From positions 1,509,514 through 1,573,513 of the forward strand of contig NW_003314287.1 in NCBI RefSeq assembly GCF_000143415.4: a DNA stretch of 64,000 nucleotides, in the 5' to 3' direction. The notes under the pieces are model-generated. The model had not been told where the DNA came from. It made no database searches and saw only the letters and a program-made list of their open reading frames with translations. The translations under genes were made by a program, and so were the position numbers. This DNA comes from Selaginella moellendorffii (lineage: Eukaryota; Plantae; Lycopodiophyta). This document shows positions 1 to 64,000 of this stretch, one piece after another (positions within the stretch are counted from its first letter, which is position 1; each line of letters begins with the position of its first letter).

Positions 1-2204
1 CGCAGGAGCTGCTCCTTCTGCTCCTCCTCCACGTCGTGGAGCACCTCGCCCGTCACCGCCCGGTACCCCGCGCGCTCGATCGCGCCCATGACGCGCTCCA
101 GCTCCGCGTAGATTGCCTCCGACTGCGGGTGCGAGCGATCGCGCACCACGAACTCGTGCACCTTGCTCCGGATCTCGATCGAGCTCACGCCCGGGATCTT
201 CCGGAGCCCCAGATCGGCCATGATCTTCCTCACCGCCGCAGCATCCTCCCACCGCCCGGCCGCCGAGTAGATGTTGCAAAGCGCGACATAGGCCGCGGTG
301 TGATTCGCCCTGAGCTCCAAGACCCTCTCGGCGGCAAATCTCCCGCGCTCGGTATCGCCGTAGATCCGGCACGCGCCCATCAGGGCCATCCACGTGGCGG
401 CATCGGGCGGCACAGGCATCGCCTGGACGATTCCGTGCGCATCCGCGAGCCGGCCCTTCCGCCCCAGAAGATCCACCATGCATCCGTAGTGCTCGGTCGC
501 GGGAACCACGCCATGGTCCCCCGTCATCGCCGAGAAGTGCTCGCATCCGGCTTCCACGAGCCCGGCGTGGGCGCACGCCGAGAGGAGATTCAAGAAGGCG
601 ACCCTCTCGGCATCGAATCCCTCCTGTAACATCGCCCGGAAGAGATCGCAGCAATCCTCGACGCGGCCGTGCTGCGCGCTCGCGGAGAGCATCGCGTTCC
701 AGGAGATCTCGTCCCTGGCGGGCATTCCATCGAAAGCGTCCCTGGCGTCGCGCAGGCTGCCGCATTGCCCATACATGCTCACGATCGCGTTCCCGAGCGT
801 GACATCGCGATCGAGGCGCCGATCCGCGGCGACGCAGGCGTGGATTTGCCTACCCTCGCTCAGCGCCGCCAGGCTTGCGCACGCATCCAGCGCGGTGATG
901 TAGAGGATCCTGTCGGGCGAGATCCCGCGCTCGATGGCTGCGCCCCAGAGCTTGAACGTCGATCGGCGATCCCGGCACTGCGCGTATACTGCGATCATCG
1001 CAGTGACGAGCGCGGCATCCCATTCGCCCTCCTCGCGCGCCGAGAAGACCCTGATCGCATCCTCTTGGCCATCGCATCTCGCGTAGGCCATCACAAGATC
1101 CGTGACGATGGCTACGTCCGTGGCGACGCCGATCTCTTGGGCGATGGCCTCGACGAGCCGCGCGGTGTGAAGATCCTCGCATCCTTCCAGCGCCGCGAAG
1201 AGAGTGGATCGCGTTGGAACCACGCCCTCGAGCAGCATCGCGTGGAACGTCTCCACGGCTAGCAGATGCCCGATCTGGGCAAATGCTGCGATCATCGATG
1301 TCCACGACACGGCATTCCTCTCGGGCATCGCCGCAAAGAATTCCCTCGCACAATCGATCTCTCCGCAGCGCGCATACGCATTCACCAGAGCAGTAGCCAC
1401 GACGACGTCAGATCCAAGCCCTGTTTCATCGAGGCAGGTGTGGAATCCCTTCACCTGGGAAGCGCGAAGTGATGGCGACGAAGAACACGCCTTGAAGACC
1501 GAGACAAATGTGACGAGATCTGGCGGGATCCCGAGCTGGAGCATCCGATAGAAGATCTCCAGCGCCTCTCTCGGCGATCCATTCTGCGAATTCGCGGTGA
1601 TCATCGCGTTCCACAGCACCACATCCAGATGCCTCTCCAGATGCCCAAACAGGGCATTTGCGTCACGCAGGCTCCCACACCGGCCATACATGCTCACCAG
1701 CGCGCTCGCAACGATCTCCTGGAGTCCCAATCCAGCCTCGACCGCGCAGCGATGGATCAATCGTCCCGCCGCGAGGAATTCCTCGCTCGAGCACGCGCTA
1801 AGCACCGACACAAACACAATAGCATCTAGCGCGATGCCCTCTTGCAAGATTCGATGGAACAGAGCTATGGCGGCCGCCGAATGGCCGCGTGACACGTAAG
1901 CGGATATCAGGACCGTCCAAAGCACGATGCTCTTGTGGGCGATCTTGTGGAAGACGTCTATCGCGCTCTCGAGGCTGCCACACCTGAGATACATGTAAAC
2001 GAGGCTCGAGGCCAAATACCCATCGCGAGACAAGCTCTGGCTACTCGAGATTTTGGAGTGAAGAAGTTTGCCTCTAGCAATCGAGTTACATTCCCGGACG
2101 AGACGAACAGCCGCGGCAGAGTCAAAACTCGAGAGATCCTGCTGCTGCTGCTGGATCCAAAATTGTTGCTGTTGCTCCAATCCTACTAGCTGGGATGATC
2201 GCAT
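1..2204 (-). CDS. PLS-class pentatricopeptide repeat protein with E/E+ and start of DYW domain (organellar RNA editing factor); 3' end outside window
   Basis: Manual translation of minus strand from ATG 2204: MRSSQ...GYLASSLVYMYLRCGSLESA...DVVLWNAMITANSQNG...EHYGCMVDLLGRKGRL...ATWMALMGACRIYGD...RKIPGVSSIEIRSKVHEFVVRDRSHPQ...LHDVEEEQKEQLL. Absent from the ORF track, presumably because its stop lies outside the window. Confidence 0.92.
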   Translation of the reverse strand, partial: MRSSQLVGLEQQQQFWIQQQQQDLSSFDSAAAVRLVRECNSIARGKLLHSKISSSQSLSRDGYLASSLVYMYLRCGSLESAIDVFHKIAHKSIVLWTVLISAYVSRGHSAAAIALFHRILQEGIALDAIVFVSVLSACSSEEFLAAGRLIHRCAVEAGLGLQEIVASALVSMYGRCGSLRDANALFGHLERHLDVVLWNAMITANSQNGSPREALEIFYRMLQLGIPPDLVTFVSVFKACSSSPSLRASQVKGFHTCLDETGLGSDVVVATALVNAYARCGEIDCAREFFAAMPERNAVSWTSMIAAFAQIGHLLAVETFHAMLLEGVVPTRSTLFAALEGCEDLHTARLVEAIAQEIGVATDVAIVTDLVMAYARCDGQEDAIRVFSAREEGEWDAALVTAMIAVYAQCRDRRSTFKLWGAAIERGISPDRILYITALDACASLAALSEGRQIHACVAADRRLDRDVTLGNAIVSMYGQCGSLRDARDAFDGMPARDEISWNAMLSASAQHGRVEDCCDLFRAMLQEGFDAERVAFLNLLSACAHAGLVEAGCEHFSAMTGDHGVVPATEHYGCMVDLLGRKGRLADAHGIVQAMPVPPDAATWMALMGACRIYGDTERGRFAAERVLELRANHTAAYVALCNIYSAAGRWEDAAAVRKIMADLGLRKIPGVSSIEIRSKVHEFVVRDRSHPQSEAIYAELERVMGAIERAGYRAVTGEVLHDVEEEQKEQLL

Positions 2205-2292
2205 TCTAGAGCCACCCGAAGAATATCTTTATCTCTGCCTTGCCAAAAGTTTCGTCGTCGTCCTCACAATCAAAACTGGAATTTTCGTGGAG

Positions 2293-4989
2293 CTAGTACT
2301 TGCGGCCCCCTCTTCCACCGCCACTGTAGCCTCCACGACCTCTTCCACTGCTAAATCCTCCTCTGTTACCTCTTCCACCGCTGTATCCACCTCTGCTGCT
2401 TCCACCACCTCCATAGCCACCACCGCCATATCCACCCCTGTGGAAACGAAACACGAACACGAACACGAACACGTCAGCGAAAACCAGCGCATGAAGGAAT
2501 GTAAAATGCAGTACGTTCTTTCGGGCTTGGCCGTCAGCTCTGGAAGAGCCTCAGGAATTGAGATGGTGAAGTTATCCGCGCCGTCGTTTCCTGATCACGC
2601 AGCAGACTTAGGAACATACGGCAATGAGGTGAATTTGTTTTACCGATCAAAAACTCGTCCACCATTGCGCTGGGAACGTCAAAGACCGCTGCTTTACCGT
2701 CCGCAGTAAGGTTCATGCGCCGAATCGAGGAACTACATTCCTCGCTTAAAAAACCTCGCAACGCATTGAAGATATATCTGTGCTGCAGCGTATTAGAGAA
2801 AAGAATCGACTTTGGAAATTGCAAACGTACCCCACGGAATGTATCGGCTTGGACACTTCGAAAAGTAAAGTTGTAGCGTCGTCATGCGATGTCTGCAATG
2901 ATCTCCTCTTCACTTCAGTGCACCCCTGTCAGAATTTCAAAGCATCAGATATAACATTCATGGTTTAAGAATATTAACGCTTACGGCAATCTTCGCTAGA
3001 GCCTTAGCCAGAAGTTCCATGGCCGGACGCTTGCAATCGCTGACAAGTTGCTCTGCTGCTTCTTTGAAGAAGGGTACTACGCTGAAAGAGTACGATACAT
3101 TTTAGAAATAAATCAAGAGAAGGTTGAGATGTACCTGTCTGAAACTGCTGAAACGGCCTTAATAGCGGTGAATGATGATTCCTTAGCGATTGTAGAGGGC
3201 TGAGGAGGTGTGATCTTTTCGAACTTAAATCCTGCCTTCGCTTCAATCATAGGTATCATATATTCCTTCTTCCGATCGAACATCATCACGGCAATTCCCG
3301 TATTTCCTGAAAATCAAAGTGGGCCATCAGCAAGTTACTATAAAAGGATACTGAACAACATACCCGCTCGCCCCGTCCGACCTGATCGGTGAATGTAAGT
3401 CTCTACATCCTTTGGTGGCTCACACTGCTCATCGAAACTTTACAACCCGTTATGATGCAATAGAGGAAGCAAACCTGGATAATGAGTTGGACGTCATTGA
3501 TATCCAAACCTCGAGCAGCAACATCGGTGGCAACTAGGACAAGGAACTTTGCAGACCGAAATCCAGCTAGAGTGTGCTGTAAAAGAAACGATGTAACGCA
3601 CTGCTGACTATGTAATCCATTCGTTACCTCTCGCTGTGCTTGTGGAATGTCTCCGTGTAATGGCCTAGCGACGTTTGTCCCTAACGAACCAGCAAGCTCG
3701 GAAGCATCATTTTTCGTCTCCGTGAAAACTATAACTCTTCCACCACTGGAAAGAAAGAAAAGGAGAGAACAGATCAGAACAACCTCCCCTAGGAAATGAA
3801 ATGCTTTACCTGCCATAAACCTTAATCACATCTGCTATCATCTGAGACCTCGCAGAATAAGCGCATTGAAGCAGCAAGTGCTTGACATTGTTACTGGCCT
3901 TCATTTTCTCATCTCCAACAAGGTCCACGGTTTTCTTATTTGGTTTAAGAAACCTTGTTGCTATCTGAAGATTAAAAAAAGTTCATTTGAACAGAAAGAT
4001 TCATTTTTATTCCGTCACGCACCTCTTTCACCCAGCTGGGCATAGTAGCACTGAACAAAAGTGTCTGCACGGAGGAGGTATCTTCGACAGCGCCTAAAAT
4101 AGCTTCAACAGCCTCCACAAATCCCATGTTAAGCATCTCATCGGCCTCATCAAGGACTCGGAACTTCAAAGTTTTCAAGTTCAAGTCACCGCGGTCCAGG
4201 AAATCCTGCAAAACCGAAGCCTGGTAAGGATGTCCAGAACAACAAAATCCATTACCTTAATACGTCCAGGAGTCCCAACAACAATGTCCACACCACGACG
4301 CATAGCATTCTGCTGGGGACCATACTGACTTCCACCATAAACACAAATAGTGCTCAAGCCAGCAGCACCTCCGTAGCACTCAAAGTCTGCATGAACCTAT
4401 AGAGAAGAAAGCTTTACTCGCGAGTCATGAAGTTTCCACTTACTTGTTTCGCCAATTCACGAGTTGGAGCAAGAACTAGAACCGTAGGAGCACGTCCATA
4501 ACCTTTTTTCCCCGAAGAAGACTTTCGCAGCGATTCTATGATAGGCAACACAAAAGCTAGCGTTTTTCCCTGGAAAAAAAAAGAACTTTAGGCGCTCTAA
4601 AGCTACAACGAAGGACTTACTTGGCCAGTGCGCGCTCTTCCAACCAGATCATCGCCATCCAGGACGATGTCAAAGCTCTGAGCTTGAATTTGGAACAAGG
4701 CCTTGATCCCTTTCTCCCTGAGCATCCCCTTGACAGCGTCCGAGATCCGGAAATTCTCCAGCGCGTAGGGATTCTCGACATCAATGTCGCTCTTCTCCGG
4801 GCTCGACGGCACCTCGGATTTCTTGCGCTTCTTCTCTGGCTCCTCGCCCTCTTTCTTCTTCCTCTTCTTCTCCTTCTTCTCGGACGAATCCATCTCCTTC
4901 TTCTTATCCGCCAAATCCTCCGCCGCAGCTGCCTTGAGCTTCTTCGGCTTCTGCTTCACGATCTCTGGCTCAACCTCCACTCCCGGCAT
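2293..4989 (-). CDS. RH7: DEAD-box RNA helicase 7 (DDX21/50-like, GUCT domain, RGG tail), multi-exon
   Basis: Lys-rich N-terminus, Q motif (LFQIQAQSF), [44 protein letters not shown]; last exon GGYGGG...RGGRKY* with TAG at 2293-2295. Confidence 0.93.
2451..2473. repeat. (ACACGA)n hexamer microsatellite in last RH7 intron
   Basis: acacgaacacgaacacgaacacg. Confidence 0.8.
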
Positions 4990-5510
4990 CGTAGCAGCGA
5001 TGCCAAAGACCTAGAACACACCTCTAGAACCCTAATTCCTCTCTCTTTTGGCGGCTAAAAGGGGAAAAGCGCGACGACACGTCAGCCCTATGATTTAGAA
5101 GTGATTAAGTTAGTACAAAGTTAAACAAACTCGTTAAACTGAAATTAACAAATAACTTATTCTTCTCACTGGGCTGTGCTTCGTCGCCTGGGAACGTTAC
5201 AACCGGGGCAGCGGGAGGAGAGGTTCCAAATTGTACACCAAAACTCGTCGCAAGAGAGAATTTTTTTTTGTTGTTCTTCCGCCATTAAAGTCCATCCCTG
5301 CCCCTAGAAACTTTTTTTTTCCTTCTTCCTCCTGTTGTCAGGACCAAGCAGCACTAAAAACGAGAAATCTCTCCAAAGAACGAACAAAGGATCCAATCCA
5401 ACCAACGATGAAGCTCTCTCTGTCGCCCCCTTGATGAAAAGCTCAGTCCAGAGATATCTACACGGAGCAGCATCCATTCTTCCTCCTCCTCCTCCTCCAC
5501 CCCGGGAAGC

Positions 5511-6533
5511 TCAATCGTCTACAAGTCTCCACCCCGGCACTGGGATCTCTAGCAACTGTTGCTCCGTCAATCCGCCAGGGCCGGCCTTTGCCACGGCCTT
5601 GGCAACCGCGGCGGTGGCTTTCACCTGTGCCTTCTTAGGCTCCTTCGAAGCCTTTGAAACTTTGAGCTTTGTGGTGGCGACAAGTACCTCGTCAGCGGGC
5701 TCTTCCGTGCCATTGGTGGTGGTCTCGCTCGGGTCCCTCTTGATCGCTACCACCGCGTCCGCTACCACCGCAGTGCTCGTAGTTACCAGCGCGTTGCTCA
5801 TCGTATTCGTTTTGTTGTCGTGCCTCTCCTCGTCTGGCATGTCTGTGTTCTCGGCGGAACTAGAGCTAGTAAGCTCTGCTTTTTCGTCGGTCTCTTTGGA
5901 GGGAGACCTCGAGAGAGACCTGTCAAACTCCCCCGAGTTAGTGAAAAAGAAAGAAGAAAGAAAAATCTTAACTGGTAGTGGAACGGACAGCTTCTACCTC
6001 CATATCCAACACGCTTTATCATTTTCCTCTTGAGCAGTCTGCGAGTTCTCAGGCAAGAAAAACAATGTTAATACACAAGACTGCAAAGAACGCACATTTT
6101 CTAGTCCTTACAGTCTGAGAGCTTTGCTCGTGTCTGGATTGTTTCCCAGTGCCTCACGGATCACCTTCTCGGTAAGGGTCGCATTTCCAATAAGTTGAAG
6201 CACGCGGTAAGAACAGCGCAGCACGCGACTTTGTTTCCAGCCCTCCTCGTCAAGATCTGCCTTAAGGAAATCTCCATTGCTACTGGAAGGGCTCACAGTC
6301 ATTTCGGACTTCCCCTGGTTCTTCTGCAAGAAAGAAAAAGAAAAAAGAGAGTCAACAGAGCGCCAAATGCACCTCTAGATCATCACACCACACAGAAACC
6401 AAGCCCTATGGCCGTCTAGATCCCTATCTACTGTAGAAAAGCCGCGCAAGAAGGCCACAAAACCTCACATTCTCCCGGATTTACAGACCTTACGGACGCC
6501 CAGTCGATTCCTCGGCGCAAACCGCGATGGCAT
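5511..6533 (-). CDS. Uncharacterised plant protein with small HTH-type domain, about 4 exons
   Basis: Spliced reading MPSRFAPRNRLGVRK|KNQG...TEKVIREALGNNPDTSKALR|LLKRKMIKRVGYGGRSCPFHYQ|SLSRSPSK...EIPVPGWRLVDD*. The LG.xPDTSKALR..G.GGR..P..Y motif resembles a plant HTH family. Start exon is less certain. Confidence 0.7.
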
Positions 6534-6660
6534 TTGAAGCTTTTCTCAGGCGCTGCAGCGAATTCCCAGCCGGCACACCATGCGACATCCACAATCTAGG
6601 GCCGCGACGCGCCGAGCTAGAACCCTACCGCTGGAAGAAGAAATTTCGGAATGGAATCAC

Positions 6661-6746
6661 AAACCCTAGCTGCGGCAAAGCGCATTATATACCTGGAGGG
6701 AAACCTGGAGATAGACTGGGGATGAAATGGCTTAGGGTTTAGGGTT
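6661..6746. promoter_or_regulatory. Telo-box motifs in the divergent HTH/PATROL1 promoter
   Basis: aaaccctag at 6661; ttagggtttagggtt at about 6732-6746. Confidence 0.5.
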
Positions 6747-7152
6747 CTGTACAGGCCATACGCCATGGACGATCCGACTGCAGAGTTTTCAACCAACGGT
6801 CCAGATCGATCGCATCTGCGGCGAATATGCTACCGGATTGGCACGGCTCGAATCGTCCTGTGAGGGGAAAACATTCTGTCTTATCAGAGGCTGACACGCG
6901 TCTCGTGCTGGGCTGTCAAATGTTCCACACGCACAGGTCTTTCTTCTTTGCTGGTAAAAGGAGTGCTTAAATCCTTTGTTCTAGGGTTTGGGGCTCGAGG
7001 GGGGCCAAGCGCGTCGTGGAGTAGCGACGAGGTCAAGTAACGCCTCCAAGCGGTATGATCATTCCCCTCACAGCTCGGAATCCACGGATTATCTGAGCTA
7101 CATTGCGATCGCTGTCGCGAGAGGCTGTGATTTCGGGTAGATCTTGGCGAGA

Positions 7153-10100
7153 ATGAATCGATTTCTCTCTAAATCCAAGAGTATGGAGACTGGTAGCAGG
7201 AGATCGACGGAAATTGGGCCCGGGTTGCCACCGCTGGATGTGAACTTGTCCGAGAGCGCTCTCAAGGAAGCCGCGTATGAAATTATCCTGGTAGCATCGG
7301 GTTCCATCGCCGCCAGGGCGCTGGTTTACACAGGGATCAAGAAGAGCACGAGTTTGAACAAGCCTGCCGAGAAATCAGCCACGGCTATGGCTGCCAGTCG
7401 AATGAAGAAAGCTCTGGGGCTTAGATCTAAACGCGACAGTGACAGTCAAGGAAAAGCCAAGCAGCCGATAGAGCGTCTGAGAATTCAATTAGGTGTATCG
7501 GAGAAAGTGGATGCCAGAGTGAGACGAGCACTGACGAGAGCTACAGCAGGACAGGTATGGAAATCCCGTTCCAAGCTTTTACTCCTTTGCTTAAGCTCTT
7601 TAAGCCCACCTTTCCTCTTTTTGTTGATGCAGACTGGAAAGTCTCTCGTTGTTCCCGTGGAGCTTCTCCAGAACATTGGCTCCACCGATTTTTTTGAGAG
7701 CGAGGAATACAACCAGTGGCGAAGTTCTCAGCTAGACGTTCTGGAGGCCGGTTTGCTTTGCCATCCTAAGATCGATTTGGACAAACGTGAGCTTGGAGCG
7801 CAGCGCTTGAAGCAGGTGCTGTTTGAAGCCAGGCAAACTCCGTTTGAGACCGGTCGGAATAGCGAACGCATGCAAGCGTTGAGAAGCGCAGCTATGGCCT
7901 TAGCAAGCAGGGGAGACGATGGTATCCATTGGGCAGATGGCTATCCTTTCAACGTCCACCTTTACCAGGTGTTACTGCAGTGCTGCTTCGACACACAGGA
8001 TCCGAGTGCTGTCATCGACGAGATGGATGAGTTGGTGGACTTGCTCAAAAATGGCTGGAGTATACTTGGCATCGATCAGAAAGTTCACAACATCTGCTTC
8101 CTGTGGGTTTTGTTCCGACAGTTCTTCGTCACGGGCGAGACTGAGCTGGAACTTCTAGGTGCTGCTCAGACTCAGTTGAATGAAGTTTCTAAGGATGCCA
8201 AGAACGAACGGGATGCCATTTATATCCAGCTTCTGAGCTCGGCTTTGTCGGGGATGCAACAGTCAGTTGAGAAGAGGCTCTTTTCGTACCACGACGCGTT
8301 TCCAGTTGGAGGTGCCGGACTCATGGACAAGCTGATCCCGTACGCCCTCGCTGCTGCTCAGATCTTGCACGAGGACATCTCTCAAGAGTATCGCCGAAGA
8401 CGGACGGAGCAAGTGAACGTGGCGGCCACCAGGATTGATGCCTACATACGTTCCTCGGTTAGGAGTGCTTTCGCAATGGTAAGTTCCTGTCTGTTCTGAG
8501 GTACTGTTTGTTTAGCTAACTACTGTTAATTGGACGCAGATGATGGAGCAAGTTGATTCCAAGAGAAAGTTGGCCAAAACTCAGACTCCGGCGCTTGCTG
8601 TCCTTGCAAAAGATACTATGGATCTTCTCCGAAATGAGAAGGCAAAGTACAGTCCAATCTTCAGTCAGTGGCATCCCAATCCTGGGGGTGTGGCAGCTGC
8701 GACTCTCCACGCGTGCTACCACAGGGAACTTAAACAGTACTTGACTGGACTCAAAATTCTCACTCCCGAATCCGTAGAGGTTCTGAAGTCGGCAGACCAG
8801 CTGGAGAAAGAGCTCGTTCAGGCCGTCGTCGAGGACGCGGTTGACTGTGACGACGGAGGAAAGGGCCTCATTCGAGAAATGCCTCCTTTTGAAGGTGATT
8901 CCACTGTAGCGGCCTTGACAAAACAGTGGGTGCAATCGAGCATCGAACGCCTCGGGGAGTGGGCGGAAAGAAACATGGCAAAAGAGGTTTTGTTTCTGAA
9001 GCGTGTCTCCACTTTGGCTGACGCTTTGTGGCCTGTCTGTAGGACTGGAATCCAAATGCAATGCGTGAGCATTATGCGCCATCAGTAGTGGAGCTGTTGC
9101 GGCTGATCGAAGAGACCTTGGACGCTTTCTACGTGCTCCCCATCTCGCCTCCAAAGGACGTTGTCCAGGACCTTGCTTCCGGGGTGGACCGAGTTTTGTA
9201 TCGATATGTTGCTCACGCCGTCTCCAACTGCGGTAAGCTATTATTTTGCGGGCCAACCAAGGAAACTTTCGGACTGATATCTTATGTTTCTTTGTGGTTT
9301 TCGTAGAATCCAAGACAAATCCCCGTTTGCCGCCTTTAACGCGATGGAACAAAGATCTCCATGCAAAGAGCAGCTTATCCTGGTTCAAAAAGGACAAAAG
9401 GAAGGGACAGGTAGAGCCCAGGAATGGCGTCCAGCACGTCGACACGACCGAGCTGCAGCACCTCTGCGTTCGCATAAATACGCTGTATCATCTGGAGTCT
9501 GAGCTCGAGTTTATGGACAAGCGCATACGAGCCGGGTGGCAGGACAACAGCGTGAAGCGAGACTCCGAGCCACAATCCAAAAAGCAGCCGGGCAAATCTC
9601 CAGACGCCAGCGGCGATCAGGCAAAGTTTGAAAGAGCACGGTCGAGCTGTAAAGAAGGCATCCAGAAGCTGACCGAGGCCGGCGTCCACCGCGCCGTTTT
9701 CCAAGACATGAGGGCGGTGCTGTGGGACGGACTGTACGCCGGGGGCGTGGCAAACGCTCGGGTGGACCAGGTGATCCATCAGCTGGATGCGCAGCTGGAA
9801 GTCATCGCGTCGACCGTTTCGGGGCGGCTCCGGAACAAGCTCGTGACGGCGCTCATGAGGTGCTGCTTCGACGCATTCTCGCTGGTGATCCTTGGCGGCG
9901 GGCCGTCAAGAGCGTTCCAAGCCGCGGACGCGGCGATGCTGGAGGAGGACCTGGCGGCGCTACGGGAGCTGTTCAAGGCCGACGGCGACGGGCTCCCGGC
10001 GGAGGTGGTGGACAGGTACTCGTCGTGCGCAGCGCAAGTTCTCCCGCTCTTCGCCATGGAGACTGGCGAGCTCATCGACAGGCTCAAGTCGCTCGACGGC

Positions 10101-10262
10101 GGCGGCAGATCGAGGGGCTCCTCCTCCGCTCCCGTGCCGCCCAATCCCAAGAGCTGGAGCCCATCGGATCCAAACACAGTGCTGCGAGTTCTCTGCCACC
10201 GCGCGGACGAGACGGCCTCCAAGTTCCTCAAGAAGGCGTACGGCCTTCCCAAGAGAGTGTGA
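7153..10262 (+). CDS. PATROL1: Protein unc-13 homolog / PATROL1-like (DUF810, MHD1-MHD2), multi-exon
   Basis: LKEAAYEIILVA, HWADGYPFNVHLYQVLL, AYIRSSVRSAF, LCVRINTL, FKADGDGLP, WSPSDPNTVLRVLCHRADETASKFLKKAY across ORFs 7144-8499, 8540-9088, 9061-9306 and 9246-10262 joined by GT-AG introns. Confidence 0.9.
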
Positions 10263-10295
10263 TCTCCCGTACTAGCCCGATTTTTTGTATATAGA

Positions 10296-10389
10296 GGATA
10301 TTCTTTAGAATGTTGCTTGACGGACTAAGCTTTAACGCTGGCGGTATATTCTGCGCGGCTTTTTCGCGCCGTATATACCCCGTATATGC
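10296..10389. promoter_or_regulatory. Cluster of 4 P1BS (GNATATNC) elements upstream of CYSTM
   Basis: GGATATTC 10296, GTATATTC 10344, GTATATAC 10371, GTATATGC 10382. Confidence 0.7.
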
Positions 10390-10657
10390 CCTAGCTCTCG
10401 TCGCTCTCCGTGTTGCGTGTCCGATCGTTTTCTTATTTCTTCGCTCCCCGGTCTTCGCTGCGCCTTCCTTTGTGTGTCGGCTATTTTCCAGGGAGGGTTA
10501 GATCTGGATTGTCAATCCCTCGCCGCGGCACTGTAGAAATCTACGATCCACGGCGCGCTAGAAATTCTAATCTTCGCTAGAGCGAGCTTATTGATTGGCT
10601 GGTTGCTTGATTCGAGCGTTCTTACGCGATCTTTTCGATTCTTTCTTGCTCGGGGGA

Positions 10658-11168
10658 ATGGCGGAGGATCCCAAATATGCCTATCCCGCGCAGCCGGCGT
10701 ATGGCTATCCCCCCCAACAAGGTATGCGTAATCTTCCCTCTTGCCTCTCTTGTTCTTCCAGCATTTCCATTCGCCGCTAGAAATCTTTTTCTTGGAGTTT
10801 GTGGCTTTCGATTCCTACGATCATGATCTTTACTCTCTTGCGGATTTGTCTCCAGGGTATCCGCCACAGGGCTATCCCCCGCAAGGCTACCCGAATCAAG
10901 CGCAGGGAGGATACTACCAGCAGCCACCGCCAGTAGTTCCACCGCCGCAGTATCAACAACAAGCTCCTCCGCGCAAGAACAACAGCAATTTCTTGACTGG
11001 ATGGTAAGCTTTCGATCGATCGCTCGAGCTTTTCCATTTTCTCATCTGGATTGGATGGAGCCTGACACCATCGATTTTTAATTTCTTCCCTGTAGCTTGG
11101 CCGCGATGTGCTGCTGCTGCCTCTTGGATGACTGCTGTTGCGACCCCACTCTCTTGATCATCGACTGA
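10658..11168 (+). CDS. Cysteine-rich transmembrane (CYSTM) domain protein, 3 coding exons
   Basis: MAEDPKYAYPAQPAYGYPPQQ|GYPPQGYPPQGYP...NFLTG|CLAAMCCCCLLDDCCCDPTLLIID*. Confidence 0.9.
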
Positions 11169-11309
11169 GAAGAAGTCGAAGATGAAATAACGCGAGATGC
11201 GATCCATCCATCTATCCGTGTGTAATTTATTTAGAAATTTATCAAATCAAAATTTTAGGGTTCTTGGGCAAAGTTTAGGGCTCTTGGGTGAAGTTTTAGG
11301 GTTTTGTGC

Positions 11310-11871
11310 ATGGAGCTCTCGTCCGAGCAGCTCCAGCGCAAGGTCGAGGCGGTGGAATTCGCCGCCGAGGAGCTCCTGATCGCCAGGCGCCAGGTAAATC
11401 TCCGGGAATGCGGCCGCGGAGAAGTTGATACCTCGATCGCAGCTTGTGGAGAGCGACAAATCGCGGAATGGGACGCGGGAGGCGCTCACGGCGCTGCGCA
11501 GGCAGGCGCGGACGTCCAAGAGCAGCGTCCTGAGCAGTGAGAGCGACGAGAAGATCTGCCGGACCTGTGGTGATTCCGATGGATCGCGCCCCGTCTGGAG
11601 CTTGTGCCCGGGGGCCGACGTCTTCGTACGCTTGCCCTTTCATCAAGTGCATTGCAATCTGGAAAGAGGTGGGACACTACTTTTTGGTATCCTTGATTGT
11701 TTTCTCATTTTTTTAGTGTTTCCAGCGCAAGTGGAGCTCGAGACAGACGTGAATCGATTGCAGAGCACTGTCAAGGAGAAGACGTTTCTTTTGTCTGAGA
11801 AAGGAGCCATCGCGGATGTGGTCAGCCCGAGCTTAGTGGAGAGCTTTGTCAAGCTCAAGGATCGGCATTGA
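11310..11871 (+). CDS. PDRG1: p53 and DNA damage-regulated protein 1 (prefoldin-like subunit), 3 exons
   Basis: MELSSEQLQRKVEAVEFAAEELLIARRQ|LVESDKSRNGTREALTALR...CRTCG...DVFVRLPFH...|VNRLQSTVKEK...FVKLKDRH*; 49-nt first intron 11394-11442; telo-box TAGGGTTT just upstream. Confidence 0.85.
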
Positions 11872-11956
11872 GTTAAGTTCTTCGCAATACACAATAGTTA
11901 TAGCGATCTCGTTTTGCGAGATTTACACTTACATTGTTTGATGGTCAGGGCGAATC

Positions 11957-12898
11957 TCACTGGTCCGGGAAGAAGCCCAGTATCCACTCGTGATCGAAAA
12001 ACTGCTCCAGCGTGAAGCGCTCCTCGGGCGACTTTGCGATCATGCACCGGATCAAGTCCGCCGCCAGGGGTGGTATGCAGTCCCACCTGAGCTCCCTCTG
12101 GATCTCATCGTCGCTCCTCGCAAACACCTCCATCATCCGCCGGTAGCTCAAGTTGTAGAACGGAGTCATCCCGGTGAGGCAAGTGTAGAGAACCATCCCG
12201 AGCCCGAAGACATCACTGGCGGTGGAGTATGATCCAGCGATGACAGACTCGGGAGCCATGAATCCGGGGGTCCCGATTCCATCGCTGCTCCACGGCCAGC
12301 ACGATCCAAAGTCGCCAAGTTTGATCTCGTACTTGGTGGCGGCGGCGGCGGCCGCGTCCGGAGTTGATGATCCAGCGCTCGCGGGCTTGATGAGAACGTT
12401 TCCCGGTTTGATATCGCAGTGGATCATCCCGCGGTCGTGGACTTGATCCAGCGCGACGGCGACGTTGTAGACGACGGTGGCGGCCTCCTTCTCGCCCAGC
12501 CGCGTCTTGAGCTTGATCATGTCGGTGAGGCTGCAAGAGCACAGCTCCAGGACCAAGTGGCAGACCTCGTCGTCCATCTCGCCCACTACCATCTCGAAAA
12601 TCTCCTCCTCGAGCTTGATCACGCCGGCGATGGCGCTCGCCATGGTTAAGGCCCGCGCTTCTTCCCTCCCGCGGCCATGGGCGATGGTCTTGACCGCGAA
12701 GGCCGCTCCATCGGATCTTCGCAGGGCTTGGAAGACGCCCTGGGATCCATCACCGATGCGCGACTGGAGGGTGTATCTTTCGACCAGGCGCGGGTATTTG
12801 TGCCAGAGCTCGTCGTCTAGCTGCGAATTTCGGGGCCAGTGATCGATGATCTTCTTGCTCGCTCGCTCCAGATCCTTGTCACAAGCTCGCTTCGTCAT
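11957..12898 (-). CDS. Intronless Ser/Thr protein kinase (divergent, CAMK-like fold)
   Basis: 313-aa ORF with IGDGSQG, AVK, HCDIKPGN, DFG, GTPGFMAPE, SDVFGLG and closing HEW. Confidence 0.88.
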   Translation of the reverse strand: MTKRACDKDLERASKKIIDHWPRNSQLDDELWHKYPRLVERYTLQSRIGDGSQGVFQALRRSDGAAFAVKTIAHGRGREEARALTMASAIAGVIKLEEEIFEMVVGEMDDEVCHLVLELCSCSLTDMIKLKTRLGEKEAATVVYNVAVALDQVHDRGMIHCDIKPGNVLIKPASAGSSTPDAAAAAATKYEIKLGDFGSCWPWSSDGIGTPGFMAPESVIAGSYSTASDVFGLGMVLYTCLTGMTPFYNLSYRRMMEVFARSDDEIQRELRWDCIPPLAADLIRCMIAKSPEERFTLEQFFDHEWILGFFPDQ

Positions 12899-13360
12899 GA
12901 AATTAGGGTTAGGCTATATCCTTGAAGGCCAAAAGATTTTTTAACAAAGGAAAGTTAGTATGGATTAGGGTTAGGGGTAGAGGTAAAAGGTGAAGATATT
13001 TTCTTATTATGAATTATCAAACGTGTTTCATGTTTCCCACTGAGAAGGGCATATGCTCCCACGAGATTCTCCGTCGCGACACTGCCACGTCCGTCACTCA
13101 AACGGAGCACATGTCATTTGGCCTCGTGGATTTCAAGGCGAGGCGAGCGAGTGCGTGCGAGTGCGTTTATATTCTTTCGTGTCCACCATTTCACCGCATC
13201 CAGCCATCCATCCCCACCCCATTTAGGTCTTTCTTCCATCGCTTTCTTGGGTCGATCTATTGGCAGGCGGCCGCTCTCACAGCCGCATCGATCGACCGGC
13301 GCCTGGAATTTTACTTTTGGGGCTTTCTCTGAGGTAAGATCTTTTTCTTGTTCTCTTTCG

Positions 13361-13384
13361 CTCTCTCTCTCTCTCTCTCTCTCT
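13361..13384. repeat. (CT)12 microsatellite in probable 5'UTR intron of JAZ
   Basis: Direct reading; lies between GTAAG donor (about 13334) and AG acceptor (13440). Confidence 0.85.
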
Positions 13385-13452
13385 GTCGTTCTCTCTCGGG
13401 GCTTTGGCTTTTGGAACTTTTGCTTAATGCTGCTTGCTAGGGAAATGTGAAG

Positions 13453-14432
13453 ATGGTCCTCGAGGCAAGGGAGTTGCAATTCAGGAAATTGCTAACGGGG
13501 GATGATGGTTTCAACGATTCGGCCACTCTCTCGCTTCTTCCGCCCAGCCAAGTGAGTTCTTCTCAGCTGGAAGTTCCTCCGGAGAGACCTTTGACTCATG
13601 CTGCTCCACTTGTAAATGGCGCAAGGTAGAGAAGTTCTTTTTTTCTTTCTTTGTTTCTTTTCCTTTCATGGATGATGGATTAGAGCTCATATTTGTTTGA
13701 CTTTGTAGGCCGAAGCACCAGCTTACGATCTTCTACGCGGGTTGTGTCAACGTTTATGACGATATCCCTGAAGATAAGGTGTGTTCCACTTGTGAAACTT
13801 CTCTCGTGTCTTACACGAGTTTTTCTTCAGGCTCATGCGATCATGCTCCTGGCTGGGAATTCAGCCACTGGAAACGCGAGTCAGATTCTGGGATCCTTGG
13901 CATCCTTGCAAGCCCCGGCTGCAAACCATGCCGGCTTTCCCGAGCCGGCTCACAAAGTTCGTAAGTTACAGCAGGGATTGGCAGCTCCATCGCAGGCCGG
14001 CTTGCTTCTAAGCCTCAACTTTGGCGGCCGCGCAAGTGGAGGAAACTTTAACCCCGGCATTCCCAAGATCTCGTGTCCTCCAGTTCCAGCTCAAGGTACA
14101 CACAGCTTTTCTTTTTCCTTGTTCATGTTCTAAATTGTTTCTATCTTTTACTTTGTCGCAGTGCTTCCACAAGCGAGGAAGGCTTCTCTAACTCGGTTCC
14201 TCCAGAGGCGCAAAGAGAGGTAAGAACGTAGAGCAGTGATTTGCTTTTTGCGAGCATTTGCTTATGCGTGAAGGGAGAAATTCTTTGCAGAGTTCTCCAG
14301 CAGTCTATGGAGTCCGTCAAGGATGACAAAACCAGCAGCGAGTTTTCCGTGAAGAATCAGGACTGCGCGTCCGCTCAGGAAGAAAATTCCGCCCTCAAGA
14401 AAGAAAACTCGGTGGGATCTATCGAAGCTTGA
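13453..14432 (+). CDS. TIFY/JAZ jasmonate ZIM-domain protein, 5 coding exons
   Basis: Exons 13453-13625, 13709-13778 (QLTIFYAGCVNVYDDIPEDK), 13831-14095 (AHAIMLLAG), 14162-14219 (LPQARKASLTRFLQRRKER, Jas motif), 14291-14432. Confidence 0.92.
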
Positions 14433-15161
14433 GCCTCTAAACTTTATACTACGTATATACTTTTTCTAACTCCCAACTGAATTTCTGTAAAAAAAAGGCT
14501 TAAAGAGAAAAAGTTGAAAAAAATGAAGAAAAGGTAGGAAAAAAAACTTAAAAAGAAATAGATTTAGGTGACTTGTGTATCGTCAATTTTTTTGGTTTCC
14601 GACTTAGAAATCATGGAAACTTCAAAGTTATTGTTTGATCGATTGCAGGCCATGGTATTTGAACTTACCTTGCAAGACATGGTTTGGTTTGTATTGTTCG
14701 TTTGTTTGCCTTTGATTGGAAGATACATACAAGGAGAAAGAACAAACCAGTGGGCAGTGGGCAGCCGTACGCTCTGACTGATTGGCCGCCTGGCCCAGGA
14801 ATGGCTGAGCCATGGGCGTACGGTCGCGAAAGCCGATCACTTTGGCTTTGGAATTTTAGTGTTTTTATCCAGTCTGGCGATGGTGGCTTTGCTGCCTGCC
14901 AGGGGCCTGCGCCAAAGATTTGTGCGCGCAGCGATTTCAATGCGCGATTTCTTCCTCCAGTGATCGATGCTCGCTCCTCTGACCGGCGGCGCCGCGAAGA
15001 ACAGGCTCTCTGGCGCGGTCGTGCGACGGGAACAGGGGATTCGGGGATTCGTGGTCGCGATTTTGGTAGGGTTTGTGTTCTGTGCATGCGGTGGTTCCCA
15101 CGAGCGAAATTTCGGAGATTTGGCTCCGGATTGCTCGGATTTGTAGCCTAGCTCGCGAGCG

Positions 15162-17881
15162 ATGGAGGCGCCGCATCTTTCAGCTCATCACAGCAATCGG
15201 CATGAAGGGAAGCGGGACTGGTTTGGATTGTTCTCGAGCTTCCGGCACGTCTCCAAGGTAAATCTTGCTGCTAGCCTTGCATTGCAATGCGAGACTATTC
15301 TTCTTTATTTTCGCTGTAGCATCATGAGGACTCTCTCAGCCTCTCCAGCACTCCTTCCCCTGATGGAGGCCTACAACGCCTTGGAAATCGTGGCGGAGAC
15401 GAGAAGCTCGAAGACATCGTGGAGAATAGGAATTGGACGGCGATCCAGCCGTCTGGATTCCGGCCTCAAGCTCGCCGTAACGTAAGTTTGAGCTACATTT
15501 TGGCGAGAGAAATCACTCACAGTGGTTGCTTGTTCTTTAGCACGCAACGACAGTGATAGGAAGGAAGATGATCGTTGTTGGTGGTGAAACGGATAATAGA
15601 AAGCTCAACGATGTACACGTAAGTTGGAAACACACTTTCGGATGATGATAAATATTTCCTTGCTGGCTGTGTTTTAGATGCTGCACCTGGGAAAATTGAC
15701 ATGGTCCGAGCTTGGATCATCTGTAATAACAAAACCTTCGCAACAGCTTCCACCGTGTAGCGGCCACAGCCTGGTACAAACACTTGAGATATTCTTCCTT
15801 GATCTATCATTTATCTTACAGATTGCGTGGGGGAAAACTGTTCTCTTGGTTGGAGGAGATATGGACCTTCACACTGACAAAGTCACAGGTTCGATAGCTA
15901 CGTTCTCGAAGAATTCGACGACCTTTCCCTTGTTACAGTTTGGTCGTTTGACCTCGAGACAGAACACTGGACTAAAGTCCATGCGAAAGGCGACGTTCCC
16001 GTAAGTTAAGTGAGCTGTCTCACACAGCACTGACGAAAAAAACTGTGCAGGCAACACGGAGTGGTCAAACTGTAAGTCGTGCCGGCTCTATTTTGGTCAT
16101 GTTTGGAGGCCAAGATGCAAGAGGCCGCATGCTAAATGATCTTCACGTTTTGGATCTCAAGTCACTCATATGGCTTCCCTTGCTTACAAGGTAGGCTACA
16201 TGTTTTACGCATTTGCCGCTACCACTTTTTTGCTGTTTTTCTCAGTGGCAAAGGACCATCACCACGGGCCCGACATGTTGCTGGCATGTATGATGATCGT
16301 TACCTTCTTGTGTTTGGCGGTTCGACGAAGACAAAAGTCTCAAATGATCTCTATGCACTTGACTTTGAAACTGTACGTATGTCATACGGCATGCCCATCC
16401 TCTGATATCCGTTTTGCAGATGGTGTGGTCTCGCCTAAAGCCAGGAGGATGTAGTCCATCTCCTAGGACGGGCAGCTCTGGCGTCCTTGTGAATAACAAA
16501 TGGTACATTACGGGCGGAGCTCAGCGTGGAACCAGTACGGTTTTTTGAGCGGCTTTTCATCCGGTCTAATATTATGTCTCAGGAGTTGCTGAAACTATAG
16601 CACTTGATATTCCCAAAATGTCATGGATGAACGCTATGAGGAGTTCGCTGGATTCTGTTGCCAGTAATCAGGTACAGGGTTTTGTATTTGTCTCTGTAGT
16701 AAAGTTCTTTTTGTTTTCCTGCATGCACAGGGACTGAGCCTTGTTGTAGTTCAAAAAAAAGACAGGACTTTTCTTGTTACCTTTGGCGGAAGCGGTGCAA
16801 AATCTAGGAGCAACGAGGTTCGTGCTTATTATAATCACCTTCCGTCCTCTGGTGACATTAGAAATCGTAGGTGCAAGTGCTGTACATTGCATCAGCGGAG
16901 CAAAGGGAAGACAATGACATTTTTCATGGCAGCAACGGACGTACGTCACCGAGAGACCCGCTTGTACCTTCTGCAGCTCACAATGCTGTGAGCCCCACGA
17001 ATCAGCGCCCGACCGTCCTCTCTCGGCTTCTAGACTCTCCCTCCCCGGAAGCTGTTCCTGGTCTTGTTCCGCTGCGCCAGATACACTCTCAGGCTCATCA
17101 AAGTTACAAGGCAGGCGAGAAGGTTCTTAACGACAACGTAAGCACCGAAAAGATGGTCTTCATGTTCTTCAGTAATACCGATGCAGGCTTTTGTGTCAGG
17201 TTTCGTATGGCGAAGAAGAACCCGAGTCGCCGGATGCACACGACACCGTGACTAAGGAACCTCAGTCGCCACGCCCCTTGGAGCAGCACGAGACTTCCGT
17301 GGACGCCGACGTGAAGTGCGATTCCGATTCTCAGTCGGACGAGATCGAAGATGTTGGCTCGGAAGAGATACTCAAAGAAAAGCTTGCATTGGCGGTGAAG
17401 AAGAATCTCCTGACCGAGGCAGAGCTCGAAGCAGTGCAGCAAGAAAAGGACGAGCTGGAGAAGAAGCTGAACCTTGCAACCAGGAGCCAGCAATCCGCCG
17501 AAGCAAAGCTCGGCCTGGTAACGAGGGAGGTGGAAGGGCTGAGAAGAAAGCTCGAGGCGTCGGAGCTCGTCCAAGAAGAGTCCAACAGCCTTTCCAACAT
17601 CGTCCACTCTGAGAATTTAAGGCTGGAACACGACCTCTCGTTTCTAAAGGCGGTGCTCGAGGAGACTCAAAAGGTAACTTTCATTGCGGCATAGCTGAGC
17701 TTTCTCTTTATGATCACGTTGTAGGAGTTACATTCCACTCGAGGAGTCCTGGCCAGCGAGCGCACAAGAGCCTTTCAACTACAGGTTCGTTCGTTTTCTC
17801 ACATTTTTGTTGTCACTCATTCATACGGGGACTGCCTGTCAGGTTGAATTGTTCGAGTTGAAACAGACGCTACAATCATGA
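15162..17881 (+). CDS. Kelch-repeat protein with C-terminal coiled coil (ACBP4/5-like, no ACB domain seen), many exons
   Basis: Kelch blades (HATTVIGRKMIVVGG, SILVMFGGQD...LNDLHVLDL, YLLVFGG...SNDLYALDF, WYITGG); C-terminus NSLSNIVHSENLRLEHDLSFLKAVLEETQK|ELHSTRGVLASERTRAFQLQ|VELFELKQTLQS*. Confidence 0.88.
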
Positions 17882-17975
17882 GCGCGACTAAACCAATTTG
17901 TACATATGGTTTTTTTGACGTATGGAAGGTTCTCTTCGGCATTTATAGACAAGTACTACGGTTGTTGTTTACAGT

Positions 17976-19385
17976 TCACGCTCTCAACTTCCTAGAGAAG
18001 ACGACGTACATTGGATCCGTTCTTCCGGGATTTGGCGAGATATCCAAGGCCTGAAAGAAAGCTCTGGCAACATTGACGAGAAGAAAGGCAGGCTTGGTTT
18101 TTCACGTACCTCGGCTGGTTCGTATCCTCCAGCGTAATGGAAGTAAGCACCAACAATCCAGACGTGATCCACGTCCCCAGTTGCCGTCCACACGGAGACT
18201 GCCTTCGTCCAGAAGCATCGATTCGAGAAACTAGAGGCAGCGGCGAGATTTATCTTATCCGAAAGCAGGCGAAGCACGTACCTCAAGCAGGCTAAACCTC
18301 CGGGCTTAAGTACGCGATTCATCTCCTTGAAGACATCAATGGGCTTGCTCAAGTAGTCCACACTGACCTGTGAAGGAAAAGAGAGATGGAATAAAGCGAG
18401 GAGCCAGGCACACGGAGAAAAGAACGAAGGAAAAGCAACCTGGAAAAGAGGCCAAGCAGCCTTACCGTGTTTGTAATCACGTCGAAGGAATTGTCCTCAT
18501 AAGGCAGGCGAGGATTCTGGTTTAGATCTTGCACCAAGTACTCTGTTAGCACCTGCGAAAGAAAAGAGAATATATATATATATATAAGCTCTCGAGAAAC
18601 GAGGTGAAAGATTTTTCTATTCTAAAGGAGCTGGAAAGGAGCGAACGGAAGAACGAACAAAAAAATAAAGCCTGGACCTTACTGGGTTCCGTTTGAGCTC
18701 TTCCTCGTTTAGTCCTTGTCCGGCGATGCGTTGCTGTGCGTAGTTCTTGGGATAGTGGCTAACCTGTGAGTCAGATCGTCATGGCCTAGCGAAACAAAAA
18801 GAAAGGAAAAAAAAAATTCGAAAGAAAAATCTCGCGTACCCAGCTGCTACACATGTCTAGTAACGCCACGCCGGGAGTGTTGCTTGGTGGGAACACTGTT
18901 GCGTAGTATTTAGTGAGCGCCTGGATCGCAGCGTCGTCAATGTGAGTGACGAATCTGGGCGTGGAGTAGAAGAGCGTGTCTGGTGATCTTGAGAAACAAA
19001 GAACGTCTTCCATGTTAGCGAGAGCATTAGCTATCAATGTGGAGCTTACTCGTCATAACGCTGGAAATCTTCCTTCTTGAAGGGGAATTCCTCCGGCCAC
19101 CCCACGTTTCTTAGAATCTGGAGAGAAGGGGGAGAAATCCTGTGGAGATCGATCGAAATATCCGGGAATTCTTACCTCCTCTGCCTCGGATCTCTTCTTG
19201 GACCTGGCGGCAAACGCTGGATCCCCGCCCTGCGGCTCCATGATTCCAGCCGCCGCCGCTGCGGCGCCGAGCAGCGCCCGGCGCAGGAATCTCGGCGCTA
19301 GAGACGCGCTAGCTCGAGAGGATGGCGTCGGCGACCTAGAACAAACGCTGCGCCACCGGTAGCTCGCAGTCACAGCTGCCGCCAT
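17976..19385 (-). CDS. SAM-dependent methyltransferase type 11, probable plastid transit peptide (At4g29590-like)
   Basis: WPEEFPFKKEDFQRYDE|SPDTLFYSTPRFVTHIDD...LLDMCSSW|VSHYP...GLNEEELKRNP...DLNQNPRLP...SFSNRCFWTKA...DPMYVVFSRKLRA*. Confidence 0.9.
18571..18586. repeat. (TA)8 intronic microsatellite
   Basis: Direct reading. Confidence 0.8.
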
Positions 19386-21291
19386 AGCTCCCTGACCTGA
19401 TACGTGGCAGGGATTATTCGATGCCGGGAATATGCTTCCGGTTTGAAAAATCAAGGCCAACAGTTTGATTTTTTAACTGTCATGCCCCGTTAGATATTGT
19501 ACTCATTTCGAGAATAGAAGGTCAAGTTCTAAATTTTCTGGTGAGCTGTGCCGACCAATGACAACGTGCTTGATCATAAATTGAGTCATTTTCATAGTAT
19601 TAGTAATATGTTTTAAGAGCACCAAATGCCTGGTGGTGAGTGTGAAGAAAGTTTCCGCTGGAACTCGAAGGAGTGGTGGTTTTAAAATTGGCAAGCTTCT
19701 CATATTCTTCTCGTTCTGTGATCGCCTCATCTTCATCTCGTCTAGTTCAATGAATGCAAAGCTTGACAAATTCAGATTGACTTTAGCATAGTTAACGTGT
19801 TCCTTGGGAAGATTTAGGAGCAAGCCAAAAAAAAGGCATGGTGGTCGTGCTGGTGGTGGTAAAGCGACCACCGCATGAAGAAACATTACAGGCCAAGGGA
19901 ATTGCATTTGTCAAAGAGGGCGCAACTTAGGGCCCCCCAAACTCAAACAAAAAGGGTGGCTTTGTCAAAGGAGATTGAATTGAAACGCTTTTGTTTTTGC
20001 AAAGAAGGAGAAGTAGCTGTTCTTCTGCTGTGCTCCCCAAAAAAGGCATTGAATGGAGACAATGACATATATAATGGCTAGAATTACAAAATCTGCTGCA
20101 CTCACTTGCCAATGCCACCCACCCCAAGCCAACCAGAAGAGAGGAAAAACCAACACATTGGGGCCAGCCCCAAAAAGAGAGAAGCCCTAGAAACCTGCAG
20201 CAACAAAAGGCCATCCTCCCATAAAGATCATTCAACTCCCCTTTGCAACAAACTCTGTACTCTTGTGTGCTCCTTTCTTGTGTGTGCTGTAGGGTGGCAT
20301 GGGTGCAACATGTAAGGTGGACATGCATTACAGAATCTTGTTCCCCACTGTTGATCAAGGATTAAGGCGAGTGTAACAAAATTCCATGGAATCTATGACG
20401 AGCTCGTGAGGTGTGTGTATACACGCACATGATACGCTAGAATGAAGGGTATATTTGTACACGACATAGTTGCTTCCAGGGAGGATGTCAATCTTCGTGG
20501 AGCCCGCGAGAGCACAAAAAGTAGGAAAGAAAAAAGTGAGGAAAGAGAAAAGGTGGCGAGGTTTCACCGGGCCAAATCGCCAAAAGCTGGGAAGGCGAGA
20601 ATAAAAAAAACAAGATTACCTCTCCATAATTCCCGCTAGTTCAAACACGTACGGAGAGCCCGGCCTGCCGTACACCTGGCCACCCAGTTTAACTCTTCAC
20701 GGCTATGGCGGCTCTCTTTGTTCCGGGGGGTGTGTGTGATATTTTGGCGAGCGCAGCGCTTGGAGAGCGCGCCCTGGCTCCTGGAGCCCATGCCGCGCGC
20801 TAGGGTTTGATGGCGAATGGGTGGCGATCGGCGGTGGCAGGAGTGGCAGCAGCGGCGCGGCATCGTCTAGGTTTGCGAGCTGCCAGATTTTGGCACATTG
20901 CAGGGAGCTGGGGCTGGGAATCGCGGCGCGCGGTCGCGAATCGCGAGCGCTAGAGCGGGGATCGAGCGAGGTCAAACAATGGAGGAGCATTCTTGGTTTT
21001 ACTTGTCGGGGTAGGATTCCAATGCGGCACGGGTCAACGCATCGCAAGCGGATTTTGGGGGCGATCCGGGGCCCGGATCGGGGATAGGACCGGGAGTTCC
21101 GTGTGCCGTGCTCGCGGGGTGATGAAATCCCCCGGGAGTCGGCGATCGATCGAGGCAGCGGCAGCGGCAGAGTGGTGTAGCTCTTCTTCCTAGTTGATAG
21201 CGCGACTCACGAGGCAATGGGATCACAGATCTAGCAGTGACAGGTGCCCGGACGGGGAATGTGCGCAATTCTGGGGAGATAGGGGGCTATC

Positions 21292-24238
21292 ATGTCACTG
21301 GGGCTGGCATGGGCGATTCTCGCGCTTCTCGGCGTCGTCACGATCCTACCGGCGGAGTCGCAGACGCTGCTGGCATCCGAGGCCTACGCGATGCGGCACC
21401 TCAGGTACTCGCTGAGAATTCGGGACTTCTACTGGCCCAAGACGCGGGATCCATGCCTGGATTGGAGAGGAGTTCTTTGCGAGAATGGACGGGTGGTGAG
21501 CATCTATCTCTCCGGGTTGAAGAGGACGCTGGTGGGGATGGCGCGGCCGACGCTGGCGCTGGACAATCTCCAGGGACTTCCCGCGCTGCGGCTGCTCAAT
21601 GCCACGGGATTCGTGATGCTGGGGACGCTCCCGGATTGGATTGGCCAGCTCTCGGCATTGCAAGTGTTGGATTTCTCGGCGTGCTCGATCAATGGGTCGG
21701 TTCCAGGGGGAATTGGTCAGCTGGGCAGCTTGCGGAGGCTGTCGCTCGCAAGGAACGATCTCATGGGTGGAATCCCGGCCAGCATCGGGAATCTCTCCCG
21801 CCTCGAGCTGCTCGACCTCAGTGGAAACATGCTCAGCGGGGTGCTGCCGCCGGAGCTCGGGAGGATGGCATCGTTGAGAGATCTCGACTTGAGCGGCAAC
21901 ATCTTCTCGGGTCCCATTCCAGCTTCTCTGGCAGTGAGCTCCTCGTCGAGCTTGCGGAGCGTGAGGCTGTCCGATAACAGGCTTGACGGGTCGGTCCCGG
22001 AGAATCTCACGGGGTGGTCGACGCTCCAGGAGCTAGCTCTCGGGAAGAATTTGCTCGCGGGAGAGCTGCCTGGAGCTCTGCAAGATCTTCGCAACTTAAC
22101 GCTCTTGGACCTCTCGCTCAACAATTTCACGGGGACGATACCGCCGGGGCTGGCAAGTCTTTCGAGTTTGCAGTCTCTGGACCTCTCCAACAATACGTTT
22201 TACGGGCCGCTGCCTGCGGCGGTGTCGTCTCTGCGAGGACTGCTCGTCTTGAACGTCTCGGACAACTTTCTCAACGACACAGTGCCGGCAGGGACCGTGG
22301 CCGGCGCCATACTTAGCGAGAACTGTTTCGTGAATGCGAGCGGGCAGCGTTCCTTGAGCGACTGCCAGGCGTTCTACGCTGCCAGGGGCCTGGTTTTCCA
22401 AAACGCTTCGTCTTTCAACTTGCCGACGCCAATGCCGACGAGAAGATCAAAGTCCAAGCCCCGCCACCTTGCCGTTATACTGGGGGGAACTTTTGGTGGT
22501 CTTGGGCTGGTTCTCCTGGTGGCTGCGCTGGTTCTTCTTATACGAAAGCACGAGAGGCGGCCGGCTCGAGAGCCTCCAAAGAAATCGGACGAGGCGATGG
22601 CTGGTGGCGCCGCCGCGGGTGCTGGCGCTGGTGCAGCGACGACGAGCGGGACGGGCCAACCCGTCGTGCCTCCCGCCGTTGCTGTCAAGATGTCGAGTAT
22701 CGGAGAGTCGTTCACGTTTAGTCAGCTAGTCCGGGCAACTCAGGAGTTTTCTTCGTCCAACTTCATCAAGGCCGGGCACTCGGGCGACTTGTATCGAGGT
22801 GTTCTAGACGGCGGCGTGCTCGTCGTCGTCAAGAGGATCGAGGTTGCCAAGATGAAGAAGGATTTGCTCACTTTGGAGCTCGAAGTTTTCGGCAAGGCGT
22901 CTCACACCAGGCTGGTTCCTCTCCTCGGGCACTGCCTGGAAATGGACGAGCTCAAGTTTTTGGTGTACAAGTACATGCCCAACGGTGATCTGGGACAAGC
23001 ACTACACAAAAAGGTTGTTCCAAGCCCACCCGCGGATATATTGCAGTCCCTGGACTGGATCACAAGATTGAAAATCGCGATTGGAGTGGCAGAAGGCCTG
23101 AGCTACTTGCATCACGAGTGCGTCCCTCCACTTGTACATAGGTACGTTCTTGCGGTTTAAAGGTTGCCGTTACGTAAAAGCTGATGGCGCATTTTCCTTC
23201 TTCCTTGCCATGGCAGGGATGTACAAGCGAGCAGCATTCTTCTCGATGACAAGTTTGAGGTACGGCTGGGAAGTCTGAGCGAAACGCGGGAGCAAGGAGG
23301 CGAAGCGCAGCCTGGGTTGATAACTCGGCTGCTGAGATTGTCACAGTAAGTTTTTTTTTAACGCTTTTCTTTGCATTCTTTCTTTAACTGTCGTTCTAAG
23401 TTTTCTCGTTTGTCGCTGCAGGACGACCGAGCAAGGCGATCAAGGTGAGAAAAAAATTTAATGTTTCCGAAGGTCTCCAGCTGCTCATGCTTCTTTCTTG
23501 TTTACAGCAGGCTCCGCGGTGGCATCATGTGCATACGATGTTTATTGCTTCGGGAAGGTGCTGCTGGAGCTGGTGACGGGAAAGCTCGACATCAGTGGCA
23601 CCTCGGATCCAAACGCCGACGCCTGGCTGGAGTGGGCTCTTCCACTCATCGACCGGCACAACAAAGAGGGAATAATGAAGCTGGTGGACCCGTCGCTGAT
23701 AGTGGACGAGGACCTGCTCGAGGAGGTGTGGGCGATGGCCATCGTCGCCAAGCTGTGCCTCCACGGCCGGGCGTCCAAGCGGCCGCAGATCCGCCACGTC
23801 CTCAAGGCGCTGGAGAACCCGCAGCGGGTGACGAGGGAGGAGAACTTTAGCTCGTCGCTGCGCTCCCGGACGTCGTCTCACAGCTCGTGGAATGCGTCGC
23901 TGTTTGGGAGCTGGCGGCACAGCTCGTCGGAGAACGTGATCGCGTCCGGGGTGCTGAGGGAAGAATACGTGGGTGGTGGCGGAGGTGGCGGCGGCGGTGG
24001 TGGCGGTGGTGGCGATCCCAGCAGGAAGCACTCGGGAACGTCGCACTCGCAGGGGTCGATCACAGGGGAGCAGTCGTTCCACCGGAGGCCCGGGTCGAGC
24101 GAGATCTTTCCCGAGCCGGTGGAGGACGTTCCAGTCAAGGCGTCGAGCTTGGGATCTGGGGACAACAATGGCAGTAGCAACAACAACAGTGTGAAGCTCC
24201 GGCAGTATCAACAGCAGCAGCAGCAACAGCAGGTATGA
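21292..24238 (+). CDS. LRR receptor-like kinase, At2g16250-like (atypical kinase motifs), 4 exons
   Basis: Signal peptide, DPCLDWRGVLC cap, LxxLxLSxNxLSG repeats, TM segment, IKAGHSGDLY, HRDVQASSILLDDKFEVRLGSLS, CAYDVYCFGKVLLELVTG; poly-G and poly-Q tail. Confidence 0.92.
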
Positions 24239-24875
24239 GAATGATTGACACACACAAGAGATTCACGAGGAGAGGCTTGCTTTATATTCTTTCGCAATAA
24301 GATCCCCCGAGAACTTTGGAAGAACACGAAGAAGAAAACACACACACACACACCCAAGGTTGGTCTGTTCGTTCGTTTTGTTCCCCCGAATTGGTGGAGC
24401 AACAAAGAAATCCCTGTAGCATAAACTTTCTTCTTTTCTTCTCCTGCTCCATCATAAGCTAGTCTTTTTCTCTGTATTTTTTCTTCCTGTTGGATCCAAG
24501 TTTTGATGATAAAAAAAAAGAGATTTTTTTTGCTCTGGTTTCTCCGCCGAGAAGAAGAAAAAAAGAAAAAGAAATCTTTCAGGAGAGAAAGAACTTAGCT
24601 TAGCTTTTGATGCATTGATTTCATCCAGTCCAACAACGAGCGAGACTTTTTTGCCTCCACGTCGTTCGTGGTGGTGATGGAATTGAAGTTGTTTCTTCCA
24701 CCTTGATTGATTATTTATGCCATGCGCAGTCCTGGTACCTGAATCCTGATAGATAGATAGACGAGTCACTTCTTCCGTCAGGAAACATATTAAAGAGACT
24801 GGCAGTAGAATTGATTGGTACCTGAGAGGAAAGTGTGAGCTTGCCACGCCTCGCTCGCTCGCTCGCTACGTTTTC

Positions 24876-25916
24876 TTACTCGGACGACTTCTTGAGGAAA
24901 CCGGCCTCTTCATCCTCCTCCTCCTCCTCGGCCTCCTCTTCCTTGTCCCCCAAACTCTCCATCGGCTTGGACACCACCACCTCGGATGGCTGGCTACTCG
25001 GCTTCGGCATGGCCGTCGACTGCTGGTACAAAACCCCGCCAACAATCGTGAGCAGCAAGAACAAGATCCCGACGGTGCTGGCGTGCTTGTCCCAGATGAG
25101 CACGTTGATAATCACCGTGAGCAGCTTGTTCACCACCCCGGTGACTGTAAATGCGGTGGCCGAGATGGCCTTCCTGGCCGCGAAACCGAAGAAGCTGATG
25201 GCCAGGCCAAAAACGCACGAGAGCGCCACCGAGAAGACGGCCTGGAACTGGAACAGGCTCTCCCAACTCGCCCGGGCCACGTCCGAGTACTCCCCCGTGA
25301 CGATCCAGAAGAATGGAGCCATGGCGAGCGAGAGGAGATTGTTGTAGTAGACGAAGCCCCAGGTGTTGAGCCCCAGGTTGGTGACCATATGCTTGATGTA
25401 CACCATCTCGGTGGTGATGGTGACGAGGTAGGCGGCGGCCCACGAGTAGGCGGTGACCGAGAAGGCCGAGTCGGTGAGCACGTAGCCGATGGCGCCGCCG
25501 AGGATGACGAGCAGCGCCGCGAGCGTGTAGCGCGAGGGGAACTGCTGGCGGCGGAAGAAGGTGTCGGCGATGGCGACGAGGAGCGGCGTGGAGGAGCGGA
25601 AGACGATGAAGGTGTCGACGTTGGCGTGCTTGAGGAGGTGCGTGTTGGTGAAGATGGCGAGGTAGAAGACGAGCGCGGCGGGGAGGAAGCGCTTGACGGT
25701 GTCCCAGGCGAGCGCGTCGTGGTGGAGGAGGCCGGCCAGGCCCAGGAGGTGGACGCCGCCGGCGCTGGTGAGGTACTGGAGCGCCGTGAGGAGGCTAGGG
25801 TATGGGAAGTAGGTCACGGCGTACTTGTTGATCACCGCCAGGAGGCTCGAGCACAGCGCGTAGCCCAGCACCAGCAGCGCCGTCGTCGACAGGACCGCGC
25901 CGCTGTTCTTCATCAT
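24876..25916 (-). CDS. GFT1: Golgi GDP-fucose transporter 1 (GONST4-like), intronless
   Basis: GYALCSSLLAVINK, ANVDTFIVFRS, LNTWGFVYYNNLLSL, SATAFTVTGVVNK (GxxNK GDP-sugar motif). Confidence 0.88.
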   Translation of the reverse strand: MMKNSGAVLSTTALLVLGYALCSSLLAVINKYAVTYFPYPSLLTALQYLTSAGGVHLLGLAGLLHHDALAWDTVKRFLPAALVFYLAIFTNTHLLKHANVDTFIVFRSSTPLLVAIADTFFRRQQFPSRYTLAALLVILGGAIGYVLTDSAFSVTAYSWAAAYLVTITTEMVYIKHMVTNLGLNTWGFVYYNNLLSLAMAPFFWIVTGEYSDVARASWESLFQFQAVFSVALSCVFGLAISFFGFAARKAISATAFTVTGVVNKLLTVIINVLIWDKHASTVGILFLLLTIVGGVLYQQSTAMPKPSSQPSEVVVSKPMESLGDKEEEAEEEEEDEEAGFLKKSSE

Positions 25917-26196
25917 CGCGCCGCGCCTCTCCTCTCGCCGCCGTCCCCTACCTGGTGCCGTGTAACCTCCACCAAGCGCGCGCGCGAGATCCGCCGATCC
26001 GGGAGAGCTGAAAGAGATCGAATCGATCGCCTAGCCCCCGCCGGTCGCGAATCCGGAGGGAAATCTCTAGATCTCGGCGCCGCGCCGTGAGTGTCGTGCG
26101 CGCGAGGAACTCGCGGCTCCAACAAGAAATCGCTGCTACTTTCAAACTGAAAGACAATGTAGGTTTTCTTACTTTTTTGATTTTCTCGTTGGCGGG

Positions 26197-26329
26197 GAAT
26201 ATGCTCCAAGCCGCCATGGCATATTCCTATAGCGGTAGAATATCCTATCATATACTAGAATATACCCCCTCGAGAGTATATTCTAGGCGCGGTAGAATAT
26301 CTTAAATAATATTCCCCTGGGGTATATTC
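26197..26329. promoter_or_regulatory. Array of 6 perfect plus 3 near-perfect P1BS (GNATATNC) elements in the divergent GFT1/CBSX5 promoter
   Basis: GAATATGC 26197, GCATATTC 26219, GAATATCC 26238, GAATATAC 26258, GTATATTC 26276, GTATATTC 26322; one-mismatch copies at 26248, 26295 and 26307. Confidence 0.8.
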
Positions 26330-26375
26330 TTCGAAATGAAGATCATCATCCTTTTTGGAGCCCTTTGGCGTGTGG

Positions 26376-27789
26376 ATGACGCAATTTCTGGAATCGTTCG
26401 AGGTGTTCGATCTCGCGCTGGGTAAGCCGCCGCTCCACTGCCTCCCCTGCAATGCGAGCGTCGGGGACGCCATTGCGATGGCGCGGGAGCTGGGAGTGGC
26501 GGAGATTAGCGTGTGGGACGCCAATCTCGCCAATTGCCTGGGCGTGGTCAACAATCTCGACGTCCTCTGCTTCCTCGCCGCGGATCACACCCTGCTGTGC
26601 GATCTGGAGGCCGCGCTCGCGCGTCCAATCGCCGGGCTGGTGCACAGGAGCTGGATCCAGCGCGTGGATCTCCACGAAAGGTACTTTTATCTATTTGGTA
26701 GATAGAGTATTTCTTCTTCTTCTACATGGATTGGACGTTCTACTATCGTGTAGACTGTCCAAGGCGCTGGAGCTCGTGATCAAGGGCGTGCAGTACCTCA
26801 TTGTCCCTCTCCCCAAGAGATCTCGATCCACTCGCGCGATGGAGTTCGAGAGGAACAGTAGCAGCGCATCCTCGCGCTGGCCTTGCAAGGAAGTGTGCTG
26901 GATCAGCCAGGAGGCCGTGATGCGCTTCCTCATGAGCTGCATAGCCGCGTTTTGCCCGCTTCCACTCTTCACCATCGAGGAGCTCGGGATCATCAACCGC
27001 AGCTTCGCCTCCATCCAGCACGAGGCCCCCGCGATCGAGGCGATCCAGATCATCCACCAGGCCTCCCAGGCGATGAGCGCAGTGGCAATCGTCGTCCCGG
27101 CAACTCCATCACCATCTCCTTCGTCGGCGTCTTCCACTACCGAGAACCAGAGGAAGCTCAAGCTGCTGGGCGATATCTCGTCGTCCACGCTCCGCCGCCA
27201 CGACGAGAATTTCGCCGCCGTCGCCGCGGCTCTCGCCACACTCTCCGCCGCCGACTTCCTCTCGTACGTCCGCGGAAGCAACAAGCGTAGCTCCAAGATC
27301 CTGGGAAAGTTGATCGAAACTCGTCTCGCTCAAAAGGTGGCGGCGGCGGCGGCGGTGGCGGTGGCGGACGAAGATCAAGTTGCAGGAAAACCCCCAACGC
27401 CGCTGGATTCCTGCGAGGAGTCCTCGGACTCGGAGCAGGACTCCCATAGATCTGGAGGACTGACTTCGAGCTTCCAAAACTCTGGGAGCCGCGGCTGCCT
27501 GACGTGCCGGCCGTGGAGCTCGCTGGCGGCGGTCATGGCGCAAGCACTGTCGCACCAATGCGGCTACATCTGGGTGACGGAGTCAGAGAGCGAGAACACG
27601 GTGGTGGGGATTGTGACTTACGTTGATATGATCCGTGTGCTCGTCAAGAAGCTGGAAAAGGTGGGGCGCCTTGGATCCAGCCAGAAATTGTTCTCGTCGA
27701 CGCCAAAGCTGGTCACGCGGCCGGATCAAAGCAGCCAGCAGCCACCACTCGTTCTGCCCGCCGACCACTTGAAGAGCAAGCATTCGTGA
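26376..27789 (+). CDS. CBS domain-containing protein CBSX5-like (SnRK1 gamma-related), 2 exons
   Basis: MTQFLESFEVFDLALGKPPL...ISVWD...DVLCFLA|LSKALELVIKGVQYLIVPL...CWISQEAVMRFL...AALATLSAADF...CRPWSSLAAVMAQALSH...VGIVTYVDM. Confidence 0.88.
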
Positions 27790-28173
27790 AAAAGAGGAGC
27801 TGTATACATTTGTGCGTGTGTATATCTTGTTCGTTCGCTATAAATTTGACAAAGGTTTCAGTAATATCATCTGGAGGAACTATGTATACCTGTGTCGACT
27901 GTCAAAATGTCGGCGATACAATTGCCAAAAGGCCTGTGCATACGAAAACGGAAATTGATGATATCGGGAAAAATAGAGAAAAATAGAGAGAGGGAAAAGG
28001 CTAACCTGGTATTGTCCTGCGAAGAGACTAGCTGTGCCTTGTACCTACGCATGTGGGCAAGTTCCTTTCGGCTAAGAACTGACAAGCATCGAGAAGCTTG
28101 ACTTTGTCTTCTTCTTCTTCTTCTTCCACAAATGGACCAACTTTGAGCTCTCTGTCTCGTTTTTCATTTACAG

Positions 28174-31100
28174 CTATGATGCCGAGTGTTGCATCAACTC
28201 GAACCACTGTCAATTCCAAGAGTTAAAGAGTATATTTGCCGTACAAAGAGGCGTACCTGTCTTAACAAATCTGCCAGTGTCCGGGGGAGTGCCTCAATAT
28301 CCTTTAGAATGACGTAGTAGGGGAATGGGAAGGTGTCCAGGTATTTTGAGAACATCGGTGCTCCATTTGCGAACGTAACAGACTGCATCACAATTGTGGT
28401 CATTGTATTGAAAGGACTCGTACAATACCTGCATGTCCAAGAGAGATTCTTGGGGATTATCCAGGACCAGGAAAGCTAACAGCTGCCTTCTGCTCAGCGC
28501 GTCGCGGACACATCGCCTGAGGCTTTCCTGCAGAAAACACGAGAGTGAGCTGAGGCAACACGTTCGGTGGAATTGACGGACCTTTTCGTGAAACCGGCCA
28601 TCAGCTATGACCAGAACCAGCTGCTGCAAATCCCTTTGCCCAGCCGGTGCATACCGAGTCGCCACCACGTTCAAGAAACGTGTAAGGTACTGCAGCAAAT
28701 CGACCATTGGCTCATCTGATATTGTGTTGTCCTGGCGAAACGAAAACTCCGATATAATCTGGTTCAAAAAGCCAACACCAAAACATTAGACCATGAGAAA
28801 ACCATAAGATTGTAAAATAAGTACCTTGACTGCTGCTTCAGTTGAGAAAGGCTGATCCAAATCATGCAAAAGACGAACATTTCCTTTCTTCCCGAAGCTG
28901 GCCACGGCCATTTGGCCGACCTCCAGTTGCGTCATTCCTCTACATATTGTAAGCAGCGCCTCCAGAGCCATGTGTCCGCAGTGGCTCTCCGACATGCTCC
29001 GAGAGTCATCTAGAGCAACGACGACCTGGTACTGCCGCTTGTTGGGCTTTGTTCGTCGCAGCCATATCTTATCTTTCCTGAACTCACTTGCTACAAACGG
29101 TATAATCTGAAAAATCAAGTATTCAAGGTTTAGTACAGGATCAAGACAATCTGTCACTCACCTTCTTCATGTTTAAGCGTTTGCCCGATTTGTAGTCACC
29201 CTGGAGTCTTGAGGCCAGCGTCGGCTCCAGTATCAAGCGGAGCTGCTCAGCTAGATCTTGAGACAGTCGGCCCGTCAGTTGCTCGTATTTTTGCCAAACT
29301 TTTCTTGCACTCTCCACGTCATTGATGCCTGCTATCACTTCCGTCTCCAACTCTTGCCGAATGACTTGAGTATCGTCGTTCCACATCGAATTCTTTTGAA
29401 AGTTTTCGGGCCTTTCAAAAGAGATGAAACTTCCATCAGCGTGGAATTCTTCTTCGTCACGTGCTGCCGCCATCACCTCCTCTGATTCAGGAGCCTCTTG
29501 TCGTTCTGATGGTTTCTTCGTTGTATACGCTGTTTTGTCGTCCACGTCCATCATCTCCGTCAGTGTCTGCTGAGGTTGCTTGGAAGGACGGTACTCGTCG
29601 AGGGGAATGTTCTCTTCTTCCATGATCTCGTCGCTCTCATGCATCATTTTGCTGAAGTCGTCAGAGAGCTTCATCTGTTCGTCGGTTGCCGCACCCATTG
29701 CTTGTGCATTGCTCTTCTCGTCGTTTGAAACGTACTTGTAGGTGTCATCCTCACAGGTCTCCTCTGGTACGTCCATTTGGAGAGAATTATCAGCTTCTTT
29801 ATCTTGTTCGTCTTCCACCATCCTGGCCCTCTGCTGCCATTTCTTTAGAGCACTGCCAAGACTTCTGTAGGGATTAGCATCGAGCCTACTGAGGTCTTCA
29901 TTTTTTTCGGACTCTGTCGGCAAGCTGGAAGAAGAAGCATAGTTTTCACTGCTGGCTGCCCCGGCACTTGGAGCTGCTTCGTTTTGCTGCTCGTGATTGT
30001 TGTCCCCTGCAGAAGGTTCCTCCCTCTTTGTACCATCCTCGAGGCTTTTTGACAAAGGATTATTTTTCGCCTCTGTCGCAACGCCGTATGCCATGGCACT
30101 TTTGTTGTCGGCGGCAGCATTTTCCGCATCGTCCATGTTTGTGTCCAGGTTCTCAAGTTGAGAATCATGTTGTTTTTCCTCGGCACTGGAAGGCTCCGCT
30201 TGCTTGCTTTCGTCTGTTCCAGCGGGTTCCTCAGTTTTGTCAACTTCTGCTTCTTTAGCTCCATCGTTTCCTGTTCCATTCTCGTCATCGTCGGACTCTT
30301 CTTCTACTTTATCCAGGTCCATGTCCTCTGGTAAGGAATCGTTGACGCCATTATTCGTTTGCTCTTCCTCCATGCTTGGAGCACCTTCCTCATGGTTAGC
30401 ATCTTGTTCCTGTTCGGCCGGGATTTCCTCTTCCATAACATCTATTTCTGCAGGTGATGGTTGTATGCCACTGGGATCTTCAAATGCGCTGTCTTCCGGA
30501 AAGTCTTCTTTATCCTCGGTATGATTCTCCTTGTCCTCGGACTCAACCCGTGATTCCTTGTCTATCGGCTTCTTTTCGTCCAAGTCTTCCTCCTTGTCTT
30601 CTGACGAATCTTCGTTCTTACCCCGTAACTCCAAATCGTCATAACCTGCGTCTTTAACAGACTGTCCCTGCTCAACTGACTCCGTTCCCTCCCGAGACTC
30701 GTCTTCCTTGTCCCACATCTTCTCATCAACCACCTCTTCATTTTCACCTTGTTCTCCCATTTTTGATTCCAGCTTTTCATCACCATCTTCATCTCCGTCG
30801 CTTTCGTTTGACTCGTCTTCACTAACGTCAAACATTTCTCCGTTGAAGTCTTCCTCCATTTCGATTCCTTTGTCAAGCTTCTCATTATCCTTGCGATCCG
30901 TGGGAGCATCCTGCCCAAATAGAAAAACGTTGAAACAACACTCAGTAAGAAAAAGACTTCACCTCGCTTCCAAGGAGTTGTTGCTCGTCTTCTATTTGTT
31001 CACTGACGTCTTTTGTTCCTTGGCCTTCTCCCATACCGGTCCCTTCAGCGGCCTGAAACTTCTCTGATTCTTCGCCATCTTCCTCACGAGCTCCACAAAA

Positions 31101-34100
31101 CCCTTCACGATTCAGTTGACTTAGCACACTTAAAATTATGTAGCCCAGCTTTGCAGTCTGCATGAAGCATTGATTAACCCACAACCAAGAAAAATCTTTT
31201 AGACGTACCGCTTTATGTAACTCGATATAATCACACAGCACTGTTGCACCCGCGGGAACCAGTAACTTCAGAAGTAAGGACAAGGAGCGTACAAAATTTA
31301 CGAAAGGAAGCCCCAACTCATCTAGTCCATCGTCCAAAAGCTTCACCTGTAAAAAGAAATAGTAACAAGTTCCAAATACTTGAAGCTTACCACATGATTA
31401 ATCGTGCCCACCGAAGATTTATATATTTGATCAAGGCGTAGAGCCGCCACCGATTCTTCCAGTAGCGATTCAAACGTATGGACGGTATTCTCGGCTGGCA
31501 ATGAAGCATCTGCCAGGCTTTGAACCTTTTGGCCCGCAAGCCGAACTTGAGAAAGAGCTTCATCATATCGTGATGCAATGCTGGCTACTCCATTTTCGGA
31601 GGGTGGGCATGTTTTAGCAGCAGGACGCACCTTGGACACTTCCACGCCCTGCGAAAAGATTGTTGGATTAAGAAATAAAACTCGAAATGCTTACTTTCTG
31701 AAGCAGCTGTTGAGCTGGTGTGAGCAAAATATTGACAGGACCATCTCCATGAGAATTCTCCGATATCAGCATGCTGATTGTACGCTCCGTTTCATCAATA
31801 ACCTTAAAGTTATTATGAACGATTTCAGACATGTCTCTGGTAATAATAAGGAGACTATCATCTCCTTTCGCCACATAAGTTCCAAGAACAAGTTGTTTAT
31901 CGAGTACAGCCTGAGCATTACAATGTTAATAACTTTCAAGTAGATCAGATGAGACGCTACCTTGCAAGTTTGAAGTTTTTCCAAACAAGCTTTGAGCTTG
32001 ACACTGAAAACATCTGCTTCAGGTTTCGCTGCGGATTCAACCTTTTGTACAGTATCAAAGAAAAGCTTTAATTCTGCAAACTGCTGACAAATTTCATCAA
32101 GTAAACTCTGCAACAAAAAGACAATGTCAGCAACAGATGGAGAGAACGTAATCCACCTTTTGCTGCCACATAAGGTGGCGTGTAGATCCCTGCTTTGGTA
32201 ATGGCTCGGCATCTAAGCATTAAAAAAATGAGATGGATTTCAAAACTGTAAAATTTGAATGCATACCAAGAATTTCCAGTTGTCTGATAAGTTCAGCGAC
32301 TGCAGCTAGGCTAGAAGAGAACTCATGTATTTTCCGCCGCTGTTTTTGTTGCAAATAAAGCATATACTCCATGTAACGAATGAATTTATCAACCTAGTGA
32401 ATGCAATTTATAAAGGATATCATCAAAATAGAAACAAACGTACCTCTGCGTGGTCAAGGTCTTCGTGGCATTTTGAGCTTTTGATCGCCAGTAACAGAGC
32501 AATATTATCAAAGTAGTAATCCTTTGCTCGCTCCCAAACTGGCAACGAACTTTGTCTCAAAAGTGACGCAATATTACTCCGGTCCGCAGCTCCTAAACTG
32601 TCACGTGTTAGCGTGCTAAGCTCGGCTACGGGCTGTTGAAACCAGTTTTCAATCCCACGCATATCCTGCGAGCACAGAAGATGAGCACGGAAAATGAGCC
32701 AAAAAGATTACCTTTGGCACTTCAGACTTATACTGAGATATGCCTAAGTCCTTAAGGCTTTTTCGAAGATCAACAAGCGCCTTCTTCTTCAGAGCGCGGC
32801 TTTTATTCTCCTGACTCAATTCGGTGGATCGAGATATAACTGCGACGGCTAACGCATCCAGTAACGCCGGTCCAGTTTGCCTCATTTCACGTGCTGAATT
32901 TTCAAAAAAGCAGCTGGACAACAGTGGCCCGAGTTTTCGAGCAGTATTTAGCATCTTTGTCTCGAATACACCATCACCTACAAAAACGATTAAGGTAACG
33001 GTGATGAATGTCATAGGACTACCTTTCGAAATGGACATCATGGTGCCAACAGTGCTTGAGCAAAATTGCGTCCAGTTTTTCTCCAGAGAGAACCTACGGC
33101 AGCGATCATTTTGAGTGCTTTAGAAATTGTAGAACTTACGGCTCTGATAAAGCATCCTCGTTAATTTTCCTACTAGATCGATCCTCTACACGCTTGCTCT
33201 TGCATAAATCAATAACAGGGCGTTTAAGAAAATCCTGTCACAGGAAAATGTTAATCGAGCTTAAATGAAACAGACTTCAAACCTCGTATTTTCGAATGAT
33301 CTTATGCAGCTTCCTGTGAGACCTTTCTGCCGTGGAAACTACTGAATGGTAATTGTAGTCTTCCCACTTCGCGAGTCGAGCAAAGTCGGCCAGTTCTTTT
33401 GAAAACGGCTCTTTTCCAGAGCTCAGTGCATCTTGAACTCTGAATAACCACTGTAAGCGAAACCAAATGTCAAAAAGTTCTTACGCTGGTATCCATCGCG
33501 AATAATAATGTAGCAAATTGTACAAAGTAAATGACAGCCTTTCGTGGATATAACTGAACAAGAGAGATATCTATAAAGAAACTGAAACACAAGAAAAGTA
33601 CCTGATGCGAGAAAAGAACGCAAATTCAAGATAAAACGCCTCAATGAGCCCCAAGCGACATTGAAACTCGCCTATCGGGCAGGATAGCAAAAACTCTTCG
33701 CAGCTGAAATATTGCATGTAAGAAAGCGTCCAGGAAACTAGAAAACAGACCTTTCAATAATCGTTTTCACCTGTAAGCCTTCACCTTGATGAAGTAAATC
33801 GTAAAAAGAAAACCACATCTGCACAACGAAGAATTAAGTATTTACAAGTGTAAAGCTACGAAACTTAATCACCTGCTTCGCATTTGCTTCCTGCTGCCGA
33901 TCCACATTTTCTAATAACTGCGGCCAGCTTTCAAGCTCCATTCGTCTCCATTGCAATACAAGCTTGGAAACTTGTGTCAACACCTCTACAAGAAGATTTT
34001 ACAAGAGGATTACGACCTTAAGGCAGGAAAAAGAAATTTACCAGCCAAAGAAAACTGCTTTGAAGCACTCTGCTCCCAAACTTGAGATTTGGCAAGGACC

Positions 34101-37100
34101 AGTTCCAACCCTGAAACCGCCTGATAAAGACGAAACAATTAATTTGTTTGGGAATGGAAAAAACGAAGGCGTACCTTGACAATTGGAGAAGACGCAGGAA
34201 TGGAAAGCAGCGACTCCACGAATTGCATAACTTGAAGTAGCACTGGATGCTCAGGCCATTCTTCCAATAGAATATGGATCCGCCGTGCTAGATTTTCAAT
34301 CGGTCCAAGCATTTTCGAAAGCTCAGAGGGAAATGCGTCCTGTAAAACTCGTCGAGATTGAAAAGAAGAAACCATCGTAGGCAAGTTACCTTGTAAATAT
34401 TAAAGTTGTCGATGGTTTTATTCGAGAAGTTCCCGTGTTCCAGGCTTAATTTTACCAAATGAGCTGGATACAGAAGCGTATCGAGGAACTGAGGTACAGC
34501 ATGTCCGATTCCTGTTACACACACATTATGCGAGCGTCAAAAAAGGCCATGTACAAAAACTGTAAACTAACCTTCTAAAATGCATCTGCCACTGTTGTAG
34601 GAGATTAAAAACTCTGTCATCCGATCGTCATCAGAAACACTTTTATTTATCTGCACAAGAAAAATATCAAACAAAGGATTATGAATAAACCCGATTCAAA
34701 CCTCCAGTTTGGAAAAAATACGCTGGTACATCCAGAGAACTTTTTTCAACATTTCGTCCTGGAGGTAGGCTAGCTTCGCTTTAAAAGCCGCATCGGATTC
34801 ATGGTCATTACTAGGAACCAGTTTCTGGACCTATAAGTGAAATTTGTTAAAACACAAACTGTCACAACCTGTAGCTTACCTCATATCCATCCGAAACTTC
34901 ATCCAAGTTTTCCACAGACCAATACGATGGAAAGAGCTCCTTAAATGTTGCTTCATCCTCCTCCGGCTCTCCACCTAAACTTACGAAGCGAATTTGGTCC
35001 GAATCCTCCGTATCATTCGCTTTCCGAAATGCACGTATTTGTTTCCATATTCCTATGATTGAGTTTACCAAATCTTGAAGAAGCTGAAAGCGAACAATTC
35101 AGTAACGTAGGTTTTGACAAAGAAACTGACCTTCATATGGCTGTCTGTAATAGTCCTCGAATGCACGAACTCACGTGTAAGGCGTGAGAGTGCACACAAG
35201 AGGACAGAAACTTTAAGTTCTAGCTCCGAAGACTGTACCAGAAACATGAATAACGTTGCGACATAAGAACAGCTACAAACCTTAGGATCAGACTTGAAAC
35301 GGATCGCCTTCTCAATCAATTTCTCCACGGAATGGTCCGTTAGCTCGCCTACAACGTCCAGAGCAGGCACCAAACTGTCTGGCCGCGGGATAGACGGAAA
35401 GCACATAAGAGAGCATACAGCGTTCTGCAAACACAGTTTTAGCAACAAAAGAAAGAGAGAAATTTTTACGTACGGTGCAAGTGTCCAAGTCTCCACGCTT
35501 TTCAAATACACGACCATTCTCATAAGCTACACTGTGAAGGGATAGACCATATTTCAACTCGTATATGCCCAACTGAAATGGTTGAATAACGTCTCGGTAA
35601 GAGTTGAACCGAGTTGAGAGCTGCCGAATAAAACTTGTGGCATTGTCCTGCCAGGCAGTGATTCCCTTCACCGCCATTTCTGCATCCATGCCATGAGCCA
35701 GCGCCTCAACAAACATGTTAATTCTGGCGAGACTTCCGACCGACTGCATAAAGTGCCCAGCCTCTTTGATGAACTCATAAAATTGAGGAGGCGATGGACG
35801 AGAAACGAGCTGTAAAAAACATGATGTTAGACTGAAATAGCAAGAAAAGCTAGGAATTTTCAGACCTTGGACTTTAGTTTCTCCACGTTCTCCTCGATAT
35901 TCTTTTGCTTGTTGACCAACATTTTCATTGTCGCTCCGTTGTCTTTGCCGCCTCTGACATATAAGTTGCTCTCGTTCCTCACCTGCACTAGTATATATGA
36001 ATTACCATCCCAGTCTTTCGTAAATGACAGACCTGTATTTCAATGTTGACGATCTTCAGTTTGTCAGACAAAATTTGATGTTTGTATAAGTATTTCGCCA
36101 TGGGATCGACTCCGTAACCAAGCATTAACAACTCCAATCGCATTCTTCCAACAAGTAGCCACACTTGACCGAGTCTGACCAAACGGTCTGAAACACAAAC
36201 ATGTAAGTCGCAAATGCATGTTTTTTGAAATACTACCGTAGTAAGCCAGTTGATGCCAATGAGTGGAATACATCTGCTTGATGCATGGTACCATTAGCTC
36301 TTGTACGAGATTATGCAGCTCTGGATCCTGTGGGATCTGAAGCAGCTTCATTAAGTCGTTCGTATTTTCTGTAGGAGGTTCGTGATTCTGTAAAGCTGAA
36401 ATGAATACTTGACATTGTCTAGAAGGTTTTTACCTCTTGGATGTGAGCATGAAGAGCGGAAAGAAGCGGAAAAATCAAGTCCATTTGTGGAAATAACTTC
36501 TTATGGGAATACATAACCTGAAAGTTTACTGTGGATATAGTACTGCAAACAATTTTCATATACCTGTTGTATAACAGCGCTAAGGTATGATAGATCAGCG
36601 GTTACGGGGTCTGAAATAGAAGAATATGAAGAAAACCAGGACCTTTCTAGCCCAATTTTCAATTGATACAATTTAGCATGATACTCTTTCACTTTTGCAT
36701 AACCATCACTACAAAAAATACAAACGTGAGCACCTATCAAGAGCAATGCAAACGCGCTTACGTTACAGAAGCAGCAAAAATTGTTTCTGAAGGCCGAAAA
36801 CGGAGGGACGCGCCAGCTTTTAAGGATGAATCGTTCCATAAGTTTGTGTGCCAGTTGAAAACCATCTCGTGCGTATAATGGCTAACACTCGCCGCTGTGG
36901 TCTAACGTAAGAGTCGCGAAAATATTAAACAAGATAATACCAGATGCATTCGAAGGATCAGAATCCAGCAGCCACATAACGTGCTGGTGTGGAACAAAGT
37001 CCACAGAAGGTCTTGACAAGACTTTCATGGAAAACGATACGACATGATGTAGAAGCTTGCTCTGTAGCCCCTGAAAATGAGAAGGCCCAATAAAAACGTT

Positions 37101-40100
37101 GAGTTGTATACAGAAACTTACCATTCTTTCAAAAAACTCCATATAGTTTTCATTATACGTAAACTCCGCAACTGAGGGTAAAAGCTTTGAGATAAGGCTT
37201 CCATCCAGCAATAAAGCCCGATGGCGAGAAAGAGGATGCAACTTTTGCCAAAAATCTTGTCCAGTTGACCAGAAAAGAAGACTTCTGGAGAACTTTTCAA
37301 TTTTGTGACACCCAGAACTGCAAAAGCTTTGCGGTGTGTGATGCATGTCCGATTTGATGAACGGTATAAGCTGCTTTTCGGAAGATGGTAGTTTTGCACG
37401 TTCAGAGTTTAGCCTCTTCGAGACCGCCTGTAACGAAGTATGATAGAAATAAGCAATACAGTATAGACAATTTGGTAGATTACCTCCCCTATCTCCACAG
37501 CGGTGTTAAAACCATAGGCTCCACCAGAACGACCAATGCAAGATATCATGCTCAATCCTGTCAGCAGATCGAGAATTGCAATAGCGAGTATTGACAACGA
37601 AACTCTTACCTTCCAGAATCATCAGCCACAATTTTGAGTCCGAACGCAGATAAAGCTTCTCTTGGCTCTCTGGAAAATCCTATTATAACCAGAAATTAAA
37701 TACCGCAACATTGTACCTCCGATCCATAAGCTTTCAGATAAAGTTAGCATGCTGTGTTCCAATTCGAAAAACTCAATGGAATGAGGGACCTGTGGATGTC
37801 CACCATACTTCCATAAATATGGCTTTGCACATCCTGCATTTTCAACGTTTAAGGCCGCATCCATCGCTGGCACAAGGTTGAAGGCACCCTGGACTGCGTC
37901 CCGGAGATTATTCTGGTAAAATCAGAACGTTCAGACAAGCAAAGACATAAAACAAAGTAGAAAGAACCTTCTTGTTGAGCTCTAAGATGCTGTGCTTCAT
38001 CGTTTTCCAGCAGAACCGAACAAAGTCCAGTTCGGCATTTGGATCCTGTATGGCTCCCCAGAGTGACTCATGAGAGTCAAACAATACGAGCTCAATGGAT
38101 GAGCCGCTTTCGAGCACCACAAGTGCTTCCTCAACCCTTCTGATAGAGAGCAATAGCGGATATAGCCACGTAAACTTCCCGCTACAAACATTAGCAGCGG
38201 CTCCCAGCGATGGCATATGACGGAGATATGACTGCATTATGGGACTTGCCGTCTGATGAGCGCTCAAAGCTGACTGGAGAAACTGATCTTCCGTCTTCCA
38301 CTGGAGATACCATCGCCTTAACGATGTCACCTTGCTCGCTGTCGCTATAAGCCGCCTCCATAATACTTTCCCATCCTCTCGCATGCCCTCCAATCGAGCG
38401 TCACTCTCGATAAGGCAGTTCTGGTTCACGAAGGACAAGCCTGTTCCCTCTGAATCCATCATACCCTTGAAGCTATTCCATGTGTCTCTTAGCTCCTTCA
38501 CCAGAGTTATTACTTTGTTGTCGAGGTGGCCGCTAAGCTCGGTGGTACCGAGGCCTTTTTCTAGCACCATCAAGCAGTTGGCTATCCTTGGAAGCTTGAC
38601 TGCTACCTTTCCAATAAGGTTCTGGAGCCACTGAACCCGGCGTTGAGTATCAAAAACCGGTGCCTGCTCCAAAGCCCATGAGATCGCAAATTCAAGCTGC
38701 TTCTCCATTTCTGCAAAGTTGACGCTGGTAGTAAGCGGTAAATCAACGCCGTGTTCTGAAGTCTGCAAGTATCTCAGTAACTTCTGAGGGAAATGTACAC
38801 TGACATCCTTGATGCTCCATAGCCACTCGCGCAGAGCAGACGTTCCGGACGGAGACCGCAACAGTGCGCGGCTTTGAACCATAATCTCCAACGCCTGCAT
38901 TTTGGATGCGATGTACTCGACATATCTGCAGTCCCGCTTGACAACAGCTTCCTGCGACCTTGAGCAATAGTCTCGTAGAGACAGTGGTGATGGCCATCCC
39001 CCGGGAACATAAAAGGATGCTTCATATGCAAGCTCTAGAGAGCATATCTGGCGCTGAAATATAACCCTGGCACTCGACTGTAGCTCCGCAGTGATACAAG
39101 CCAAATATGACTGCTCCCAGCTATATACCATGCTCGAATAGAAGTTCCCACCCCGTTCAAGTAGAACCTGAAGCAAGCTTAACCACTGGCCCAGCTCCCG
39201 GTAAGTAATACCGAAAGGATGACCCTTCGTAAGCGACCTTACTTCCAAATGTAGCCTGGTTATTGCATCAACAAGCTGCAGCCCGGGGACTCCGAAAGAC
39301 TCTACCACGCGTTTGGTATCGTGATATTCAGTTTCGGGTTCGATGTCTCGTAGCATGTATAGTTCCACACCACGATTACGCATTGCTCTCGAGACTTCGC
39401 CATTTGCCGGATCCAGTGTCAGGAAAAGACGAAAGTTGGGGTGAGCCTTAACCACCATAGCCTGGCCGTGGACAAGACCCCGCTCGTTAACCATGAGACT
39501 GCCGCTCGACTCAAGAAGTGAATTTAGCCGGTCCAGCACCTGCAAAACAAAAACTCGAATGAAAAATTTAAAATAAAACGCAGAATGCATACCGTAGGAT
39601 TGCAGAGGTTGGCATTTTCTAGAAGAACCCATGCTCCGCATTCCGCTGCTCTCAAAAGGTCTCCGTCAATCCATTCGAAACGACCAACGTTGCCTTCCCG
39701 CTTAATATCCAGTGCACTTAACAATGTCCGGAGCTTTCCGAGGCCGAAATCCGATGTCCCACTAGTACTCGGAAGAGCTATTTGAAGCTGCTCCAAAAAC
39801 TGCTTCAGCATACTCACGGTGGATTTTCTTGCGCCATCGACTTGAAACACCTGAGTCTTTTGAAGTGTAGACCAGCTGGCCAGAATATTTTTAACTATAC
39901 CGATCCTTCTGTCTGGTGAGTAATCCCCAACGGCCTGAGATAAAAAGAAACTACAAACCGCTTGAGCTGAAACATTTGCAGCAGCGATAGCTTCCCGTAT
40001 GCAGCGAGATGTGTCATGCTGTTCGAAGCAGCCAAGAAGCTCTGTAGTGTCTGTAGAACCCGACATGTTGTACTCGAAGAGAGAATTCCCGGTAAGCTCC

Positions 40101-43100
40101 GCCAGCGTGCGAACCATCGTAGTTTTACCTGACTTGGGAGGACCAACCAGCAAACACATCCACCCCTTCCCTATGCAATGCATGATCGACTCCAATGTAC
40201 TTCCAGTACCAGAGAGGACCTGAAGGTGCTTCAAGCTATCCTTTCTAGAACTGCCGAGATCCATCCGCTTCGAGTGTGCCAGTCCAACTGTGATATTCTT
40301 CGCGTACATTATGATGTCTGGTAGTGCGTATCTAGCAGAAGGATTCCCAAAAATACGCTTAAAAAGGTTTACCGCGGCATCTCGATCTTCTAGAGTTCGC
40401 AACCGTTGAATATAGACGAGCTGAACGAAATGCGACATTATCTCGTACTCGGTCCGAAAACAGAAAGGAGAACCTGCAAGAGTATATTTACTTTCAAGCC
40501 CGAAACGTTAAAACAAGCAAACCTTCTATAAGAGTGCACCACCGCAAAATGTCGCGCAGATTAAACTCCCAAGGTGCGCCTAAGTGACCGTAATTGTGCA
40601 AAATCATTGTTTCATAGTACAGCTGTCTGTTGAACTCTATCATTTTTAAGAGAATGTCCTCTGGGATTGATGGATGCAGTGCTCGAGCAATAAAAAAATA
40701 ATCGTCGGATGTCAAAGGCTCGGTGTACACCTGCATAGCAAATCGGGTTCAGTGTACTATTAAACCAGAAGTGCTTACCGTTGTAAAACGATTGAGAAAC
40801 GATTTCGGAAGCCCTTTCCTGCCACCACCCTCGTGCAGAGGGTTCTGACAAGCAAACAATCGAAAGGTTGGCGGGCACTCAAATGTCAAGCCCAGCTCGG
40901 GTATGAAGACCTCACCACGATGGTCCAAACACGAATTCAACCCCTGCGTAGAGCAACAATGTTAAAAAAAACTCAACAAATACCCTGAGTTTGATACCTC
41001 GAGGACAGATTGAGAAGCAAGATTAAGCTCGTCAAGAAGCACCCAATTCCCAGCTTTCAGGGCCTAGAAACTTAAGCATTAATACAGAGTCGGTAAGTAG
41101 AAGAGTAAACACCTGTAGAAATACTCCATCTGACCACTGAAATTCACCAGCTTTGCCACCTTCAACAGGTAAATCCGAGCCAAATAGATCAAGGATGTCC
41201 GTCTGTATTCAGTATAACACAGCATGTTACTAGAAACGCATGAACAGAAGCTAACGAACCTGCTCAGAAAGGTTAATTCGAACAACTGTATGTCCAGAGG
41301 CAGCCGCTAGCGCAGACACTAAACTTGTCTTCCCGACACCGGGACTTCCTTCAAGCAAGACTGCACTCCCACACCCAAAATGAGAAATAACGTCAACGTC
41401 AAAAAAAGATTCACCTGGTTTTCTCAATTGCATTGCTCGTAAAATTCTCATGACATTCCGTCTTGTTGTCGGTGCGTTGAACTCAAATTTAGTGTTTTGA
41501 CTTTCAATGTTGCCCTTTGATATATAGAACGGATGAATCCCAAAAGAATTTGAACGACTGGTATCAGCTTCTATATAAAAACCTTTGTCAAGAGCGCATG
41601 CATTCTCTGCCTCGGATTTGAATTCCTGAACAACTTGGAGATCAAAAGCCTGTCAAAAAGGGTATCTAGCATACCTCAGGAAGCAGAGTTAAAAGAAAGT
41701 CGACGCACTTTTCTTTCAAATTCTTTGGAGCTGTGCTTGATAGAGCAGATGCTGTAGTGAAACAATAACATAAGAAACATACATATAAAACGTAATTCCG
41801 ATCGTACCCAATCCAACACCATCAAGGAGGACTAGAAACGCTCCATGAATAAAAGCAGCGTACTTGCCAATCTGAGGGGCGGCATTGTTGACGTACGTTA
41901 TCCATGAAAGAAGGTCTCTCACGGACAATGTTTTCGAGATTTCTTGACGCTGCTGAAACCACTGATCAAAGAGTTTTAGAATACAAGATTAACGCTGCAG
42001 ACAAACATTTACCTGCCAGAACTGAATAAGCGGTTCTACCAGGCACTCCACTTCCGATCCGCTTAGCCTGTGACACAGAATGTCAGTATAGAAAACAACA
42101 GGAAAACACATGCCAACCTTTCCAAAATTATACTTCTTAAATCATCCAAGTCGCAAATTGGTGGCACCCAGACCTCAGTGAACCTGTTTCTTAGTGCCGG
42201 AGACAGCTCCTTCTTGCCAAAATCTCCACCAGGATTCATTGTTGCCATCAACCTGAATTTCGGGTGTGCTATAATTTCTTCAACGTCGGAACCACCTTTC
42301 TCCGCAAGTACGAGAGTGCCGTTTGGCTCCAGAACACTGTTAAGCCTCTCTAGCACGCTATCGTCTGCTAGGCTGATCTCATCGACGAGAAATAAATCCC
42401 CATTCCGCATGGCATCTACAAGAGGACCATCATGCCAAACGAAGAGCGACTGCCATTCCTTCCGTAGCTTTTGAAGGGTTGTCACTGTTGAATGGAGCAC
42501 AGCCTTCTCCTCAGAGCTTATGAGCACTTCTTCAGACTTCAATACACGCCTAGCAATGTCGATAGTCGCCCCGGAGTCTTCTATCTTCGAGGACAACTGC
42601 AAAACAAGTATCAGCTCAAAGTATAACAAAACATTCCAGCGATGCTTACGTTATTAGAGAAGCATCCCATCGAATTTAGCGTACATACTGCATCATCATA
42701 ACGCATTGCGATCTTCTCCCTACCCCGAACTGGTCTAAACCCCTGCGTAAATAGAAAGTGAGCACAATAGAAACTCATTAGACAAACAGCATACGCCAAT
42801 AAAATCAGATGTCTCTGTGTGTTGATGGCAATTTAGAATGTGAAGCTTTTGTTTCAACAGCTGCGCGAGTAGCTGGCAAACAGTAGTTTTTCCACATCCA
42901 GTTTCACCGACGAGGAGAAGAGGTTCATTATGCTCGTTGCACTGCTGCGTGAGATAGTACAATCGCCGCATGCTTTTCATCCAGACGATTCTGTAAGAAT
43001 TTCACACGTTGAAGGCGAAGAACGACACTACAATGACGATCGATACCTTCCTAAGCCTGCGGCTTTGCCATCTTGAGTTTGTTGTACGCTCGAAGCTCCA

Positions 43101-46100
43101 GTAAACTACAACACAGACTGTCTGAGTGAGAAAGTACGTAAAAGGAAGTACCTCGTGAACTCTGTCAGGATTTATCTTCACTCGTAATTGCTTCTCCAAA
43201 CTTGTCTGCACTACCACCTTTTCTTTTGAATCCCGAATTCTTTCTGCGAGCAGAACGTAGCCGTTCCAAGCAAGATCTTCGTATGAGATGCCACTCTGAC
43301 GATGTCGTTCAGCCCAACGAAAGAGATCTCGTGGAGTTATGTAGCCGTGCTTCCCAGCAAACACCTTACTACCCTGTCGTTGCCGCTGCAAATCTTTCAT
43401 GACTTCCACCATCTTCCCGGCATAGCTTGCAGCCACGTCGCATCTCTTCTCAAGTATCGTAACAAGCTCGCCCGCTGGGATGTCGTCGACATGGAGCTCA
43501 ATAAATCTGTTGCGAAATGCACGAGAAAGTGCCTTTCTTCCTCCATAAATACCGGGAGGATTTTGTGTTGCAAAGAGCATGAAATGCGGATGAGGTTTCA
43601 CAGACACCTGGAGCTCGGGAACGAAAAGCTCCCTGTTGTCGTCCAGAAGCCGGTTCAGAGCTTCTAACACATCTGATGGAGCCAAGTTCAACTCGTCCAG
43701 CACGATCCAATAGCCATTCCTAACAGCTTCCACCAGTGGTCCTTCCTGGAAAACCAGCTTTCCAGTATGATCTGAAACATAAGCACCCAGGTACTCTTGC
43801 AGGTCTGTGTGCTCATGGTTGTTGATCCGTAAGAACTTGTGTCCTGTGACGGCTGCAAGATATCGTACTAGACTTGTTTTCCCACTCGAAGTTGGTCCCT
43901 GTAGCAGCACCGGATATTTCCGAATGAAAACCGCCCGCGCAATATTTTTCAGATGCTCCTTTATACTCTTGGTCAAGACGTAGCGCTTGCAGAAGGCCGT
44001 ATCAGCATCCGTTTGGCTCTCACATCCACGCTGCACCCAGAACTGTTCGAACAAAATGTGGTCTGGACTTGGTTGTGCCGGAGCCTTCATAAGGGACTTC
44101 GAAAAGCTCGTTGATTTCCCGGACTGATTGTAGAGAACTCGCTGAATGAGTTCTTCCATGATCGGAGCACTCGACTGATCCAAGAGGGTCAGGAACGACA
44201 TACAAACCCCGTCGTACAAGGCCCGATCAAACCCATAGACAGGCATAGCATGCCTTGTAAATTCGAGCGCCCGGGAAAGTGACCGTAAACTGTACTGAGG
44301 TTTATGCCCAGCACCATCGCGCAGCCGCTTCTCTGCTTCTTCCCGGGCTTTTAAGAAAAAGTTGACGATGTTTTCCGGAGAACGCATGGAGCCTTCCAAG
44401 TATTTGGCAACCAGTGCCTCCAAGTCTTCTTTGCCGCACATCTCGTCAACGTAAAGCTCTGTAAGCCTATTCCTGAGCAGTACGGGCAACTCTCGCTTCC
44501 CAACGTCGGTCGCAGGATTCATGCAGGCAAATATCCGAAAGTTGGGATGCCGCTGCACAATCTCTAAGTCACCGCGCTCTGTGAGGCAGACTGATCCACC
44601 TCCTCCGTCGAAAATTCCATTCAGCCTCTCCAATATCTCAACTGGTGCAAGGTTTATCTCGTCAAGGAGTAGCCAGGTACCGTTCTTCAGTGCCTTGACA
44701 AGAACACCTTCGACGAAAGAGAACGCAAAGGCACTTTTTGAGGCTTCCACCTGCTTCTCGGTCTTACTGAGCTCAACTGAGAAAGCCCGCCACCTATCGA
44801 GAAGATTCTGGCTGACTGGCTTTTGTCTCTTTGCTTTTTTTGGAGTCGATTCCTCTGAGTTTTCACCCACCAGGTTCCCAACTTTTGTAATAGCAATGCG
44901 AAAAGCCTTGAGAAGCAGCACCCATCTTTTTTTCTCCACATACTGTTGAACTGTTGTCCAAAAGTCCTTGTTCTTCTGTAACTAAATGTGAGAAATGGCC
45001 CAAACAAACAGAGAAAACTAAATACGACCTGAAGAGAGAACGTGGCCGTAAAAATTTCATTGAATGTTTCCACTAGAGGCAGACAAACACTTTGCGCTTC
45101 TACCGGCTTGAAACCTCCCAGTAAATCGGCTGCGTCGCTTTGCTGGCTTAGATTCTAAAACCAACACCAGCCAAATTAATGCAAACATAGGAGCTCTAAT
45201 ACGTACCACAACAGTCAAAGGAGCTGACATGTGCCACGCCAATCTCTGTACAAGAGTCGTTTTGCCAGTTCCCGTCTCTCCAACAAGAAGCACAGCTTCA
45301 TTCTGTTCAACGCAACGGGCTATCCGTTCTAGTAGCCTCATTGTTTGAGCAGTATCAGCGAAGACCGTGTTGTATGACCCTTTCGCCTGAAAACTATCGT
45401 TGTAAATCTCAAAAGAGAAATGAATCCAATCTAGATTTACCGCTCGTGATTGTAATGGCAAGACAACACGGCCAATTTGTAGCGCAGAACGCAGCTCCTG
45501 CGGAAGGAACATTAGCCCAACCTCGACTATTATTGAGTATTACCTGACACAGAGGCTTAAACAACTGGCTGTAATATTCCACACGTTCCAGAGGAACGTT
45601 CCAATGTTCAGCAATGCATCTCATCACAAGTTGCCGATCGACAGTATCCCCAACAGCTGCAGCAAAACAGTCTACAGCCTGCATTGGCCAATTTAGGATT
45701 CTCAATGTGAGAGGCGATTTAGTACCTCCAAATATATGTGGTCTCGTACTGTCTCATCTAGGATCAAGCTTTCAGATACCCGAGGGACCAGTGCACACAC
45801 TCGATTACAAAATTTCAAAAGGTCCCTGAAAGTAATTAACCATTATTCGGGCAGAAAAACTTGAAATCGTACAGTCTTACCTCGTAGAAAAATGCCGACT
45901 AACGTGAGCAGTGGCGCCACCTTGTGCCACTGTACCCTTTACTATGTTAAGCGTGCCTGCATAACACTTATCAGAAATTAAAAGTAAGTTAGCTTAGAGA
46001 CAAGATACCAATCAGTTTTGGGACTAGGGAGCACAGTCCTGGAAATCTCTCCTTGATTATAGTTGACAGCTCCACATCCGAAGGCACCTCGATTATAATT

Positions 46101-47881
46101 TTCCGCCACAAGTAGGTAAACGAGTCCCGGCCTATAAAAGCACCTCAATTACGAGAGCGTTTAGTATATAGTCCGAACCTTCCCCAGACTTCCATGTGGT
46201 ACCAAATTGCATTCGGCAAACCGTAGCAAACAGACGGAAGTTCTCTGCAGCATAGACCACCTGAAAAGCAGCTGTAGTGCTACAATACACCAACATGTGC
46301 TAGCGTACCTCTCCTCGACCGGGAATTTGGAGCTTTCGATCCTCTAATAAAGATACAAGCGAAGAAAAGAGATCGGAAGGAGCTTTGTCAACGTCCTCAA
46401 AAACAACCCACAAGCCTTTTTCAATAGCCTGCAATGCAGATTTAAAATATGCTCACGAAAGAAAAGGAAGGGCCAACCTGAGTAAGTGTACCCGGCTGCC
46501 ACTTGAACTCTCCTGGAACTTCGGTACAAACGTAATTGCCAAATAGCGTTTTGGTATCCAGTTGATCGTCAAGGTGAATGAATAAAACATCTGGACAAGC
46601 AAAAATCAGCACACGAGTGAAAGAAATATAAGATCGAACCTGTATTTCCCGTTAAACCTGCAAATTCTCGAAACAAGCTAGACTTTCCTGATCCTAAAGG
46701 ACCTTCTAGCAGCACAGGTTGCCTTTGACTGAGTGCCAGAGCGAAAGCTTCCATTTGAGACTTCACACTAGGCGTTACTACAAAAGAGCTTCGCACAGCG
46801 CCTCCGCTGCAACCAAAAAAGTTGAAAAGCTTTGTAAGATTTACTTATCAAAGTCCCGTACCTTTGAAAATCAGGCCGCAGTGGCAGCTCAACACCACAA
46901 ATGACGACATGTGAGACCTTCTCGTCATGCCGTTGCTTCCACCTTACAACTGACTCATAATGTACAGTAGCCGAACTCTTCTCTTGAGTATCTAAGTCAC
47001 CACCCGCAGTGAACATCTCTACTATTCCTACCGCTATTTCTCGATAAAACTCCTCCCACCTGTAGCAACAAGAAGTTAGTCATACGATGAACAAAAACAT
47101 AAGCTCACCTTATCAAGCATGAAAATGCCTCTTCTTCCGAAATACCCGAGAGCGACGCACTCAAGTCTCTCGAGGCAGCATCCGACATTCTAAACACCAG
47201 TGACAAAACCTGGACAGCACACCAGCGTACATCAAAAACCGTGCCTCCGCGGCATTCTCCAGTCCACAGCAAAAGACTTAGAAAAGGACTCCAATCCCAC
47301 AGCTCCCGAAAGCTTCTCCCATCTAGCCGGAGGAACTGGTAGGAGGCACGTAAAACTTCCAAGAGAGATGGCCCCTCCTTCGATTCACCACCAAGACCAT
47401 TACGCAATAGTCTCTCAAATGGTGATGGAGCAAACGTATAGTAGCGTAGAATCGAGCTGCACAGAACACAAGGCAGATATAAATCACCAACTTGAGACAC
47501 TACATACACGAGGCTTACCTCGAGAGAAATGGAGCCAGGTCGAGAATTTTGCTAAAGGCCACGCTCACATACTCATGAGTTGCCACGCTCAAACTCGAGC
47601 TACTTCGCTTCTCAAGGGAGTTTACCAAATCCGACACTACTTCAGACAGCACCGATCGAAAGCATCCAGCCACTACGACTGTGCAATCCGGCCTCACGAG
47701 CAATTCCTGGACCACTTCCACCGCTTTTCGATCGATTTCATCCCCCTGCCGCGCGAAATAAGTGAAATTCTGCGAGAAATGCGAGGCGAGAACGTACCCG
47801 TGCAAGTGCCGCAATGCGATCGTCGGCCAGGCTCGACAAGCGAGCGAGCTTCGCGAATCCCTGGCGAAAATCGACATCCAT
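28174..47881 (-). CDS. MDN1: Midasin (Rea1) AAA+ ATPase for 60S biogenesis; dozens of short introns
   Basis: Six AAA Walker A motifs (GPLGSGKS, GETGTGKT, GPTSSGKT, GETGCGKT, GSPGVGKT, GPPKSGKT), long linker, D/E-rich tail (29141-30859), MIDAS/VWA DDSRSM and end WFELMQHSAS*; first exon MDVDFRQG...ALAR|GDEID. Confidence 0.95.
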
Positions 47882-47901
47882 TGCCAGCCGCTCTCCTCCT
47901 A

Positions 47902-47921
47902 AAACCCTATAAGAACCCTAA
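47902..47921. promoter_or_regulatory. Telo-box pair in the 89-nt MDN1/STR14 head-to-head spacer
   Basis: aaacccta at 47902 and aaccctaa at about 47914; telo-boxes are typical of ribosome-biogenesis genes. Confidence 0.55.
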
Positions 47922-47970
47922 ACGAAGGGTAGAATATCCTCGCCATTGTTCTCTCGAGGGAATGAGATAA

Positions 47971-49147
47971 ATGGCAATGGCGACGGCGGCTTCTTTCGCT
48001 CTCTCCGCGGCTCCCAGGTCTGGAAACCTCGACGATTTTGGCAGCGCGATTCCTTTCCACGCCAATGCGCCGCCGCGGAGGAGGACGACGGCGATTCGAG
48101 CGACTGGAGCAGCAACCAAGCGCGCCAAGACTCCAGGTACTGCTCGCGAATTCGACCTAGCTCCAAGAAACTCATCGGTAGGCTATTGAATCCTTCTTCA
48201 CAGCCGAGGAGGATTGGAGAATCAAGCGCGAGGCTTTGAAGAAAAACCAGGTAGAATTTCTAGTCTTTCTTTGACCTGGATTGGAAAGGAATGGAGATAG
48301 ACGAGTATGTGGATGTAGGTGCGCTCTATCACTGCCAAGGACGCTAAAAGGCTCCAGGACGAACAAGGCTACGTTCTTCTAGATGTTCGTCCTCAGAACG
48401 AGTTCCAAAAGGTAAGTTTCTTCTTTCTTTTTCTTTTTTTTTTCTTTTGGCCAACTTCATCTGATGGAGAGAACTTTCCAGATGCATCCTATAGGAGCTG
48501 TGAATGTAGAGATTTACAGGCTTATCAAGGAATGGACTGCCTGGGATATCGCTCGAAGGCTGGGATTCGCGTTCTTTGGCATTTTCGACGGTACCGAAGA
48601 GAATCCAAACTTCCTTGCAGGCATGTAAAGTAAGATCCCTTACTACTGTTGCTTGCGCTTGCCCATTCCAATCCGAGTAGCACGACCGACCATCAGAACC
48701 AACTTGCCTGCCAGATTGTGTGATATTATCAGATGCTACTCGAGCGCTTATATTTCTGTCTCTTCCTGTGCTTCCAGATGTGAGGGCTAAGGTCGAAAGC
48801 AAGTCCAAAGTTATTGTTGCCTGCGCATCTGGAGGTACAATGAAGCCTACTCCGACTTTGGCCGATGGACAGCAATCAAGGTAGCGTACTCAGAAAAGCT
48901 TGCATCTGTTCCATGACATGATTGACATAACCAATTCCAGCACAGTGATAGTTCTTTAACCATTTTCTCTCGTAGTAGTAATCACTGCCACTGCATACTG
49001 ACGCTTGCTTTTCCTTTTTCACCTTGCAGATCGTTGATTGCGGCATACGTGCTTCTCATGGACAGCTATACGAATGTTTTGCACCTGGAAGGTGGGCTTC
49101 GGAGCTGGTACCAGGATCGACTTCCGACGGAAGAAGCCTCGGAATAG
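47971..49147 (+). CDS. STR14: Rhodanese-like domain protein 14, chloroplastic
   Basis: Transit peptide; PAEEDWRIKRE, LLDVRP, IYRLIKEWTAWDIARR..FAFFGIF.GTEENP, IVACASGGTMKPT...GQQSRSLIAAY...HLEGGLRSW; includes a GC-AG intron 48621-48777. Confidence 0.9.
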
Positions 49148-52100
49148 ATCAAGAGGTTCGCTGTAAACTCTGGTTGTGTGTGTGTGTATATTTATGTATA
49201 ACATTCGTGCTGCTCCTCAATAAGCTGGTTTGTGGGAGAGTACTAGCAGCGTTTTGTGAAGCATTGATAAAAAAACTTAAGGTTCGTTTCAAAGCATGGT
49301 TTGACCCTTCCTTTCACACAGATTTTTCCTTTCCTACGCGGCTATCATTCTCGTCACCGGGCAGTTAATTATCCGTTAGATTGGAGGTAAAGTCGTCGAC
49401 TTTTTTAACCGAAACATCAAAGTTGTTCTTCCTGACACCCAGGTACAGTGCTTTGGTGTCAACCGTTTTGTTGGCTTCCTTTTCATTTTGCGATTGTATT
49501 GCGGGGGTGCAGGGTCTTATACGGACGATCACAGAGCAAAAGGCACGACTGGGGAGCTTAGTACATTACACTATCAGGTACGCAAGAAAAAGGTGTTGCA
49601 GGACTTGCCGCTGCAAGAGACCAAACGGGGAGATGTTTGGGGGCAACACGGGGTAAGCCCGGGAAATCCTTGTTTCTTTCGCGCATCACTTCATCCTTGT
49701 TTCTTTTCGTGCTTCCAGGTACTTGGTTCCTGAAACCTTTTGTACTGCTCAGCGAGCCATCGACAATGTTGAGTTTCTCGGGAAGAACATTTCGAGAAAG
49801 TAAAAGAAATCTCTTCCCCAAGTTCTTCGTCCTCATGCGCTGCTTACTTAGCGCATCATTCTAAGAAACAGCAAGCAGACAAAAGCCTTTGCCGTAATGA
49901 TTTGGTTGGAGGCGGCTGCTGCGAGAAAATCCATATAGAAAGCTCGCGCGCTCGCTTGATCCATGTCTTACTAAAGAATAGAGAAATCCCAAACAAATAC
50001 CGGGGAGTTCTTCGTGTTCCTGCTAGCTACTGCGGCTCTGATTTTTAACAAATATTTCTCGAGAGGCTCTCTTTGCTGTCGTTCTCAAATTGTCTGATAA
50101 AATTCTTTGCTATTTTTTGTTTCTTTTTTCTTGAACTTTTCCTTTTCCCAGTTTTTTGTCCAAAACTTCCAGTCTGTGTCTGACATCAATACGAAATGGG
50201 CCTTTAGACGGCCATGCACATGGTCCTGTCTTTGTATGGGTGATCACTCATACAAAGTTAAAAATCCTCCAAACAGGTCAAGCAACTCAGCCTCTCTGCG
50301 CATTGGTTTGAATGGCTGCAATGGCTATTCACTCTCCATAAATATTTTCAATGCACTCTCCCTGGACCACAAGAAAAAGAAGGGAAAAAAGTTATTTAAA
50401 ATTTAAAAAAGAAAAAAGGAAGACAAAAGAGAAGAGTTGCTCTTTTTGCCGGTGTCACTTCACTTTCAGGAGCGATCAAGCGCCCCACCCCCCAAAAAAA
50501 ATTAAGAAAAAAGAATACAAAGACCCAAGAAAATGGTCTATGAGGAGAAATCTCCAGAAGGAACGCTTGAGTGGGCGATGAAAGATCAAGCGCGGGCGAA
50601 TATCAGATCTGGTTGGCGCTCTTTTTGTTCTCCTGCCAATGATGGCGCAAGCGATCCAAAGGAGCGCGTCGCTCTCATGGGAAACCAAGACAATTGCAAA
50701 GGAGAGGAGGAGATGGAGCTCGTTGTCACACTCTCTAGCACAATGCGCTCATCCACATCGTGTGGCTAGCTCCATCGGACAGGCCAAATTTATGGTGTCC
50801 GAGCCAATCTCACAATCGCGACTCGCGAGAGAAGCAAGTGAGCAAATTGTGTTGCTTTGCCTCCGAGGAGAACCTCAAAGCAAACTGTTCGGTGTTTTGG
50901 GACCGAAAAGTTGGCCATGCATGAAAGCAACGTCCAAGTCTCCACTCTACGTTAGCACTGTTGGCATCATGCATGCATCACCGCCGTCACCGCCACCTTG
51001 ATGGAGAAAAACATCAGAGGACCATTTGATGTTTTCTTTTTGTGAGGGGGATGGCTACAATGTAACCACTTGTTGTCAGTGGTCCACCTCGGTTATAAAC
51101 TAGTCTGGCTAATCTAGGTAGCTAATCACAATGTTGTATTGTCGGGAGATACGTGGGCAGTGCTTTGCTGCCACTAAACCATCCTCTTTCGAATGCTTAA
51201 ACCAAAAACATGCCAGGCACGGGCATTTTGGAATGGGCATTTTGTGAGTGGACTGGAGTGGGAGCCATGTACAAAATTATTCTCTTTGTGAGAATCCTAG
51301 ATTCTACAAGCACTAGGCTAAAGCGCTGGAAGGCAGGGTGGAATTTTGGCGGAGCTGCAAGTGCGTGTCTGGAATCTACGCTGCAAAAGCCTCCGGCTAG
51401 GCGCTTAAACAAAACCCAGGCTCTCTGGTGATCATATGCTTCAAAACTAAATGCTTTCCAGAATCCAAGCTCTTTTCCAATGTGGAGATGGATGCTACAC
51501 AACACCAAACCCATTGAACAGCCTTTGTTTTTCAGACCCCCACTTTCTTTAAGGCGGAATTTGGCACCAATGTCCCTACTTGATGGCACAATGTTATCTA
51601 TACGAGTACATGAAATTGGGGAAATCCTTGTGTGGCATTATCAGAAGCTTTAAGAGCGATGGAGTGGTGCCTGTGGACTGGAATGCCCCACAGTAAGATG
51701 CCTTTCGTGCAATTGGGAGAGCGAGAAACTCAAAAGGGCGGGAAGATTCTCTCCAAGACGTATATGTAGAGCATCATATTCTGCACGAATGAGTAGTACA
51801 CACATTGTATACGGCTCGAGAAGAGATGAGATGATCCCACCAGCCAAATGTAGAGTAGCCCACGCAATTCCATGATATGAGCAAATTGCTAGCAGCTTTT
51901 CCATCTCAGCTGTGTAGATCGACACGATGTTAAGAGCTCGCTTAGAGTCTTGAAGTGTCGATCTAAAGCTGACAGTATCTCTGAGATATATACTTAAATC
52001 ACCCCCAATGGAACCATATGATCTCCATGTACATCGTACAAAGCAAAAAAGAAGGAAGAGAGTGTGGCTTTCTTGATCACATAGGTGATCACAGCTGGTC

Positions 52101-53286
52101 CCATGCCTCCACCAGACTCGAAAACCATGTATTACTATTCGGATGTTTGCAGTGATTGCCTCCCAGCTAGCAATTTTCGTACCAACCAACCAGAGAAAAG
52201 AGAATTCATAGAGGAACACAAGCTGCAAATATTTCAATCCCGCCACCTTTCCTTTCACACTTACATGTATGTTATGTGCGCAGACGATTGACACCCAACC
52301 CCCAAGCAGAAAAGCCCATCTAGCTTTCAAGAGGTGGCGAAAGAGAGATCGATTTAAAATAATGTGGCAGCACAGCTTTATGGCAGAGAGATATCTGTTC
52401 CAAACAAAGGGGCTTCGGTTACGAAATTTCCAAAACATCGCGAGCAAATGTACTTGGATCAGGCTACAGCCCAGCCGTGTAAAAAATAAAGAAAAAATGG
52501 GGAAAGAAATAACCAATACCTTCTTATCCGATGGATCGATTCGATGAGAAACACTGGCTCCCCACAGCGAGATTTCACCACCCATGATAGGGCGAGGGGG
52601 CTTGTGTACGAAACTGGGGCGACAAAGTGGCCAGCGTACGGCCCCAGTCAGGCCCATGTGCCAGTGCCCACTGACCCAGTGGCCAGTGGCCAGTGGCCCA
52701 TTCCGATACCACTATCACTCCCAAGTGTAGTGTGAGTGAGTGTATAGCATACTCCTAGCTAGTGGGCTCTTCCCATCTTTTCTCTTTTAGGTCTCTCTTC
52801 GTCGCGCATTTTTCTTTTCTTTGTGAGATTTGCTGCTGCTGCTGCTCGCGCTACTACTGCTACTGGACCTTTGGATTCTTCGAGCGCACTGTGTTCTTGT
52901 TTGGCGTGTCGCGCTGCCCATCTCCATCAATCAATCAATCTCACGCACCCACATTGGATTGACCATGAGGTCGGAGGAGGAACACCCCCGGTGTGTGAGA
53001 GATCTTTGTTGCCGGCTGCGATTCGCATTAGAAACCCCTGTGTAGTTCCTAGCCTTGTCGCCTGAGATGGTTGATTGCTCCTATATGCCCAGAGAGGGGA
53101 GCTGTTCAATCCTGTTTCGTCGGCAAATCGATGGACAGCAGCGCTAGACAGCTCAAATTCCCGAGGTAAACTGTGCCCGCATTGCTTCCTAGATAGCTCT
53201 CCGATCGATTGCTTCAAAATCCGGCTCGCAGGGGGCCGCAATCCTCGAATTCACTGCCCAAGAACTAGAAAACAGAGAAAGCAGAG

Positions 53287-53288
<2 letters not shown>

Positions 53289-53322
<34 letters not shown>
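53289..53322. repeat. (TC)17 microsatellite / GAGA-type element in PIN 5' leader
   Basis: Direct reading, 33 nt upstream of PIN ATG. Confidence 0.85.
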
Positions 53323-53325
<3 letters not shown>

Positions 53326-53355
53326 CGCGAAGGATTTCCCACTCGCCCGGGAAAG

Positions 53356-55811
53356 ATGATTAGCGGGGGCGATTTCTACCAAGTCATGGCCGCTGTGGTG
53401 CCGCTCTACGTCGCCATGATCCTGGCCTACGGCTCCGTGCGCTGGTGGGGGATCCTCACGCCCGAGCAGTGCTCGGGCATCAATCGATTCGTGGCGCTCT
53501 TCGCAGTGCCACTGCTCTCCTTCCAGATCATCTCCAAGAACAACCCCTACCTCATGAACCCCCAGTTCATCGCCGCCGACGCCATCCAAAAGGCGGCCGT
53601 GATGCTCGTCCTCGCCATCTGGGCGCGCTACTCGTCGCGCGCCAGCTTCGAGTGGGTCATCACGCACTTCATGGTGGCGACGCTGCCCAACACGCTGGTG
53701 ATGGGAATTCCCCTCCTCTACGCCATGTATGGCGAGAAGCACGGCAGCCTCGTCGTCCAGGCCGTGGTTCTCCAGTGCATCGTCTGGTACACGCTCCTCC
53801 TCGTCATGTACGAGTACCGCAGCGCCAAGATCCTCATCCTGGAGCAATTCCCCGACACCGCCGCCTCCATCGTCTCCTTCAAGGTGGACTCGGACGTGAT
53901 CTCGCTCGATGGCCGCGACCAGCCCGTGCTCACCGAGGCCGAGGTGGGCGACGACGGCCGGATCCACGTCAAGGTCCGCAAGTCCACCTCCTCCGCGCAG
54001 TCCGCCAGGTTCTCCTCGGCCTCCATGCATCACTTCAACTCCAACTTCGGCGCTGGCCAGTTCAATCTCAACAGCACCGCGAGATCGCCCATGGCATCGA
54101 TGTTCTCGAGCAAGGCGGGGACTCCCCGCCCCTCCAATCTCACCGGGGCCGAGATCTACTCGCTGCATTCTTCGCGGAATATGACCCCCCGCGACTCGAG
54201 CTTCACCCGCGGGGACGCGTATCTCATGAGCGGCGGCGGGAACTCGAGCTTGATGAGCTCCAACATATTTGGACGAGCGAGCACTGGGCATCACGCTGGG
54301 GGGAGTCCTTTGCATCACCACGCACACGAGGGAATGTCCACGGGGCTCCTGAATCAATCCGGGATCACTGCTAATCGCCTGAGCTTCCAGGAGGATCAGA
54401 GCAATGGATTCCACCACCACCACCACCACCATAGCAACAATAGCAACAACACGAGCAAGGTTTTGGGAGCGTACTCGCCATCGCCATCCATGCAGCTCCC
54501 CAAAAAGGTGGCGAACAATAACATTTCCAGCACCACAGGCAAAGATAACAGTGCCACCAATGTTTTGCAAGGGATTCCACAGGGAAAATCGGCTGACTAC
54601 GACGCCAAAGAGCTTCATATGTTTGTGTGGAGCTCGAGCGCTTCCCCAACGTCCGAGAAGGGTTTGCATGTCTTCGGTGGAACCGACTTCAATGCCCGAG
54701 ATGGAGCCAAGTTTGATCCAAAAGAAACCAAACTGGTCGTCGTCTCTGATGATGGTCAAGTGGAAGGCAAGTGTTTCACAACTTGTTCCTTGTTAGTTCT
54801 TACACTTTCCCTTGTTTCTGGCAATGGTTTAGATACGAGGGACCGAGTTCCAGAGTACTTGCACCAGGAATTCAGCTTTGCTGATCGAAACGGTGCGTAT
54901 GATCCATCCGATAAGCTTGAGCCGAATCTTGCGAAGCTAGAATCGAGCTCCACTGTGGAGCTTGCTCCAAAAACTCCAAACTTGAATGGTGGTGGTACTG
55001 GAGAAGGGAATCAAGCAATGCCTCCAGCAACAGTCATGACTAGGCTCATCCTTGACATGGTGTGGAGAAAACTCGTGAGGAATCCAAACACTTACTCGAG
55101 TCTCATCGGCTTGGTCTGGGCTCTCGTCTCTTTCAGGTACTTGTAGCAAGCTCGAGTTCATTCCCTCATTCCTCTTTGATAGCTACTTATAGACTATGAA
55201 ATTACTTTCTTGCCTGACTGAAGCTCTTGTAGATTTTTTCTAGGTGGAATGTCAAGGCGCCGAAACTCATTGAAAAGTCCATCACTATTCTCTCGGATGC
55301 TGGCTTGGGGATGGCTATGTTCAGTCTAGGTGTGTGTAAAGTTTCTCTATTTCTTTCAAAATCTTCCAACACTGATGCTCAATCTTTTGTGTAGGACTTT
55401 TCATGGCGCTGCAACCGAGAATTTTGGCCTGTGGAACTTCCATGGCAATGTTTGGAATGTTGCTCAGATTTTTCTGTAGCCCGGCTATCATGTCTGTGGC
55501 GTCCATCGCTGTGGGGTTAAGAAAGCTGGATCTTCGAGCGGCCATTGTCCAGGTATATAGTTTTTTTTTATAAAAAAATTAAAAATTCATCTTTCTATTG
55601 TATTGATACCAGGCAGCTCTACCTCAAGGAATCGTGCCGTTCGTTTTTGCGAAAGAATATAATGTTCATCCAGATGTTCTCAGCACGGCGTGAGTCTCTC
55701 TTTCTATTCTTTTCGTTCTTTAACTTGAGCTTTCTTGCAAACAGTGTGATCTTCGGTATGCTAGTGGCACTGCCTATAACTCTTTTATACTACGTTTTAC
55801 TTGGCATCTAG
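53356..55811 (+). CDS. PIN: Auxin efflux carrier, canonical long-loop PIN
   Basis: [130 protein letters not shown]. Confidence 0.96.
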
Positions 55812-55974
55812 AAAAGCCTGTGCGCAGAAGATCAAAACACCCGCGAGGATTTCTTACATGTGTATGTATATTAACGTCCAAAATCAAACGATAAGTTCTT
55901 TGAAATTTAAAAGATCTTAATTGGCGGAAATTCCTGCTTGGCATATGCCTGAAATGGGCATTTTAGCTTTTCCC

Positions 55975-56422
55975 GGTTCTAGACGAAACAGGGAGAGCTC
56001 CTTGATAACCACCAGCATACATTTTATTGGGAGGAAGAGGAAACATCCCGACATAGATGTTTATGTGCCTTGTTGTTGGAGATGCACTTCTCATCTTCTA
56101 ACAAGTATCTTTCCTTGCAAAATCTTAAATAGAAGCGCGTTTGTTGAGATGTTGCCCGTCGCTGGCATGTTGTAAAAAGCATTAACGTCTCAGAGATGCC
56201 CTTTTAGGGCATCCGCTACAAGCTATCCATGAGGAGAAAACGTTGGGACCTTAAGAGGGTTTTGAGTTGTGATCTGATATGCAAGCATTTAATCGAGCAT
56301 CAAACCGTGACAGAATTGCTTGCACAGCAATATGCTCGGATCTGTGCAAGCTCTGGAATCCTGTAGTAAATCGAGTCGAAGAGCTCTAGCCAAACCGTCC
56401 TCAAAGACCATGTTCGATCAAG
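55975..56422 (+). pseudogene. Heavily deleted, decayed tandem copy of the downstream PPR gene
   Basis: Collinear DNA matches: 55975 ggttctagacgaaacaggga ~ 57607; about 56030 gaggaagaggaaacatcccga ~ 57727; about 56288 tttaatcgagcatcaaaccgtgacagaattgcttgcacag ~ 58297; 56399 cctcaaagaccatgttcgatcaa ~ 58469. Confidence 0.7.
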
Positions 56423-57183
56423 TTACATCATCCATTCAGTTTCGAGCGTCTTGAGATTGTAGAATGCTTACTATTGAGCATACATGATCCATAGAAGGAT
56501 AAAGACGCTGCTCAGGACTGGAGATACTTGAGGTTGGTACCAAAGGTCGCGATAAATCCAGGACCATAGTAGAGACTTGTTAGGATCAGGAGAGATAAAT
56601 GAATAATTTCTTGCAACCAACGCATATAAGAGAGTTGACCAATCAATCCCTATTCTTGTTTCTCGTCATGATCAGTATTCCAATGAGCCAAGAAGGGGCT
56701 CCCCAAGGGGCTTGATGGCATGGACATTTTAAGAAAATAATATCAGGAAGACTAAAAAAATAAAATAAAATAAAATATTATTTTAACATTCTAAAATACA
56801 TAATTCTTACTGAATTTAGAGAAGTTGTTATGACAGATGATATCAAAGTTGCTCTTGTAGTGGTAGTTTGCGGATTAGATGTCATTGGTAAAGATGTTGC
56901 TGCCTCCATCTATGAATCCCAAGCCAAGAGGGATCAATTGTCTGTGAGCACCAAGGACTTACTGGATTGCGTCTCTTGCATTTGTCTGATGTGTTTTACA
57001 CATGGTGAGTTTCTTGAACCACACATGCTCCTTCTGCTATGAGGTTTTATAAATCTATATTGTTGTGCTGTTTCACTCATTGTGGAAGAGTTGCAACATA
57101 GCACAAATGTAGATTTCTCATATCTTACAGCCACAAGAATAATCAAAGTAAATTACCATTTCTAAAGTAAACTAATTAAAAAA

Positions 57184-57219
57184 TTGACTTACTTTGACTT
57201 TTGTTGACTTTTATTGACT
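57184..57219. promoter_or_regulatory. Four TTGACT (W-box) hexamers at exact 10-bp spacing
   Basis: aaattgactt actttgactt ttgttgactt ttattgactt. Confidence 0.45.
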
Positions 57220-57675
57220 TGAGCTCAGCTTGTGAGTTTAATTCAAAAACTACTCAACCCATCCACCAATGCCTCATTCCAAATCTAAATTCATTAATCA
57301 AGTGTATAGTTATGATGTATTAGCTTAGAATTTTGATAACTGTTAAGTTAGGGTTTTTGGGCTAATTAATATATACGTTTCTATATTTTATTTATACATT
57401 CAGTTAATAATATTAATTTTTATGAAGAACTTTTTAAAATAATAATTATAGTATTATGTTTTGTATATTAAACCCTTTACATTTTGTAGGTATTTTTCAT
57501 ACCTCAATTGTCATTACGAATGATCAGTGGAGGTATAGCCACTCTCACAGGGGAGGCAAAGTAGAGAATGCTATAGGGCGTAATGCTCCATGCGCCAAAT
57601 TCTCGTGGTTCTAGAGGAAAACACGGATAGAATGACTGGCGGGGATCTGCAGGGCGATAAGCCTTACTTTCAGCC

Positions 57676-59400
57676 ATGAGCGTCGCAAATTTCTTCACGC
57701 TTGCGCACCGGCATACGGTGGATGTTGAGGAAGAGGAAGAACATCCCGATACACTACTCTTTGCTCGGCAGCTTCGAGCGTGTGGGAAGAAGAAAGATCT
57801 TAAGCAAGCAAAGCGCTTGCATTTCCAAATCACAAACAGCGGCTACCCCCAAAACAGATTCCTCTGGAACATCTTGATAGAAACGTATGGGAAATGTGGC
57901 AGCCTCGAAGAAGCCCGCTGGACTTTTGACGATCTCAAGGACCCCAATATTTTCTCTTGGACAATGCTGGTTGCCGCGTATGCCCAAAACGGGCATCTGC
58001 GAGACGCCAAAGCTCTTTACAACAGCATGCCAGACAAGAACACCATCTCAGCAAACGCGCTTCTAACGGCATTTTCAAAAAAAGGATACCTGCTAGAGGC
58101 ACGAGAGCTTCTTGATCAGATAAGAAATCCATCTCCGACATCATACAACACCATGATTTCAGCGTATGCCCAAAGCGGGCATATGAACAAAGCTCGCAGC
58201 CTGTTTGAGAGCACTGATAAGAAGGACGTGGTTACATGGACAACGATGATACAAGCGTATGCAGAGGGTGGCAACATAGCCGAAGCAAAGATTCTGTTTG
58301 ATCGAGCTCCAAAACGTGACACCATTGCTTGCACAGTGATGGTCACAGCATATGCTCAAAATGGGCATATGAAGGAGGCTAGAGAAGTGTTTGACTCAAT
58401 CCTTATCAAGGATTCCAAAGCTTGGACAGCCATGATCAAAGCTTATTCCAAGGCTGGCGACATAGCCTCCTCAAAGACCCTGTTCGATCAAATGCCACGC
58501 AAAGATATCACAGCACTCACGAGTATGATCTCTACTTACGCCCAGAATGGAGACTTTGAGCAAGCAAAGCTCTTGTTTGATGAGTGCGAGCAGCGAGACT
58601 CCGTGCTCTACGCTGTGATGATGCGCGCTTACTCCCAGCGCGGTGAAGTCGATCAAGCCAAGCTCATGTTTGACAACATCACACACAAAACCATCCTGTG
58701 CTGGAACTCGATTCTAACGGCATTTGTAAAACACGGGAGATTTGAGAATGCCAAGGACGTATTTTTGGACATGCCAAAGCGTGATGTGGTGTCCTGGAAT
58801 GCGATGATCGATGCCTACGGCAAGAATAGGCAGGGTAAAGAAGCGATCAAACTTTTCCACCGGATGGAGGCCGAGGGGATCGATCCGGATGAGGCTACCT
58901 TCGTTACCATGCTCGAGATTTGTGCGACTTTAGCGTCGATCCAGCAGGGAGAAGCCGTTTACAGGAGAATCCGTCGATCCAAGTACAAGAGACACACCAA
59001 AGTTTTGAATGCTCTGATTCACATGTACGGGTGCTGCGGGAGTTTGATACAAGCGAAGGAAGCATTCTCTCGGCTGGGACGACCGGACGAGTTCTCTTTC
59101 ACCACCTTGATGTCCGCTTGTTCTAGGAACGATCACAGCAGGGAAGCACTCGAGATTCTCCCTTACATGATCCTCCAAGGTGTTGATCCTTCTTCCGTAA
59201 CGTTTCTAGTGGTTTTGTCTGCGTGTTCCAGTGCCGGTTACTCGCCTGACGAAGCTCGAGGATGCTTTGTTGCGATGATTGATGATTTCTCGCTGCTACC
59301 ATCCTCTGAGCATTACGACTGTTTCTTTCGTTTCATGCAACGAGCTCAGCCTCGGCTTAGTGCCGAAATGCTGGCAGATGAGCTCGCCGTTTTCAGATAG
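57676..59400 (+). CDS. PLS-class PPR protein rich in short (S/SS) repeats, no E/DYW extension, intronless
   Basis: 574-aa ORF with repeated ..WT.MI.AYAQ.G...A..LFD units; ends EHYDCFFRFMQRAQ...AVFR*. Confidence 0.9.
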   Translation: MSVANFFTLAHRHTVDVEEEEEHPDTLLFARQLRACGKKKDLKQAKRLHFQITNSGYPQNRFLWNILIETYGKCGSLEEARWTFDDLKDPNIFSWTMLVAAYAQNGHLRDAKALYNSMPDKNTISANALLTAFSKKGYLLEARELLDQIRNPSPTSYNTMISAYAQSGHMNKARSLFESTDKKDVVTWTTMIQAYAEGGNIAEAKILFDRAPKRDTIACTVMVTAYAQNGHMKEAREVFDSILIKDSKAWTAMIKAYSKAGDIASSKTLFDQMPRKDITALTSMISTYAQNGDFEQAKLLFDECEQRDSVLYAVMMRAYSQRGEVDQAKLMFDNITHKTILCWNSILTAFVKHGRFENAKDVFLDMPKRDVVSWNAMIDAYGKNRQGKEAIKLFHRMEAEGIDPDEATFVTMLEICATLASIQQGEAVYRRIRRSKYKRHTKVLNALIHMYGCCGSLIQAKEAFSRLGRPDEFSFTTLMSACSRNDHSREALEILPYMILQGVDPSSVTFLVVLSACSSAGYSPDEARGCFVAMIDDFSLLPSSEHYDCFFRFMQRAQPRLSAEMLADELAVFR

Positions 59401-59451
59401 AAATAAATTGAGCTGCTAAAACGATCCTGGCATGGCATTCCCCGATCACGT

Positions 59452-59560
59452 TACAAGCACTGACCAACGTTACCTTCACTTCACAAGGTCCATACAAATC
59501 CAGCGCCGTGCGGTCTTGTCCGTTCTGGCCATAGATATAAGCATAGGAAACAACGTCTCT
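59452..59560 (-). pseudogene. Possible short PPR fragment
   Basis: Minus strand reads ..YIYGQNGQDRTALDLY..VTLVSAC, resembling a collapsed PPR P-L motif; short, no ORF context. Confidence 0.35.
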
Positions 59561-60228
59561 TTACAGCCGTCTTTCATGTTCTTACAAACCCTACTCTGTT
59601 TTCGGCATCTCCTAGCGTACGATCTTAAGCGTGCTCATTTTCAGATGAGCAGACGGAGCGGTGGGATAGAAGCGTATGGAAATGATTTAGTGACTGTAAT
59701 ACCGTTTTGAAAGATTCGCATGCCAGTTTATAACTTAATAAAAATAAAAATGCTTGTCTATTTGAATAACATATTTGTTCTTGTATATTATTTTTATAAG
59801 TTTTAATATTTTCATTTTATTATTTATATTAAATTTGTCTTTCTATTATTGGTTTTACCTTTTCAATTTAACCTAATTTTATCAATTAATAAATTTGGAA
59901 ACTAGTTTTTATGGTTGCCATAGATATTAACATTATAAATCGTAGATAACTAATATTTAATATTGGTTTGCTTAAGAAAACCTGTAATGAATATATCTAG
60001 AATATGCTTGGATATTCTGGGATATTCTAACATCTAATAGTTTTTATTTATTTATATTAATCTTATATTTATAATTCATAAACTTTCTTAAACACTTCCT
60101 AGTAAATTCTAGTTTATTCTACTATATTACATTAATAATATTAATCTTGTGTTTATAAATTATAAATATCCAATTGATCAATTGGATTTTTAAATAATTG
60201 TGCAGCAAATTATTTTATTACTTGGTTA

Positions 60229-60231
<3 letters not shown>

Positions 60232-60273
<42 letters not shown>
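60232..60273. repeat. (TA)21 microsatellite inside a very AT-rich block (about 59720-60330)
   Basis: Direct reading. Confidence 0.9.
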
Positions 60274-60276
<3 letters not shown>

Positions 60277-60842
60277 TTAATAATATAAATCCTTTTCTAG
60301 ATTACATTTAAACCTATCTAGAATAACAATGACATCTTTTTGCTTCCACACAGTAGAAAGATCAGTTCTATTGCCTTTGCCACTCCTCCCATTCTAACAC
60401 TCCACCCTTGAGAGAACACTCATCATCACAGCTAGATCACCTGGAAGCGACATCTGCCAAAGTCCAATGAAGAGGAGGATTGCCTAAGCTTGTGATCTTG
60501 TGGCAACGCTACACGAGAGGCCGAGAGAAGACAGCTGTGCTAGAGCCACGGATCGATCTGTTCGTTCGGAGAACCATTCTTTTGTTGTGATAGAGCGCTA
60601 GAGCTTGAAGTATCCAGCGAGATAAGTGGCCTTTGAATTTGATTTATGGGAGTTATCCTGCAAAGAGATGTGGCTTGCATTTAGAGGCGATTTGAGCTAG
60701 ATTGAGGAACAGGAGATGACCATGGACGTGAATAAACTACCCTATGTTAGAGTTTTTATGTTCTCCAAGATTGAGAAAACCTTGACGCTTTAAAGTTTTT
60801 TTTTTTAACAAATACAAATAAAACTAATAAATGACATTAATC

Positions 60843-61383
60843 TTAGGTATCAGGTGGCTGAGAGGCATTTGCCTGGAAAACCTCCAAAGAAACACAATCC
60901 AAATGAAGCGTCTTTAGCTTGACTAGTGGTGTTAGCAGTGGTGTTAGGCTCATCTTCTCTTCCAGCATAAAGGTGTAGTCCTGTGATTGCTGGTGTGAGC
61001 TTGCACACATTAATCAGCTCATCCTGGCTCCATGTATAACAAATATTTGTAGTCTGTCCACACCGTTTGTTGGTTAAGTTTCTGGTTGGACTACAACTTC
61101 TGTGGTAGCAAATTGTGAAGGGCATGTTTTCCTTGTACCACCTATTTGCTCCAGTAGCTCTCTCTTGACACGGAGACACGACTGAGATAAAGTAGCAGCA
61201 GATCACACAAAGCACGCCAACCCAGGTAGTCCGCCTTAAACGTCCAGTGAGCCACGTCTTTGCAGTCAAGCCTTCAGACTCGAGCATCCCGAAGCAAAAC
61301 CACGAGGAGTGATATTGGGACATTCACCCAGAAATGGATCGTCGCTCTGTAGCGACAGCTCCATCTCACGTCCCTCTTCTCAT
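60843..61383 (-). pseudogene. Decayed F-box/LRR paralog (copy 3)
   Basis: Broken reading MRRGT*DGAV ~ MRRSVELDDGAL; GCSSLKA ~ GCLKTLKV; AHWTFKADYL ~ GHWLMWADSL; WSQDELINVCKLTPAITGLHL ~ WALENVANVFQFTPMVTVLHL; after a frameshift LLTPLVKLKTLHLDC ~ FLAPLINLKRIHFYG. Confidence 0.7.
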
Positions 61384-61466
61384 CGTGCCGCATGCTCGCA
61401 TGCTCTCAACCAGTTGACGTATGGATGAGTTCCCACAACGGAGGACTGCTAGTGAGTATCCTGTGA

Positions 61467-62030
61467 TCAAAGTAGCTTTCTAGAAGCACAGTCCAAGTGG
61501 ACTGCCTTTAGCCTGAGCAATGGAGCGATCACAAGATCAGGACTCATCTGAGCTTGCGGCAGAGTTTTGTCACCCTGGGTGATCATCTCATCAGGTTCCA
61601 GTCTCCACAAATCCTCAGCAGTTAGGACTACAGAAGGCAAGAAAGTGCAAATCACCACAGATTCTCACTTTTCCAACTTCCAACATAATGGGCGAGCAAA
61701 CAGATTCTCACGCTTCTCACTTCCAACATAAGAATGCTCAACCTCAGGGCTTCCACAATCACTCACTCATACAAACACTACGATTTCAAGGCTTGCGCTT
61801 GACAAGGGTGTGAGTGTAACCACTGAGAATTCTGCTGATAGAGGGCATGCTGCCAAGAGAGTGCCTTGAGAAGCGAAGTCGAGACACCAGTGTCACGAAA
61901 CTCGAGAGTCCGGAGGTTCTTGACCAGCGGCGGTTGACCCATCAAAGCTCTGTAGAAGCCGAACCGGAGCTCTTGCCATCGCTTGAGCTCCATACCACGC
62001 ATTCTGTTCAAAAGGTGGTGGCTCCGTTTC
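61467..62030 (-). pseudogene. Decayed F-box/LRR paralog (copy 2)
   Basis: KRWQELRF ~ KRWQELRW (DNA agctcttgccatcgcttg vs agctcctgccatcgcttg); NLRTLEFRDTGVSTSLLKAL ~ SLRYCRFSKAINVTNLLLEAL; VIAPLLRLKAVHLDC ~ FLAPLINLKRIHF. Confidence 0.65.
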
Positions 62031-62086
62031 CTGCAAACCAGGGCAATTAGAACAAGACAGTTGACAAGAACAAAACTTGTCACCTT

Positions 62087-63398
62087 TTAGCACTTGAGTG
62101 TGACTCGGCTTGGATAGAAGAGTAACAGGTCGAATAGAACTCGCCAGCATTCGTAGTTCTCCTTGACGGACTTCGTTTCGTGGTCTGCCATCTCCTTGCA
62201 ATGTACCACCAGACTCGGGATTTTATGAACTTCAAGAAAAGCCTTGAACAAGCTGATATCAGGCGCCGCATAGCGGAAGTCCAAGTCCGCCCAGAGATGG
62301 ACATGGAGCGCCTCTAATCTCATGTCTCCTCCTACAAACGACTGCAAGAGCCAAGGGAATCATAAAAAGAAGGAAAAGGGAAAGAAAAATGAAGCATACC
62401 ATCATAGCCAGGCCATAGAAATGGATCCTCTTCAAGTTGATGAGTGGAGCCAGGAAATTGTCAATCCTTGTCTTTCCAGTGCTCCTCAGCCCAAGGTGGA
62501 GCACCGTGACCATGGGCGTGAACTGGAACACGTTCGCAACATTCTCCAGCGCCCAGTTTCCAGTTATCCTCAAGCTTTGCAGCAAATCACACCGGTTCTC
62601 GAGCTCGCAGGAGGAGAAGAGCTCCAGCGAGCTCAAGTTCTTCGATAGGAAATGGATGCTCAGCCTGGCGCTTCTCGAGGGAAGGTTGCCAAACACAAAG
62701 CTGGCCAGCCTTGGCGCGTTGAGAACCACCTTGAACGCATCGCCATCCCTCCAGCAGCCGAAAAGCCTGAGAGTTCTCAAGCTGGCGCTCGAGACCGTGA
62801 GAGCTGGCCTGGAAACGTCCCCAAAGAAGTCGACGCTCAGATTCTCCAGAGCCGGGGACGCTGCGAGGAGCGCCTCGAGCAGCAAATTCGTCACGTTGAT
62901 CGCCTTGGAGAATCGGCAGTAGCGCAAGCTCTGGAAGGGAGATTCATCCACCACCGGCAGCAAGTTCTTGCTGTAAAACCTCCCGACTATCTGGACGCCC
63001 CGGAGAGTGTCCAAGCGCAGCACCGAATTCCATACAGCCGGCCCCCAGCGCAGAGAAACGGTGGCCTCGAGCCAAAGAGCAGTGAGGGAATCGGCCCACA
63101 TAAGCCAGTGCCCGGTAGCTTCGGACGGCTCATCGCACCTGAGAGAGACCTTGAGCGTCTTGAGGCATCCGGGAGCTCTGTTCTTGGTGCGGCGGAGCAC
63201 AGCGGCGATGACGTCTTCCTTCTCCCTCACCTCCTCCTTGCTGCGAGCCCTAAAATCGAAATGCAAGCCTGTGACAGCCCAGCGCAGCTCCTGCCATCGC
63301 TTGCACACCAGCGAGCACTGCGCAATCCGCCGCGCATCCGCGACCCTGGACAAGATTTCGACGAGCGCGCCATCGTCCAGCTCCACGCTTCGCCGCAT
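62087..63398 (-). CDS. F-box/LRR-repeat protein, 2 coding exons
   Basis: F-box LDDGALVEILSRV...CSLVCKRWQEL, LRR-like LENLSV/LRTLRL/APRLASF; phase-0 intron GLAMM|SFVGG... to VTLKC* (TAA 62087). Confidence 0.85.
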
Positions 63399-63434
63399 TT
63401 CCTTCCCAAAAGAAAAAGTAAAACGACTCCAACC

Positions 63435-63443
63435 AAAAAAAAA
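63435..63443 (-). terminator. Pol III oligo-T terminator of tRNA-Asn
   Basis: T9 run on minus strand about 16 nt after the tRNA 3' end. Confidence 0.7.
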
Positions 63444-63459
63444 GGATCAATTTATACTT

Positions 63460-63533
63460 CGCTAGAAGGAGGGCTCGAACCTCCGACCTTGTGGTTAACA
63501 GCCACACGCTCTGACCAACTGAGCTACTCCAGC
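63460..63533 (-). tRNA. trnN-GTT: tRNA-Asn (GTT)
   Basis: GCTGGAGTAGCTCAGTTGGTCAGAGCGTGTGGCTGTTAACCACAAGGTCGGAGGTTCGAGCCCTCCTTCTAGCG; A/B boxes, cloverleaf, upstream TA-rich box and CAA. Confidence 0.97.
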
Positions 63534-63682
63534 TTTTTGTGACATCCCCTACAACCATTTAAAATTTAAATTTCTCTCAACCTTCACAAAGTTTAAATGG
63601 TCATAATCTTTAAAAATTCTACGAGTAAAACCTTATTGTGATCATTTCTTTTGCTATGGTACAAAATAAACATATGGGTTGA

Positions 63683-64000
63683 TCATAGGTAGATTGCTCC
63701 TGCGACTCCCACTGCCGGGCCGATAAACGTTGTTGGAAGCAAAACGTCCACAAAGCATCCCAGCGGGCCACCGATGAACGGGACTTTCTTGACGACGCTC
63801 TTGGCCATATGGACGAGCATGACGCCGCCCAGCATGAACAGTCCCAGCCTCTTGCCTCGATCCAAAGCTACCCGCTTGATCAGCCGCCGGGCCAGCTGCT
63901 CGAATCTGTCGATGTCGATTGGCACGTCCACGATCTCTGGCGAAGTGTCGTACTCGAGGATCGCTTCCAGGTCCTCCTGCTCCACCGGCCGGAAGAGAAG
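63683..64000 (-). CDS. 3' end of an uncharacterised protein with hydrophobic C-terminus (start outside window)
   Basis: Open frame from the window edge: ..EQEDLEAILEYD...RFEQLARRLIKRVA...GLFMLGGVMLVH...GPAVGVAGAIYL*; GC3-rich codon usage. Confidence 0.65.
   Translation of the reverse strand, partial: LLFRPVEQEDLEAILEYDTSPEIVDVPIDIDRFEQLARRLIKRVALDRGKRLGLFMLGGVMLVHMAKSVVKKVPFIGGPLGCFVDVLLPTTFIGPAVGVAGAIYL

Follow-up and report, generated by a model that had tools for sequence, protein, structure and literature searches.

Dimeric factors of the PHR1 subfamily bind the P1BS element, GNATATNC, and the PHR1-like proteins of Selaginella moellendorffii have a conserved domain structure (PMC11082045). 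NIGT1 requires GAATATTC or GAATC (PMC11082045). When P1BS elements stand in tandem, AtPHR1 binds about 50-fold more tightly and dissociates about 30-fold more slowly, and it has been suggested that genes with several P1BS switch off more slowly (PMC5651819). In the EZ2 enhancer of Arabidopsis PLDZ2 and in the engineered promoter 3xM-EZ2Bi, several P1BS lie about 20–30 bp apart (PMC5398999). The latter carries six P1BS between two minimal promoters and gives a strong, reversible and bidirectional response to low phosphate, with raised basal activity; the more copies, the stronger the response and the higher the basal activity (PMC5398999). According to the authors of 3xM-EZ2, apart from one light-induced natural promoter, no environment-triggered bidirectional promoter, natural or designed, had been reported (PMC5398999).

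Here, we describe an array of the same motif class in a 64-kb stretch of S. moellendorffii DNA (GCA_000143415.2, scaffold GL377591.1), referred to below as the window. The result is a modest one: the array is an unusually dense, lineage-specific case of a well-known motif class.

The array and the promoter it occupies

The array occupies positions 26197–26329, on neither strand in particular, and consists of nine P1BS-class sites, six exact and three with one mismatch, which is also the count that had been made from the sequence alone. The exact sites are site 1 (GAATATGC, 26197–26204, with GGG directly before it), site 2 (GCATATTC, 26219–26226), site 3 (GAATATCC, 26238–26245), site 5 (GAATATAC, 26258–26265, followed by CCC), site 6 (GTATATTC, 26276–26283) and site 9 (GTATATTC again, 26322–26329, with GGG directly before it). 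One mismatch each is found in site 4 (TCATATAC, 26248–26255), site 7 (GAATATCT, 26295–26302) and site 8 (TAATATTC, 26307–26314, followed by CCC). Five distinct exact core sequences are represented, in both orientations. The half-site GAATAT/ATATTC is present in eight of the nine sites; the window contains 40 copies of this hexamer, so one fifth of them are found here. The GC content of the array is 41%, as against ~55–64% in the flanking DNA.

Sites 5 and 6 form the left and right arms of a palindrome (CTAGAATATAC at 26255–26265 and GTATATTCTAG at 26276–26286), and sites 3 and 7 lie within the first and second copies of a duplicated element, GCGGTAGAATATC, at 26232 and 26289; the sequence-only reading had pointed to both features, and both could be located. 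The duplicated element belongs to a 27-nt direct repeat on the plus strand (26221–26247 and 26278–26304; 78% identical), which implies that local duplication made part of the array. Tandem Repeats Finder additionally reports a 10-bp unit, TAGAATATAC, within the array. Measured start-to-start, the sites are spaced by 22, 19, 10, 10, 18, 19, 12 and 15 bp. The array had been called phased, a word that can be kept only as description: a test for a period of 9.5–11 bp is not significant in either haplotype (P ~0.19).

Two divergent genes flank the array. The minus-strand gene has its 346-aa ORF in a single exon (24876–25916) and encodes a nucleotide-sugar transporter (Pfam TPT, 5.8e-15), which is 66–75% identical, over at least 84% of length, to land-plant proteins named GDP-fucose transporter 1 or GONST4. 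Judged by this similarity, the gene is a GFT1/GONST4 ortholog. Its coding region is intronless, but three of four runs show a 76-nt intron in its 3′ UTR (24745–24820; plus-strand joint CT..AC). The plus-strand gene starts with an ATG at 26376 and has two coding exons (26376–26680 and 26754–27789, the stop codon ending at 27789) separated by a 73-nt GT..AG intron (26681–26753) whose joint is present in four of four runs. The annotated product is 446 aa long, with a CBS domain encoded near 27520–27645 in exon 2. For this gene, exons 1 and 2 were searched separately, whereas the Pfam scan and the tree rest on the full-length allelic protein, P0121. P0121 scores 30.1 bits for the CBS domain against a cut-off of 24, and the best non-allelic relatives are only ~39% identical. 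In a maximum-likelihood tree, P0121 falls with CBSX5-like sequences, apart from a CBSX6 pair, with 100/100 support and on a long branch (1.08). Its placement marks the product as a CBS-domain protein of the CBSX5 clade. The pair of names given from the sequence alone, CBSX5-like and GFT1, is thus borne out, by this placement on one side and by ~70% identity to annotated GFT1 on the other.

Spliced transcripts of both genes are seen in RNA contigs from four runs, from which we read transcript ends, although such contigs give neither exact starts nor expression levels. The main GFT1 contigs extend 5′ to 25943–26073, which gives a minus-strand 5′ UTR of 25917–26073. Contigs of the CBS gene start at 26345, 26351, 26359 and 26372, which gives a minimal 5′ UTR of 26345–26375 on the plus strand; the first of these starts is 16 bp past the last array site. 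With main contigs ending at 26073 and 26345, the untranscribed spacer is at most ~270 bp (26074–26344), and the array makes up about half of it. Only low-depth contigs touch the spacer, at ~26043–26200 (X1) and 26121–26287 (X16). The array lies at about −16 to −150 from the CBS start and ~125–255 bp upstream of the main GFT1 5′ end; it ends 46 nt before the CBS ATG at 26376 and lies 281 bp from the GFT1 ATG at 25916, as the sequence-only reading had it. With RNA contigs of the two genes ending on either side, the block is the core of a genuine bidirectional promoter, and this part of the earlier claim holds as well.

No canonical TATA box (TATAWAW) is present in the spacer (26074–26345). Site 9 (GGGGTATATTC), 16–22 bp upstream of the first CBS contig starts, may double as a TATA-like element. 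An out-of-frame upstream ORF of 29 codons plus stop (26336–26425, plus strand) overlaps the main CBS ATG; it probably lies outside the main mRNA, because its own ATG precedes the first contig start by 9 nt. Transcripts of both genes are present in each of the 20 RNA-type runs considered, which come from 8 studies and include no run known to be phosphate-starved; each run contains 67–80% of the words of a 3.1-kb stretch. This implies a promoter that is active by default rather than a switch that stays silent until starvation.

At the far end of the CBS gene, spliced minus-strand RNA contigs (27380–28388) run past the annotated midasin stop (~28174), to 27380 or lower, with CT..AC joints at 27570–27621, 27838–27889, 27933–28004 and 28207–28256. 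These contigs are antisense to about 400 nt at the 3′ end of the CBS coding region, and come either from a natural antisense transcript or from a long 3′ UTR that is itself spliced.

Clustered and isolated sites

In the window as a whole, 23 exact GNATATNC matches are found against 8.9 expected (sd 3.1), a count reached in none of 100 shuffles, and the excess comes wholly from three clusters, namely the main array and two others. For the 133-bp block itself, 20,000 dinucleotide-preserving shuffles give a mean of 0.2 exact sites and a maximum of 3, against the 6 observed; of the GAATAT/ATATTC hexamer there are 8 copies, where 0.44 would be expected. As background we used seven unrelated S. moellendorffii loci, which together cover 157 kb and roughly 45 genes and have a GNATATNC density of 0.32 sites per kb. 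At that density, the Poisson probability of at least six sites in 133 bp is ~8e-12, a figure that stays below 1e-3 once every position of the 106-Mb genome is counted.

The background loci contain one cluster of at least three sites and none of at least five. With the single exception of the gene at this cluster (locus L011), the ~45 annotated background genes lack a cluster; among them are genes for condensin, CSN7, a proteasome subunit, a syntaxin and an ABC transporter, and many PPR genes. The idea that GNATATNC clusters are a general promoter element can be rejected as a rule, with only one cluster in 157 kb, albeit in a small sample. Counting the two other clusters of the window, a few per cent of promoters carry a cluster. 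Such rarity suits a restricted regulon better than an element common to promoters in general.

Clustered sites are also distinct in kind from isolated ones. The half-site GAAT/ATTC is present in 14 of 17 clustered sites and in 18 of 56 isolated sites (p = 5e-4), and GGG/CCC flanks are present in 5 of 17 and 0 of 56, respectively (p = 4e-4), counts that are partly non-independent because of local duplication. A further unit, GCGGTRGAATAT, recurs in the main array and in the L011 cluster. Isolated matches are mostly GCATATGC (20 of 56), and many lie inside annotated PPR gene ranges (L006, L007, L010), so that PPR coding sequence inflates any raw count of P1BS in Selaginella.

The second cluster of the window has four exact sites, GGATATTC, GTATATTC, GTATATAC and GTATATGC, at 10296–10389. 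It begins 34 bp past the stop codon of a PATROL1-like gene (which ends at 10262) and lies ~350–450 bp upstream of a proline-rich ORF (10741–11007) with repeated YPPQG, a putative CYSTM gene. Two of its sites have CCC flanks like those of the main array. The sequence-only reading had grouped the main array with a P1BS cluster at CYSTM, and a cluster does stand upstream of this CYSTM-like, putative gene. The third cluster, at 60000–60027, consists of three exact sites spaced exactly 10 bp apart (GAATATGC, GGATATTC and GGATATTC) in a stretch of 34% GC downstream of a PPR gene (57676–59400); no gene start was identified near it. The sole background cluster, four sites at 18370–18513 of L011, lies ~600–750 bp upstream of a phosphoacetylglucosamine-mutase-type gene (19126–21412). 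Its tandem units, GCGGTGGAATATTC and GCGGTGGATATAC, are similar to the GCGGTAGAATATC units of the main array. The gene next to it belongs to nucleotide-sugar metabolism, as does GFT1.

Candidate factors and the phosphate question

Which factor reads the array? The close likeness to 3xM-EZ2Bi makes a PHR-type homotypic array the best reading. We hold it with about even confidence that the block is a homotypic binding-site array for a dimeric GARP factor of the PHR1 (MYB-CC) subfamily; both the factor and the phosphate response are what we infer here. Such an array would form the core of a short, ~270 bp bidirectional promoter, and one array would drive both the CBSX5-clade gene and GFT1. Belonging to a palindromic class and flanked by two divergent starts, the sites of a single array could serve both genes. 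Many adjacent sites would lead to high, slowly dissociating PHR occupancy, which in turn would give a sizeable basal output in both directions. Low phosphate would then free PHR from SPX, and output would rise further.

It is also possible, if somewhat unlikely in our estimate, that the sites are functional but are read by another factor that recognizes GAATAT, in which case the array would govern expression of a constitutive, tissue-specific, nitrogen-linked or circadian kind and not a response to phosphate. Such a reader could be a MYB-CC/PHL-type factor acting constitutively, a KANADI-type GARP factor, a NIGT1/HHO repressor or an RVE-type MYB. KANADI binds VGAATAW, and this motif matches 8 times. 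GAATAT is common to every strong site, whereas the other half varies. The extended flanks, GGG/CCC and the GCGGTRGAATAT unit shared with L011, are not features described for P1BS. Expression of both genes in 20 of 20 runs is in line with such a factor, yet fits the high basal output of a PHR array equally well. Against other readers, GAATATTC, the NIGT1 palindrome, is found in none of the nine sites, and the spacer (26074–26345) contains no GAATC, evening element or LUX site. Moreover, six sites fit the full dimeric GNATATNC, which a reader of monomeric half-sites does not need. Even without a phosphate response, this is a short promoter built almost wholly of one GARP motif.

Homologous promoters bear on the same question. 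The ortholog comparison that the sequence-only reading had proposed shows the sites not to be conserved: P1BS and GAATAT are both missing from the upstream 1 kb of the Selaginella paralog in both haplotypes (L004, L005), of the Sphagnum homolog (L012) and of the Marchantia paleacea GFT1 ortholog (L003). As far as these promoters allow us to judge, the array is lineage-specific. Their lack of an array counts in favor of a reader other than PHR.

Returning to the PHR-type reading, we found no paper linking CBSX5/6 to phosphate starvation, none linking GFT1/GONST4 to it, and no study of S. moellendorffii under phosphate starvation. The proposed connection of phosphate, adenylates and fucosylation therefore has no support beyond the motif. 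CBSX5 appears among carbon-starvation and bud-dormancy genes in one paper, which has no bearing on P1BS. That energy sensing is tied to fucosylation via the array is speculation. A broader proposal, which we consider unlikely as a whole, is that Selaginella has built complete short promoters out of very dense P1BS arrays, with six to nine sites and an extended flank grammar (GGG/CCC and GCGGTRGAATAT units), and that one of them ties phosphate status to a fast-evolving CBSX5-type protein, putatively adenylate-binding, and to Golgi GDP-fucose import. If so, the PHR regulon would have been extended in this lineage, and the promoter would be the first natural bidirectional one driven by phosphate.

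Origin of the array and comparison with known systems

The second haplotype, on scaffold GL377599.1 of the same assembly, allows the array to be compared with its allele. There, the array has seven exact and two near sites: in place of the near-site TCATATAC it carries an exact GAATATAC, the outcome of a 10-bp insertion plus a C>A change, and the eight other cores are unchanged. The only indel in the array between the haplotypes is exactly 10 bp long (AATGCGTCAG, at 26248), or about one helical turn. Of five substitutions within the array, one makes a site better, and the rest are confined to the 61 bases outside the cores. This comparison hints at constraint on the cores, with five substitutions only; AT-rich cores lacking CpG may mutate less, which may partly explain their retention.

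Alternatively, the array could be the neutral product of local duplication or slippage of an AT-rich unit of 10–20 bp, with other elements driving the genes. We regard this as improbable. The three copies of TAGAATATAC, the 27-nt repeat with its copies 57 bp apart, the 10-bp indel between haplotypes and the lineage-specific occurrence of the array all speak for it. However, the repeats account for part of the array only, which has five exact cores in both orientations, and no core has been lost in either haplotype, although substitutions amount to 3.8% within the array and to 5.7% in the spacer beside it. In addition, the array fills about half of the untranscribed spacer (26074–26344), where there is no other candidate element or TATA box, and clusters with a like flank signature are found at unrelated loci.

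That a piece of a MITE, or of some other dispersed repeat, inserted between the two genes to give the block is highly improbable: short inverted matches do flank it (GGGGAATAT at 26194 and ATATTCCCC at 26309), but these are P1BS cores plus flanks, and no target-site duplication is evident around the block. When the 196-bp block was compared by BLAST with S. moellendorffii sequence sampled over 221 kb, nothing beyond its own locus and the allele was returned. This makes a high-copy repeat family unlikely, a low-copy one being compatible with such a sample, and leaves the sequence-only reading clear, within those 221 kb, of the dispersed repeat it had named as its own refutation.

We come back, then, to a PHR-type array and its closest relatives. 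NIGT1/HHO target sites resemble the array in GARP family and in their overlapping motif class (PMC11082045), but differ in that both GAATATTC and GAATC are absent from the spacer. In comparison with EZ2, none of the sites of the Selaginella array is the optimal GAATATTC. EZ2-type elements combine two P1BS, separated by a 21–28 bp spacer, with two accessory motifs, GCAYCAAA within that spacer and TTTGG/TTTGC on the 5′ side; here, the start-to-start distances of 18–22 bp correspond to 10–14 bp between cores, and neither GCAYCAAA nor TTTGG/TTTGC is present in 26074–26345. As in PHR1-target promoters, GNATATNC sites are present, proximal and outside the main transcripts. The likeness extends to PHR1 targets with tandem P1BS, which have adjacent GNATATNC sites in the proximal promoter, and by analogy high-avidity, slowly dissociating PHR binding would be expected (PMC5651819). 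That binding study compared one site with two; the Selaginella array has nine. Unlike classical PHR1 targets, the CBSX5-clade gene and GFT1 are not known phosphate-starvation genes. If the promoter does respond to phosphate, the two would be unexpected outputs of phosphate signaling in an early vascular plant, in the form of a CBSX5-type protein and GDP-fucose import. The 133-bp element would then also offer a compact means of studying how site number and spacing affect the basal level and dynamic range of PHR targets.

The nearest likeness is to 3xM-EZ2Bi, in that the Selaginella array places six to seven exact sites between two divergent starts, in this case natural ones. Unlike EZ2 and 3xM-EZ2Bi, it is a natural array in a lycophyte, with nine sites in 133 bp, some of them only 10 bp apart. 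Were it responsive to phosphate, the engineered 3xM-EZ2 bidirectional promoter would have an equivalent in nature.
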